Positions 1-64,000 of a stretch of 64,000 bases of DNA are shown here, piece by piece (position 1 is the first letter of the stretch; every line of letters begins with the position of its first letter). Where the stretch lies: the NCBI GenBank assembly GCA_045837725.1, contig JBEWZL010000162.1, positions 1 through 64,000 of the forward strand, in the 5' to 3' direction. This stretch comes from Vermamoeba vermiformis. Its lineage: Eukaryota. The position numbers and the translations under genes are program-made. The notes below the pieces were generated by a model. It did not search any database and was not told the origin of the DNA. It saw only the letters and a program-made list of their open reading frames with translations.

Positions 1-14
1 TTAAAACAACTTAC

Positions 15-162
15 CTTAGTGTTTCCGCATTTGGCCTGGATACGCTCGAGTAGATCCGCATAGGATATGCCGAGAGTTGCGTCAATATGATTGGCGTACT
101 AAATAAAAGGGTTAGAATATATTTGTCTTTATTAACGTTTAAATACTTACATTCAAAGCCAT
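15..162 (-). CDS. Possible N-terminus of a protein running off the left edge (MALN|YANHIDATLGISYADLLERIQAKCGNTK...)
   Basis: ATG at 162-160, intron 99-150, next exon 15-98 open in phase 0, donor at 14. No homology recognised. Confidence 0.3.
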
Positions 163-1472
163 TCTGAGGAGTGTTCGTCGCGGATGTCGGCAGCTAAACA
201 ATCGATGTAACCAGAAACGATGCTGAAAGAGCAATGTCGTTGTACTCTGTTCAGAAGGTGAGCGAATAATGAAAAAAAACAACAAAACAAATATTTATAG
301 CTAAATTTACGAACGCGCCTCGATCTGGAAAACTCGACTATTATCGACGAGTAACCAATTAATTTAACGAATAACAATAGTACTTACATGATTTTATCCT
401 TGGCACGAAGCGGTTTCGTTCCATCGCCAAGCACAAGCGAGATCTCTGTGAGGGGTGGTGTGGATCTACCACCAGCAATACCACTGGCCCTAATCGTCAC
501 ATTACTTCATTAATATAAGTAGCAGTTATTAGTTATTCGATACTTACACTTTGTTTAAACATCGCCTAGTCTCGTGTAACGGACGGATCGTGTTCCCGAC
601 GAATTGACCAATCAGCAATCGAGGCGCATTAAACTGAATAGTAATCATCAATGAATATTTAATAATACACAGCATTCGAATTCACTTACCTCTGCTCGTC
701 TTGTTTATCGGAGCGTTGATCTTGACACGCCGATCGATCCTCTTGACTTAAGCGCTATCTATTGTTACAAACAAAAATTATTTAAATTATAAAATATTGA
801 TTAACATTGTCATGTTCACTTACCGCACATTAACTCGAAGTTCTTCTCAAGTTGATCCAAAAATAGCGCGACGACCTGATCAAGCCTTCGTCTATAATAA
901 AGGTAAATTTAGCAATAATTTGTAATATACAATATCTTAATAATAATAATTTGTAAATTGATCAGGCTCGAAGCTCGATCCGAATAAATTTTGCAAACTT
1001 ATTTTAATTTATTGCCATTAATTGGGTAAAATAATATCATTGAGGCACTGCACGTATTTCCAATGATATTAATAATAATATTGTTAACGTACCAACTTGA
1101 GTGATTTGGATGTCCTCGACGAGTCGATCCAGTGCTTCAATAACGCAATATGTGCTGCTGAGAGGGCTCCAATTTGTTGTGCATCAACATTTACTTCATT
1201 ATATTACATAAAATATAATACGACCTGTTGTGGTCGTTCTGTTGGGCTGATCGGGTAAGAATGTTGATCAGATTTTCGGTCGTATTTAAAACAAACAAAA
1301 ATTACATTTATTATTACATATTACATTTCAATTCTATATTACTTGGGTGTTACGTCGACATATTGAAGTATCAGATCCGAGGCAACGTGAACGATCTGCT
1401 ATCAATTCGATCAAGTCCTGATTAAAGTCTATCAATACGTTATAATTAACATATTAAATGTTTTTTCTTTAC

Positions 1473-3620
1473 CTTTAGCGCAATCGGTGCGCTTTTTCAA
1501 GTCAGTTAGTAGGGGATCAGTGCGGGGCCCTCGCGGATCTGCGATTAACCGCCATGTATTGAGAATCTGAATGTACTTACGTTAATTTATATATACATAT
1601 ACAACTATTGATAGCAAATAGACTTACCTGAGAACGGCCAACGAATTTTCTTCTCGCGAATCCGTTCAAGTTGCGGATCGCATTTCATTATTATATCTCT
1701 TCTTTCGCTCGATCTAGTTGTATATAACGTTAGTAATTATCATTAATTAACGCGTAAAGAAACTTACATTCTTTTAAATCGCTTCTACTGCGAGGTTTGA
1801 GCCGAGTTAGATCGCGTGTACACGATCCACGATACCATTAGAAAACGCTTCAATCCTGATAAAATAGGATTAGCACGTTTAAATAAATATAAATAATCAT
1901 ATCGTCCTACCTTTGGCGCGATCGATGCGCTGTGTTGGTGAAAGACGGATCGCTTCGGACTTAGAAATTTTTCAAGTACGGGGGCCCCGCTAGGGTTCCC
2001 TGCATAAATTGAATCAGTTATCGAACCAATAATTAAAATAACACTTTAACATTATATTTAAACGAAAATAAAACTTACCAAGCATTCACCTAGCCAATTT
2101 CAGGATCGCGCATCCGCCCAAGTTGCGGATCGGATTTCATTATTATATGTCTTCACTCACTCAATCTAGTAGGATATAGCGTTATTAATTGTAACTAATA
2201 AACCCGTAAATATACTTACACACTTTTCATTGGTTACTGCCGCGAGATTTGACCCGAGTTAGATCGCATGTACACGATCCACGAAACTATTGCAAAACGC
2301 TTCAATCCTGGTAAAAATAACATTATTACGTTTAAACAAATATAGTAAATAACTTTGTCTTACCTTTTGCGCGATCGATATGCTGTGCTATCAAATTGAC
2401 GGATATCCGCGTTAATTTGAAATTTTCGAGTACGGAGGCGCCACGAGGGTCCCTGCATCAAATTAATTAATAATGATATCAAAAGTTTGAATAACAATTA
2501 AATAACTTAATAAATACCTTTTCAAGACTTACGAGATCGATCGAAAAATTCAGGGTAAGGGATCAACGCGGGGCCCTCAAGGATCGGCGACGTAAACCAA
2601 TTACTCCTGAAAATACTAATAAAAGGGTGTTAGTAAACGCATAAAAATAACAAAGGACTTAAAATAAACTTACCTTCATGCTTCCAATTTGTTTTTCTTG
2701 TCACGAATCCGGTTAAGTTGCGGATCCGCTTTCTCCGTAACGTCACCGAATTCAGTGACTCTGATGAAAAGGATTAGATTAGTATATACTAGTAATTGGT
2801 TTATGCTACTTACGGGTCTGTAATCCGTTACTAATCGATAAAAATATGCGCGTCAGATCACGCATCCGAATTCGTAAAAATGGCTTATGTGTTCTTCCTG
2901 AAGTAAAAATTATATCAGTAAGTAATTATATAATTATTTAAACGCGTTCTGCTTACTATTAGCGCGATCGATTCAAGGGATCAGCAAGGGGCCCCGCGGG
3001 GATCAACGGTAAAAGTAAACTTTAATTAATTCTACCAAAAAAAAAGGGGTTATTAAACGGTTATATAATGGTTGTTACTTACTTTAAGAGCCTTCAGAGC
3101 TCTTCAACAATACTTCAACGGATCGGGATGCGTCGGATCCCGATCCGAATTATTGCACTCAAGGGTCGCTCTGACCCTTGTCGATCTGTAATAACGTTAG
3201 CAACGATCGGTTAAACGTATTTTTCTCTTACCTTGGTTCATCAGTTAGCACTGACAAAAATTTTAACGCGCTAGATCTCGCGCCACCAAATCTACCAAAA
3301 ATTCTAACCAACGGTTCTAACAATAAATGAAGATGTGAGTTTATTACCTTTATAATGTAAAATCAATTTTACTTACTTTTGACGCAATCGATGCGCGTCA
3401 CTGAACTTACGAGAGATCGGGTTAGTTGCGTGCGCGATCTCTGGCCCCAGCTCCGTGTCATCTCCTAAACGTAAAATTGTTATCAGTGAGTTATTATATT
3501 AATATTTAAGGGGGATCACTTACGTTTAAACCAATCGATGCCCCGCAAAGAAATTTTAACCGATCGAGACTCGTCGGATCTCGATCTCGTAATTTTCCTC
3601 CGTCGTCGTCTTTGTTATTT
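1473..3620. repeat. Diverged higher-order repeat of exon+intron monomers (three exon types, unit about 450 bp)
   Basis: 1628-2000 aligns by eye with 2079-2453 (shared AAGTTGCGGATCG, GAGTTAGATCGCRTGTACACGATCCACGA, AAAACGCTTCAATCCTG, GCGCGATCGAT). More diverged copies lie at 2674-3032 and 3232-3464. Confidence 0.8.
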
Positions 3621-4519
3621 CTAGTAATATAATGGGTTAGTATTAAGCAATATTTAACTGTAACCGCACTTACCGGGCTATTATGGGTGATGTAACAGAT
3701 CTGATAACGCGAGAAGATCGCGTTCAAGATCCGTTCTCGTTAACTTTTGACGCCTAAAATAAAAGTGTTAGATTGTTAAATAACAATAAATTAACGTATT
3801 TAAATTGCTTACGCTTGAGAAATGACCGGGGATTGAGCGATCGACTTTACGATCGATATAGAAATCGCGTCTTAATACTGACGCTCAAATTACCTACAAA
3901 ATAACGATTATTATATTATGTTAATACTAAATAAAACAATACTTCAAATTTTACGCGAGCACGAAGCTCGATCCGATTCTATATAATTTTAAAAATTTAA
4001 CTTGATTTTTAAATTGATAATCGACGCATTGGGACGATTATCTTACTATTATTGAATATATTTAAAGACTTACCAATTTATTTCCAGGGCCTGGGCGGAT
4101 TCGATCTCGCCATCAAGTTACCGACCCCGTCGGCGAGCAATGGTGATCGTTCCCGCAGCGGGACACGAACGGAAGGCACCAATATACAACAATACGACCA
4201 TTGGTGGTCGGGATCTCGCGAACAGAAAGTCACTAGAACTTTCGATCGCGGTAAATAATCGTGAACATAATCTAAATAAAAATTGAAGTGTTAGCATAAT
4301 GTATTTAATATTGTTTTATCGATATTAATTATAAATCCGGATAAAATCCGAGCACTTGGCTCGATCCGGATCAAACTAATTTTAGCTTAAAAATTTAAAA
4401 ATTAAATTTGCGATAAAATAATGTTGTGAATGGTGGAAGTATATATATAAAAATCTTACCTTAATTTATCTCGGTCACTGCGCCGAGATTTGATCGCGTT
4501 TTGTTCGCGATCTTAAAGC

Positions 4520-5065
4520 CGCGCTGGAACGACGCTGATTGTCGTTTGGCGCGCATGTATAGATAATAAATAATATATCTAAATAACCAAATCGACCCTT
4601 GTGGCCGATCTGTTGCGAATCTTGGATTCGCTGCCTGTCAATCCTCTAAATAACTCGCGCTGAACGACCGTCGTGGCCGTGGCGCGCAACTATCTGCTGT
4701 TAATAAACCACGATAAATAAATATAACGACCTTTGTGGTCGTTCTGTTGAATTACTGAGGCGAAATAGCCCGTGCGCCATTTTCGCATCAGTTCTGATCT
4801 TCGAAATAACTCGCGCTGAACGGTTCTGATACCGCGGCGCGTTACTATCAGCTGTACATTACTATAATAATTGACAACAAATAAATAACTCGACCCGTGT
4901 GGTCGATCTGTCGAAGTTGATTAAAAATAGCGAATCAGATGACGCGTGCGATTTTGGCAACTCGAAATAACCCGCGCTGTAACGACGTTGGTGTCGTGGC
5001 GCGTAACTGCCCTATGTAATAATCAATAAATATATGCTTCATCAACCGTTTTGGTTGATCTCCTC
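4520..5065 (-). repeat. Four tandem units (about 135-160 bp), each with two hairpins
   Basis: CGCGCTG..GGCGCG stems start near 4520, 4656, 4812 and 4973. Each is followed by an A-rich linker and a CGACC-N5-GGTCG type hairpin plus TCTG/TCTC. Confidence 0.8.
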
Positions 5066-5727
5066 GTTTAAAAGTAAACTTACCTTCTCGATCCGTTGAC
5101 GTATTTCTAAATCTCGTTAAAATCGAACCTGTAGTGATAAATTAAATTAGTTCTATTAAAATTAAATAACACTAGACCGCGAGTAACGAGAATCTCGGTA
5201 ATCTCGCGGATTTAAGAATTGATCAGCGTTCGAATCTGACCTCGAACGCAACCAAAAATCAAACCATTTTTAAATTCGTTATTAATACATACCTTGAATA
5301 ACTTTCAGGCATTAATTTGTCAAAATTCTTCGATGATCCGTCACTCTGGCTGGACGGATCTGCGCGACGATTTCTCGACTTCTTCGGCACCGAGAATTTT
5401 TCTGCCATTTTTCCTCGTGGATAGTTGGCAGTCTGAATATTATCTAATGAATAAAAATCTGAAATGAATTTTTTAATCAAAGTTAGCGATCCGGATCCCC
5501 TCGAGGGCCCTGGGGACCCGTCGCTATTTCTGCCTTACCTCGTCGATTTTATTGGGGACCCTTACTGGCCCCAATAGCTTATTATTGGAGCTATCTCTTG
5601 GTGCTATTGCGAAATTGAATGCACCCGTTCGTGTTCAATTTCATTCAATTTGCGCCGATTTTTGCCAGATTTTTTCGGGGCCCCTCTCCGCCCCCAATTT
5701 CCGGTCTTTGGGGGCCCCTTCCTTGCT

Positions 5728-5742
5728 CCCTAACCCTAACCC
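5728..5742 (+). repeat. Telomere-like seed (CCCTAA)x2.5
   Basis: CCCTAACCCTAACCC. The equivalent AACCTTAACCTTAACCCC ends the duplicate at about 7436-7453. Confidence 0.6.
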
Positions 5743-5968
5743 ACGTGGAGACAACCCCTACAGACTTAGTTTTTTTGCAACATCGTCTCCACGCGGAGAC
5801 GACCCCTAAGGACTTAGTTTTTTCTTGAGATCGTCTCCGCGTGGAGACGACCCCTATGGACTTAGTTTTTTCTCGAGATCGTCTCCGCGTGGAGACGACC
5901 CCTATGGACTTAGTTTTTCTTGAGATCGTCTCCGCGTGGAGACGACCCCTAAGGACTTTATTTTTTCA
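5742..5968. repeat. 48-bp palindromic tandem repeat, about 4.7 copies
   Basis: GAGAC starts at 5748, 5796, 5844, 5892 and 5939. Unit junctions form TCGTCTCC-GCGT-GGAGACGA inverted repeats. Confidence 0.95.
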
Positions 5969-6032
5969 TAAGACTGTACACTGAGACTTAGTTTTTTTGA
6001 ATTCTCCAACTTACGCGGGTGGGTCCGTTTTT

Positions 6033-6092
6033 CTTAAGTAAAAATTTCCTTTAGTAAAATTTTCCTAAGTAAAAATTTTCCTAAGTAAAAAA
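6033..6092. repeat. About 15-bp tandem repeat (TAAGTAAAAATTTCC-like), about 4 copies
   Basis: Read directly from the sequence. Confidence 0.85.
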
Positions 6093-6355
6093 TCACCAAG
6101 CATAATTCCTACTCAATTCTCTATTTATTGTCAGGTTCTGCAGGGCTGGCCCTCTATGGCCAAGCCCTTTCACATATATGAATGACTTATCAGGGGGCTC
6201 CGCCCCCTGCACCCCCCTTCTTTTTTTTCTTTTTCCCTTCCTTAGCGAGTCTCGCTCGGGATCAATAATGGACCCTCCTGTATTTAGTATAATATCAATG
6301 TTTATTAGTGATAGGAATTGTATCCCTAATGCCTAACATGTCATTTAGGTCATAT

Positions 6356-7453
6356 TAAATAACTCACGCTGTACGGCCGTCGTGGCCATGGTGCGTGACT
6401 ATCTGCTGTTAATAAGCCACGATAAATAAATATAACGACCTTTGTGGTCGTTCTGTTGAATTACTGACGTGAAATAGCCCGTGCGCCATTTTCACATCAG
6501 TTCTGATCTTCGAAATAACTCGTGCTGAACGGCTCTGATACCGGGTTGCGTTACTATCAGCTGTACATGACTATAATAATGATAGCAAATAAATAACTCG
6601 ACCCTTGTGGTCGATCTGTCAAAGTTCTTTAAAAATAGCTTTTCAGATGACACGTGTGATTTTGACAACTCGAAATAACCCACGCTGTAACGACTTTGGT
6701 GTTGTGGGGTGTAACTGTCCTATGTAATAAACAATAAATAAATTCATAATTGACCGTTTTGGTCGATCTCCTCGATTAAAACTAAACATACCTGCTCGAT
6801 CCGTTGACTTTCGGATAAATCTCGTTAAAATTAAGCCTTTAGTGGTAAATTAAATTAGTACTATTAAAATTAATTACCGATTGACCGCAAGCAATGAGAA
6901 TCTCGTTATTCTTGCAGATTTAAAAATCAATCAGCGTTCGAATCTAACCTCAAACGCAATCGAATAATAAAATTCTTAAATAAATATACCTATTACGTAA
7001 CTGATATCACCTCCAGCAGGTTATTTTCAAATAATTCTTCAAAGATCCGTCATTCTGATCTGATGGATCTACGCGACGTTTTCTATTATACAACGTGTTA
7101 TTGAATTTTTTTACTATTTTTCCTCGTACGTACCTGGCACTGTCTTTCATAATAAACAAAATTTACTCGATACCCAGTCCTTGGTCACGATCTCAGATCT
7201 TGGGCGTCACTTGTGCCCCCAAGGGATCCGCGCTATTTCTCCGTTACACTTCACGGGATCCACGGGGACCCAAATATAATTTAATTAGCCCTATATATGG
7301 GCTATCATTTCCAGTTTATTCGAAATTGAAAACGGTTCGTGTCTGTTATTTCTGTTCAATTTCATTCCAAATTTCACGGACAAATTTTGGGTGTCAAATT
7401 TTCTGGTTTCCCATACATTTGACGCCCTCCCGTAAAACCTTAACCTTAACCCC
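6356..7453. repeat. Direct duplicate of 4647-5742, with CpG decay
   Basis: Colinear by eye from TAAATAACTC to the telomere-like seed, with many CG>TG/CA differences. Confidence 0.92.
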
Positions 7454-7762
7454 AAAGGTATATTAGTCTGCCCCCGTGACCTGCTGGTCACACTTCTGTC
7501 TGTGGCCCTGTAAGATTGGCCTTGCCTAGCAGCTGGGTTGTAGCTGCAAAAACAAAGCAAAATTTAAGGATATATGGGTTTTTTTATTTGCCCTAAGACC
7601 CCTAAGCCCTAAAAGGCTATATAATAAATAAAGAGAGGTGGGTGTTGTTTAGAAGTAAAGCTTGATTTATTGGGTTTAATTACAATCATATGTATACCTG
7701 CACTTCGTGCAAGGATCGGAATAATTCCCATGACGTGTCACAAAGGCATGTGATGAGAATTA

Positions 7763-8188
7763 GACAAGAATATTCCGCTGACGAAGAAATCATCAGTGTT
7801 ACACTTGGTCGATTTGCGATTCAAGTCCAATTCACAGTGGGACTTTGCACATTTTCTTCTGCACACAATAACAACTGGCTTCTTGCAGTCTGGTGATGTT
7901 CTTGTTGTGGACAATGCTTGCATCCACTTTGGTGAGCAAACAGCCTCAATGACCTCACGATTGACCCAAGCTCTCAACATTCACATTCTACACTTACCAT
8001 CTTAAAGTTGCAAGTTGAACCCCTGCAAGTTGGTGTTCAACTATATTAAAGGGCTCATTTGGCGCAATTGGGAATATTCCCAACCATTTTGTATGGAGCT
8101 CATGATCTCCCTTGTGGAGGTAAATCTCCTTCACCTCTATAAGTGGTACAATAAATGTTTAACTGTATTATCGAAGGAAAAAAAATAA
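7763..8188 (+). pseudogene. IS630/Tc1-mariner DDE transposase relic (C-terminal part)
   Basis: GDVLVVDNACIH...ILHLPS*SCKLNPCKLVFNYIK matches the DDE_3 consensus (DNAxxH...LPxYSPELNPIE). There is an in-frame TAA at 8003 and the catalytic E reads K. Confidence 0.88.
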
Positions 8189-8289
8189 TAAAGATGTTGA
8201 TTTAAAAGATAATTTTTCTTTTTTCCTTTTGTTTTGATTGCAACTTGTAATAGCAATCAATATGTATTTATTTGACCTAGTCCTCTCTT

Positions 8290-10811
8290 TTACAAATAGC
8301 ATACAAAAACCACAAGCAGCAAGAAAGTCAGACTGTTGAGAGTCAAAGCACCAGACACAATGCTTTGATTTTGAGTGTTTGTTGTGGGGACAGCTACTGG
8401 TGGATTGCCAAATTGAGGAGCATCAATCTGAGGAGCAGAGCCAACGTCAGGAGTGGAATCAGCAAAAGGAGAGGCTACTGGAGAGGCCACTGGTGGTGCA
8501 ACAGGACCTGCAACAGGTGGGCTCACTAATGAACATTAGTGAATTTGATTCTCAAAATAAAGTCACATCACATACTGCACGATGCGTTGGGACAGAAACC
8601 ACTTTGACAATCGCTGTCTCTGTGGCAAACTTGGTTGAGGGCGCACTTAGTTGCACAACTGCCACCACAATCGATATCGGATTCATCTTGGTTTAGTATG
8701 CCATCAACACAACTGTATTCTAAGAATTTTGAAGTTAGGATATTTCTTGGCAATAGCAGAATATATACGTACGGCACTTGGTGTCTGTGCAGTTTTTGCT
8801 CAAGCAATCGGTGTCATATAAACAATTTTGCCCCACCGCGCAGTCGCTGCAGGAACCGCCACAATCAATGTCCGTCTCGTCTTGGTTCAAATAGCCGTCC
8901 GAGCACGAAGGAGTCGCTGAAGCAATTGTTAGAACTATGCTTGGTTGTATAATTGAGTGTACTTACAGCATTTGTTGTCGGGATTGCAGTACTCGCTCGT
9001 ACAGTCACTTCCAAGCAAGCAGCTCTTGCCGTTAACGCATGCCGAGCACGTCGCACCGCCACAATCAATGTCGGTCTCGTCTTGATTCTTCACTCCATCA
9101 GAACAACTGATCACTACAAGCACAATCAGCTTGATGTCGGACACTGGAGTCAGTTATAACTTACCGCACTTGTTGCCGGAGCATTTATTACTCGCACAGT
9201 CACCATTGATTGAGCAAGTATTGCCAATGCTGCACTTGGAGCAAGAGCCTCCACAGTCGGTATCAGTTTCATCTCCGTTCTTGAACGTATCGGAGCAGCT
9301 TGGCGCGGCTACGAGCCATATTAGGAAGGGTGATAATTTCGATTTTCTTTGTACGTACCACACTTATTTGTATTGGGATTACAGAAGCCACTTGTACAGT
9401 CGGTGTGAGCGCTGCAAGTCTTGGCATTGGCGCACTTGGAACACGTGCCACCACCACAATCTACATCAGTCTCTACTTGGTTTTTGAAGCCGTCAGAGCA
9501 ACTCGGAGTAGCTGTTAGATGCAAGATTGTTAATAACTATGCACGAGCCGTACATCATCTTGATACTTACAGCAAGTCTTGTTAGGATTGCAGTAGTCGC
9601 TATAGCAATCAGCAAGCACGGCGCAGATCTTGCCATCATCGCATTTATTGCACAATGTGCCTCCGCAGTCGATGTCAGTCTCGTCTTGGTTCTTGCCAGA
9701 GTCATCGCAGCTCGGATTTGGTGAGAAAGCGAGATACGCTGATGCAGTACCATCACCAGAAATAATATCTCTTCTCTCAGTAAATCCGCTGCCGCTATCA
9801 GTGTAGCGATAGATCCAACCATCAGTCGTCAGTACGAAGACATAGACCACGGTGCCAAATTGCCTCGCGATGACCGAACGCGAAGAGAAAGTATCAACGC
9901 CAGTTGCATAAATATCGGTAAAACCGTTTGCGCTTGCCTCCATCTTTGCCACTTTGCCTGCCCCTGCACCGTACCAAATGGTGGAGGAGAAAGCTGTAAC
10001 TGCAGTGTAAGGAACGGAGGACCCGTAAGGATAGTCGGCGCTGTAAACTTTCGGAGGTGAGGGCATGGACCAGAAGGCGAAGCCAGATTGCGCCTTGCAA
10101 GTAAAGAACGTGTTACCGACTATTTGTACGTATTGAATGTTGGTTCTCGAGGAGACGCTAGGAGTAATCAATGATGTCGCCCCACGAGTCGTGTATCCAA
10201 CTGTGCCGTCATATCCAAGCCATATATCTTGTCCATTATGCACTGCGAAGTAAAAGTTGGCATCTTGATTGCTGAAATCGGTGATCTTGGTGCGATCCAC
10301 AATTGCGCCGTTCGCGTTCACGGTCAATGCAACTCGCGGCATTCCAGATGTGGAGGCAAGGCCAGGATCACCTTCTAAGACACCAATAGCTAACATACTA
10401 CCCGCGTAGTCGAGCATAATTTTGTGCACGTTTTGTTTTGAATAAACGTACCTAAAAAAGACGGATTTAGAAACAAAATCTTTTTCAATTTAATAATTGC
10501 ATGCAAATTACAAAAAGGATGGCAATTAACACTGTATATAATTTAAGTATTACGGAGAGGAAATCAAAAGTATCGTTGGAATCGGAATAAATCACTAAGT
10601 CTTTGTTAACGGATGGATTGATAACTTACCCACCCAGAGTAATTGTTTGAAGGAGAAGTCCATCATATCGGTACTCTTTCAATACGACGGTAGATGTCTG
10701 AGAGGTAGTGGATCCCTCAGTTCCCAAGAGGATGATAGAATCCTTTTTAAACGCACCAGCTTGCGCTTGGTAAGCCAGTAAGGCAATAGTCGCGAGTAAT
10801 AGCAGTTTCAT
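8290..10811 (-). CDS. Secreted, probably GPI-anchored surface protein with six Cys-rich CxDxxxNxxExDxDCGG repeats
   Basis: Signal peptide MKLLLLATIALLAYQAQA, a beta-rich N-domain, six repeats separated by introns, a Pro-rich stalk and a hydrophobic C-terminal tail. Confidence 0.88.
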
Positions 10812-11841
10812 CGCTCTGGCTTTGTAAAGTCAAACGGTAAATAATAATGGTTTCGAAAAATGCAATCTTTAATACTTACTATTTTTAGGCAATTTACAAC
10901 GTTCAAATAAAATTACTCTAACCAAATCTAAAAGTATTTTCAATTAAATTTAACCCGTATACCAAGTCAACAATCGGTATCCGATTTGGATCGAGCATTT
11001 CAAAGACTTGCGTGTTGGTACACTGTTGTGCACTTCGAAAGTTAATTTTAGCGGCGTCATAATTATCAATAATAATTGTATAGTCGGCTGATACTCCGGC
11101 AGACAAGATTTCGGAAGTTAAAGTCTTTGAAATGCGATCGATCCAGCACGTGGTTAGGTCGTATACTTATGTAATTAAGTAGCGGGCATTTTTATGTAAG
11201 TGGCTTATAACGTACCCTAATATGCAGCATTCGCGCGAATCTCAGCTTCTGTTGATACAAGCGATAAACACTCATCCATACTTATGGTTCGGGGTAGGAT
11301 CAAGGACTAGATGCCTTCTAGGGTTAACTGTTGCGCAGCGGGCAGTTTTTAACGCGCTTGGCAACAAAGAGGGCGAAACTCAATGCAATTAACGTCCTTG
11401 CCGCAAAGCTTGAGGTTACTAATTATAATTTACTTATTTTATATTACCATATGCCGTACCTATCGCCGTTAATATCGCCAAGATGGCTGTTTCCGCTTGT
11501 AGAGGCTACTGAGCAAGAACTCATTTGGTCATCCTGATCGTTTCTTTTCAATAATATTTTAATTTTAGACTCAATTAATTTAATTTAGCACGATCTTAGA
11601 CTCAATTAAGTGCATTTTAAATTAATGTTGAAAAGTTTAAATACTCTATCTTACCTCATCTCGATCAACCGTTTAATTAAAATCGTTGGTGGTTCACCGA
11701 GGCTAGGATTTGGTATACATTCGCTATTACTAACAATATTGCAGTACTAGGGCATTACCGTGGTGTATGGTAATTCGTTAACAAGGCGAAGTAAAATAAA
11801 ATCATCAATCATTTTCTTTGTTTTCGAACGTAATTGCACAA

Positions 11842-13724
11842 ATGGAACGAAACGCTAAGATCAAAAAGGTTATCCAAGAAGCAGATAAATTTCCCGAGTT
11901 ATCTGGTGCTTCCAACAACGACCCAAAAACAAATCCGATCGTGAAGAAGAAAAAAAAGAAAAAGAGCAAGAACAAGGCTACCAATCGATTTAATAAGGTA
12001 AATATTTTGCAGCATTATCTAAATAATTTTAAATTTATTGATCGAATCTGGATCACGATCAGATCGTGGAAAACGCTAAAATCCGCAAGAATGTCAAATA
12101 CTACAACTCCATCATCAACGAATGTGCTAAGCGTAGGAATTTGCACAGTGCCATTCAATTATTTGATCAACTAAAATCGCAGGTAAAAGATCAAAGCTTC
12201 GATTAACGTGTCAACCAACTAACCTATTCATATAGAGTCTTACACCTAACTTGTTTACTTACTCGGCCATTCTTAACGCGTGCGTCAGAAACGGCGCGAT
12301 GAGAAAGGCACAAGAATACTTCGACGAAATGAAGGCACAAAAAGTCCAATTAAATGAGATTATTTACACGATTTTGATTAAGGTATGGATTTAAAAAAAC
12401 TGCAAATACAAGAATACTTACCAATTACATTCAGGGATATTCGAACTCGGATATTGCGAAAGCAGTCAAATTGGTGGAAGAAATGGAGGAGAGCAGCATT
12501 GTTCCGAATCGTCGTACATATAACACTATCTTGAGAGCGTGTGTTAGATCTGGAAATTTGGCCAGCGCGAAGAAAATATTCAAGAAGATGAAAAAACAAG
12601 GGTTGAAACACGACCCGATCGCGCAAGCAATTTTATGCAAGCTGTACGCCCAAGAGCTGAAAGTGGATCGTGCGCTGCGCTATTTCAACCGCTTGCTGAA
12701 GCAATACCCCGAACAGACTTACGAAGATCGCTCCGCCGAAAAGCCGGATAACAAAAAGAAACAAAAAGATGACGAAGACGAAGATCCCACCGCCAATTAC
12801 AAAATCGAACCGATGTTATATATACTGCTAGCAAGCGTTTGTGCGATAACCAAGCGCAAGAAGGATGCTGAAAAAATCTTGGAGCAGCTGAAGACACGCA
12901 TGCCAGACGACAAAATGAGCGTCGAGAATATTCGCGACAAAGATCAAATTGTGCAATACTTGAAGACAGTAAATGGCGATAAAATGGAGCTCGAAGTTGA
13001 CGAGGATGAGCTCGAAGTTGCAGCTTTCAGAAGTGATCCACGAGTGTTTATCGTTGAGGAAGATAACGGAGACGATTTGGCCTCTCGATTGAAAAAAGAG
13101 CTAAAAAAGATTGCTAAGAAATCAAAATTGGCCGTCGAGGTAACTAGATAGCTTGTGTTCGTTAAGCGCAAAAGACTCACTTGAACGATTCAGATCGGAC
13201 CAGGCTCAGGACACTGGCTGGCAAAGAAAGCATCAGAAGACTCCTCCTATCACTGGGTTGCCATTGAAAAGCGATTCGAGCGCTCATTTGAAATATGGCT
13301 GAAGAGAAAGTTAGCCGTACCGTCGCTCGAAAAAAACATCACAGTGATCTGCGGAGATGTTCACCGCGTCTTAGACGCACTCCCGAGCGACTCTATTGAC
13401 AAAGTCTTTATCAACTTCCCAGATCCACCTGCCAGCTACGACGACGTCGAGAACACGAGCTTCGTCAACTCCACTCTAATGAAGAAGGTTCAAAAGGCTT
13501 TGGTAAACAAAGGCATCTTTGTCGTGCTAACTGACGACCAAGTACTGCACGGAGAGTTCAAAACAATGATTGAAACACTTGCTGGTGAAAAACTTGTGGA
13601 AGAGTTAGCGAACGCAGATCAACACGTAGATGCGGACACGCAGTCTTTCTTCGATAACCTGTGGAAGCGGAAGGGAAGAAACGACCGGTTCGCTATAGGC
13701 TTTACAAAGGTGAAACACGAATAA
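11842..13724 (+). CDS. PPR protein with a C-terminal TrmB-like tRNA m7G methyltransferase domain (PPR-TGM)
   Basis: PPR motifs PNLFTYSAILNACVR and PNRRTYNTILRACVR. After splicing, VEIGPGSG, WVAIEKR and VFINFPDP are TrmB motifs. Confidence 0.88.
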
Positions 13725-13849
13725 GATACACAATAAACATTTTTTTCTGTCAGGTCTCTCCTTGATTTTTCTGAACGCGTGGAAGCAGATCACACACATC
13801 CACAAACGAAGATTTTTTTAACAGCGAGCAAGCAAATCACCACAATTCA

Positions 13850-16577
13850 ATGCTAGGCAAAGCTAAAGTTGTTGGCCTCATTTTGTTGGTTATTTTGTTA
13901 CAAGAGGCTATGTGCGCTGATCAAGCGATCCCACAAGAATGGAGAGCTAAAATAGATCAAGGAAATATGCTTTTTGCAACAGCAGAGCCGAATCAATATT
14001 TGATGGCAACAGGTATGATTACTTTAACAAAATTAGAACAATGAACGGGTTGCAAATCTACCAACCACCAAAAAACCTTTTGATCTTTTTTGAAGCTTTT
14101 AAGTGCCCCAAACATTAATTTAAATCGAATTAATTTTTTTCTGATTATTGCTGTTGGTACCTTTCGAATATTCTAGATTCTGATCTGATTTTTTAGTGGG
14201 AAATGGCTTTTTATCATCAGTCATTGGAAGCGACGCCATATACGTAGCTGGAGTATTTTCGGGAGTAAATGTTGCGGTATGATCGATTTAACTATTTTCA
14301 AGCGGTGCATCTGACACGTGTCAAAGGGTCCGTCCCACCGCGCTCGCATTCCAGCAACCAACTCAGTTACTGTTGCTAACGGAAACTTTACTTGCGCGGC
14401 GTTGGACTTAAAAGAAGCAATTTATTATAGAAGGTAACTTGTTTGCACCACGTTGCACAAAATGTCGTCCAGCTCACATTTTGTTTATATCAGACTCACA
14501 CTGCCGGGATATGCTACCCTTATCGAACAACGATGGTACGCATCACGTGCAGACAAGTCACTATTTGTCCACGAAATTTACGTTGACAATTCGCAAGAAC
14601 AACGAAACGTGAAATTGGCTCTAAATCTTAACGCAGGTACGTCGTTGTGTATTGTGTATTACCGTATTTATTTTGGTACATCAGGGAAAGCAAGTGCTGA
14701 CATCAATCTCGCCACGCAATCTTACTGGCGCAATGACACCACTATCCTGCGGCTGTTAGGCCAAACGGTTGAGGCTGAATATCCAACATCCGAACTGTAA
14801 GTTTACGTTGCACAAGGGATACTGAAGCTTAATTTTGCACAGCGTTACCGTAGCTGTAGTTTCGAGCGTAATTCCCAATGTGCTTCCTGTCATGGCAGGT
14901 CAGCAGACTACATTCACCTACATCACAGCCATCAAGACCAGCCTGGACTCAACAGACCCTCTAAGCGACGCCACAATTGAGCATTACAACGCCAGACAAT
15001 CGCTTGCCGACCTCAAACCTCGTCACGTGCAAGAATGGGCTCGGCTCTGGGAGTCAAGAATTGAGTTCGCTGGCAATCTTCCCCTGGGACAAGTAAGTGC
15101 CTCTTTATGCGCGCCGTTTCTCTGACAGCTTGTAGGTTGTAAATAGTACGTTGTACTACCTTTTGAGCAGTGCTCGTCAAGACGTTCCTTGGTCTCTCTC
15201 CCCTGGTGGATTGGCATCAAACTCTTACAAGTACGTTGCGTCGCTAACTTACCAAATTAATGACCTTTCTTCAGCGGCCACACTTTCTGGGACACCGAGA
15301 CGTGGATGTATCCAGGTCTATTAGTTCTTTTCCCTGAAATCGCTCGAGACAATTTGTTGCAGTATCGCATCAACCACCAAGACGGCGCTATGATTAAGGC
15401 ACTAAGCTACAATCAAGGCTTCGAGGGCACGATGTTCCCTTGGGAATCTGCATTCACCGGCCAAGAAACGTGCCCTTCTGATGCTCCAACTGGAGAGTAC
15501 GAGCAACACATTAGTGGTGATATTTCGTTTGCTATTCGACAATACTGGGAGCTCACCCAAGACACAAACTGGCTATTGAACACCGCGTACCCGGTTGTTC
15601 GTGGCATTGCTAAGTTCTGGGCCAGTAAAGCTCAGCTCGAGAATGGAGTCTATGTCATTAATGACGTCATTCCTCCCGATGAGTATGCTTTTGGAAATAA
15701 CAGCGGTAAGCAATTAACCTGTAGAACTCTCACGTACTAACCAAGTGCAGTCTATACCAACGTCGTGGCAAAGATGTCCTTAGATTTTGCCGTCAAGGTT
15801 GCGAAAATGGTCGGTGATGAGGTACCTCAGAAGTGGATTGACATCAGCAACAAAATCAAGATTCCTTTCGACGATGTGAACCAAGTTCACCTTGAGTTTG
15901 ATGGCTATAAAGGTCAAAAGATTAAGCAAGTAAGTTATCGAATGTATGGTCCTTGTATTCGTTGTTGATTGGTGGCTTGCTAGGCTGATGTCATATTGCT
16001 TGGCTTCCCCTTGAATTTCCCAATGAGCAAGCAAGTACGACTCAATGACCTCGATTACTACTCACAACGCACGGACGAGAATGGGCCAGCCATGACCTAC
16101 TCCATGGAAGTTATTTCGAGACTTGAGCTTGGTCAATACAACAAGGCTGTGGAAGTATTTCCCCGAGCCTACGCCAACTATCAAGTAAGCGTCCCCTAGT
16201 CTTCCATTGCCAAGTACTAATCAGCTTAGGCTCCCTTTGGCGTGTGGACTGAGACTCCACAAGGTGGGGCGGTCAATTTCATCACAGGTGCAGGAGGCTT
16301 CTTGCAGTCCATTCTGTTCGGCTGGGGTGGCATTCGTATCTTAGAAAATGAACTGTACGTCAATCCCACTTTGCCGCCGAACACCACTGCAATGACCATG
16401 CGCGGCGTGCACTTCCGCGATGCCACGTTGCAAATTCAATTCACTAGCACATCTGTAACCGTGACTGCCCTCGAAATCAAGTCTCCGTTGTCGGTAAAAG
16501 TTCAATCTTCTGTCTATTCCCTCAACGAGAGCGGATCTTGGGTTGGATTTGGCTTGCAACCGTTTTCAGTCTTGTAA
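13850..16577 (+). CDS. PGGHG: Secreted GH65 glycoside hydrolase (acid trehalase-like / PGGHG)
   Basis: Signal peptide; motifs GHTFWDTETWMYP, FPWESA, PPDEY, KQADV, GPAMT and NFITGAGGFLQ. Confidence 0.9.
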
Positions 16578-16833
16578 ACCAGATCTACAAACATAAACCC
16601 GCTTCTTTAATTACTCGTATGAATGCCAAAAAGATTTGGCGGGCAGGATCAATGATCGTTGAAAGCCAGTATGACGAAAACCACCGCGAAAATTTATCCG
16701 TTATTTGTTAATTGAGTGTTCAATTTTGGAAGGTCATTTTAACTCACTCGTGCAACTGTATAGCACGAACTTATTTTATATTTCTTATATATTTATATTA
16801 CAATGACCCGAAGGAGATAAACAATAGATCGTA

Positions 16834-19800
16834 ATGCGAGAGGCTCGATCTGTGATCTTTTTATTATTATTATATGGCGTATTTTGCCTCGCTCAAACTG
16901 AAGAATTAGGTGTTGGAGGCGCAGGAGGAAGTCTGGTCTTTTATCGACCAGGTGATTATATTGCGTTCGAGAATTTTCAAACCTCAAATACATCCTTGCT
17001 CACGATCGAGTTTTGGCTAAAATCACGCTCATTCAGCCCCTTATTTACACCAATATCATATGCAACACCTGGCATGGGTTTGAGGTATGTTTTATACCAA
17101 ATTTTTGATTTAATTAGCAATTTTTAATAATTACATGAAACTCCTATTATCGTTTTCTTGGAGCTCAAAGCATCGGTAACAATTTTATCGAATAAAATTA
17201 ATTGTTGTATTGAATTTTTCGGCATTTTATGTAAATTTCTTAAAACTGATCTTAATCTAGATTCGCCGAAACATTAATCACGATTATTTGGTGTTCAGCA
17301 GAGTGCTGCACGAAACGAATCACGTATTAAACATATTTTTTGCTTTATTTCAGGTTTGCATGGCTTGGTAAACAAGGAATCCGCTGGATGGGTCAAGATT
17401 TTTTATTTGCCAATCCTGGAAGCATCGGAACGGTCAACCAAGGACTGCCCGGCCTCAGGTAAGTAAAATCTTGCATTAATTTGGCAAGTCGCGTGACTCA
17501 CCATTATCCCGCGATCCCATCTGACGTTTCGCCGTGTTGAGACTTGATTCTTCTGATAGACCTTTTTTAACGATAAAAAACTCTTAGTGACGTGCATTCA
17601 TGGCATCACTACGCACTTGTATGGTCAGGGCTATCAGGGATTTTTCAGTTTTACATTGATGGAGAACTGTGGGCCACAGCGTTCTTTGAGTCCTCGAAGG
17701 GGAATCTGTTCGAGAGCGGCGGCACGTTAATCCTCGGTCAGTTACAGGTATGAACTCATTTTTTATACTCAAGCGACGTGCAGTGCTAATATTGTACTAC
17801 GCAGACCAATCCTGGCCGTGGATTTGATGCACAGTACTCGTTTCAAGGCATGATCGATGAGTTGCGCGTGTGGGGCACCCTCAGAACACGTATGTGATAT
17901 CACACCTTGTTTAGGCAAATTTAATTTTCCGAACTTTGAACACTGTTTAAAATCCGCATTTCCTATCGTTGTAACTCGTACTATGATTTACTTTACATCC
18001 TAATTATTGAAAATCACACGAGTACTGACCAATCCCGTGTAACAGGCGCGGAAATACGCGAATGGATGCACTATCCAATACCGTCCTGGAACTCAACGGG
18101 ACTGATATCCTATTACGATTTCGATTCAAATCGTACGTCGACTAATCAACTACTTGATGCCTTTTCCCTCAACACTGGTTCATTTGGGCACTGGGATTTA
18201 TTCGAGACATACACTTTGAACGCGTCAGCTACGATGTCACCGGTCATCGGACCTTCAACAGCACCGGTGGTCATCGAGGATACGTCCGCGGTATTCTATG
18301 TGGACGTTGATAGCGGTCGGGATATCTTCCTGCCTTACATTTATTTGGACGAGTTCATGGGTCCTGGTGTTAACATAACCATCACTCGCATGCCCAGCAA
18401 CAACATTTACCAGTACATTGGAGGAAACAGAATTTATATACCAACTGTTGGGCCAATCATGTCAAGTGCATTATACTTCGACCCCGTGCAGCTGATATTT
18501 CCGGACGCCAAGTATGATTCTTTCGACTACTTGGTGATGACAGACTACGGTACGTAACAATGCTATGGAAGGTTGTGAATTTGTTCTGACAATATTCTTA
18601 GGTTCGGCGAGTGGCACGATTGTTATCGTTGCTAATCAGCCTGCTTCGTCCGTAGCCCTGACTGCGAAAGCTTATCAACAAGCGGATACAATTATCAATC
18701 TCATTTGTTATGACATCAACGGCAATGATCTTCAGCCCGTTATTACAGCTTTGCCGACGAGTGGAGCTATCTATCACGTAAGTTATGCTGTCTTAGATAG
18801 GCAGTGTTGGATTACTAACACGAATAATTAGCTGCCTAATGCGACAGAGATCAACAAGTCATTGCCAATAGTGGCACCGAACACTTTGGTCAACAGTCCC
18901 ATCAATTCGGTGGCTTACACACCTGTATCAAACTTACGGAACTTCCAGGATTCATTGTCGTTTTCGTGTGCACTGCGTGGCTCTAGCACTTGGAGCGGCA
19001 CTTCGTCGCAAGTCTACATTACAGTTGAGCTGTCAGACCAGCGACCACTAGCTGGCAGTGGACTGTGGGCATTGGAGTTTAATGGAATTAATAACTACGC
19101 CGCCACAAAGCCAAACTTGACTCAAATCACTGCACTTGGTACGGTCAGCGCGTGGATTCGGGTAGCGAGTACAAATCCACAGCAGGTACGTCTTTTTACA
19201 AACGGCCATATGTGTGTCCCGTCTAATGCTGAATAGACGGTCATTGCCGGAGTATGCGACAATGGCAGTGAGTGCTTGAGGCTGTATCTAAGCTACAACA
19301 ACTCGACGTTCCGCTTGTGCATGTCCATGACAAACTTGACACTCGGGGTGAACACACTCTGCGAAGTCATTCCAAACATGCAAACAACCTACTGGACACA
19401 CGTAGCAGCGACGATATCATCGGAAGTTGCCCTCTATTCTAACGGCTCGATATTGGCAACTAAAAGCCTCGGAAGTCTATTGTTTTTACCGAAGCAACTG
19501 ATTCTTGGTGCTGGATGGTCTGCAAATCTAACGTACAACAACTACTTTGCTGGTCGAATGGATGAAGTCAGAATATGGCAAGTTCCTGTCCAAGTGTCAA
19601 CTTCAATGCGCTCGCGAACTGCAGAGGATGTAAGTACAATATGTTACGAATTATTGACGCACCTGCCAACACATTTTAGAATCCGCTGTTGGTTGCTTAT
19701 TGGGACTTCAACAACGGCGTCGGAGAGACTACACCTGATGTCACGAAGCTAGGCATACGTACTTTATGGAGTTCAAACTCGACAAACGTTACGATGGGTG

Positions 19801-22594
19801 CCGTGAAAAGATCTACGTTCGCGACATTCAATGCTACGACGAATTCTACCTCACTTGTCGATCCAATGACAAACGCGTTCGTTCTTGGAGGTGGCTTTGC
19901 AGCCTTTCAGCCATCATACGTAGTTTCAGATGGACCTGCGTTTAGCATTTACACTACCCGCGAGGACGAGCCGGTCTTGTTACGCTTAGATGCTAGTTCC
20001 CTACTGTTCTCCTCTGTTGCGCGTGTCATTACAACCTTGCCACAGGTAATATGTCCTTCGTTTGTTTTCCATGAGCTAACCGTCGTGTTTAGAAAGGAGT
20101 ATTGTATCAAGTAGCTGAGGATGGCACGTTCTTGTTCGACAAACCAATTAGTGACCCGTACTTGTCGTGGGACGTGCGATATCCAATCGAGCAATGGGTC
20201 TCCAATGTATTGAACTTTAGTTCGTTCAATGGTGAATACTTGAACTCGAGTTATAGTCCTTTTAAGTTGATTGGAAGACCCAGCTGGTACGACTCGCCCA
20301 ACCCTCCATATGGTGACAACGTCAATTCATGGGCGCCTGAGTGGCCTTGTGTCAATCAGACTGCGGATGACTGGATTGATTTGGAGTACGAGACGGCTGT
20401 CTTCGTGTATTCCATCGAAGTGTGCGAAAACTTGAATCCTGGAATGGTCACCTCGCTCTCAGCATTCAACTTGGACAGTGGCGTATGGAGTGTAAGTGAC
20501 TAAGCAGTGCTAGCACGAGCGAGAGCTAATTATTTCTGCAGACGTTGTGGCAAGGACAAGCTACGGTTCAAGCTCCTTCAGTCACGATATGGGCGCCTTC
20601 GATCTGCGAGCCTTTGTTCCCTACAAATCGCATTCGGATGACGTTGAATGCGTGCACCTCTCCTGGTCCTGCTCAGATTGCTGGTGTGAAATTGATCGGC
20701 AGTGTGGACCCTCGACGAGGAGTGCTGACTAACGATGAAGGCTACGTGCTGTACGTTCCTTATCCACACGTGTACACTACAGACGGCGATACTTTCCAGT
20801 ACAAATCCATCGATTGCCCGTTCGATCGCAATCGCGAGTCATTGGCTGTGAACAGGACAAGTAAGTCGAAGCTAACCCGCTACCATACCGGCCCTTATTA
20901 ATACCTTTCCCAGTCATCATTACTCCACGAAACAATATGCCCTTAGCACTGGCTCAGAATGTGTCGTTGAATGAAAGCTTTTCCGTTGTGGTTCAATTGA
21001 CGCACGAGGACATTGATGGAGACACAGTGACGTATTTGATCAACACATTACCCGCCAATGGCTGGCTGACTCAAGTGGATGAAAAAGACAACAATATCGA
21101 TGAGATGACCGCGCCTGGCCTGTTGACCAATAGCAAAGGTCGCGTTAGGTACACGCCGCCAAAGGACACGTGTGGCATGGGCCTCGATGTGTTTACCTTC
21201 AACGTCAGTGACAAAGAGCTGACATCACCGGCAGCGATAATCACGCTCAATGTGTATTGCTTGCCTGGTGCGCACATTGTATCTGATGTGCTGTTCTACG
21301 TGTTCTTTGCCATTGCTATCTTGCTGGCCGTTATCTCGATTGGCTTTATCGTGGTTGTCGGTGTGCTCAAGGACAAACAGGTACGTGTGCACCATTATCC
21401 TGAGTGCGTGAGTTCTAACACCTTGCTCGTTACAGGAGTTCAGAATTGCAAGCCCGATGCTGTTGATAATCATGTTGGTCGGCTTCGTGTTGTGCCTGGC
21501 CTCGGTGTACTTCTTCGCTGGACCACTCACTGAGGCGTTCTGTCACTTGCGCGTATGGTTGCTCAGCTTAGGATTTGCATTGATCATAGGGTACGTTAAT
21601 AAGAGCTGTGGTTTAATAACATACTAACGTGATTCGTAGCTCGATGTTTGTGAAGACGTATCGCATCTGGCGTATCTTCTGCAACAAAACACTGAAGCGA
21701 AGGCAGCTTAGTGATCGATGGCTACTGTTCATTTTAGTAGCTTTCATTTGCGTGGATATCGTAAGTACAGCTTAATGCTACTCAACGGCGCTAACAAGCG
21801 TATTCAGGGTGTATTGATCGTGTTCAGTCTCGTTGGGAATAGCACCGTCGAGTCGTACCCATCGCTCGCAAATCCCGCGGCAACGGTGCAGTCATGCAAA
21901 TTCAACTACATCATCTTCTACTCGCTCTTCGGCTACAAGGTACATATTTACTTAAAAACAATAGTCAACGTAACTAATCGTTACCAGGGCTTGCTACTGC
22001 TGTTCACCGTGTTCTTGTGCTTCATGATTTGGAACGTCAAGCCTGCCATGCCAGACTTCACGGCACTGTCAGTGGCTGTCTTCACATTCGCGGTGTGTGG
22101 TCTCATATTGATCCCAATCATGTTGATCATCACCGAGGGCGATCCAAATCCAACAGCGGTGTTCTTAGGACCAGCTTTGGCTACCATAGTGCCAATAGCG
22201 ATCACACTAGCCGTAGTGTTCATTCCTAAGACGAAAGAAGTGTACAAGAATCGCAACAAGCAAAGTGACATGGAGTTCAACTTGCAGATCAACACGACGA
22301 ACACCGTGACGACTGTCAGCAAGCAGACCAATACCTCGACAGACTTTGACGACCCTGCGGAGAATAAGAGGTAATGATCTCAGTGAAGCTAATAGTTTTG
22401 TACTAATGTTGTCCATTAGTGTTATTGAGCTATTAGAAACGATTAAACAAAAAGACGATCAAATTGAACGGTTGAAGAACATCCTGGCCAAAAAGAAGTA
22501 CAAGATCCGTTCCCTGAAACAACGACTGATCGAAGCGAAACAAAATCAAGAGCCGCCTAGTAGAAGTAATATGCAAAGTAGTGAACACTCGTAA
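16834..22594 (+). CDS. Family-C (GABA-B/Grl-like) GPCR with a large LamG/pentraxin, discoidin-like and Ig-like ectodomain
   Basis: Signal peptide; LamG-like motifs (TIEFWLK, FQGMIDELRVW, WTHVAAT, FAGRMDEVRIW); 7tm_3 motifs (FRIASP, CHLRVWLLSLGF, FVKTYRIWRIF, FIPK); C-terminal coiled coil. Confidence 0.85.
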
Positions 22595-22885
22595 AGCGGA
22601 AAATCGATCAGATGCGCTGCAGCGAAGAAATCTTAATTTATTTCTTCTATGTGTATAAAATTCAGCAAACCAATTGTACATTAATTTCCCTGATAAACTT
22701 GCGAACTATTAAAATACTTACTCGTCCGGTCATCAACATGCCCAAACAAAATAAGCAAATCTGCGGCTGTCAAACATTTCATATCTTCGTTGTGATTTCG
22801 GGCTTCAATTTTGATGGTAAACAAACAGAGGACAACAAGTGCAGTGTACTTTAATTTTCTCAATTTAATTAAGTGACGAGAAACT

Positions 22886-23803
22886 ATGTCTGTTTCGGTG
22901 GTGATCAAAACGTTCCAGAATATCAAGAATGGAACCAAGAACTTCACGGTAAATATCAAAATAATATTTTATTTTTAGTATTAATATTATTTAAAAGGTC
23001 TATAATATTGAAGCAGTTATAGAACTGAAGGATGGAACATCCGAAAAAATCGTGATTGCACGGAGGTACAGAGAATTCTTCAATCTTCATAGACAAGTAT
23101 GTATACATTTGCTACCAAATTTTATTAGCATTAATTGGCTATCCAGGAATCATTTAATTTAATATTTTTCAATTTCGCATCTAATTAATTTGCGTGACTT
23201 TGATACCAATTAATTATATTGTCAAGTTATTGAAAACACACACACTGGTCAAGGGATTTGGATTCCCAGGCAAAAAAGCAGTTGGCAAAATGAGCAAGGT
23301 AAATATCGACTCGGATTTCAATGTCTCGATCCGAAAAGATCTTTCATGATTACCTACTATTATATCGCGTATAGAATATCATTGCCGGATTATTATTAAG
23401 CAGAATTTGCAAAATTTATCTTTATCGGCGTTCAAGGCTGGATCTTTTTCTTGCGATCGAAGGAGAATTTCAGTTCATAGCCTCTCTAATGATTTGAATT
23501 ATAGTCTTTCATAGAGTCGAGGAGGAAAAAGCTAGAGAAATACATGCAAAAAGTAGTTTCAGTGTCAAATATCTTTGCCGATGAAAATATGCAAAACTTC
23601 TTAGGCGTCGCCAAGTTCTGTAAGTGATAATATTGCTAATGTATATTTCTATATCAATGGCTAATATAATTATTCTGTTCTTAGTCGCAGACGGCAAGCT
23701 AGACACTTTGCGCAATTCAAGTCGAATGATTCCCTCATCTATAATCAACCACGACGAGGAGAATAACAACAATAACAATAATACTAATTACAATAACGAA
23801 TAA
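22886..23803 (+). CDS. Small PX-domain protein (5 exons, missed by the ORF track)
   Basis: Spliced translation: FTVYNIE...IARRYREFFNLHRQL...FPGKKAVGKMSKSFIESRRKKLEKYMQ...NFLG, followed by a poly-N tail. Confidence 0.88.
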
Positions 23804-24083
23804 GAATGAATTGTGGATTAAAATTGACGTTGTATTATTAATAAGAGTAGTAGCAGTGTATTATTTATTAAATGGGTTTGAACCAGCGGCACTGACCTTC
23901 CTAGTTTGTTCTTGGTCCTAATTACATCGGCACCATAACCTTTCGCAAGAATTTATATTGGGAATATTTCGTGCTTGCCTTATCGTATCGTGGCGATTTT
24001 TAATGGCTGAACAAAAAGGCTAAATTTTCAATTTTTGTTTAATCAAGGAGCAGTCGAGAAACAACAAAGTTAATTGTTGGAAA

Positions 24084-25186
24084 ATGATAGAAGAAGAGGA
24101 ATCAGTCGTACTACTGGATAAGAAAGGGCAAGATCCAGATTGAAAAAAAGATTCTGTGGTGATTTGACGATCTAATAATATTTCATATTCTAGATATGTT
24201 AGAAAGACATTTAATTTTGCAGGAGAGCGAGTATCAATAAGGAATCTCCTAGTAATGCGAGGAATATCCTTTTTCAAATTTAAATTTATTTTTAAATAGA
24301 CCCAGTTCTGATCTTTATGTTGATTAACGTAACAAATATTTATATAGTGTTAAATCATACATTTTAAAATTCCTTAATTCGAATTACGTTTTATTAGACA
24401 AAGGAACCGATGTGACGGGTCATAAAGTGTGGCCTGCATCAATGGTACTGGGCTTGTATTTGATTAAAAATAGAGAAAAGTTTGCAGATAAAACTGTTTT
24501 AGAAGTTGGAGCTGGCACTGGTATGTACTATCACAGATCTCATTGCAACTGCATCCGCTGAAGACTGATTGATAAATTGCCTGTTTTCGATAGGCTTGTG
24601 CGGAATATTGGCATCTAAAGTATCTAAAAAGACCGTTGTGACTGACGGCGACCAATCTGTGCTCGATCTCATTCGAGAAAATGTTACTTTGAATCAGTTG
24701 CCAAGTAAGACTGCTAATAAGGCGTATAATATGTACTAAGCAATATTTCAGATCCACCCGATGTTTTAGCGCTCGAATGGGGAACGGACGCTAGCGCGAT
24801 AGTTCAAACGTACGGCAAATTCGATTTCATAACCGGATCCGACATAATGTAAGTAAACTTGATTTACTATAATCTTACCAAAGGATACTTATTACATTAA
24901 TGACGTGTATTAAATTTTAACTTCCAGCTACCCTTCCACTCGAGATCTAGAAATACCTCTTCTGCTGTTAAATACGGTAGATCAGTTACTAAAGCCGTAT
25001 GGAAAGTTTTTCCTCGGCTACAAAGCGCGTGACTTGAAGACAATAGATATATTTATGGAGGCCGCGAAGACGAGCAAATTTAACGTACGCGAAGTGGATG
25101 TAAGGGCGTTATTTAGTCCTGAAGAACCACCCGAAGAAACATTCTTGTACATTGTTGAGCGCGAAGGAGAGGTTAATAATGACTAA
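24084..25186 (+). CDS. METTL21/Methyltransf_16-family protein methyltransferase
   Basis: TGHKVWPASMVL, VLEVGAGTGLCG, VVTDGD, LEWG, GSDI. The 5' exon structure is uncertain. Confidence 0.85.
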
Positions 25187-25254
25187 AGAAAGATATAAAT
25201 TGCGTAACGTTGTTTCTCCGCTCAACCTCCAAGGTCATTTTTAGCCAGCTAAAC

Positions 25255-27424
25255 TTACTTGCTCCGGTGAAACATGGCTCGTTGTTTAAGTTCAACGCCA
25301 AGCAGATAACATGTGGGTAGCAACGGCCCAGTCAGAACTCGATAAAAATGAATTCTATGGCGCTGGTCACGACCAAGTACGTGCAACTCAAGCTTCCCGT
25401 CATTCCTGTTGCTCGAGATTTTGTTCCTCCGCTGCAAGAAATGGAGTAGCTCGCGTCATTTCGGTGCTTCCGTTGTACTCGCACTGGTCACTTTGTTTTC
25501 GATTGGAATTGTTACAGAATAGCAAATTATTGAAGTTGCTTAAACAACAAGTGTTGGAGCTTTATAGGGTCGCCGCTACTCTAACCGCTCGGATAACTTA
25601 ATGTATATTTGCCTATTAATAATAACAGCTTGTTCATTTTCTTTCAACTGCAGGTCCAGAGTAGGCACAACAGGAGCTGGGAAGCGGATGCCGGTGGCAA
25701 TCAGTGCGCCAAGAGGCCACAAACAGATCTAATAGAATAGTTAATGCATTGTTGGCATATTGATCAACTTACTCTTATTTTTAAAGCCTTCTTGCTGTAC
25801 GTCGCTAACAAAATCTCGCCTGTTTTGGTTGGTACGAAATCCAGGATCGGCGTGGCATGTTGAATATTCGCGACTAAAACTCGCTTATTTTTATCTTTTT
25901 GCGTAATGTCAATGACAGACAGCGAGGATTTCACCAATATCGCTACTTTGGCTGCAAAAAAAAAAGTTAAGACCGAATCCAAAAATTTCAGCAGCAGTTG
26001 CATTAAATTGACTAATTTAGTGACGAGCAAGCTTTATAAAAGTAACTTACAACCGCTTAGCCAATACGATCTTTTAGAATCGCGAACAACATTCAACACT
26101 TGTCTGCTAGTCAGATTGACGAATGCCAGTACGTTTCCCGACTGAATTGTAGCAATCAAGCTCAACTCGCCATTTATAGCGACCTCTCTAACGTCGTTAA
26201 TCACAGTTTTTTCTACGGATCTTGAGCCATGAGGTCCTAATTAGGGAATAAAAGTTTGAGAGGGATCTTCGTCGTGGGCGTCAGAATTCATCTGCTTACC
26301 TTTCCGCCAAAGCGATGGCAAAACATATACTCTCGTACACTCTTGACTAGCATCGCTCATATTAAGCTTAACGACCTACAAGAAATCGTTACAAACGGAT
26401 CCAAATTGATAACCTTTCTATTCTGCATTATATGAGGCATTGCAACTAACTATAATACTTACGCCCTTTTGCTTCAACAAAACCAATATATTTAAGTCTT
26501 TATGCCAATAATGGGCCGTACATCGTCTGATTGACTTGACGAGAACGCATCCAGTTTGTTGGATTCGATAGACGTGTGCTAGCGTTAACGGTGAGAGGTC
26601 ATTCGCAGAATCCATCTATAGTAATATTAGCTGAGGGCGTCTTGAATAACGTGAACAGCGGATCTCAAAGCATTGACTTAAAAAAATTTTCAATTTCACC
26701 CTAGGAGTACGTTAAGTTTTTGATTATAAATACTATATGTACTTACGAACACGACATGTTCATTCGATAGCGCAATTAATTGCCTTGGTTTCTCCAAATT
26801 CAACGTTGTGTGTAATTCTTGACAAACTCGGGGCAGTCTTTCAATTAATGCTTGTTCTAACAAGATTACGGCAGTATTAGTATATACACATACGTTTATA
26901 ACTGCTATACGAAATTAAGTAACCTACCGGTGGAGTCTGAAGGCGATCCCGATCGAATTTCATACTGCACGGATCTGTTTCCAAAAAATTCGGTAATATG
27001 TGACTAATGTCAGTAATATTAAGGAGATTCTTACTTTCGCCACTCAGTAATTCTGCCAACCCGTTTGGCCTTGTAATTTGAGCTTAGTATTAAAAGAATA
27101 ATTCAATAATAATTATAGATAATATTACCATGATGCGCCAATTGATATTACGAGAATAATTTGGAAAATTATTGAGATCTCGTTGAGTAAAAAAATGCAC
27201 GACGGATCTTTTCCAGTCGGTAGACGATGCTAACAAGGTAGCAAAGAATTTTGACGCTTCATATAAATTAGCGAGTTCTAATAGGCCTAAATACGATATA
27301 ACAATCGCTAGACATTCTCGTGGAAGAGCAACGGTGAGCAAATCTATTTCACCTGCGAGTAAAACAATTAAATCAGTGTCAAATAATTAAATGTGTAAAT
27401 ATACTTGCTTGTATTGTGCTCCAT
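25255..27424 (-). CDS. F-box protein with a beta-rich (possibly WD-like) C-terminal region
   Basis: LPRECLAIVISYLGLLELANLYEASKFF is an F-box; many spliced exons follow. Both ends are approximate. Confidence 0.65.
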
Positions 27425-27531
27425 GGTCAAATGAGGCTAATCGAATCTACGGTAACGCGGTTTTTCTTTCAATTCTCAATATTTTCTGTTTTTTATTGAT
27501 TAAATTCTACTCTACAGGCTGGCTGACGGAT

Positions 27532-28128
27532 CTAATGCTTGCAAGGGTACCAAATGGCAGTATTGTACCAGATTCCAATGTTACGTATGTCTGTCTTCGC
27601 TGGTTTGCCCGCACAACCGTCTTTGGGGAAGTCGCTGTGCGAAATGACTTGATTGTGCTCCGAGCAGTAGGTGTTCATGCCACTGCCACAATAGGTAGTT
27701 GGTAGGGCGTACGAAGACACCAGGGGGGTACTTTGATCTGGTTTCACGTATGTTTTACTGATTGCGTAACCGCCGTGCATTAGCGTATAGTAATCGGGCT
27801 CAGCTCGCGTGCATTGGTACATAACAAAGCCATAAATAGGATTAGGTGAACATTGGCGTAGGGGATAGAGGCCAGCTGAAATACAACTGTTGCATCCTGA
27901 ATCCGAACAAACGAATTTTTGTGCATTTAATCCATCGTTGCAGCTGTACTTAATCCACGAAGAGCCAGTAGTATTGGTAATATCAAAGACACAATCGCCG
28001 TTGTACGATCGAAGGTACCCAAGGTACTGCGCATCCGCGCAATCCGACATTAGTAACCAGTCCGCACGGACTGCTCCAATGATTATAGCAAATAAACAAA
28101 ATAATATACACGACAGATGTGTTGCCAT
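27532..28128 (-). CDS. Small secreted Cys-rich protein, intronless
   Basis: 198-aa ORF with a signal peptide and about 10 Cys in the mature part. Confidence 0.8.
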   Translation of the reverse strand: MATHLSCILFCLFAIIIGAVRADWLLMSDCADAQYLGYLRSYNGDCVFDITNTTGSSWIKYSCNDGLNAQKFVCSDSGCNSCISAGLYPLRQCSPNPIYGFVMYQCTRAEPDYYTLMHGGYAISKTYVKPDQSTPLVSSYALPTTYCGSGMNTYCSEHNQVISHSDFPKDGCAGKPAKTDIRNIGIWYNTAIWYPCKH

Positions 28129-28748
28129 TGTTGTGATTCAAACAGTACAATCGATCGCAACTATTTTTAGGTTTAAGTTTTGAAAGTTCTGCCGTATTTT
28201 TCAGGCGAATAATCAGACTCCGAACGGTTTCATTTTGCTTTAATAAATAATAGATATGAGCAGTAGCGTGACCTATCGTAGTCTAAGAGCAGTTCTAATC
28301 ACCTGATACGGTCCAGCATGAGTCAGTCTGGGGACTTTTTCTCCTAATGCGCAACTACGATTTGCAAGAGATCAATATCGCGTAAAATAATTATTGATAA
28401 TTTTCTCTGATAGGGTTATCAATAGCTTCGAAGCGCAATTCCCAACAAACTAGTCCGACTAAGTACAATCTTCGAGATAATTCTAGCTACTGAAGTGGTG
28501 TGCGAGGAGATATTAGAAAAAATACTAAACTGATTATTACACAGATATTTATGTTTCGTTTTTTCGCACGAGTTGTCCGTCGAATTTTCAGCCAGCAGCT
28601 TTTTTCGTGTTTAATACGCAGCCGGCGTATTTGTTCATTATTCATTTATATGTATACTACACCTCTGTAGTTGTAAATATTATTGCTACTAATAGTGAAT
28701 GAGGTGAAGCAAATTTAAGTTATTTTTCGGAAAGCACGCGATCTCAAA

Positions 28749-30036
28749 ATGAAGTCACGCTATTTAATCGTCTTACTGGCCATCATAGCTTGCATTTGTA
28801 TGGTAAATATTATTTAATTGATAATAATACTCAATGGGCTATTAATTAGCAAGAATCAAATTTAGTTTAATATTATTAATTTCGTTCTATCAGCACGAAA
28901 GTTTATTATTTATGCGGCTAATAATTGATATCCATTCAATTACCATTTATCAATAATTTCCTTCAAATATTAATTTTATATTTTATGCCAGAGTTTCTGT
29001 GAAGAATCCAATGAAAAAAATGAAGACGGCTCTCCGCGAAAGACGCCAATGTCAATATCAGCGTGCAACAATTGTATGTACAATAGGAATGGTACTTGCT
29101 GCGGGGCAAATTGCTGTCAAGCTGGCACGATCTGTTGTCAATCTGCGTATTCTTCGGCTGGTAGCTGCTGCGACGTAAGTAGCCTCAATTTTTGTACGAG
29201 CAATAACACTTTAATAATATTTAATATTAGTCCTCGTTGTACCGATGTGGAATTGATGGCACTTGCGAACTCAGATACGACAATCCACCGCCAAGTTACT
29301 CAAACTCGAACTTTTGTAAGTATTTATGAACAAAATGCATACAATAAGATATAGTAAGAATAATTTAAACTCGATCGTGCCGTAACCTTAATCAAAATTA
29401 AGAATTGCCGATCAGTTTTTACGAATAGTTTGTTAATTATTGTTTTGCACTTAGATAACTGGCAAGTGTTGCTATTTATTATGTGGGTCGCTATAATGCT
29501 CTGCGCGGGTGTTTGCCGAGTTTGCGCGCGTTATCGTCGAAATCGAGCGGTGATCGAGATCAACCAGCCTGACAACGCAGCAGTCATCGTCGTGCGACCT
29601 AACGAACGTGCTCCGTTGTTAATGTTCCCTCAGGTAATTAATCTATATAATTTAAAGCCTTCTGGATCCCTTTGAACAAGATCCTTTATTTCCTATTTTG
29701 GAAATTACCTTAGAAATGGCTTAGGCGTCTTGTTAGCACCTTAAAATTGATACTAACGCGATATTATAGGGAGGTCAACCAGGTCGTATAACAGCGGCTA
29801 AGAAAGGACTTACTACGAGACAAATTATGGCGATCCCGACGAAGATCTACAGCAAACAAGATTTCTTGCAAGAAGGCGCGGACGTCGATTGCGTCATCTG
29901 TTTGTGCGAGTACAAAGAAGGCGATTTAATTCGCATATTGTTGTGCGGCCATCATTACCACGCGCAATGTATCGACAAATGGTTCTTGGAGAATTCAGTA
30001 TGCTGTTTGTGTAAAATGGACCATTCCCATCTGTAA
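28749..30036 (+). CDS. Type-I membrane RING-H2 E3 ubiquitin ligase with a Cys-rich ectodomain
   Basis: Signal peptide, CC-rich exon, one TM segment and CVICLCEY...CGHHYHAQCIDKW...CCLC. Confidence 0.88.
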
Positions 30037-30199
30037 TATATAAACTGTTGATAGGGATGTTAATATAAATCGGTTCTAATTGCTGTGAATCGATTTTGGT
30101 GAGTTCAATCCGGATCCAAAACTAAAATTGATAAAAAAGCGGAAAACTTTCGTTTTGCGGCAGTAATTGCATATTTATATATTTTGTATACAAAGTGCA

Positions 30200-33178
30200 A
30201 TGTTTCGCTTAGCAAGGCACTGGAAAAAATTAACCGGATCCGTTGCAGTAAGTGCGGCACTCGGCGGAGCTGTATTTTTGACAGCGACGGGAAATAAAGA
30301 GGATCCGGAGAAAAATCGACAATTAAGAATTAAAGATACTCAAATTAAAATACCATCGCGGGAAGAACACCTTGCTAAGCTCAAATCCAAGACTTTATTT
30401 GACGTTTTGGTAATTGGCGGTGGTGCGACTGGTACAGGCATAGCATTGGTGAGTATAATTAATTAGCTTAGTATTTATCATACTGAATAGCATTCGGTAT
30501 TTTTCAGATTAATTCTATTTATTCATGAATTTTTTATTTTGGATCTGCCCGCCAATTATATTCTAATCGTTATTCGTCTATGATCGAATTCAATTTGAAA
30601 ATATTATTATGTGTATATCCTCCTTATTATTTTGATTATCAATCGCGTGACGCGGGACCTAAATCCGATAATTTTTAGGACTGTGCTACTAGAGGCATTA
30701 ATGTCGCACTCGTAGGTCAGTAAATAAATTAAAATTATTTTCAATCTTTAACCTATTATTTCAACTGATAGAGCGCGAAGATTTCGCATCTGGTACTTCG
30801 AGTAGATCTACCAAACTCATTCACGGAGGTGTTCGTAAGTCTATATCAAGTCATCGACATATTACTTTAGTACTATTTATGATAATATAATCCTTATCGA
30901 TGACTTTATACACGAGATCCAGATTCGTTAGAGTTTGTCGTTTACATGATGTTTGTGAATAGGCTACCTCGAAGCAGCTATTAAAAACTTGGACTATAGT
31001 CAAGTGCACTTAGTATTTGAAGCGCTGCACGAACGAACTACATTCTTGAACATTGCTCCACATCTGACGCGAAAACTTCCTCTGTTAACTCCTTGCTACA
31101 AGTACGCTCTATAATTATGGATATATATAATACTCGTATTAACGTAAATATATTACAATAGATGGTACGAAATTCCCTACATGTACACTGGTCTTGCAAT
31201 GTACGATCTGCTTTCTGGCAAAGGAAAACTCGGAAAGTACGTACTAAAATAGCAAAATAATTAAGGATATTAATATAATATTGATACTATAGTACTGCTA
31301 TAATCTCAAAGGCCAAGTCGCTTGAAAAGTTCCCGCAGTTAGCGAGCGAGAATTTGAAAGGCACCATTTTGTATTACGACGGACAAATGAACGACAGCAG
31401 AATGAACGTCTCATTGGCCACCACCGCTGCTGTAAAGGGCGCTTCCTTGGCTAATTACGTTGAAGTCGTCGAACTATTAAAGGTATGTGGATTCGCATCC
31501 AAAACAAAAAGATCCGAATCTCGTTTCCTTGACAATACTTTTACGAGGAATTGCTCCATATTTATTCTTTATAATATGTATACTATTTATCCTAATATGG
31601 AGTTGATAGGATAAAACTGAGCCCAACAAATTGATCGGCGCGAAAGTGAAAGATAATTTGACCGGTGAAGTGTGGGACATTCACGCGAAGATTATTGTCA
31701 ATGCTACTGGTCCTTATGTTGGTACGTATTACCTATATATAATTACTCCTTACGATCAGAGTATTTAAAACAAAAATTAATGGATCCAGATCCGCTTGGA
31801 AAAATCAAAAATTTATTTCAAATTTGATGGATTTATTCAAATATGATAGTATTATCTTATATATATTTTTCTTTGCAGACCACATTCGATTGATGAATGA
31901 CCCGAGTGCGCACAAAATGATCAAGCCGAGCAATGGCACGCACATCATGATCCCGCAGAAATTTGCAGCCAAAGACGCGGGCGTATTAATTCCGAAGACG
32001 AAGGACGGCAGAGTATTGTTCTTGTTGCCCTGGGAGAACCGCGTGCTCGCCGGAACTACTGACTCAGAAGCGGAATTACTCGACCACCCAGTGCCGCAAC
32101 AACAAGAAGTCGATTTTATTCTCGAAGAATTGAATCGAATTCTCGCCGAGCCTGTCACGCCCAATGACGTGCTGTCGGTGTGGAGCGGCATCAGACCCCT
32201 CGCCAAGCCATTGAAAGTGAAAGAGAATCAGGACACAAAAGCGATATCACGTGATCACGTGGTCGAGGTCAGTGACAACGGCTTGTTGACGATTACTGGT
32301 GGCAAGTGGACCACCTACAGGAAAATGGCGCAGGACATTACGGATCGCATTGAAGATCGCGAAGAAATGAAGCAGAAACCTAAAGTAAGCAAGAAAAACA
32401 ACCTATTATTGATTTTATGGGCATATTACTATATAGTAATGGTATGCTATGTGAAATTTTGTTTTGGATGAGCCAAGCGGATCCAGATCTAACGAGTGCA
32501 TCCAGATCAAGTGTTTCACGGATGAAGTGCCACTTATTGGTGCACTAGGCTACAATAGTGCTGAAGTGCAAGAAGAATTGAAGCGCAAATATCATCGCTA
32601 CAATAAGGCGGAGAAGAAACATCATCCCATCGATGACGACATTGCGGAACATTTGGCGCACTCTTACGGATCTAGGTACAAACTAACAAATATACACTAT
32701 TGATGTATCACTATAATAATGCTAATAATCTTGTTATTTCAGAGCTGCTTTAGTCGGTGAATTAGCGCAACAAGGTTACGGTCAACGATTGGCGCCTGAT
32801 TTTCCTTTTTTGGAAGCGGAAGTCGTGTATTGCGCTACTAACGGTAAGTTAGCTTAAATTAACTATAAGAGTATTTGATATTAACATCTAATGTTTAGAA
32901 TACGCTGCCACTGCTGTGGATGTGTTAGCACGACGAACACGATTAGCCTTTTTAGACACCAATGCTGCGAGAAAAGCACTGCCGCGAGTTGTAAGTCATG
33001 TGCTTAATACAGATCTAATTATAATATAATATCCATTAATTATTGATCGTTGTAGATTGACTTAATGGCGGCTACGCTGAAGTGGGATGCGAAGAGAAAA
33101 CAAAAAGAAGAAAATAACGCGTTGAAATTCTTGGAAACAATGCATGTCAATAATACTAATAATAACGCGCAGAAGTAA
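30200..33178 (+). CDS. GPD2: Mitochondrial FAD-dependent glycerol-3-phosphate dehydrogenase
   Basis: [70 protein letters not shown]. Confidence 0.97.
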
Positions 33179-33365
33179 ATTGAAACGAATTTTTGAAAAA
33201 CACCATAACACCAAATAGGCCATTAGACCGAAATTTCGGAGGATCTATTTGACCGACCACGTTTAAAAATATTTCGTTCCTCTAACAGCACCTTATATGC
33301 GAATACTACCGCAACCACATAGTGGATTGATGATAAGGAACATTGCCAAACCCATTCTCAGCAGC

Positions 33366-34497
33366 ATGTCTACGCATCCAGCTTTAGGCGCTTCCAAAGT
33401 ATTTCAATCTGAACTCGTAAGTCATTTACAAATACAAAATAATATTATTTAGCTGTTGCAGTACTCATCGTAATATTGTTCAGGGTCCGATCAACTATCG
33501 CGAAGTAGGTCCCGCTGATGGCGAACCGCTGGTCTTCGTCAATGGAGCGTTTGTTAACGCAGGTAAGACATATAGTTATGGATAGTCGTACAAATCTTAT
33601 CTTAAGATACGGAGCTATGAACTAATCCGACGCATCCAGATACTTGGCGAAATGTGATTCCTTCTTTCTCTGACAAGTACAAGTGCATTGCGGTAGAATT
33701 ACCAATTGGCTCTCATAGTATTGTACGTTCACTAAGTGAGGCATTCCATATAAATTTGGCTCATTGCTATTTTTAGCCAACAAACGGAAAAGTGGATCTT
33801 ACCCCAGAAACTCTCGCGCTGACGCTCGGATCATTCGTTAACAGCCTCAGCCTCAAACAAAAGCCAACCCTTATTGCTAATGACACTGCGGGAGCACTGA
33901 CTCAGATCCTGATCTCGAAAAAGCCCGAGCTCCCTTCGCGAGTGGTTCTGGTCTCGTGCGACGCCCTCAAAAACTTTCCACCAGGCATATTTTGGACCTT
34001 CAGAATCGCTGCTCGACTTCCAGGCTTCACTTGGACTATCAAACAGATCTTCAGCCGTCCAACTCTGCGCAACTCACCCGCGTACCTGGGCTGGCTCGCG
34101 AAAAAGCCAATCGATGAGAAAGTGGTTGAAGCCTACACCAAGCCGTTCTTAACTAACATCGGTGTGCAGCGCGACGTAATCAGCGTTTGCAAAAATCTTC
34201 ATAACAAGTACGCTCAACTACAGTTAGCATATCTTTCTCGCGATCAATGCTTACATTATGATCTTTAGGTACACCCTTGAAGCGGCGAAGACATTTCCTT
34301 CATTTACTAAACCAGTGCTCCTTGCGTGGGCTTCAGAAGAAAAGTTGTTCCCGCCAGCTGATGCGGAACAACTCCACAAGCTGTTCCCCAACAGCAAATT
34401 GGTTTACATTAAGGACTCATACACGCTCGTTCAAGAAGATCAGCCGCAAGAGTTGGCGAAGCACATCCGCGAGTTCTTGAACCAGAACAAGATCTGA
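33366..34497 (+). CDS. Alpha/beta-fold hydrolase, bacterial type
   Basis: PLVFVNG, ELPIGSH, ANDTAGA nucleophile elbow, NFPP, KPVLLAW, DSYTLVQEDQP; 4 introns. Confidence 0.88.
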
Positions 34498-34595
34498 GGT
34501 CGAGCAATGTTGCTCTTTTTTAGATAATATTTTTAAACGATTTTGTAAATAAATTAAGCTTTTATTAGCCCAAAATTGTTCGCAGAGTACTTTTT

Positions 34596-37582
34596 TTACA
34601 TTAACTTGAGTGCCTTGGATTGTGACGCAGCTTTCTTCTTTTTCTCAATGTCAGCGTTGTACATCTCCATCTTTTGCTTCTTCAAGGCTTGCATGTCTTG
34701 GCTAGCCTCTTTTTGAAGCTTTGAAAACATTTGTGCGGATTGCGAGTAGTTGGTGCGATCCGTTTGAGAAGCAGCAACGATATTCTAAAATAATAATGTT
34801 AAATCATGCTAAGTAATATAATACATTTAGCCATACCTTGCCCTCCTTGATCGTTTTCATCGTTTCCTTTACGCTGGCTTGAGTTTTGGCAGTGCCTGAC
34901 AATTTTTCTTTGCGCTTGATCTCGTTCTCTTTAGTCTCCTCGCGCACTTTGTGGTGATGCTTTCGTCGTCTGCGGAGTCGTTTCTTATCTTCTGAGTCCA
35001 ACTCTGCCTCTGACTTGAGCGTAAGCTTGTCCTTTTCGTAAATTTCCTAAAATAGGCGAATCCAGTCAGATCAGATTCGTTTGGCAAATAAAGTAACGTA
35101 CCTCTGGTGCCAATCTTTGAGCATCGCTAACAGCCATAGGCAATATTTCTTCCATTTGAATGGCAGCAACATCCTTAACTTTCTTGATCTCGATATCATC
35201 GCGAACTTTTGTAGGAGCGAATTGAGCGTGAGCCAGCGCATCCAGCTTGAAACATATTTTTCTGAATAATTTCGCAACTTCTTGGTGTTCTTTAGTCATT
35301 TCAGTCTCTTCTACCACGCCAGCAGTCTGTTTCAAATAATCTTCTTCGTACAACTCGCTGAGACTCTGTAAATGGTAGTAATGCTTAGATAAGACTCTAA
35401 ATATGTATAATTATATATACTACGCACCTTCTTGCTCTTGGTAGCATCAAGATCGACAGAAGTATCGCGGTGATCGCCCCTAAGATCAAAAGTTTAGCAC
35501 ATCCGACGCGATCCACAACAATTTGTTTTTCCGCTTACCTCTTTGGTTTTTCAACTCTCTTAATAACGTCGTCAAAGGCGCCATCAATAATACGTTGTCT
35601 AATAAGGTCTTCGATTTTAGTAGTAACTTCTTGGGTGATTGTAGGAGCAACTTTGGTCGCGTGTTGGAACTCGATAGGCTCTTCTAACAAACTGTTGACT
35701 GGACGTTTGTTGGCTTGAATTTCACCGAGCAATTGCCATCCTCGGCCTTCGAGGTTCTCTTCTTCTAATTTTCGGATCTTTTCTTCGAGTCGCTTTTGTC
35801 GGATCTCGTGGCGAGATTTACGTTGTTCTTCGGCTACAAACGAGTTAATGTAAATATATTAGACGCGAAATAGCAATGCTTACTCAAGTTGCCATCGTCA
35901 TCCGATTCTTCGTCCATCACTTCTTGCTCCAGTTGCTTGATCTGCTTGTTCATATTTTGACGCTCTTTCTCATAATTAGACAAGAATGCAAACTCATCGT
36001 CGTCATCAATATCTTCTTCTTCCATATCTTCATCGTCATCACCAGTCCTGTAACGAATCCAAAGCTCAGTACGCGAATTTATCAATTTTATCAGCTTTTG
36101 CCCAGTTATTTCCAGGATTAAATTGATTAATTATATTTATGTCGCTTAAATGAGTAAGAAGAAGCTGAACTTACTTGGGAGGAGCAAAGAAGTCAGAATA
36201 CTTCATCTTAGCCGGATCCACTTCTCCGTCGTCCTCGTCCTCGTCCTCGTCTTCATCCTCGTCCTCGTCGTCATTTTTAATCATCTTTTTGGTCTTTTTA
36301 AAGAAAGCTTCGAGCTTTTTGTCTTCGTCGTCCATTTCTATAAAAATACAAGTCAGTTCATTTATTCTTATTGTTAGCAACCCTTATTAAGCAGCCGCGG
36401 TACGTATGTATTGATATGAATTTTCTAATAGTGTGATAACTAATGCTCGCTTACCTCCTTGGAAGTCGCCGAATCCGTCGCGCTCGCCGTACATCAGATC
36501 TCGTGCCATTTCATCGTCGTCTTCATCATCTTCATCCTTGTCTTCATCTTCATCATCGTCATCAAAGAAATTGTCTCCTTGTTCCTATATTTAATAGTTA
36601 GAATCTTAATCCAAACACGCGTGATCCTTGGATGTGCACTTACATCGGCATCGTCCAAAAACTTCTCGAGCTCATCTAATTTAAAGAACTCGTCATCGAC
36701 TGCCGAGCCCTTCTTTTGTGCACTCTTGTTATTGCTGGCCTTAGTGTCCTTCTTGTTATTTTTGCCCGTCGATCCAACAGGTTCGAGGTCTGGCAGATCG
36801 TCTTCTTCATCTTCTCCGTCGTCATCATCGAATTCACCATCCATATCTTCATCGTCCATATTCTCACTATCATCAATACCGTCCATTTCTGCATCCATCA
36901 TAGCTTCATCCTCCGAATCCATCTGAAAAAATTATTAAATATTTCCAAATAAATTTAAAGCGATAGTATTATTATGTATATTGATTTTATAGTATTTTTA
37001 ACGAGCTAATACTTACCTCAGGAAGAAGGTTACCGAGATCCAATTCCAGATCGTCGTCATTTTCCCTCAAAGCATCGAGGTTGGCCTCAATAAAGTCCAA
37101 TAATGGTTCATTTTGCATATTAAGTTCTTCCCAAATTTGTTCGCAATCAAAACCGTCTACGATCAGCGCTTTCAGCGGGCCTGTCAGATTCTTCATCTTG
37201 GGAAGTTCATTTTGTTTAGCTAAGCAGAAAAAATATGTTAATATAGGCTGCAAAAAAATAGATTCAATTGCGACTTTATTCTGAGCCAAAATGTCAGATT
37301 TAGATCGCGATCGGATTTGGATTTAGTCGTTAAAAATGAGAAAAAATTGCTATTTACTTTCCAATAATTAATTCATATGATATACCATCATAGGAAGATT
37401 TGGGATAACTTACCGAGGTCAAATAACGTTTTGGTAATATTAGTCAGCTTCTTTTCTAGATCTTGATCCTCTTGCACAAATTTCTCAGGGTGTGCATTAA
37501 TATCCTTATTAAATACATTTAATACGTCATCTATTTGCTTTTCTGGGTCTGGCGTAAATCTCTTTCCTGTTGCGGTTGCCAT
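34596..37582 (-). CDS. MPP10: U3 snoRNP protein Mpp10
   Basis: GFDCEQIWEEL, acidic tracts, WQLLGEIQANKRPVNSLLEE, RIIDGAFDDV, KLDAL, AIQMEEILP; C-terminus KALKLM. Confidence 0.95.
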
Positions 37583-38047
37583 CGCGTATCCGATCTAGTC
37601 CTCTTGAACAAATAAGTATATACAAGCTATTATACAACAAAGTGTGATATAGAGCACCAACTTAGGACAAAAAAAGAGCAGAACATAAATTTTGGGTTTG
37701 AAAACGGTTTCAAAACCAAAAAAAAAAGCACTTCAACTCGCCTGGTGAATCAACTGACTATACTTCATGTCGATACACTTATAAGTACTTATAAAGACAT
37801 CACATGCATCAAAAATTCGAAGTTACCAATGCATTCAGTTAGTGGTCAGGAAAGGTAAGAATGATAGGCCTCTGTTCGACGCTTGCGTCCTCCTTCTCGC
37901 GGAGAAAGTTAGAACGTAATTTGGCTTGCTTGCTTCCGCGTCTTTGGTGAAATGTCAGGGGAGATTCCGCCGGCACTTATTGGCATGATCTTTTTTTTGC
38001 GCTTTTTATTTATTCTTTGTTCAACAGTGCAACAACAAAGGTTGTGA

Positions 38048-39549
38048 ATGGCTCGCAAAATTAGTGTGATTTGCATTGTTCTTTTATTTATCGCCTTGGC
38101 GGCTGCATCCCTTGTGGTGAGTAACAATTTCAACGGTTGGATTTGGATTTAAAATATTTTCGGCAACAGCACATCGATGTTTCAACACAAGCAGACGGCG
38201 TTATTTTCTACGGGAACTATATCTTCGGAGACCCCTACGCTGCATCCGGTGATAAGGTCATTTACTTCTCGTTGCAAGATCAGACAAACACTTCCTCTAC
38301 CATTGCGGTCATCGCGCAAGTCGACGCTAATGGCCGCTTCACTGAAGTGGTAAGAGAGTCGGTCAATGTTAGAACGTCCCAAGTCTTTACCAACGGCAAC
38401 TGGTGGGGAGTGCTCAGAGGAAACGGAACGATCCTTTGGAAACTGGACGCTTCCAACAACATTGTCAACAAGACCAGTTTCGACACAATGGGGTCCACTT
38501 ACTACTTGAAGATGCTCTCCGATGATACTATTGTTGCGCAAGTTGCAAGCCAGATCGTCACCTATACTCTTCAATCCGGTGTCTGGACTGCCAGCAGCAA
38601 CGTCATTCCTTATCCTGCATACAACACTGGTGGTATATATGCTATCGACAACTACATGGTCACCGTCAATGAGACAGGTACCATCATGATCTACACTCGC
38701 ACCACTGGGGACTGGAGCTTCTCGGAGTCCCTTGAGACGAACCTGACCGTGCCTAATGCCCCCACGTACATCTTTCACAATGGCGTCGACACTGTCTTCA
38801 TCTGTCACGCAGTTACTCCTTATGCCGGTGGTTTAGGTATTCTCGAGACCTTCACCAAAGTGAACGGAGAATGGAAGCATCAAGTGCTCACTAACGCGGA
38901 TCTGGGGCTTTCTGCCATGTCGTACATTGGCTATGATAGCGGTGTTATTGTCGATAAGGATAATTTCCTCGTTGGTGCTGCGTACGATGGCTACTCGCAG
39001 AAGCGAGGAGGTACCAAATATGGATCTGGCCTTTTGATGCAACGACAACCAGACAACACGTGGACTAGAACGGTCAACTTCACGACTCAAGACAATGGAC
39101 TCTTTGCCTCTACTTCATTGGTCGTGAACAACTACTTTGCCTTTGTTACGTGCCAACCCAGCACGGTACCTGAATGTCGGTTCTACACTACTCCTTCGTG
39201 CATTGCTAAGCCCTTCGTGGCCACGTGTACCAACATCAATATCGACAGTTGTGCCGTGGATCTCAGCGCTCTTCCTGCTCTGCCCTACACTCTCAACGAC
39301 TGCAGCACTGCACCCAATGTCACGGTTAATGTCACAGGCACCTCGCGCCAGAACAACGTAATCACCGTCTCGTTGAGCTTCGAGAGACAGCTTGCCACGC
39401 CCTACACCTGCAACGGTACTCTCACGTGCTCTGCTGGCTCACCTCAAAGCGGTCCTGGTTCCAACACGCCCTCCAAGAAAACTAGCGCTGCACCCGTGAC
39501 TTCGTTCGTTGGTGTTGCTGTAGTTGTTGCTCTCGCTGCGTTGTTCTAA
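38048..39549 (+). CDS. Secreted, probably GPI-anchored beta-rich surface protein (paralog 1)
   Basis: Signal-peptide exon, one intron, a long ORF, a Cys-containing C-domain and a hydrophobic tail. Similar to the 58325 and 60169 genes. Confidence 0.85.
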
Positions 39550-39708
39550 GAGCTAATTAGTTCCAATAAATCAGTTCGAAAGAATTGCGCAAGATCAGAC
39601 GAGACGGTCCTGTCTTCTTGTGCACAACGGAAAAGCTCTTTGGATTTTGTGCGCAAAACAGGATTGCAATAGCACCCTTATTATAATTCATAATTAGATA
39701 ATCACGTA

Positions 39709-41425
39709 ATGAGTGCTTCTGCTTTTGCTTTACCTGCGATCGCGAAGCCAGGCGAAGATCTGATCACGGCATTACCAACTGAACTGGTCAAAGAAATAAT
39801 TAACAAATTAAACTGGAATGAAACGCTAATGTAAGCAACGTTACTAATGATTTTTCAATAACCATCTGATCGGACAAACTTTTTCGTAGATGTAGTGCGT
39901 GTTAAATAATTTATATTTTTTAGACTCACCTCTACGTCGAAGGAATATCGAAGATTTTATTTTGATAAAATATTGCAACGCGTTTTTATACCGTATGGCT
40001 CGCTCGAAGGAATCCCTATCATCTTCAACGAGAACATTATAACCGAGTTAATATTGCAGCCTATTAACTCTGGTCATATAATGTCTACAGGATCAATCAC
40101 AAAATCCCTGCTCGATCGGCGGATGCAGCTGTCAAAATTGACACGTTTGTCGGATCTTCATATCATCAGCGATAGAGCGTTAAATAGAGCACCGCTAAAC
40201 AAAAGACATGAATGGCAACAGTTAGAAAAGCTTTTGCCGCCAAAGACATTAATTCATTTGATTGTGAGCCCAACTGGCCTACCGCGTAAGTTGAAAGTGA
40301 CCAAATATTGGTTACATCTAATATTCATGCATAATACTGTTAAATTTTAAGCAATATTAGAACGATATTTAGGCTTGTCCTAAGATTACGACTATGAAGA
40401 TATTTTAGATCCGAATCTGCTGAAGAAATACTTCATTTCGAACTAATAATCTATTTTAACTGCAGCCGATAGTCTTTTGCCGAAGTTTCGATCGATAACA
40501 GCGGAGCCTATTCCAAAGCATTGGAAATCCGTTCCAAAACCGCTCAACTTGGACTCGCAGCACTTAATTAATCTCGAAAACTACAATGGCTATGCTCTTA
40601 ACCAAATTTGGAAATGTACTAAGCTAACTAGACTGCAATGCGAGAAATTTCCAGCGGATCTGCGTAACAACAAAGGCGAGCTTGAATTCAACGCTCTATC
40701 CACTTTGACCAGTCTACGCGTACTCGACTTGCAATACACCAAGAAGAAATTTCCTCTTTCACGAAACGCGTTCAGAGAATTAACAAAATTGACCAACTTA
40801 ACTTCCATCAATTTAAGCTTCGAGAATTTTAGCGTTGTAGAAACTATTCCAGCGTTCATATTTAAGCAGAGAAACCTTCAAATACTATCAATATGCGATG
40901 TTCATATTTCCCCCTCGACGTTGGCCGAATTGGAAGGTGTTCCATGGTCGCATCTAGCGTTTGGAAGAAACGAAGAGCCAATTGAAACCCTTGTGGAAGA
41001 AACTATCAATAATCCTCCTCTTACATTGCCAATCATCGGCAACAACAATAACAATCAACCCCCGCCCTTGCCAACAGTACGACCTCTTTGGGTACCTGAC
41101 AAGGACTGTCCAAAGTAAGCTTTGCAAAAATTTTCCTTACCATATTAAGTAATTAACGCATTTTAGCTGCACGCGATGCGAAGCTGAATTCACGGTGACA
41201 CTTCGACGACACCACTGCAGAAACTGCGGAAAGATCTTTTGTGGTCATGTAAGTGTCACATTTTCAAGAACGAGTAGGCCCCTTGACTAACACGTGACTT
41301 TCCATATTTAGTGCTGTTCGAAGAAATTGCCGTTAAAACATCTGAGGTACATGACGAGCCAGTTGACTTGCACTGATTGCTACGCAGATCTGCTTGAGCG
41401 ATTGATGAAGAATTCAACTGCCTAA
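39709..41425 (+). CDS. F-box + LRR + FYVE domain protein
   Basis: [17 protein letters not shown]-box; LRRs; [26 protein letters not shown] finger. Confidence 0.88.
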
Positions 41426-41546
41426 TCGACTTGATATGGCATCGTATTAAATTTTGATTAATTAAAGTAGACTACAACGCCCTCTTAATTTTAATTCTTA
41501 GGTCAGATCCGGATCATGAAAATTAACTTGTTTTTTTGTACATTGA

Positions 41547-44500
41547 TTAATTATTATTGATCTCTTCGAGTACTTTAGCGTATTCAGGCTGATTTTCAAG
41601 TTCTGGCGCGTGTTGCTTAATAAACTGAACGCAACTATCCCGCAACTTGACGGCGTGATGCTGATCTGCTAAAGTGAACAAAGAAAGAACGTTTTCTTCG
41701 TTCAAATTGAAGCATATAACTGACTCTAAGTCGTTCTTCAGCTTTGTGATGCCAAATTGCGATGCAGCGACGAGCACATCCACGATCAGATCGCTAATTT
41801 CGTCCAAATCAACCTCATTCTTACATAAATACTCTATAACAATAGTATTAGCATATAATACTTATAATAGTAATATAAAGTTGTACCTAGAATGATTTTG
41901 AACGAAGCTAATTCAGTTTCAATCGGGATCTGGTTCATTTTCGATTCCTTCAAGTTACCGAGCAACATTCGCCTGAAGAACTCTGATCTGGCGCAAATAA
42001 TCGCCTATTGTCATAATAATATTATGTTAGACAACGAAAGGACAAAGTTAACTGTTTTTGTGTAACGGATCTATCTCTTACCTTGTGCGCAGCAACCGCG
42101 GTACCTTCGACCAAAAATTCAATATTGCGCATCTTTTGCACCGTTTCAGTCTCGCCTAATGCTCTAGCCATATCGCTAGCCATTGTCGAGGGTGCTGAAA
42201 CTACGGAGGAGATGATTTCTTCGGCGAGTCTTCTGCTATGTTCAGGACTATATTTATCGCTTGTCTTAACAAACAAACGATACTTGTCTTCGTGTAATAA
42301 TCCCAAATCGAGTTGATTCGTGTGCCAGTACCGGATCTGAACAATGAATTAGAATTCATGACCAAAGTGCTGAATAAATTAACTTAAGCTTACCAATGGG
42401 TAGAATAGCTCATAAGGCACATCGAGAGTAATTTCGCTTTGGTTCAGATCTTTTTCAAATAATTCTCGGAAATACGAGGATCTGCAGTACAAAATGATTT
42501 TGTTGGCGTAGATCACTTTGTCTGCAATCTTAATGATAAAATCGGATAGATCCTTATTATTAAGCGCATATTCAAGAGGATCCGACTCGTTCTTCGCCTC
42601 TATTCGATCGTTAATAAACATTTACAATTCAAATAAGACCGCGCATATATCTTACCAATAAATAAGATTTCCAAATCATCAACAGCGCCTCGACCGTTCC
42701 ATCCACCAAAATATATTACAGCCGGAGCGGTGCTATTAAAGGAAGTAAGTACGTTGTTCTATTCCGTTCTACACAAGATATAGATCTGAATACCTTTGAA
42801 CGAGTTCGTAGTTCTTCGTCAATACTTTTCCATCTTCAAATACACCAGCACAATAATTGTTTCGTGCGCGGGGTACGATTAAAGTCGGATTAATTTGAGG
42901 GATGGACCATGTAGCAGTTTCTAATAACAAAAAATTAGTTATGCGCAATGTTAAAATTAAATGGTATAAATTAATAACAATAACGATACTATTAATGATA
43001 TTTCAAATTAAATGAGTACGTACTGGTATTAAAGAAGTGCAATTCAGAGTTCATTTCTTTGCCGTCCCAACCACCAAAAGTAATCAAATAGTCGTTGACT
43101 TGCGTAGTCACTGGCAACTCTAAGAACGGTGCAATGCCACTCGTAGTACGCTCAGTGAATTCGAACGATGCTGAAACATCAACGAAAATTAGTTTCAATA
43201 TTAACGATGCTTTTCATAATCAATTTGATTGTACTTACGAATATCAATTTCCAGGTAATTATTGTTAACTATGAGCAATAATTTGTTGTCTAACAACTTC
43301 CATACAGTAGCCTAAAAATAACAACATAAATTTAATGCTACAACCAACTAAGAAAATAAGGAAAAACAAATGGTCATAAATAATAATGAATACTCGTATT
43401 GTATTCTGTACCGTTGATCTCGGAGTTTGTTCTTTTAGCAATTCTTCAATGCGCAGTTTCAAGGCATCAACTTTCTCAGAATCAATGACACCAGAGATTG
43501 AACTCGCGGTTTCAAATGACTCCAAGATAATATAGAAATGAATAAACTTGTCGCAGTAGAACAGCACGTAAATAAGATCTCGCTCCTTGTCTCGGATGTA
43601 CTGCACTTGCGGCTGTAATTAAAAGAAATCATGTTAGTATTGCAGTTATTTTCGAGTGGATTTCCTTTTATGGTAATAGCAGTTGTCTACTTACAGCTTT
43701 TTTGCTCTGCGATTCCGGTCGATCGATTCTCCATACGCCAATGCGCGCTGTTTTTGAGTGCAGCCATTCATACGTGTTGTCATCCGTAAAACGGACTAAT
43801 AAATCGTTATTAGTCATTATTATACTCCAAATGTGGTTTAATGGTAATTAATATTAAAATCAACTATAGGATATATAAGAATTAGAACTTGCTTTTTTCA
43901 GATCTGGTGGATCCGTTTTCAAAATTTTGATCTCGCTGTGAGGTATGAATAATTGAGTGCCCTTACCTAAACTAAAACATTGCATCAACGAGCTCGTATC
44001 AAGCACTTGAATCAGCTCAATGGCCGGTCGCTCGTTGATAGTGGCTGGTACATTCACCGGCAGAATTTGATCGAAGTAGAACGTGTTGGGCAGTTCATTG
44101 ACGACAGAAATATCCTCGAACTTCATCTTGCCTATTAAGTACAATAATTAATAAAAAAATTAAAATCAGATCTGCAGATTTAGCAATCTAGTTACGAAAT
44201 TGTTTTTTATGATTATATTGGTACTATTATTACTTTGTTAATTTTATGCTACTTACGAACTTCAAAGTTGAATTTAAACGGTTGCGCGCCAAAATTGAAT
44301 GAGACTTTAACACCAGGTTTGCTGCCGACACCGACTGAAGGGTAATAGGACGACAATGGAACGGCCTTATAAGCCACGCCTAATAAGGATAATACCTTAT
44401 TTAGTAATGCTTCTAAAACAAAAGCCATTGGGTATTTACCTAAAAATTCTCCGTTGAGCGTAAAAAAAACTTCGCGAGTCTCAAAATTAACTCCGCAGCC

Positions 44501-46759
44501 AACGATGTTGCCTTTAGTACCATACCTGAATAATAATTTAAATTAATCTTATTTCTACATAAGGAAATTAATTAACATTGAGGGGCAACTCTCAGTCAAA
44601 TTTCTAATTAGAAAACTTACTGAGGACCCCATTGAATGCCTTGCGATGAAAAAGCGTGGAAGGCACGACCATCGTCAGAATGATAGCCGTATGATCTAAA
44701 AATAGCATTACATATTAGTATTAATATACTTATAATAGAAATTAATTCAATTCTTACCCAGCGTACCAGCCCGGCATATCAGTCAGATCGTAATCTCCTT
44801 CGGCCAAACCAACACCGATAAATCTATGCAAAGAATTAAATACTATATTTGGTAATATTAGAGGTGATTTTTACGTACTGTCCGTCAGTGCAGGTCTCCA
44901 ACACGGTTATTTCAAAATAACCATATTTGTCCTCGGGAGTGAACGGCTCAACAGCTTGCACACACGCGACATTATCATCATCTGTAGCATTCGGTGGAGT
45001 AATTCCCTCTACTGTCAACAAATCTTCGCCGATAATCCTTGCAGCTGCACCGCATCGTTTTTCGTTCAATTTGTTTGTCGTTTTGAACGAAATTTCATCG
45101 GCTGGAATAATCATGCCGGTCTCCATTTGACCTAAAATAGGTATTAGAATACGTTGCAAGTATTTTTTGCAAAGTTTACGTACTCAGATCTGAAACCATA
45201 ATGTCTTGCAAAGTAATCATATTTAATTTTGTATTTTTTGCGTCCGGCAAATCGTTAATTATTCCTTTAGCATATCCTCGGCCTCCAAACACGTACATCT
45301 TGTCATCAAACCTAATAACAATTAATAATGCATAATTCTAAGAAATATTATGGATCGGATCTGCTTACACAAATGATTTGGCTGAATGTCTAGCCGTTGG
45401 AGAATTGATTACGTAAGGCCTAATCCAACTACAGTGGTTGAATTCTAGAATACAATGCATTAGTTCGATCATTGAAGTGATAGTAAATCGTACTTTCAGC
45501 TCTTTTAAGATTTTTTGTGGATGCGCCAGCCAACCATAACCAGACCGCAGCGTCGTTCATATGATATCTATCTGCCTCATCTACTGCACTACGACCCTTT
45601 TTATCGGTATGAGAAACATTCGCATTGCCTTCCTGCAGATCAGAAAAGTATTAGAATTTGAACTTATCTTGACCTAAGTCCATAAATTAAATATTATTGG
45701 ACATTAATTTACCTCCACGAGAATTTTCATGCATTCTACTGCATTATTCCTAGCAGCTGAAAATAACGGCGTATGACCGTACATATCTTCAATATTTGGA
45801 TCTGCTCCGCGTTGGATCATTGATCTATTATCGCCATATTAATATAAAATCATATACTACGAACTACTCTACCTAACCAAGTTTAATTGAGAGACGCCAT
45901 TGTCGCATCGTAATTGCAACGGAGTTTCGTGCTTGACGGACACACTATTAATATCTGCGCCCCTAAATACAATAAAATATTAATAAATATTATCGAGGTA
46001 ATATTGTGTAGCTATTTAAATATCGATTAAGCGGTTAGAAAATATTTGAAAGTTAGATCTTACCTGGCGAGCAATAACTCAATCTTAGGGAGGTAATAGC
46101 AATAGTGAATAGGCGTCTTTTGCTGATCTTCAGTCTTGAGCTCGACTGAATAGACATACTCGCCGTTCTCATCTTTCATTTCTAAGAGCCACTTGAAGAT
46201 CTCCATTTCTTCTCCATAACATGCCAAGTGAAGTGCGCATTCACCCCACTATACCCAAGGATTAATATGTTGATTGCAAGTATGATAATCATGTCAAAAA
46301 TAATCAGTTCTTAGTTAAAACAAGCCACATCCAGCCACAATTAGAATCCGTAGAATTTGAAAAAGAATTGCAGATTGATAATTGTCATATAATTACCTTA
46401 TTTCGTGCTCGTAAATCAGCGCCTTTTGACTTTAAAAATTCAAGCATTGGAAGCGAGTTTCTCTTCCACACCGCTGTCGTAAAATTGAGATCCGATCAGA
46501 AAAGTTCGCTAGAAAGATTTTAATCGTGTAATAATTATTAACTTACATATTAAAAATGCCGAGTAATCATTTTCAGGGTCTCTGTAGTTCACATCCAGCT
46601 CGGCGTCTGTTTCAAACAACTCTTTGACTTTTTCAACATTACCCTCAGCAGCTGCTGTTAATAAAGGGTGCAAAAATTTATCCTCTGCGCCTATTGCATT
46701 AAAGAATAATTATTAATTTAGAAATTAATTGGTAACGGCTCGAGATCTGGCTTACTCAT
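41547..46759 (-). CDS. Ankyrin + Kelch + SPRY + double-BTB protein
   Basis: PLLTAAAEGNVEKVKEL ankyrin; Kelch MYVFGGRG, LITFGGWDG and YFGGWNG; SPRY YFEITV, GYHSDDG, VGCGVN and FNFGAQPF; two BTB domains. Confidence 0.85.
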
Positions 46760-47085
46760 CCCCAAAAAATTGCTTGACCTCCTCTATTTCCACAATAATT
46801 CGTCAAATTAATTTTTTAACGAAGCAGAGAATGGGACAAGAATATCTCTTCTTAGAACGAGCCACGTGTTGAAGAAATGAGTTGACGTTCCGATTTTGTT
46901 GGCTTGATCCGCCGCAAGTTTAACGTCAACTTTCAGTTTAGACCGCTGTATATAATACAAATAAAAAGGTTTAATAGAATAACAGTCAAAATTGATTTTT
47001 GTTGTGCACTGACCGTACTGGAATTTCAGGTCGATATTTTTTATTTTTACACGCACTCGATCTGTAAAGCACAACACGCCAAACC

Positions 47086-50000
47086 ATGGCTGAAGATACT
47101 TTCTCATCAGAAGATCAACGTATCCTAATCAATCTCTCGAATTCCTTATTTTAGATCGAGTTTGTCATCCGTCAATAATTTCTTTAACTTTCATAATTAA
47201 TCTAGAGCTGGTTCAAGCTTTTGCTCATTCAAAAGGCGATAAATTCTCCTTTATGGGCTTAGTCGATGTAGTTGCAAAGAAAGGAAGCGAGAAAAAAATA
47301 TTATGTATTGGAAATTACAGATTATATTTACTCAAGGTCGCTAAGAAGAAAGTTGAGGTTAGTAATCGATATATTATTGATTATATTATTTATTCCAGCA
47401 TTGAACGTATTTTAATTTTAATTTAGGCTGGCGGTGATGTAAACTTTTTAGCCTTAGGCAAGATCCGCTCTCCAAATAATTCAGAGGTAATAATACAATA
47501 GGAAATGATGATTATGCACGTGCATCCGATGTCGTAACATCCAAAATTACGGCATCCGCTCGTAATATCAATTGCTGAATTGGGACACAACTATCTCAGC
47601 ACCGTTGAAAATGAATATTAAAGACCAACTATATTAATATTAAATTCACTGATAGGTTATATTCGATTGCAAATCGTTTTCGGCCACAATTAAATCACCT
47701 AAAGTGGACGAGATTATTACCTGCATCCGAAACAACATCCACGCTTGTTTTCCGAATGGAACTCCTGAAGAGACTCCTATATCCTGGGATGTAGCACCAT
47801 CGTCAAGGTAATTTTATAATTAATACTGCGGGCAATGCAAAAAATCTAATCCGTTTTTTTCAATCTGTCAGACTTCGCGATCTTGATCCAGCAGGTACGA
47901 ATCTCGAGAATATATCAATATTAAGAAACGGCGTATCATATATGATTTTATTGCACGAAATTCCATCAAATTCAAGGCAAAGACGACCGCAGTTTGAATT
48001 GCCGAAGTTTACAACAAAAAAGATTCTCTCAATATAATTCAATATTATATTAATATCTATACTATATATGAGTTACTCGATTGAACAGCACCACTAGCAC
48101 GTTCAATTTCGAGCTTACTCGTTTGAAATTTCTAATCGAAATTGATATTTTACTCGAAATTGATATTTTACTCGATTTGTTTAAGATACGCTTTAAATCG
48201 CATAATTTGCTATTGACCGTCTTATTAATGCATATTAAATCGCTTTATAATATTTGCTAATTTAATTTACGCTCGTAATCAGATCGACCTTGCGGAAATT
48301 TGGCTAATGCATACTTGGCTTTCTGCGATTACTTTGGGACTCCAGCTCGTCAAGACATAGCATGGGATATTGAGAATTTGTTCCCTGCTACTAAAATCAA
48401 GACGTTTAACTTGAAAGAGTTCGAATTGCCGTTGGCCACGAGCGACATCCGTGCTCTTTGTTGGGCTCTCAAAACAAACAATTTCTTCACTGATTTCGTG
48501 CTTAGGTACGTATATACAGCCATATACTATCGGTTTCGTAATTATTTGAATTTTTTGGCATTTTTTTCAGATTTTTTTGGAGATCTGATTCCAATTCCAT
48601 TTGCAATTCTAACTTATAATATTATAGAGGTTACAAATTAGAGAAGGATCAGTTCCAGCCTATTGTCGATTGCTTTAAAGAGAACAAGAAGATTGAAAGT
48701 TTGACTTTGGTCGGAGTTAACGGCACCAAAGACAATTTCACCGATTTGGCCACTGCTCTGACAGCTAATAAGGGCACTGCTATTACTACCATCGACTTTA
48801 GCAATAATATGCTCGATGATAAAGGTCTAACTTCGGTCAGCTCTTGGATCGCCGCTTTGAGTAAGTTAGATCGAATCCAAAAATATCTCAAATTAGCCTA
48901 ATTTAATTTGCATTTAATATATTACTATTATATATCATTACTCTAATATTATTATGCGTTTTAGATCATGGTTTGAGTTCGATTAACATTGCTGATTGTG
49001 GTGCCAAGAAACAAGGCATGCAAGCCTTTGGCAATGCGCTGAAAAAGAACGTGCACATGGCGAGCACATTGACTACGCTGAATATCTCTGGCAACAAATT
49101 AGAAAATGACGGTACTAACTCTATGATTTCGTACTTGGCGAATCCAAATCCGTTGGCGAAATTCTACATGAAGAACACTAGTCCTTCTTTGGACGTTATG
49201 ATCGGTGCTATTCATCGTGGTTGCGCTTATGAATTGAAAGAATTGGATATTTCTGATAACAAGATGGGTAAGACGAGTTTTCAATTATCATTTTTTGTGG
49301 ATGGATCTTTATTTACTATTTTGATGCTTTAATGCCAAATCTTCGTGAAGTATATATCAGGCATAGCAACTAATCTTATCTTTAATTGATACAGTCAAGA
49401 AGGATTTGAGTGCATTGACAAAGCTGATCACATCTGGTGGTGGTTTGAACAAGCTCAATTTGGCTGGTTGTAAAGTACCTCTCGATGGATTGCGCGAGTT
49501 CATGAAGTAAGTGCATTATATTTATAACCATATAAGGTAATATCTAACGTCATTTTTAGGACTTTATTCAGCAACGTCTACTTGCAAAATTTCGACTTGA
49601 ATTTGGCTAACAATGACTTGGGCATTGAAGGAGCACGTGCTCTTATTGCTCTGGCCGCCGAGTCTGCAAATTTAGTCACTTTAGACTTGAGCGAGAACGA
49701 TTTCGGAGATGAAGTAAGATCCGTTTTGTGACCGAGTAACATCGGTATCTAATCTTCGGTATTTAGGGCATCAATGTCTTGGCTGAAGGATTGTGTCACG
49801 CGCCTGCTTTGAAGACACTGATTTTGAACAGAAATTTCAAAGAGAAAGGCACCAAGGCGAGATCTCAAGCCATCGAGAGTATCATTCGCTTGATCTCTTC
49901 TCAATGCCCTATTGATAGCTTACATATTGCTGGTGGTCGTGGTTTCCACGTAAGTAGCACTTAGATAATACTACGAATATTATTTGTAACGCTAGAGTTG

Positions 50001-52414
50001 ACCTAAACGGATCGGATCGTTCTTTACCAAAATGGAAATCTGACTTTAATTTCTGCAGGCTGGCCCTGATTTGATTCCCCTCATCGACGCTATTGGTACC
50101 AACGATAGCATCTTAAACTTAGACATTACCGGCAACAATCTCGGTAACCGTGGTGCTATGGCCTTGTCTAAAGCCCTGCAGACCAACACCACGTTGACAA
50201 CTTTGCATTGGGACGAGAACGGCACTACTTTGCAAGGCTTCAGAAATTTCAGGTAATATACACTGATAATTGCTTTCTTAGCGCGTTAATGCTTCGAGAT
50301 ATTGTTTATTTTTGCTCGCGTGACCCGGTCAGATCCGACGATTTTTTTTCGGTTGAGCAACATGTTATAACTATATAGATACTAACTATGTGTATATAGA
50401 CTCGGCTTGGAGAGAAATCATACATTGAAACAGGCTCCATTGCCTATTCTGGACATGAACAATGCGTTGAACCAAGCCAAAGAAGAGACTGAAAAGCGAA
50501 AGATTACAAAAGTCATCGGCGAAATTGAACAGCTTATTATTAGCAATCACTTACCGAAGAGTAAATTCACGCAAAAGACCGAAGCTTCTCTCGGCAGTCA
50601 ATTCCAGTTCTACGTAAGTCAATTGTAAAATTTTCCCCTCACATTTCCTAATTTGGAAATATCCACACAGAGCGCTTCTCAACGTGAAGAAATCGAAAAG
50701 TACGTCATGAAGATTAAAGCAACGGGCAAAGCCAAGCTCGAAGACCTCGTCATGATGAAAGACGCATCCAACTACGAAAGTGTCGTAGCTGCTTTGCACG
50801 CAGCCAAGGCCGAGGCCTTTGAAATATTGGGCACTGAACTGACTCAAAAATTGAAGAGCATGGTGAAAGGTACGTCTAGAAATTATTTTCGAAGAAAAAT
50901 ATTGTTGAGGAATCCACGGACTGCATCAACGACTTATTGATCGCTAGACCACTAAGAACCTCATATATTCATATTTTACTGTTGCAACGTTGGCTAGAAC
51001 ATAACTATATAAGGAAATTTTTAATGTCGTTGATTAGATGTGGAGCCTATTGTCGCCAATCACTATTCAAACTTGAAGAGCAAATTGGCTGAGATTGTCA
51101 AAGAGAAACAACCTTCACTCGATGACGACACTATTAAACGCTTGCGCACGAACATCAACTTTGGTTCCAAAGAAATTGATAACCAAGTAAGGAATAGCCC
51201 TGAAATTTCATGACACTTACTCACGATGCTTTGCAGATGTTCGAAGACATTCTTGTGCGTGCTGCAGGAGGTGAGATCGGTAACAAATCCGACGAATGTT
51301 TCGGCGATGCCGTTGATATTGCTGCGGACTACTTGTTCGAGAAGACAATGGACTCGCTCGAGAACATTATCGACGAGATTACCTCGGGTTCCAAACGCGA
51401 GTCAACTGTGACAGAAGACGAAGACTCGTCCGAGTCCAATACCACTTCAACCACGACCAGTCACGTGGAGCCAACAACACCCACACCGAGAGACGAAAAG
51501 CCACCAGTTCCGTCACCAAGACCTATGTCTATTGAAGAAAAACCAGCGGCCACACCGAACTGGGCTCCTGGTGTTGGTGCCATGAACTTGGTCGCCAACA
51601 TCGCCAAGGCCGCGGGCAATACTTCGGGCAGTTTTGACACTGAAGGCGAGAACAAGCCTGCTGCTAACACTGGCTCCGGCCCCGCTGTGCCTCCTAAAGT
51701 CCCGCCAAAGGTTGCTCCGAGAAAGATGCCGCCCAAGGGTAAGTCAAACTGGCATACAATGCACGTGTCTTTTTGTCGTGGAACTAACGTGCTGTAGTTC
51801 CAGGAGGTCCAGGTGCTGCCCCAGGTCCCAACCCCGGAGGCCCAGGTCCGTCTAGCCCTGGAGGTCCCGGCCCTTCACCCACTGGCGCTGGCCCTGCACC
51901 AGGAGGCATCAAGAAGATCGCTGTCATGCCTGGTTTGATGCCACCTAAGATGGGATTCCCACCCCCACGCGTGGGTGCTCCATCGAATGCCTCACCACCA
52001 CAAGGCCAAGCACCTCCTTCTCCGACCGCTAATCCGACCCCTTCACCGAAGCCTGAAGACAAGGTAACTAAATCCCATGTACAAACTCAACATTGTTCGT
52101 GAAACTTTTTGCTAAAAATCATCGAATAGAAAAAGCCCGACGACAAGAAAAAAGACGACAAGAAATCAGACAAGAAGTCAAGCTCGTCGTCCAAGACCAA
52201 GAAGGCTCCTGCAGCGGCACCGCGTCGTGAAACAGTGACCATTGACACGACTTTGCCGCCAGCCAACTTGAACACTTTGCCCGAAGTTAAGTCCCCCGAA
52301 TTATCTCATCCGACCATGGAGCGCGCTAGAATTCAAAAGAGACGACGACCTCCCACACGACGACCTCGTCCCACTGGTCTCGGCAATGGTGATGATCAGG
52401 CTGATGACGAGTAA
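47086..52414 (+). CDS. CARMIL: CARMIL (capping protein, Arp2/3, myosin I linker)
   Basis: N-terminal domain, a long RNI-like LRR, a Pro-rich tail and the capping-protein interaction motif LSHPTMERARIQKRRRPPTR. Confidence 0.92.
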
Positions 52415-52498
52415 AACCGTTGCGCTGGATCTGGTCGAATTCATTCCTTGTTTTTATTACCGTTAAAAATGTTTTATTATGATACAATGGACATTACA

Positions 52499-53780
52499 TT
52501 ACTTTCGGTCTATTACTGGGCCAAGTAAGTATAAATTTTTGAAGGTCTTCAACTTGGCCAAATCGTTGACTATCAAAGGAGTGCAGTTGCCGTAGACCTG
52601 AAATCTCGTCAAATTCTTCAGAGCTAACAATATTGGCTCAATATCATCGATAGCTGTCGGATTATTGACTCCAATGTAAGGAAACGACAAGTCCAAATCT
52701 GTCAAGTTACTTAATTTGGAAATTGGGCTGAGAGATTGTTTGTGCTCCATTGAAGAAATCGTTAATTGTTGCAATGCGTGAGTGTTAATATTGTCAAGGA
52801 GTGTATCATATGAATACGAAGTTACTGTAGCACTTGATAATACTAATGATGACAGCTGTTGCAATCGCCTCAGATCCAGACTTTGATGGACTTCATTAAG
52901 CCCAAATAGCGTCAACTTTTGCAAGTTTGTTAATTGTTCTATATCTCTAATATTTGACTTTTGTGTTGAATAGCAGCTGAGATACAAACAAGTCAAGTTT
53001 TGCACCATATTTTCGAAAAACGAGATTTCAGTATTAGTGTGCAAGGATTCCAAATTAGGCAATGGTGCATCAATATGAGCTAACATTGAATAATGTCCGT
53101 CATTTGCAGCCGATGTGCAAGCGTAAATTTTCAGCACTCGTAAGCTCGATAACGCTGCGAAATAATTTGGCGGTATCTTTGTGATCCGATCTATCGTCAA
53201 TCTCGTGAGTCGATATGAATCGCTTAATATAGGAAGCGTATCTTCGGCTTTAATAACTTTGAAATTTGCAGTTTCCAAAGAAGGCAAGCTTAACGGAGCC
53301 TCTCCAGAATCTTCTTCAGAATAATGATCTTTCAATGTAAATACTGCAGCGGTTATACTCTTCAATTTTGTCAATCTATTAAGGGTCTTTGTGGATATCA
53401 TATGAACTTCTAATTGTTCCAAGTTTGTTAATGCTGAAATGAACGTTGGATCACGACCATCCGTCAGACCTTGATGTCCAATCCTCAATGACGTTAAACT
53501 TGATAATTTCGAGATAGGTTCGTATTGATGTGTCCTTATCGTGTCAATAGAGGCACATGCAAAGTTAAATCCAAACGGCTTCGTGTATTTTGAAAACGAA
53601 TCCGCGATCTCGCTCATCTGGCGACCATAAATCAATCCAAATTTAAAATCTGTTATATTGATCCAATTCATCAATCGCTTGCATACACATCGCATGCAAA
53701 ACCTCCATTTTGACTCGGGTAAATAGGAAAAAATTAAATCCGTCAATTCTGGAGGTAGATCGAGTAAGAAATCGCCGTCC
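52499..53780 (-). CDS. F-box/LRR protein; the start exon appears defective
   Basis: DLPPELTDLIFSYL followed by LRRs. The upstream mini-exon reads ATG TAA at 53846. Confidence 0.75.
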
Positions 53781-55593
53781 TATAATTTTATACAATTAAT
53801 ATACCTGTTTGAAAAATATTGCGCTTACTTACAACGAATTTTACATGTTCTACTTACGCACAAGTGACGGGACGGAGGGAATGGAAATATTAATAAAATA
53901 AGGGTAATAATTTTATTAATGCGAGTGAGAGAAAAGATAGGTTGGAGGGGAGAAGAAGGGGTGTAGGAAATTTGGAGGAAGAGAGGGTTGATTAGAGAAA
54001 GCTGCGAAAGATAAAATATAAAGAGGTTGTAAATATGTTATATATATTATTAATAGATAGAATTTTTGGTGAGTAGTGTAAAATTTTAATATGTATCCGC
54101 GCTGGGATGGACTAGAATTATTTTGATAAATTTTCTACACCTAATAATATTGATATAAGAATTTAAATTTTGTTATTGATGTAGCATTAGGAAAAATTTT
54201 TGGGGTTTGTGGGGTTGAGGGTTATATGAACAGAATTAATTTTTTGATATTTGGAATGCGCAGTTAATTGATATAAAAAAAAATCCTGAATTTGATATTT
54301 AGATAGATCTCTTGGTGTCGCCTCCTCAACTGAACGTCTCCAGTAAACAGAAAATTGTAAAGTGATTCTTTTTTCGTTGTTCCTTCTGGTTGTTTTCTTT
54401 TTTATTGTTGTTAATGGATTTGTTCCGGTCCTTGGTTTATTGGTTTTGATGGGAGACTTATAATAATATATTTATATAATTTAGATAAATTCTTCTTAAA
54501 ATCGTCTTAGTAAAAATTAGCTGTGTGCGTCCGCGCCGTTCCTCCCAACCTTTATGTTAGCGGCGACTTACTGTTATTATTAGCGAAATCGTCGCCATTT
54601 ATTTAATTTTGGATAAATTAAGTCTGGAGTTGTGAGGTGGGCTTTTTAAAATTCAAATAATTTGTATTTTGGAAAAAAAATTGAATTTGGAGGCTGGTAA
54701 TGGGTGACGAACGTGTGAGAGGTGAGAGATTGTAGGTGCCCGTGGCGATTGTGCGAAACGTAGAAGATGATCCCCCTATTTTGATTATAGTTCAGGCTTT
54801 TTGGGACTTTCGTCGCCGGCCCAAGCACGGGGACTCGGGGAACGGAATTTGGCTCATCACACCATGTCAACCACTCTTCCGTATTTTGGTTCCAGTTCCT
54901 GTGAGGGTTAAAAGGATAGGGTGTTGTAAAATTGGGCTCGAGTCGGTGATATTAGTTTGGTAGCCCAGTTCCACCCATGATTATATTCAAAGGTAACTCT
55001 GCTGTAAAGGGGTATCCCCTACCTCCTTAGAAACGTTGGAAGATCACTTTGACAGGTTTGAATTTGGCTCCCATGTGGGATAGAATTGGGAGAAGGGAGT
55101 CACCTCAAACACGTTTCTTGCCTCCTGCTTCCCCCTCCAGCCTTGGTATATCAGTCTACAGGGCTGGGCTGGGACCAAGCCCCCGTTTGGCGCCCAGCGT
55201 GTGAAAAGTGGGGTTTGTGTTGTATTTTTTTTTTTTTTGTTTTCGGCGTTTACAGTAATTGTTCCATCAAGTTCTGAAGATGTGGAACGATTAAACGTCC
55301 GTTATCCCGGAGTTTTGTGTTGCTATTCAATACGCAATTAATTGATATAGCAAAAGATTAGTTATGTTGATTCATACATTTATTGCTGGACGCCCCGGAT
55401 ATTGCACCGAGAAAATTCTTCGCAGGAAGCGCCTCGTTTGGCAAAAACGGCGATTGATTAAATATTCAACAATTTTATTGTCTTTTTACATGAATAAGGG
55501 TGTTGGGTTCATATACTCCGTATACAACGGAATTTTCTCGCGCAACTTGTCAGTCCTGTACGGGATCGAATTAACACCGTCTAAAGAATTAGT

Positions 55594-57403
55594 TTAGTAG
55601 TGAGTATTAATATGACTGTTAAATATTCTCAACTTACATAATTTAAATGTATGCAATTGCGATAATTTTGTTAAATTATCGTGCCACGTTGAATTCGGTA
55701 AGAAGACTGTTTTCAAATTCTTCAATGCCGTCAATTCTAATAGTGCTTCAGGCTGTTCTAATGGGACTATACGTAGTTCGAATGACTCTAATGAGGTCAT
55801 ATGACTTAAATCACTCCAATTTTGTAACGGCATTTCTAATGACAGGCGTGTGAGGTATTTCAAGTCTTCTTTGTTGTAGTTGAAATTATTCGCATTAATT
55901 TTCAACGATTCCAGTGCACTTATGCCGCGAATGTCCAAGTCGTTGGATAGGCTAACAACTTCCAAGCTGTTCAAATGCTTCAAACACTTCAATTCTTCCA
56001 GTCCTTCTGATATTTTGCCAGTGCGATTGATGATAGACAACGTTCGTAAAGAATTTCCTAATTTAGAAATTCCGTTGATGGTGATATTAAGAGACCCTGG
56101 AGATCCTCCGCCAATAAGAACGACAAGCCGTGTTAAATTCGTTAATGTCATTATTGGCGATAAATCTACAGAATACTTCGCTACGCCCGTTGTACTGAAT
56201 GATATATCCAAATTCATCACATTACTATATTTGGAAATTGGTGAAACTGATTGATCCTGATCCAAATTTTGTACTGTCAATTCCTTCAATTTATCGATAC
56301 CGACGCTTCCTAAAGTTGTATCGAATGAAAATACGTGTTTAAGTTGTTTAAATAGGTGAAGTGATGAAAGCTGCTTTAATCTGCTGAGATCCAGATCGTG
56401 ATTGACTTCTCGCAATTTTAGTACTCGCAAATTTGTTAATTGTTCTACATCCTTAAAGTACATCAATGTGCTATTCTTTACGTAGGTATTTGGATTGATT
56501 TCTAAGTACGTCAATTTGAGCATTGTATCGAAAAATGTAAGATCAGTATTTGTCGTCAATGATTCTAAACTTGGTAATGGTCTATCAAGTTTGAATAACA
56601 TCGAGTAAGCGTAATTATAATTTTCGGTAAAATAGTAAATTTTTTGTGCGTTGATCTGGAGTGTCTTCAAGTTTGTAAACTGATCCAAATATATTTTGTT
56701 GAATATTCTTGTATCGATACAGCGATAAATGCGTCAATCTAGACCCATCGCTTACTAATGGAGGTAGATCATCCGCATTGATTGCGTGAAAGCTTGCAGA
56801 TTCCAAAAAAGGCAGATTCAGCTTGATCTCTTCGTCCAAAATCTGTTCGTCCGCATAATAGTCTTTGATTATGAATACGCCCGTTGCAAGCTTCTTAAGA
56901 TTCGTTAATGATGTTATAGTTGCTGTAGATACCATATGAATGTCCAGTTGTTCCAAGTTCGTCATAGTTGAAAGAAAAGTTGGATCTTTACCATCCGACA
57001 CGGCTTGATTTTTGTTCGCAATTATCAATGAAGTTAAGTTTGACAATGCTGTTAATGGCGCATATTGATCGGTTCTAATAGTATGAATCGAAGCTTTGGC
57101 AAAATTTAAGCCGAATGAAGTTTGGTATTTTGAAAACGACTCTGTGATCTCGTTCAGCTCGTGACCAAATACCAATCCAAGTGTAAAATCAGTAATATTG
57201 ACCCAGTTCAACCATTTTTTGCAAACTCTTCGCATGTAAAATTTCCATTTTGAATGGGACAGGTAAGAAAATATTAAATCCGTTAATTCGGGCGGCAGAT
57301 CGAACAAGAAATCGTGTTCCTGTTAAATAAACACATATTAATTTAATTAATTTATTTGCAAATTAATTATAAGGCTGCTACGAACCTTGTCAAACTTTTC
57401 CAT
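55594..57403 (-). pseudogene. F-box/LRR paralog with a +1 frameshift near 56690
   Basis: Start exon MEKFDK. Two overlapping ORFs together match the 52499 paralog, and there is no intron at the junction. This could be an assembly error. Confidence 0.65.
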
Positions 57404-58324
57404 CCGATCGCAATCAAACAATTAATTAATTAGCCGTAATGATGAGCAGACCAGATCGTAAACACGTACACGAATGGTGTGTGGTCATTAGTATCGTTTT
57501 GGGATAAATTAAGCGATACAACGGCTGGTCTTGGCCCACAAAAATCGTCCGCCAAAATCTCGCAAACTGAAATTGCAATTAGACTTGGAGGACACTAATA
57601 AAAGAAAATATCATGGGTTGCTACACTGAAATATCATGCTTCGAACGCAGTTCAAACCTAACAGTTGATTATAAAACGGCGGGATCTGCTGGGACAAAAA
57701 TGACTTTGCTTTCTAAGGCAATAAATTATTGCATAATATTACAAAATATTCAAGGTACGAATTTTAGGTGTACAACATACAATTTGTATTTAAATTTTCT
57801 GCCTCCAAAAGTGAATCAGCGTAAAATCGTTCGCATCGTTTCATCTACGAAAGCGACCAAAATATCAACTTTAATTAATTAAAAGCAAATTACTAACGTG
57901 CAAGTTTCAAGATTGATCGATCTAGAACGTGTTGACCTACCGGATAACCGGTCAGTATTTCAGTTCGCCAAGGTGATTCGCGTATCTAGCTATTCGAGGA
58001 AAACTTCAGTTGCAATTTGAAAGATTTCTTGCTGTTAGAAGAATTGAATCATGGAACGCAACGGATTCATGAGCTGTTTCACATCACACCAACAGAGGCT
58101 GAAGGTAATAATCATATTTGACGCTCTTTATGGTGAATTGATACCAATAGTCACGCTTGTATTTAGGACATCATGTCAGTACACGCGTACCAGAGGCGAC
58201 AACGATGATCGGTCGGATCTTGTCAATTTTGACGTGGCTCGTTCAACGAAAGACGCAAAAACATTAAAAGAAAATGCAGCAGGTTGCATTAAATCAGTTG
58301 TTATTCGTCAATAGAAGACCACAA

Positions 58325-59941
58325 ATGCTCAAGTTAATATTCGGCTTCGTGCTGGCAGTTGCCATCGTCAATGCCGCTGAACTGGTCGTAAGTTATCTTT
58401 ATTGTAAATCAAATCTATTTTAAATTTAATTATTAAAACGTGATCGCAACTTGATTGTCGGTTCCACGATTAAAATTAACCGATTTAAAGCATAAGTTGG
58501 TATTTACATTGTAATTAACTTGTAATAATTTTTCAGAGCTTAGAAGCAACTAATGACTCACAAAACTACCGTTGGATGGAGGTTCAATATGCTTCCATTG
58601 CTGCGCATGGCGATACGATCGTGTCTGCTGAAGTAACGGATCCGTCGAACGCGACAGCCACTGCATGGGCCGTTTTTAGACAAGTGAATGGACAATACAA
58701 CAAGATTGCATCTGTGCCTCAAGTCGTTCGATACCTCAGTCAAACCCTCAACAATGGTGATTGGATGGGTGGCTGGACTTCGACTGTGGGTGTGCATCTG
58801 TTGCAGCTGGATGCGAACAACATAGTCATCAAAGAGAAGCTGATTTCCGTCCCCGATGATACGGACTACGTAGCACTTCTCTCCGACAACACCATAGTGT
58901 ACTTGAGCTTGACTAATGGATCACTGCATTCGCTCAAGTTCAACGACGATAACACGTGGTCACAAGGTCCCGGTCTCGGCTTGGATCGATTCTTGCCGCA
59001 CCACGGACGACGACAACCACATCATCATGATCAGATTGGACACATCTACGTCAATCGGAGGATCTTGGAAAGTGACCGACGGATTCGCTTTCGACGTGGA
59101 GACCATCAACAACGGCGTTGATAACCCGTTCAATGTCTACTTCAATGGCGATGACACCGTTATTTTTGCTTTCCCTGACACGATCTACAGTGGTGCTTCG
59201 TATGCTGGCTACCTCGTGTTCTACACGAAGGTCAACAGTGATTGGGAATGGCACGTCATCACGATGGACGACATTGGATTTATCGGTACTGACGCTCAGT
59301 TGGGCAAACTGTCATTTGCTGCAATTAACTCGAAGAATCTTGTCTTTGGTGCTCCTTTTGAAGGCTTGGTCGCGGCACCTCCACCAGGCACCACGAAGAA
59401 GCGCGGTGGTCCTATTATCAACCGACCCATTGGCAAGGCCTTATTGGTCCAACAGCAAAATAGCACGTGGGTCCCCATCGCGAAGATTTCTTCTCCTAAT
59501 TTCGGTCTCCTTGCTTCTGGCGTTGGTGTCACGAACACTGACATCGTGATGACCTTCGCTACTTCCGGATCCTCGTACTTCAACTACCAATTCTACACCG
59601 TCCCTGTGTGCATTGTTAAGCCCATCAATGCCACTTGTTATGACAGAGACTCGTCGTCCTGCGAGATCGATGTTGCCACCACGGATGCGTTCTCAGTTAC
59701 TCCGTGCCTCTTCGAGACTAAAGCGTACATCAAGCATGTCAAAGACTTGGACAACTCCGTGCAAGTGACCTTCGAGTTTGAGCGCATGTGGGCATCGTTA
59801 GTCTCGTGCAACTCAACGCTAACTTGCCCGGGCTCAACTACGCCTGTCAAGCCTCCTGTCAAACCAGGCGTCAGTGGTGCCACTAGACTTTCAGTATTCA
59901 GCGTGACCGCGATGTTGATTGCTTTCTCGATGGTGTTCTAA
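58325..59941 (+). CDS. Surface protein paralog 2, frame disrupted near 58970-59060
   Basis: Signal-peptide exon MLKLIFGFVLAVAIVNA. ORFs 58576 and 58916 are in different frames but colinear with the paralogs. Confidence 0.75.
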
Positions 59942-60168
59942 AGCCTCAAAACGAATAAAGAAGAAGATGTTATGGTTAACGAAAGTTTTGATAGCACTTG
60001 GATTTACGTACGTTAAATTTTCTTTGTTAATGTTACACACAGCTTGATATAAAAAATAGCTCGCCCTGGTGAAGTGTCAACACCAGCGTCACCCGAAAAT
60101 AAATTATCGGGAAGAAAATCTCGTATTTCTTCAATTGATTAATTAAGTACGAACACAAAGCGCGAATT

Positions 60169-61751
60169 ATGCTGCAGAAAATATTGTTTTGCTTTGCAAT
60201 CGTGGCCGTTTCCGCAACAACGGATATCCTCGTAAGTAAGCGAGTAAAAAATGAACTTTCAATTCATAGAAGTAATTTCCTATTAAGTTTAACCTGATAA
60301 CAATTTCAACACTAATTTTTGAATTAATTAATTTCAGAGATTGCAAGCGATAAACGCATCTGAAAGCTATCAATGGAGAGAAAATCTTTTCATGCCCTTT
60401 AGTGCTCACCAAAATACTATTGTGACTGTCGGATCACCGGACATTGATCTAGCGTCTTGGTTCATTTTCAGAGAAAGCAACGGCCTGTACTACAAAGTAT
60501 CAAATGGAACAATCACTACTGATCCACAAATAACATTAAATAATGGTGAATGGATGGGCGGCTTCGGTTCTAGCGGGGTGACACTCTTCAAATTGGATGC
60601 GAACGACAACGTCATCAATCAAACTGATTTTCCAATTAGCGAAGCCCCTGCCTTACTGTCTGACAATACGTTGGTATATTACAATAGCACCAGTGCCCGG
60701 TTCTCATCCTTTGTCGCAAACAACACGGATTTGACTTGGGCGGAAGGTCCCGGATTCGCTGCCGAAAACATCTACTCTCAATGCATACCCATTCAACTCT
60801 TACGTTATAGACGACAATTACATCATCTGGATCAACGCCTCTTTTTACACATTCGTTTACTCGCGTCAACAAGACGGATCGTGGACGCAAACTGACGGCT
60901 TTGCCTTCACCTCACCCGTTGACAGCACCTCTCCATTCAACATGTACTTCAACGGAGCCGACACCCTTATCTTTTCTTACCCGACGACAACGTTCCCAGC
61001 TTCAACCTCTGTTGGCGGTCTCGTGTTAGTCACTAAGGTCAACAATGTCTGGCAAACACAAGTCATCACCGCAGATCAAATTGGACTGTCCGTCGCCGCT
61101 AATTTAGGCTACCGTTCATTTGCAGCGTTAAACAAGGACACCCTGGCTTTTGGAGCTCCTGACCAAGGCTTGGCCAAGAAGCGAGGCAACGTCGTTGTTC
61201 CGATACCAGTAGGCAACGTGATAATAATACAACGTAGAAACAACACGTGGGTTCCTACAGCGAAGTTATATGCGAAGGAAAACGGTGTCTTTGGCACCTC
61301 GATCGGCATTTCGGATAACCAGATCGTGGTGTCATTCTGGAACAGTTTGCCAAGCAGTTACAACTTTCAATTCTACACTGTACCTCTCTGCGTCACTCAG
61401 CCCATCAATGTCACGTGCGTGGATCAACAAGTGTCAACGTGTCAAGTTGACGTGTCATCTACAAATGTCTACTCTATCAACGATCAATGTGACGGGTTCA
61501 ACACCGAAGCATCGATCATGGACATCAATGTGAAAGACTACAAGTTGTCGGTGACATTCGAGTTCAATCGTGCTGTGTCTCCGAGCGCCACGTGCACTTC
61601 AACGTTGACCTGCCCTCGTCCTCCAACGACTACACCTACAACAACTCCTACGACCAAAGCTGTGAGCAGTGCTTCTGTTCTATCGGCTGTTGGAACATTC
61701 GTGATGCTATTAGCTGCTGTTCTAACAATGACCATTGGTTTACGAAGCTAG
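60169..61751 (+). CDS. Surface protein paralog 3, frame shifted near 60750-60810
   Basis: Signal-peptide exon MLQKILFCFAIVAVSA. Shares LNNGxWMGG, LLSDNT, TDGFAF, FGAP and FYTVP with paralog 2. Confidence 0.78.
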
Positions 61752-61840
61752 TAATGTTAGTTATTATTAAAATCCAACTAATTATCTAAAGTAGTTGCTA
61801 ATTTTAGATTTACGTGCGTTTGATTATATTACAAGGTGAA

Positions 61841-64000
61841 CTATTTTATGAAGGGAGAATAATTTAACAACGATATTGTGTTGCTTTCGTATGATAGGGC
61901 AATCAACATCTCCCAACTGATGAGCAGATCTCGAAGAACAAACAAGTAAGAATGAAATTGCAGTAATTGTGGCTGGAATGAATAAATTAGCTTCTTCTGT
62001 AATAAGTTTTTTCTCGTCTTTTTGTGCTTTCGGAACATCTTGAGCATTATTTCTTTGACTTCTTGAATATTCCGTCGATTTCTGCCAACATATTTTTTTT
62101 GAGTTGTAACGAATCCGCTAAATAATTCTACTTGATGCTCCATAATTGTCTGTATTCGATCTAAATATGGATTCAATGGCACATAGAATTCTTCAATCAA
62201 TTCGATTTTCTCGCAAAACAAGTCTTTCAAAGCCAACAGCATAAAAGCGACATTTTGCATCGCTTGAACGGTTCTGCCTAAATTTTTCCGCCTTTGAGGA
62301 CTCACTAACTCTTGTCTAGCTTCTTTTAATAGCCGAGATTGATTCACCGTGTTGAAATTTAGCTGAGCTATTCTTCGTCCAAGTTCCTCTTCTTTCTGTC
62401 GGTATTCATGGACTTGCATGCCTTGAACAATAATATTACACGCTTCTTTTAACGACTGTTGTAATGAATCTCGTAGTCGATGCAAGGCTAGGGACGGATA
62501 TATAAGAGACCCTAAGAAGGCGATAATGATTCCTATAAAAACAGTTAGATCTCGTTCGTTCGAAACTTTCAGCCTCGTAAGCAACGTACCAAAAATGATC
62601 ACCAGCGATCGTGCAATAGCGTAATAAATATCTGCTGAAGTAAAAGGGTATTGCGAGTAAACTACAATCTGATAGGTCAAATTCGCAACAATCCTAAAAA
62701 ATGGATTAGCAATCCAAATTTACCATAAAAGGAAATTTGAATGAATAATATTACGTACAATGAATATGGTCTATCATAAGCTGTACTATGTTGCAAATAA
62801 GTCGCTGAGAAGTAGAATAGGAAACCGAAAGTATAGACGATGGCAAGTCCTTCAGGATAAACCAGGGACGCTAGGTAGACCGTGAGCTCTCCAAATAAAG
62901 CACCAATTACTGATCCTAGAATACGTTCAATCGATCTATAATGAATTTAGTAAATATCCAATAAAAAACTTGTTCGGATTTACCTTTGCCAAGTGGATCC
63001 AACCGACGGCATTAAGACTACTGCGACAGTAAATACCGCCCATACTCCGCGAATGTATCGCGGGTAATCGCTTAACTGTCTATTCACAAAGATCATAATC
63101 ACCGAGACTATGCCGAGTAAGATCGGCAAACGAATGACGTAAGCCATTGAGATCTTGTTGTTAATGAACTGAGGAGCTGTTTTTTTAAGCTGTGCTCGTT
63201 CTTTGGATTTGCTAACGAATATACCTATGCTCAAATCGTTAAATAAAGCTTGCGAAACTCGGATTTGGATTTGGACTTACTTTTTGCGAAATGTACGACG
63301 GTATTGTACAGATCTTTAACAGGTTTAGCGAAAAAATATGCTAGTGTTGATCCATAGCCCCATGAAGAGTCGCTGTGAATTCTCGCGTTCAGTTCGAAAA
63401 TTTTGTGGTCGATCTTGTACAATTTCTCAGGCAAGTTAACCAGACGCCAAATATAGAAGTTAACACGTGATGCTTCTTTTGTAGGAGCCAATTTGATGTT
63501 ACCACCTTCATCCTCGTCTCGTGGCTTCAATGTTTCTTGAAGTTCGAACTTGATCCTGTTGCTAAGTTCGACCAACCTATGCAACAGTTGTTAATTATTT
63601 CCTTTTAAGGAAATTTTGTAAACTTACTTCTGCTGGCTAGCACATGCTTTTTCAGCATTTCCAAGCTCGACATTGACGTGTCTTCGGTTTTGAAAGTCGT
63701 GCAAAAACACCCTCTCGGCGCGGGTCTCAATTACTTTCATTCGCTTTTCAATCTAAAAAAATATTTAATAAGAACATATAAAAGACAAAATGGATTCGTC
63801 GAGGACTATTAAACCCGCGTATCATACCTCTTGGGACATTTCATTGAGTAATGGAATGATGACCCATATTCTGTTTGCAATACGTGTGTCAATCGCACCT
63901 TCGAACATTAAATGCATCGTGAGCATGTGACGCAGTAACATTTCAGTGTTGAGAAGAATGTTGCTTTCAATTTCTCGCAGCTCCGGTGACGCCCAACTAA
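61841..64000 (-). CDS. FUSC/ALMT-like (aromatic acid exporter family) membrane protein, 5'-partial
   Basis: WAVFTVAVVLMPSVGSTWQRSIERILGSVIG followed by several TM segments and a helical C-domain. Confidence 0.8.

Follow-up and report, generated by a model that had tools for sequence, protein, structure and literature searches.

The question posed by the left-hand end of the window (the window being the whole stretch of 64,000 nucleotides analysed here, from contig JBEWZL010000162.1 of Vermamoeba vermiformis) is what is made from a region so densely set with splice signals on one strand: a protein, an RNA, or nothing of consequence. The answer reached below is that region 1-5565 is very probably a true spliced transcription unit of the minus strand, without coding content, part of which has grown by tandem duplication. 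What such a unit might be for is a more difficult matter, and several explanations must be weighed. The features concerned are collected in Table 1.

Table 1 Features of the array and its right-hand flank (strand "." where none is assigned)
Feature	Position	Strand	Basis and remarks
Non-coding multi-exon transcription unit (very probable)	1..5565	-	Donor counts, exon-intron parse, no ORF path, no Pfam family, RNA contigs ~735-4771
Intron missing from X9 contig	760..823	-	Joint 759>849; 23 diverged letters in place of 824-848
Block of ~450 bp (three exons, three introns) long ago amplified in tandem	1390..3732	-	BLAST, nhmmer
Intron, 54 nt, removed in RNA contig	1714..1767	-	Joint 1713>1768, CT..AC ends, side 86
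Intron, 55 nt, removed in RNA contig	1855..1909	-	Joint 1854>1910, CT..AC; cut may lie 1 nt rightward
Intron, 59 nt, removed in RNA contig	3465..3523	-	Joint 3465>3525 (reported 1 nt off), skips 59
Intron, 53 nt, removed in two RNA contigs	3621..3673	-	Joints 3620>3674 (CT..AC) and 3594>3674
Long intron with conserved hairpin module 3956-3991	3897..4073	-	Exact boundaries predicted; removed in paralogue RNA reads
Long intron with second hairpin module 4349-4384	4274..4459	-	X9 loose end at 4460
Three units of 134-164 bp, no consensus donors	4567..5028	-	Two conserved hairpins per unit, GTTATTT after each hairpin
1.1 kb block, copy 1 (right-hand array end)	4647..5740	.	Stops at CCCTAACCCTAACCC tract, 5726-5740
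48 bp tandem repeat, 4.7 copies, with 20 nt palindrome	5744..5967	.	Just past telomere-like tract; upstream in minus-strand sense
1.1 kb block, copy 2	6356..7452	.	Same orientation; without sequence left of the 160 bp units; ends in CCTTAACCTTAACCCC

Donors, period and coding capacity

The dense minus-strand GTAAG donors claimed in the first-pass annotation of this DNA are readily confirmed: CTTAC (i.e. GTAAG on the minus strand) occurs 29 times in 1-5600, as against three occurrences of plus-strand GTAAG. Counted by tile, there are 23 minus-strand GTAAG in the first 4 kb and 1-9 in each of the other 15 tiles, while within 1-5480 there are 27 CTTAC and 21 ACTTAC where 6.5 and 3.2, respectively, would be expected from the remainder of the window. 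The intron opened by the donor at position 14 runs past the window's left edge, so that the array is cut there and the 3' end of the unit lies outside. In all, 27 introns could be parsed (median 58 nt; GC 0.19-0.36, except for one at 0.50), separated by short exons mostly of 75-103 nt and GC 0.40-0.53; the regular array described earlier is real, although the parsed introns fall short of the roughly 30 exon + intron units given for it. GTAAG opens 24 of the 27 introns and GTAAGT 17 of them, the corresponding figures for 88 predicted coding-gene introns being 36% and 24%, but such strong donors could alternatively have their source in recent duplication from one consensus-bearing unit.

The spacing of CTTAC and the autocorrelation of GC content, both of which the first-pass annotation had put forward as checks, bear out the regularity: 16 of 28 donor-to-donor distances fall at 126-169 bp, and over 1-4100 the GC autocorrelation is highest at lag 140 (0.44), with a further maximum at lag 282 (0.36), as compared with maxima of 0.01-0.38 at lags 100-200 in 13 other tiles. 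This 140 bp period is simply that of an exon (~85) plus an intron (~55) at the normal intron size of this genome, for which the median of ordinary introns is 57.5 nt. Two segments, 4560-5060 and ~900-1560, show the GC/AT alternation without consensus donors.

As to coding capacity, the best stop-free splice path through the array extends for 503 nt, which is the level of other non-coding strands (302-623 nt) and not that of real genes (1010-2246 nt). An open frame is present in 12 of 21 exons, as against 10.9 +/- 2.1 in shuffles, the other nine being closed in all frames, and the exons do not have lengths in multiples of three. The specific observations made earlier, of closed exons and of an immediate stop at one junction, were both reproduced: none of the three frames is open in exon 1768-1855 or in exon 2079-2165, and the sole open frame of exon 1911-1999 meets a stop one codon past the junction. 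No Pfam family was found in six read-through frames of 1-5480, nor is there a reverse transcriptase ORF in any frame of 1-5480 or any other visible element gene (the 5' part of an element would lie beyond the window). The claim that the array is non-coding is supported. A processed or decayed protein gene finds no support, given that there is no residual protein similarity, that the open-frame count equals that of shuffles, and that the exon lengths do not keep frame.

RNA evidence and the conservation of splice sites

Evidence at the RNA level was drawn from two sources: the RNA-derived contigs of a public run (X9, which bears the label "RNA?" and the name of another organism) and the raw RNA reads of a second study (X11 and X12); the library of X10-X12 looks unstranded. 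As a control, X9 skips seven introns of the neighbouring protein gene (8138-10943), from which it differs at just 1-7 positions per 144-478 nt piece, showing that the run contains RNA from this organism or a very close relative. Over the array, X9 contigs span ~735-4771 at a depth of 0.5-3, with zero coverage of 4772-6606, and they are without five predicted introns (Table 1), three of the joints having clean CT..AC ends (GT..AG on the minus strand). Splicing of the minus strand, as originally claimed, is thus found at predicted sites (e.g. 1713>1768 and 3620>3674).

There are, nevertheless, limits to what these data say of this exact locus. Identity to the locus is only 90-95% for some X9 contigs and for almost every X10-X12 read, so that part of the RNA evidence must come from paralogues, and at several RNA joints the sequence between the flanks is marked as not known. 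The 759>849 joint is read here as splicing within a slightly diverged copy; the joint 3594>3674 carries 27 diverged letters, and for intron 1855-1909 the donor present in the window is a weakened GTAGGA. A joint 3871>4085 with 32 letters between, found in four reads of X11 and seven of X12, belongs to a paralogous copy and spans the first of the two long introns, and X10-X12 reads match the hairpin modules in a paralogous arrangement. The loose end of X9 beside the second long intron appears to resemble 4243-4272.

Further evidence comes from the tandem block. Its best pair of copies, 1654-2105 and 2106-2560, shows 77% identity by BLAST, and nhmmer finds further matches at 1390-1495 (E 3e-8), 2702-2974 (3e-7), 3225-3411 (3e-4) and 3615-3732 (0.03); the donor, branch and acceptor columns are still present even in those copies visible to nhmmer alone. 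Between the two best copies, donor and acceptor positions are identical in 26 of 27 cases, as against 312 of 424 positions elsewhere (P = 0.0034), while their exons are 78% identical and their introns 67% (P = 0.023). Since the duplication, therefore, splice sites have been kept better than introns, as have, to a lesser degree, the GC- and CpG-rich hairpin exons, and the view that splice signals persist in diverged repeats is upheld.

Beyond the block such relationships fade. Local alignments of unit against unit give high scores in three duplicated-block pairs only, all others lying at noise; TRF reported no tandem array in 1-5480, and a metagenome scan found no relatives. The proposal of a "satellite built from introns" is accordingly not supported, as most units fail to align and the introns are not a repeated family. 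Satellite DNA in the ordinary sense likewise finds no support, there being no homogeneous head-to-tail monomers (none by TRF, and one 77% BLAST pair) and the period being structural rather than sequence-based.

Hairpins and the repeat-capped end

The GC blocks had also been described as palindrome-rich, and this too proves correct. Perfect hairpins with a stem of at least 6 number 23 in the array, as compared with a mean of 4.6 (maximum 10) in 30 dinucleotide shuffles and 0-7 in ten other tiles, so that short perfect hairpins are enriched roughly fivefold. The palindromes CGATCG and GGGCCC exceed composition expectation by 15x and 17x, and the first 4 kb contain 58 GATC sites, as against 14-34 in other tiles. 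The folding energy of whole exons departs only moderately from expectation (mean z -1.09, versus -0.04 for 24 coding control tiles). Among individual elements, the motif CGACC-loop-GGTCG has ten copies listed across 1207-6779, a hairpin module occurs in two copies, each inside a long intron (Table 1), and the hairpins of 4567-5028 comprise 19 predicted pairs with compensatory changes in four of them.

The right-hand end of the array is itself duplicated. The two copies are collinear, with 82.7% identity over 779 bp (BLAST), and their homology stops exactly after CC(C/T)TAACC(C/T)TAACCC, the degenerate repeat copy that closes copy 2 lying at 7438-7453; a DDE_3 transposase relic adjoins them. 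That both copies end at CCCTAA-type repeats beside this relic suggests a telomere-associated repeat family, of which the array may or may not be a member with about equal probability. The 15 nt CCCTAA tract, which is called telomere-type here by its sequence, is when taken alone weak evidence of a telomere link, six matches with at most two mismatches occurring in the window where 2.6 would be expected. That the 48 bp repeat might act as a promoter is only a guess.

In copy 2, GC is giving way to AT (C>T 26 and G>A 22, versus T>C 10 and A>G 12). The CpG observed/expected ratio reaches 1.83 within the array, as against 1.17 for the remainder of the window and 0.56 for the neighbouring 7128-8137, where the transposase relic lies. 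The CpG excess of the array, together with the GC-to-AT drift of the shortened copy 2, argues that the array is not a decaying relic.

Competing explanations and known parallels

The explanation preferred here, tentatively and with somewhat less than even confidence, is that of a spliced, hairpin-rich non-coding RNA from a multi-copy element capped by telomere-type repeats. It is rather unlikely that the array is instead, as the first-pass annotation also suggested, a non-coding leader (5' UTR) laden with introns, belonging to a protein or mobile-element gene whose coding exons lie left of position 1, downstream on the minus strand: the unit does leave the window through the intron opened at 14, and spliced RNA continues leftwards, but at least 25 exons with stops and short ORFs in every frame would make scanning very hard and invite nonsense-mediated decay, and we know of no leader of such size. 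Less probable again is a neutral relic, that is, an old internally duplicated multi-exon gene that has lost its frame and is transcribed and spliced by inertia. The array structure did arise through tandem duplication, and genes in which each short exon carries one repeat do exist in this genome (in the neighbouring gene, introns of 50-53 nt separate five exons of 144-153 nt). However, a coding ancestry would leave the fivefold hairpin enrichment unexplained, and it sits poorly with the lack of residual protein similarity, with exons no more open than shuffles and of lengths not divisible by three, with donors nearer consensus than those of working genes, with splice positions conserved at P = 0.003, and with a CpG excess where the nearby transposase relic is depleted.

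Were the array a nucleosome-phased or centromere-type satellite, its transcription and splicing would be by-products. In favour of this one could cite the regular 140 bp period and the enriched dyad symmetries, but the units are not homogenised (a single block pair aligns well and most scores are at noise), the period is accounted for by exon plus intron at normal intron size, and 140 bp is below every nucleosome repeat length known to us; this is highly improbable. A small-RNA precursor, in which exonic hairpins or sense/antisense pairs are diced and splicing merely matures the precursor, is very unlikely, if less so than a satellite. Most stems are of 6-11 bp, which is too short for known Dicer substrates, and a search of 1-8200 for known RNA families gave nothing miRNA-like or otherwise beyond chance miRNA-like matches on the 48 bp palindromic repeat. 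In its favour are the 23 perfect short hairpins, the conserved hairpins with some compensatory changes, X10-X12 reads on both mate orientations (though from a library that looks unstranded), and the link of HeT-A antisense RNAs to rasiRNAs in one report (PMC2615633).

On the preferred explanation of a spliced non-coding RNA, the unit would be contained in a multi-copy repeated element with its right-hand end capped by telomere-type repeats; RNA would start near that end and then run outward through the long non-coding part of the element. Every AT-rich block would be opened by a strong U1 site, and spliceosome loading might allow RNA polymerase II to make and stabilise a full-length RNA from a template of hairpins and AT tracts. 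The spliced hairpin-rich RNA, or its transcription or splicing, would then work in cis on the element or its chromatin, perhaps by supplying small-RNA control or by preventing methylation of the region. This specific mechanism (U1 sites, spliceosome loading, action of the RNA in cis) is possible, but doubtful.

The first-pass annotation held that the array has no described equivalent, which is too strong. The closest parallel is with the antisense RNAs of HeT-A and TART, the telomeric retrotransposons of Drosophila. According to two reports (PMC2615633; PMC5537684) these RNAs are non-coding, contain multiple introns whose splice sites fit the consensus well, begin close to the 3' end (for HeT-A, in the 3' UTR) of an element whose non-coding 3' region is unusually long, and are transcribed toward the upstream neighbour, from polymorphic, multi-copy elements at chromosome ends. 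The differences are that neither a gag/pol gene nor a poly(A) tail is visible here (the element's 5' part being outside the window), that CCCTAA-type repeats rather than oligo(A) close the array, that 27 introns follow one another at a regular 140 bp pitch where those RNAs have a few, and that the host is a microbial eukaryote and not an insect. Whether the array RNA is antisense to an element depends on the orientation of the element, itself unproven.

Endonuclease-deficient Penelope-like elements (Athena, Terminons), which can retain introns, are described in PMC6431247 as leaving 5'-truncated copies that share one orientation and are separated by other DNA. Here copy 2, consisting of the last 1.1 kb only, is such a copy, and the homology ends at CCCTAACCCTAACCC and its degenerate copy, candidates for the short reverse-complement telomeric repeats that close those elements. 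Unlike in those elements, there is no hammerhead upstream of the array repeats (none in 1-8200 at E up to 5 or at gathering score, and no CTGATGA by eye in 5560-5740), no RT is seen in the window, and the introns lie on the strand opposite to the one ending in CCCTAA.

The LL2R tandem-repeat RNA of chicken lampbrush chromosomes is also a non-coding repeat array transcribed from a single strand as one unit, with dense donor splice sites on a strand depleted in polyadenylation signals (AATAAA at the array locus: 5 minus, 20 plus), and it recruits splicing factors; according to that preprint (bioRxiv 10.64898/2026.03.19.712899) its donors outnumber its acceptors threefold and it is spliced only poorly, whereas in the array donors, branch sites and acceptors are paired and introns are removed. 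Introners, as covered in PMC9860276, resemble the array in their many short introns with strong signals, their nucleosome-like spacing and their occurrence in an aquatic microbial eukaryote, but form near-identical families in coding genes, where the array introns differ from one another and their host RNA is non-coding. Introner elements were rejected on that account, alignments rising above noise only within the duplicated block.

Host genes of snoRNAs of the GAS5/UHG type likewise give spliced RNAs of many exons that have no meaningful ORF and for which splicing matters above exon sequence. In the array, by contrast, most introns (median 58 nt) seem too short to hold a snoRNA, and exons are better conserved than introns; a snoRNA host gene was rejected, no snoRNA family matching in 1-8200 and the hairpin modules of the long introns having no C/D or H/ACA boxes by eye.

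TERRA has not, to our knowledge, been described as a 27-intron RNA, and the subtelomeric position of the array locus is only putative. If a telomere lies at the left, the array RNA would share with TERRA and subtelomeric transcripts, as far as PMC7374410 describes them, an origin in subtelomeric repeats, a course toward the chromosome end, and the TTAGGG-reading strand.

Splice sites, exons and coding capacity of the array

The first-pass annotation had described the left-hand end of the window (1-5480) as about 30 exon+intron units of nucleosome-scale period, with GC-rich and AT-rich blocks in alternation and a minus-strand donor in nearly every AT-rich block, and this description is confirmed by donor counts, donor spacing, autocorrelation and an intron-exon parse. 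The first 4 kb contain CTTAC on the forward strand (GTAAG as read on the minus strand) 23 times, as against 1-9 times per tile in the other 15 tiles, and GTAAG on the forward strand occurs only 3 times in 1-5600; 16 of the 28 donor-to-donor distances lie within 126-169 bp, and the autocorrelation of GC content, which had been proposed as a check, peaks at lags 140 (0.44) and 282 (0.36), above all 13 control tiles. The parse yields 27 introns of median length 58 nt, separated by exons that are mostly 75-103 nt long and have GC contents of 0.40-0.53; the introns of the first parse have, with one exception, GC contents of 0.19-0.36. In two stretches, 4560-5060 and approximately 900-1560, the alternation is retained and consensus donors are absent.

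The match to the donor consensus is closer in the array (GTAAG in 24/27 and GTAAGT in 17/27 introns) than in coding genes, where the corresponding figures are 36% and 24% for the 88 introns predicted in the window by a splice-aware dynamic programme. These 88 introns have a median length of 57.5 nt, and internal exons one of 176 nt; their number and short median length imply a genome in which introns are numerous and very short.

As regards coding capacity, a splice-path programme (donor GT[AG][ATC]G, then any AG acceptor 40-160 nt on) gave a longest stop-free path of 503 nt in 5 exons on the minus strand of the array, where non-coding strands in the other tiles give 302-623 nt and real genes 1010-2246 nt, so that the long reading frame with protein homologues that was named at first pass as the sign of an ordinary or decayed gene was not found; Pfam searches with the six read-through frames at E up to 1 likewise gave no family. 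Of the 21 short exons, 12 are open in one frame or more (10.9 +/- 2.1 for shuffled exons) and 9 are closed in all three, and the earlier statements about individual exons, namely closed frames and a stop after a junction, hold. An alternative genetic code was ruled out, since the genes nearby have open frames when read with the standard code.

The array was, at least in part, built by tandem duplication, and its splice sites are conserved. A block of three exons and three introns is present in two adjacent copies (see the table), and an HMM made from both of these finds older copies elsewhere in the array. When all six copies are aligned, few columns persist, those of donor, branch and acceptor among them; between the best block copies 26/27 donor and acceptor positions are identical, as against 312/424 positions elsewhere (Fisher P = 0.0034), and exons are 78% identical as against 67% for introns (P = 0.023).

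The array is also rich in small palindromic elements, having 23 perfect hairpins with a stem of at least 6 (4.6 in shuffles, 0-7 in other tiles) and GATC-centred and GGGCCC palindromes at 6-17 times expectation. The folding energy of whole exons is only moderately low (mean z -1.09, as against -0.04 for controls), and the structure signal is one of short local hairpins rather than global folds. The units of 134-164 bp at 4567-5028, in which consensus donors are absent, share two hairpins with their copies at 6410-6736, with compensatory changes in 4/19 pairs. In the hairpin that the block copies share, the stems are out of register, and beyond the 134-164 bp units compensatory changes are single examples found by eye. 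A metagenome scan with the conserved hairpin motif returned 41 loci, each with one match and with no BLAST similarity to 1-8000, and these are chance hits.

Two further observations may be recorded here. A small conserved hairpin module (CGAGC-loop-GCTCG, then ATCCG), for which comparison with known RNA families gave no match, lies within the three longest of the AT-rich blocks or introns, once in each. The signal AATAAA occurs 20 times on the forward strand of 1-5480, the minus strand having 5 (background approximately 4.5), so that the transcribed strand is spared polyadenylation signals and the opposite strand is loaded with them; the forward-strand excess is probably a by-product of the T-rich 3' ends of the minus-strand introns, and because this is the simplest explanation the bias was not counted as evidence.

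Features of the array and its surroundings (window positions)
Feature	Position	Strand	Remarks
Intron skipped in X9	760-823	minus	slightly diverged copy
Intron skipped in X9	1714-1767	minus	CT..AC ends
Intron skipped in X9	1855-1909	minus	CT..AC ends
Intron skipped in X9	3465-3523	minus	within 1 nt
Intron skipped in X9	3621-3673	minus	CT..AC ends
Duplicated block	1654-2105; 2106-2560		about 450 bp; 77% identical
Older block copies	1390-1495; 2702-2974; 3225-3411; perhaps 3615-3732		HMM matches
Hairpin module	961-980; 3956-3991; 4349-4384		CGAGC-loop-GCTCG, then ATCCG
Shared block, copy 1	4647-5740		right-hand end of array
Shared block, copy 2	6356-7452		same orientation as copy 1
48 bp tandem repeat	5744-5967		4.7 copies, 89% matches; begins 3 nt past telomere-like tract
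16 bp repeat TTTTCCTAAGTAAAAA	6029-6091		4 copies; CCTAAG piece present again
DDE_3 transposase relic	7840-8055	plus	in-frame stop; E 3.7e-6, 27.3 bits (Pfam cut-off 28.6)

Transcription and splicing

Four runs were aligned to 1-11000, the neighbouring protein gene at 8138-10943 (minus strand) being included as a control: X9, which comprises the contigs of a public run that is presumably RNA and bears the label of another organism, and X10-X12, which are raw RNA reads (X11 and X12 from another study). On the control gene X9 skips seven introns and shows 1-7 differences per piece of 144-478 nt, from which it follows that X9 contains spliced RNA of this organism or of a very close relative. On the array it skips predicted introns (see the table), spliced RNA being what the first-pass annotation had looked to for a decision, and the exon borders suggested there (1768-1856, with the next exon from 1911) match its junctions. 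A loose end at 4460 in the RNA alignment suggests that 4274-4459 is also removed as an intron. In 4 reads of X11 and 7 of X12, position 3871 is joined to 4085 through 32 diverged letters, which we read as a paralogue from which the long intron 3897-4073 has been removed by splicing.

It must be remembered that X10-X12 contribute just 38-61 reads on 11 kb, nearly all of them partial, and are weakly informative for the exact locus, that RNA depth over the array is low (0.5-3, with no coverage across 4772-6606), and that several of the RNA joints carry the mark 'between: not known'. Part of the RNA evidence comes from paralogues, as some contigs are 90-95% alike; reads of X10-X12 match the hairpin modules in a paralogous arrangement, implying that the family is multi-copy and expressed. 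Back-splicing was considered for one joint marked 'goes back 428' and ruled out, as its ends lie mid-exon with 13 extra letters; in our reading this read is collinear with a paralogue's exon 3083-3185, which also argues against back-splicing. The array thus gives rise to a spliced, non-coding, minus-strand RNA, and the earlier view that it is spliced and non-coding, with constrained splice sites, finds support in the shortness of its longest open path, the X9 joints and the conserved splice positions.

The repeated block and its telomere-type repeats

The array belongs to a block that is repeated and whose copies stop at telomere-type repeats. Its right-hand 1.1 kb recurs as copy 2 (82.7% identity over the best 779 bp), the homology running up to and including CCCTAACCCTAACCC (copy 1) and CCTTAACCTTAACCCC (copy 2) and no further, and copy 2 is without everything to the left of the shared block. 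Telomerase RNA, suggested by the template-like CCCTAACCCTAACCC, was ruled out, as the copy homology ends at this tract rather than spanning it. Between and beyond the copies lie the 48 bp repeat, the 16 bp repeat and the DDE_3 relic. Each 48 bp unit holds a 20 nt palindrome, TCGTCTCC(G/A)CG(T/C)GGAGACGA, and a CCCTAAGG-like piece, and the repeat might serve to bind protein or as the promoter of the minus-strand RNA. At gathering score Rfam gave no family in the window, and a search of 1-8200 with E up to 5 added nothing but chance hits, for the most part of miRNA models on this palindromic repeat; a tRNA scan of the window found none. CCCTAAG-like motifs recur at approximately 7590-7615.

The changes in copy 2 are mainly C>T and G>A (48, as against 22 in the reverse direction). 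The ratio of observed to expected CpG falls from 1.83 for the array to 0.56 for the relic stretch (7128-8137), the window outside the array having 1.17, so that the array does not show the decay of the dead transposon next to it. Over the approximately 1 kb around the relic the strong CpG depletion is accompanied by an excess of TpG/CpA, a hint that dead transposons in this genome decay by a methylation-driven or RIP-like process. We infer that a telomere-associated repeated element has this block as its long non-coding end, and that the RNA runs outward from that end.

HeT-A, and likewise TART, produce non-coding multi-intron antisense RNAs that start in the 3' UTR (PMC2615633; PMC5537684). 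These are the closest documented case, and given such RNAs in print the earlier remark that no equivalent had been described was overstated. A literature search, which was not exhaustive, found no description of a comparably regular multi-intron non-coding array. Endonuclease-deficient Penelope-like elements share with the array 5'-truncated copies, and have terminal reverse-complement telomeric repeats to which the telomere-type tracts of the block may correspond (PMC6431247); the hammerhead that defines them was not found in 1-8200 and no RT is visible, and the locus is therefore not assigned to them. In chicken, a repeat RNA in which donors are dense recruits splicing factors (bioRxiv 10.64898/2026.03.19.712899), and so shows that the splicing machinery can be the route by which repeat RNAs rich in splice sites act, although that RNA is poorly spliced and the array RNA is spliced.

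Why the introns are kept

U1 can suppress premature polyadenylation, and in fungi stalled spliceosomes can trigger RNAi. As a best guess, the full-length RNA would be made and stabilised only if a strong U1 site preceded every AT-rich block, and efficient splicing would keep the repeat transcript clear of surveillance pathways. A bolder proposal, which we consider decidedly unlikely, is that the product that matters is dense co-transcriptional spliceosome loading rather than RNA sequence, the array being a dedicated splicing platform that supplies some 27 or more selected consensus U1/spliceosome sites at a pitch of 140 bp along a hairpin-rich RNA running outward from telomere-type repeats. 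Such loading might mark a family of subtelomeric repeats and protect it from CpG decay or silencing of the kind seen in the relic, or alternatively might set a chromatin boundary; if true, this would be a new, undescribed class of spliced TERRA-oriented RNA.

Other explanations must be weighed against these. The array, whose transcription unit is cut by the window's left edge, might be the leader of a gene lying further left, which seems unlikely. That it is a neutral relic of a duplicated gene is a poor prospect, to be read beside both the block duplication and the persistence of splice positions within it; were the array no more than a leader or a relic, it would be a curiosity of an intron-rich genome. 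A small-RNA precursor, a reading to be set beside the short local hairpins, is a long shot. A nucleosome-phased satellite, raised at first pass, is highly improbable: the 140 bp period is there, but a homogeneous satellite is contradicted by TRF, which finds no tandem array in 1-5480, and by unit-against-unit alignments, which score well for three pairs only, all from one duplication.

Non-coding RNAs whose splice sites are kept while exon sequence drifts are rare test cases for splicing itself as the selected function, be it through U1 binding, exon-junction marking or escape from surveillance. Here 27 consensus-grade introns in 5.5 kb, with measurable conservation of splice position, are combined with a CpG excess relative to the decayed transposon alongside and with a link to telomere-type repeats. 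If the family is telomere-associated, multi-intron antisense or outward transcripts, so far a matter of Drosophila HeT-A/TART, would extend well beyond insects, and the array would offer a compact system for relating donor mutation to RNA stability, small RNAs and chromatin.

The window is eukaryotic, and the standard code gives it PPR, class-C GPCR, FAD-oxidoreductase and F-box/LRR reading frames. At 20865-22374 (plus strand) a class-C GPCR 7TM region follows Ig/cadherin-like domains of bacterial type, and at 52499-53779 and 55594-57322 (both minus strand) lie two F-box plus LRR paralogues, intronless over 1.1-1.3 kb; these genes are ordinary context. The control gene, for which poly(A) reads end at approximately 8213, encodes a secreted-looking protein in which a cysteine-rich unit of 48 residues (CSDG.KNQDETDIDCGG.C) is repeated, and Pfam gave no family for its N-terminal part and repeats. 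With one exon of 144-153 nt per repeat, introns of 50-53 nt and a period of approximately 195 bp, it is itself a regular exon-intron array.
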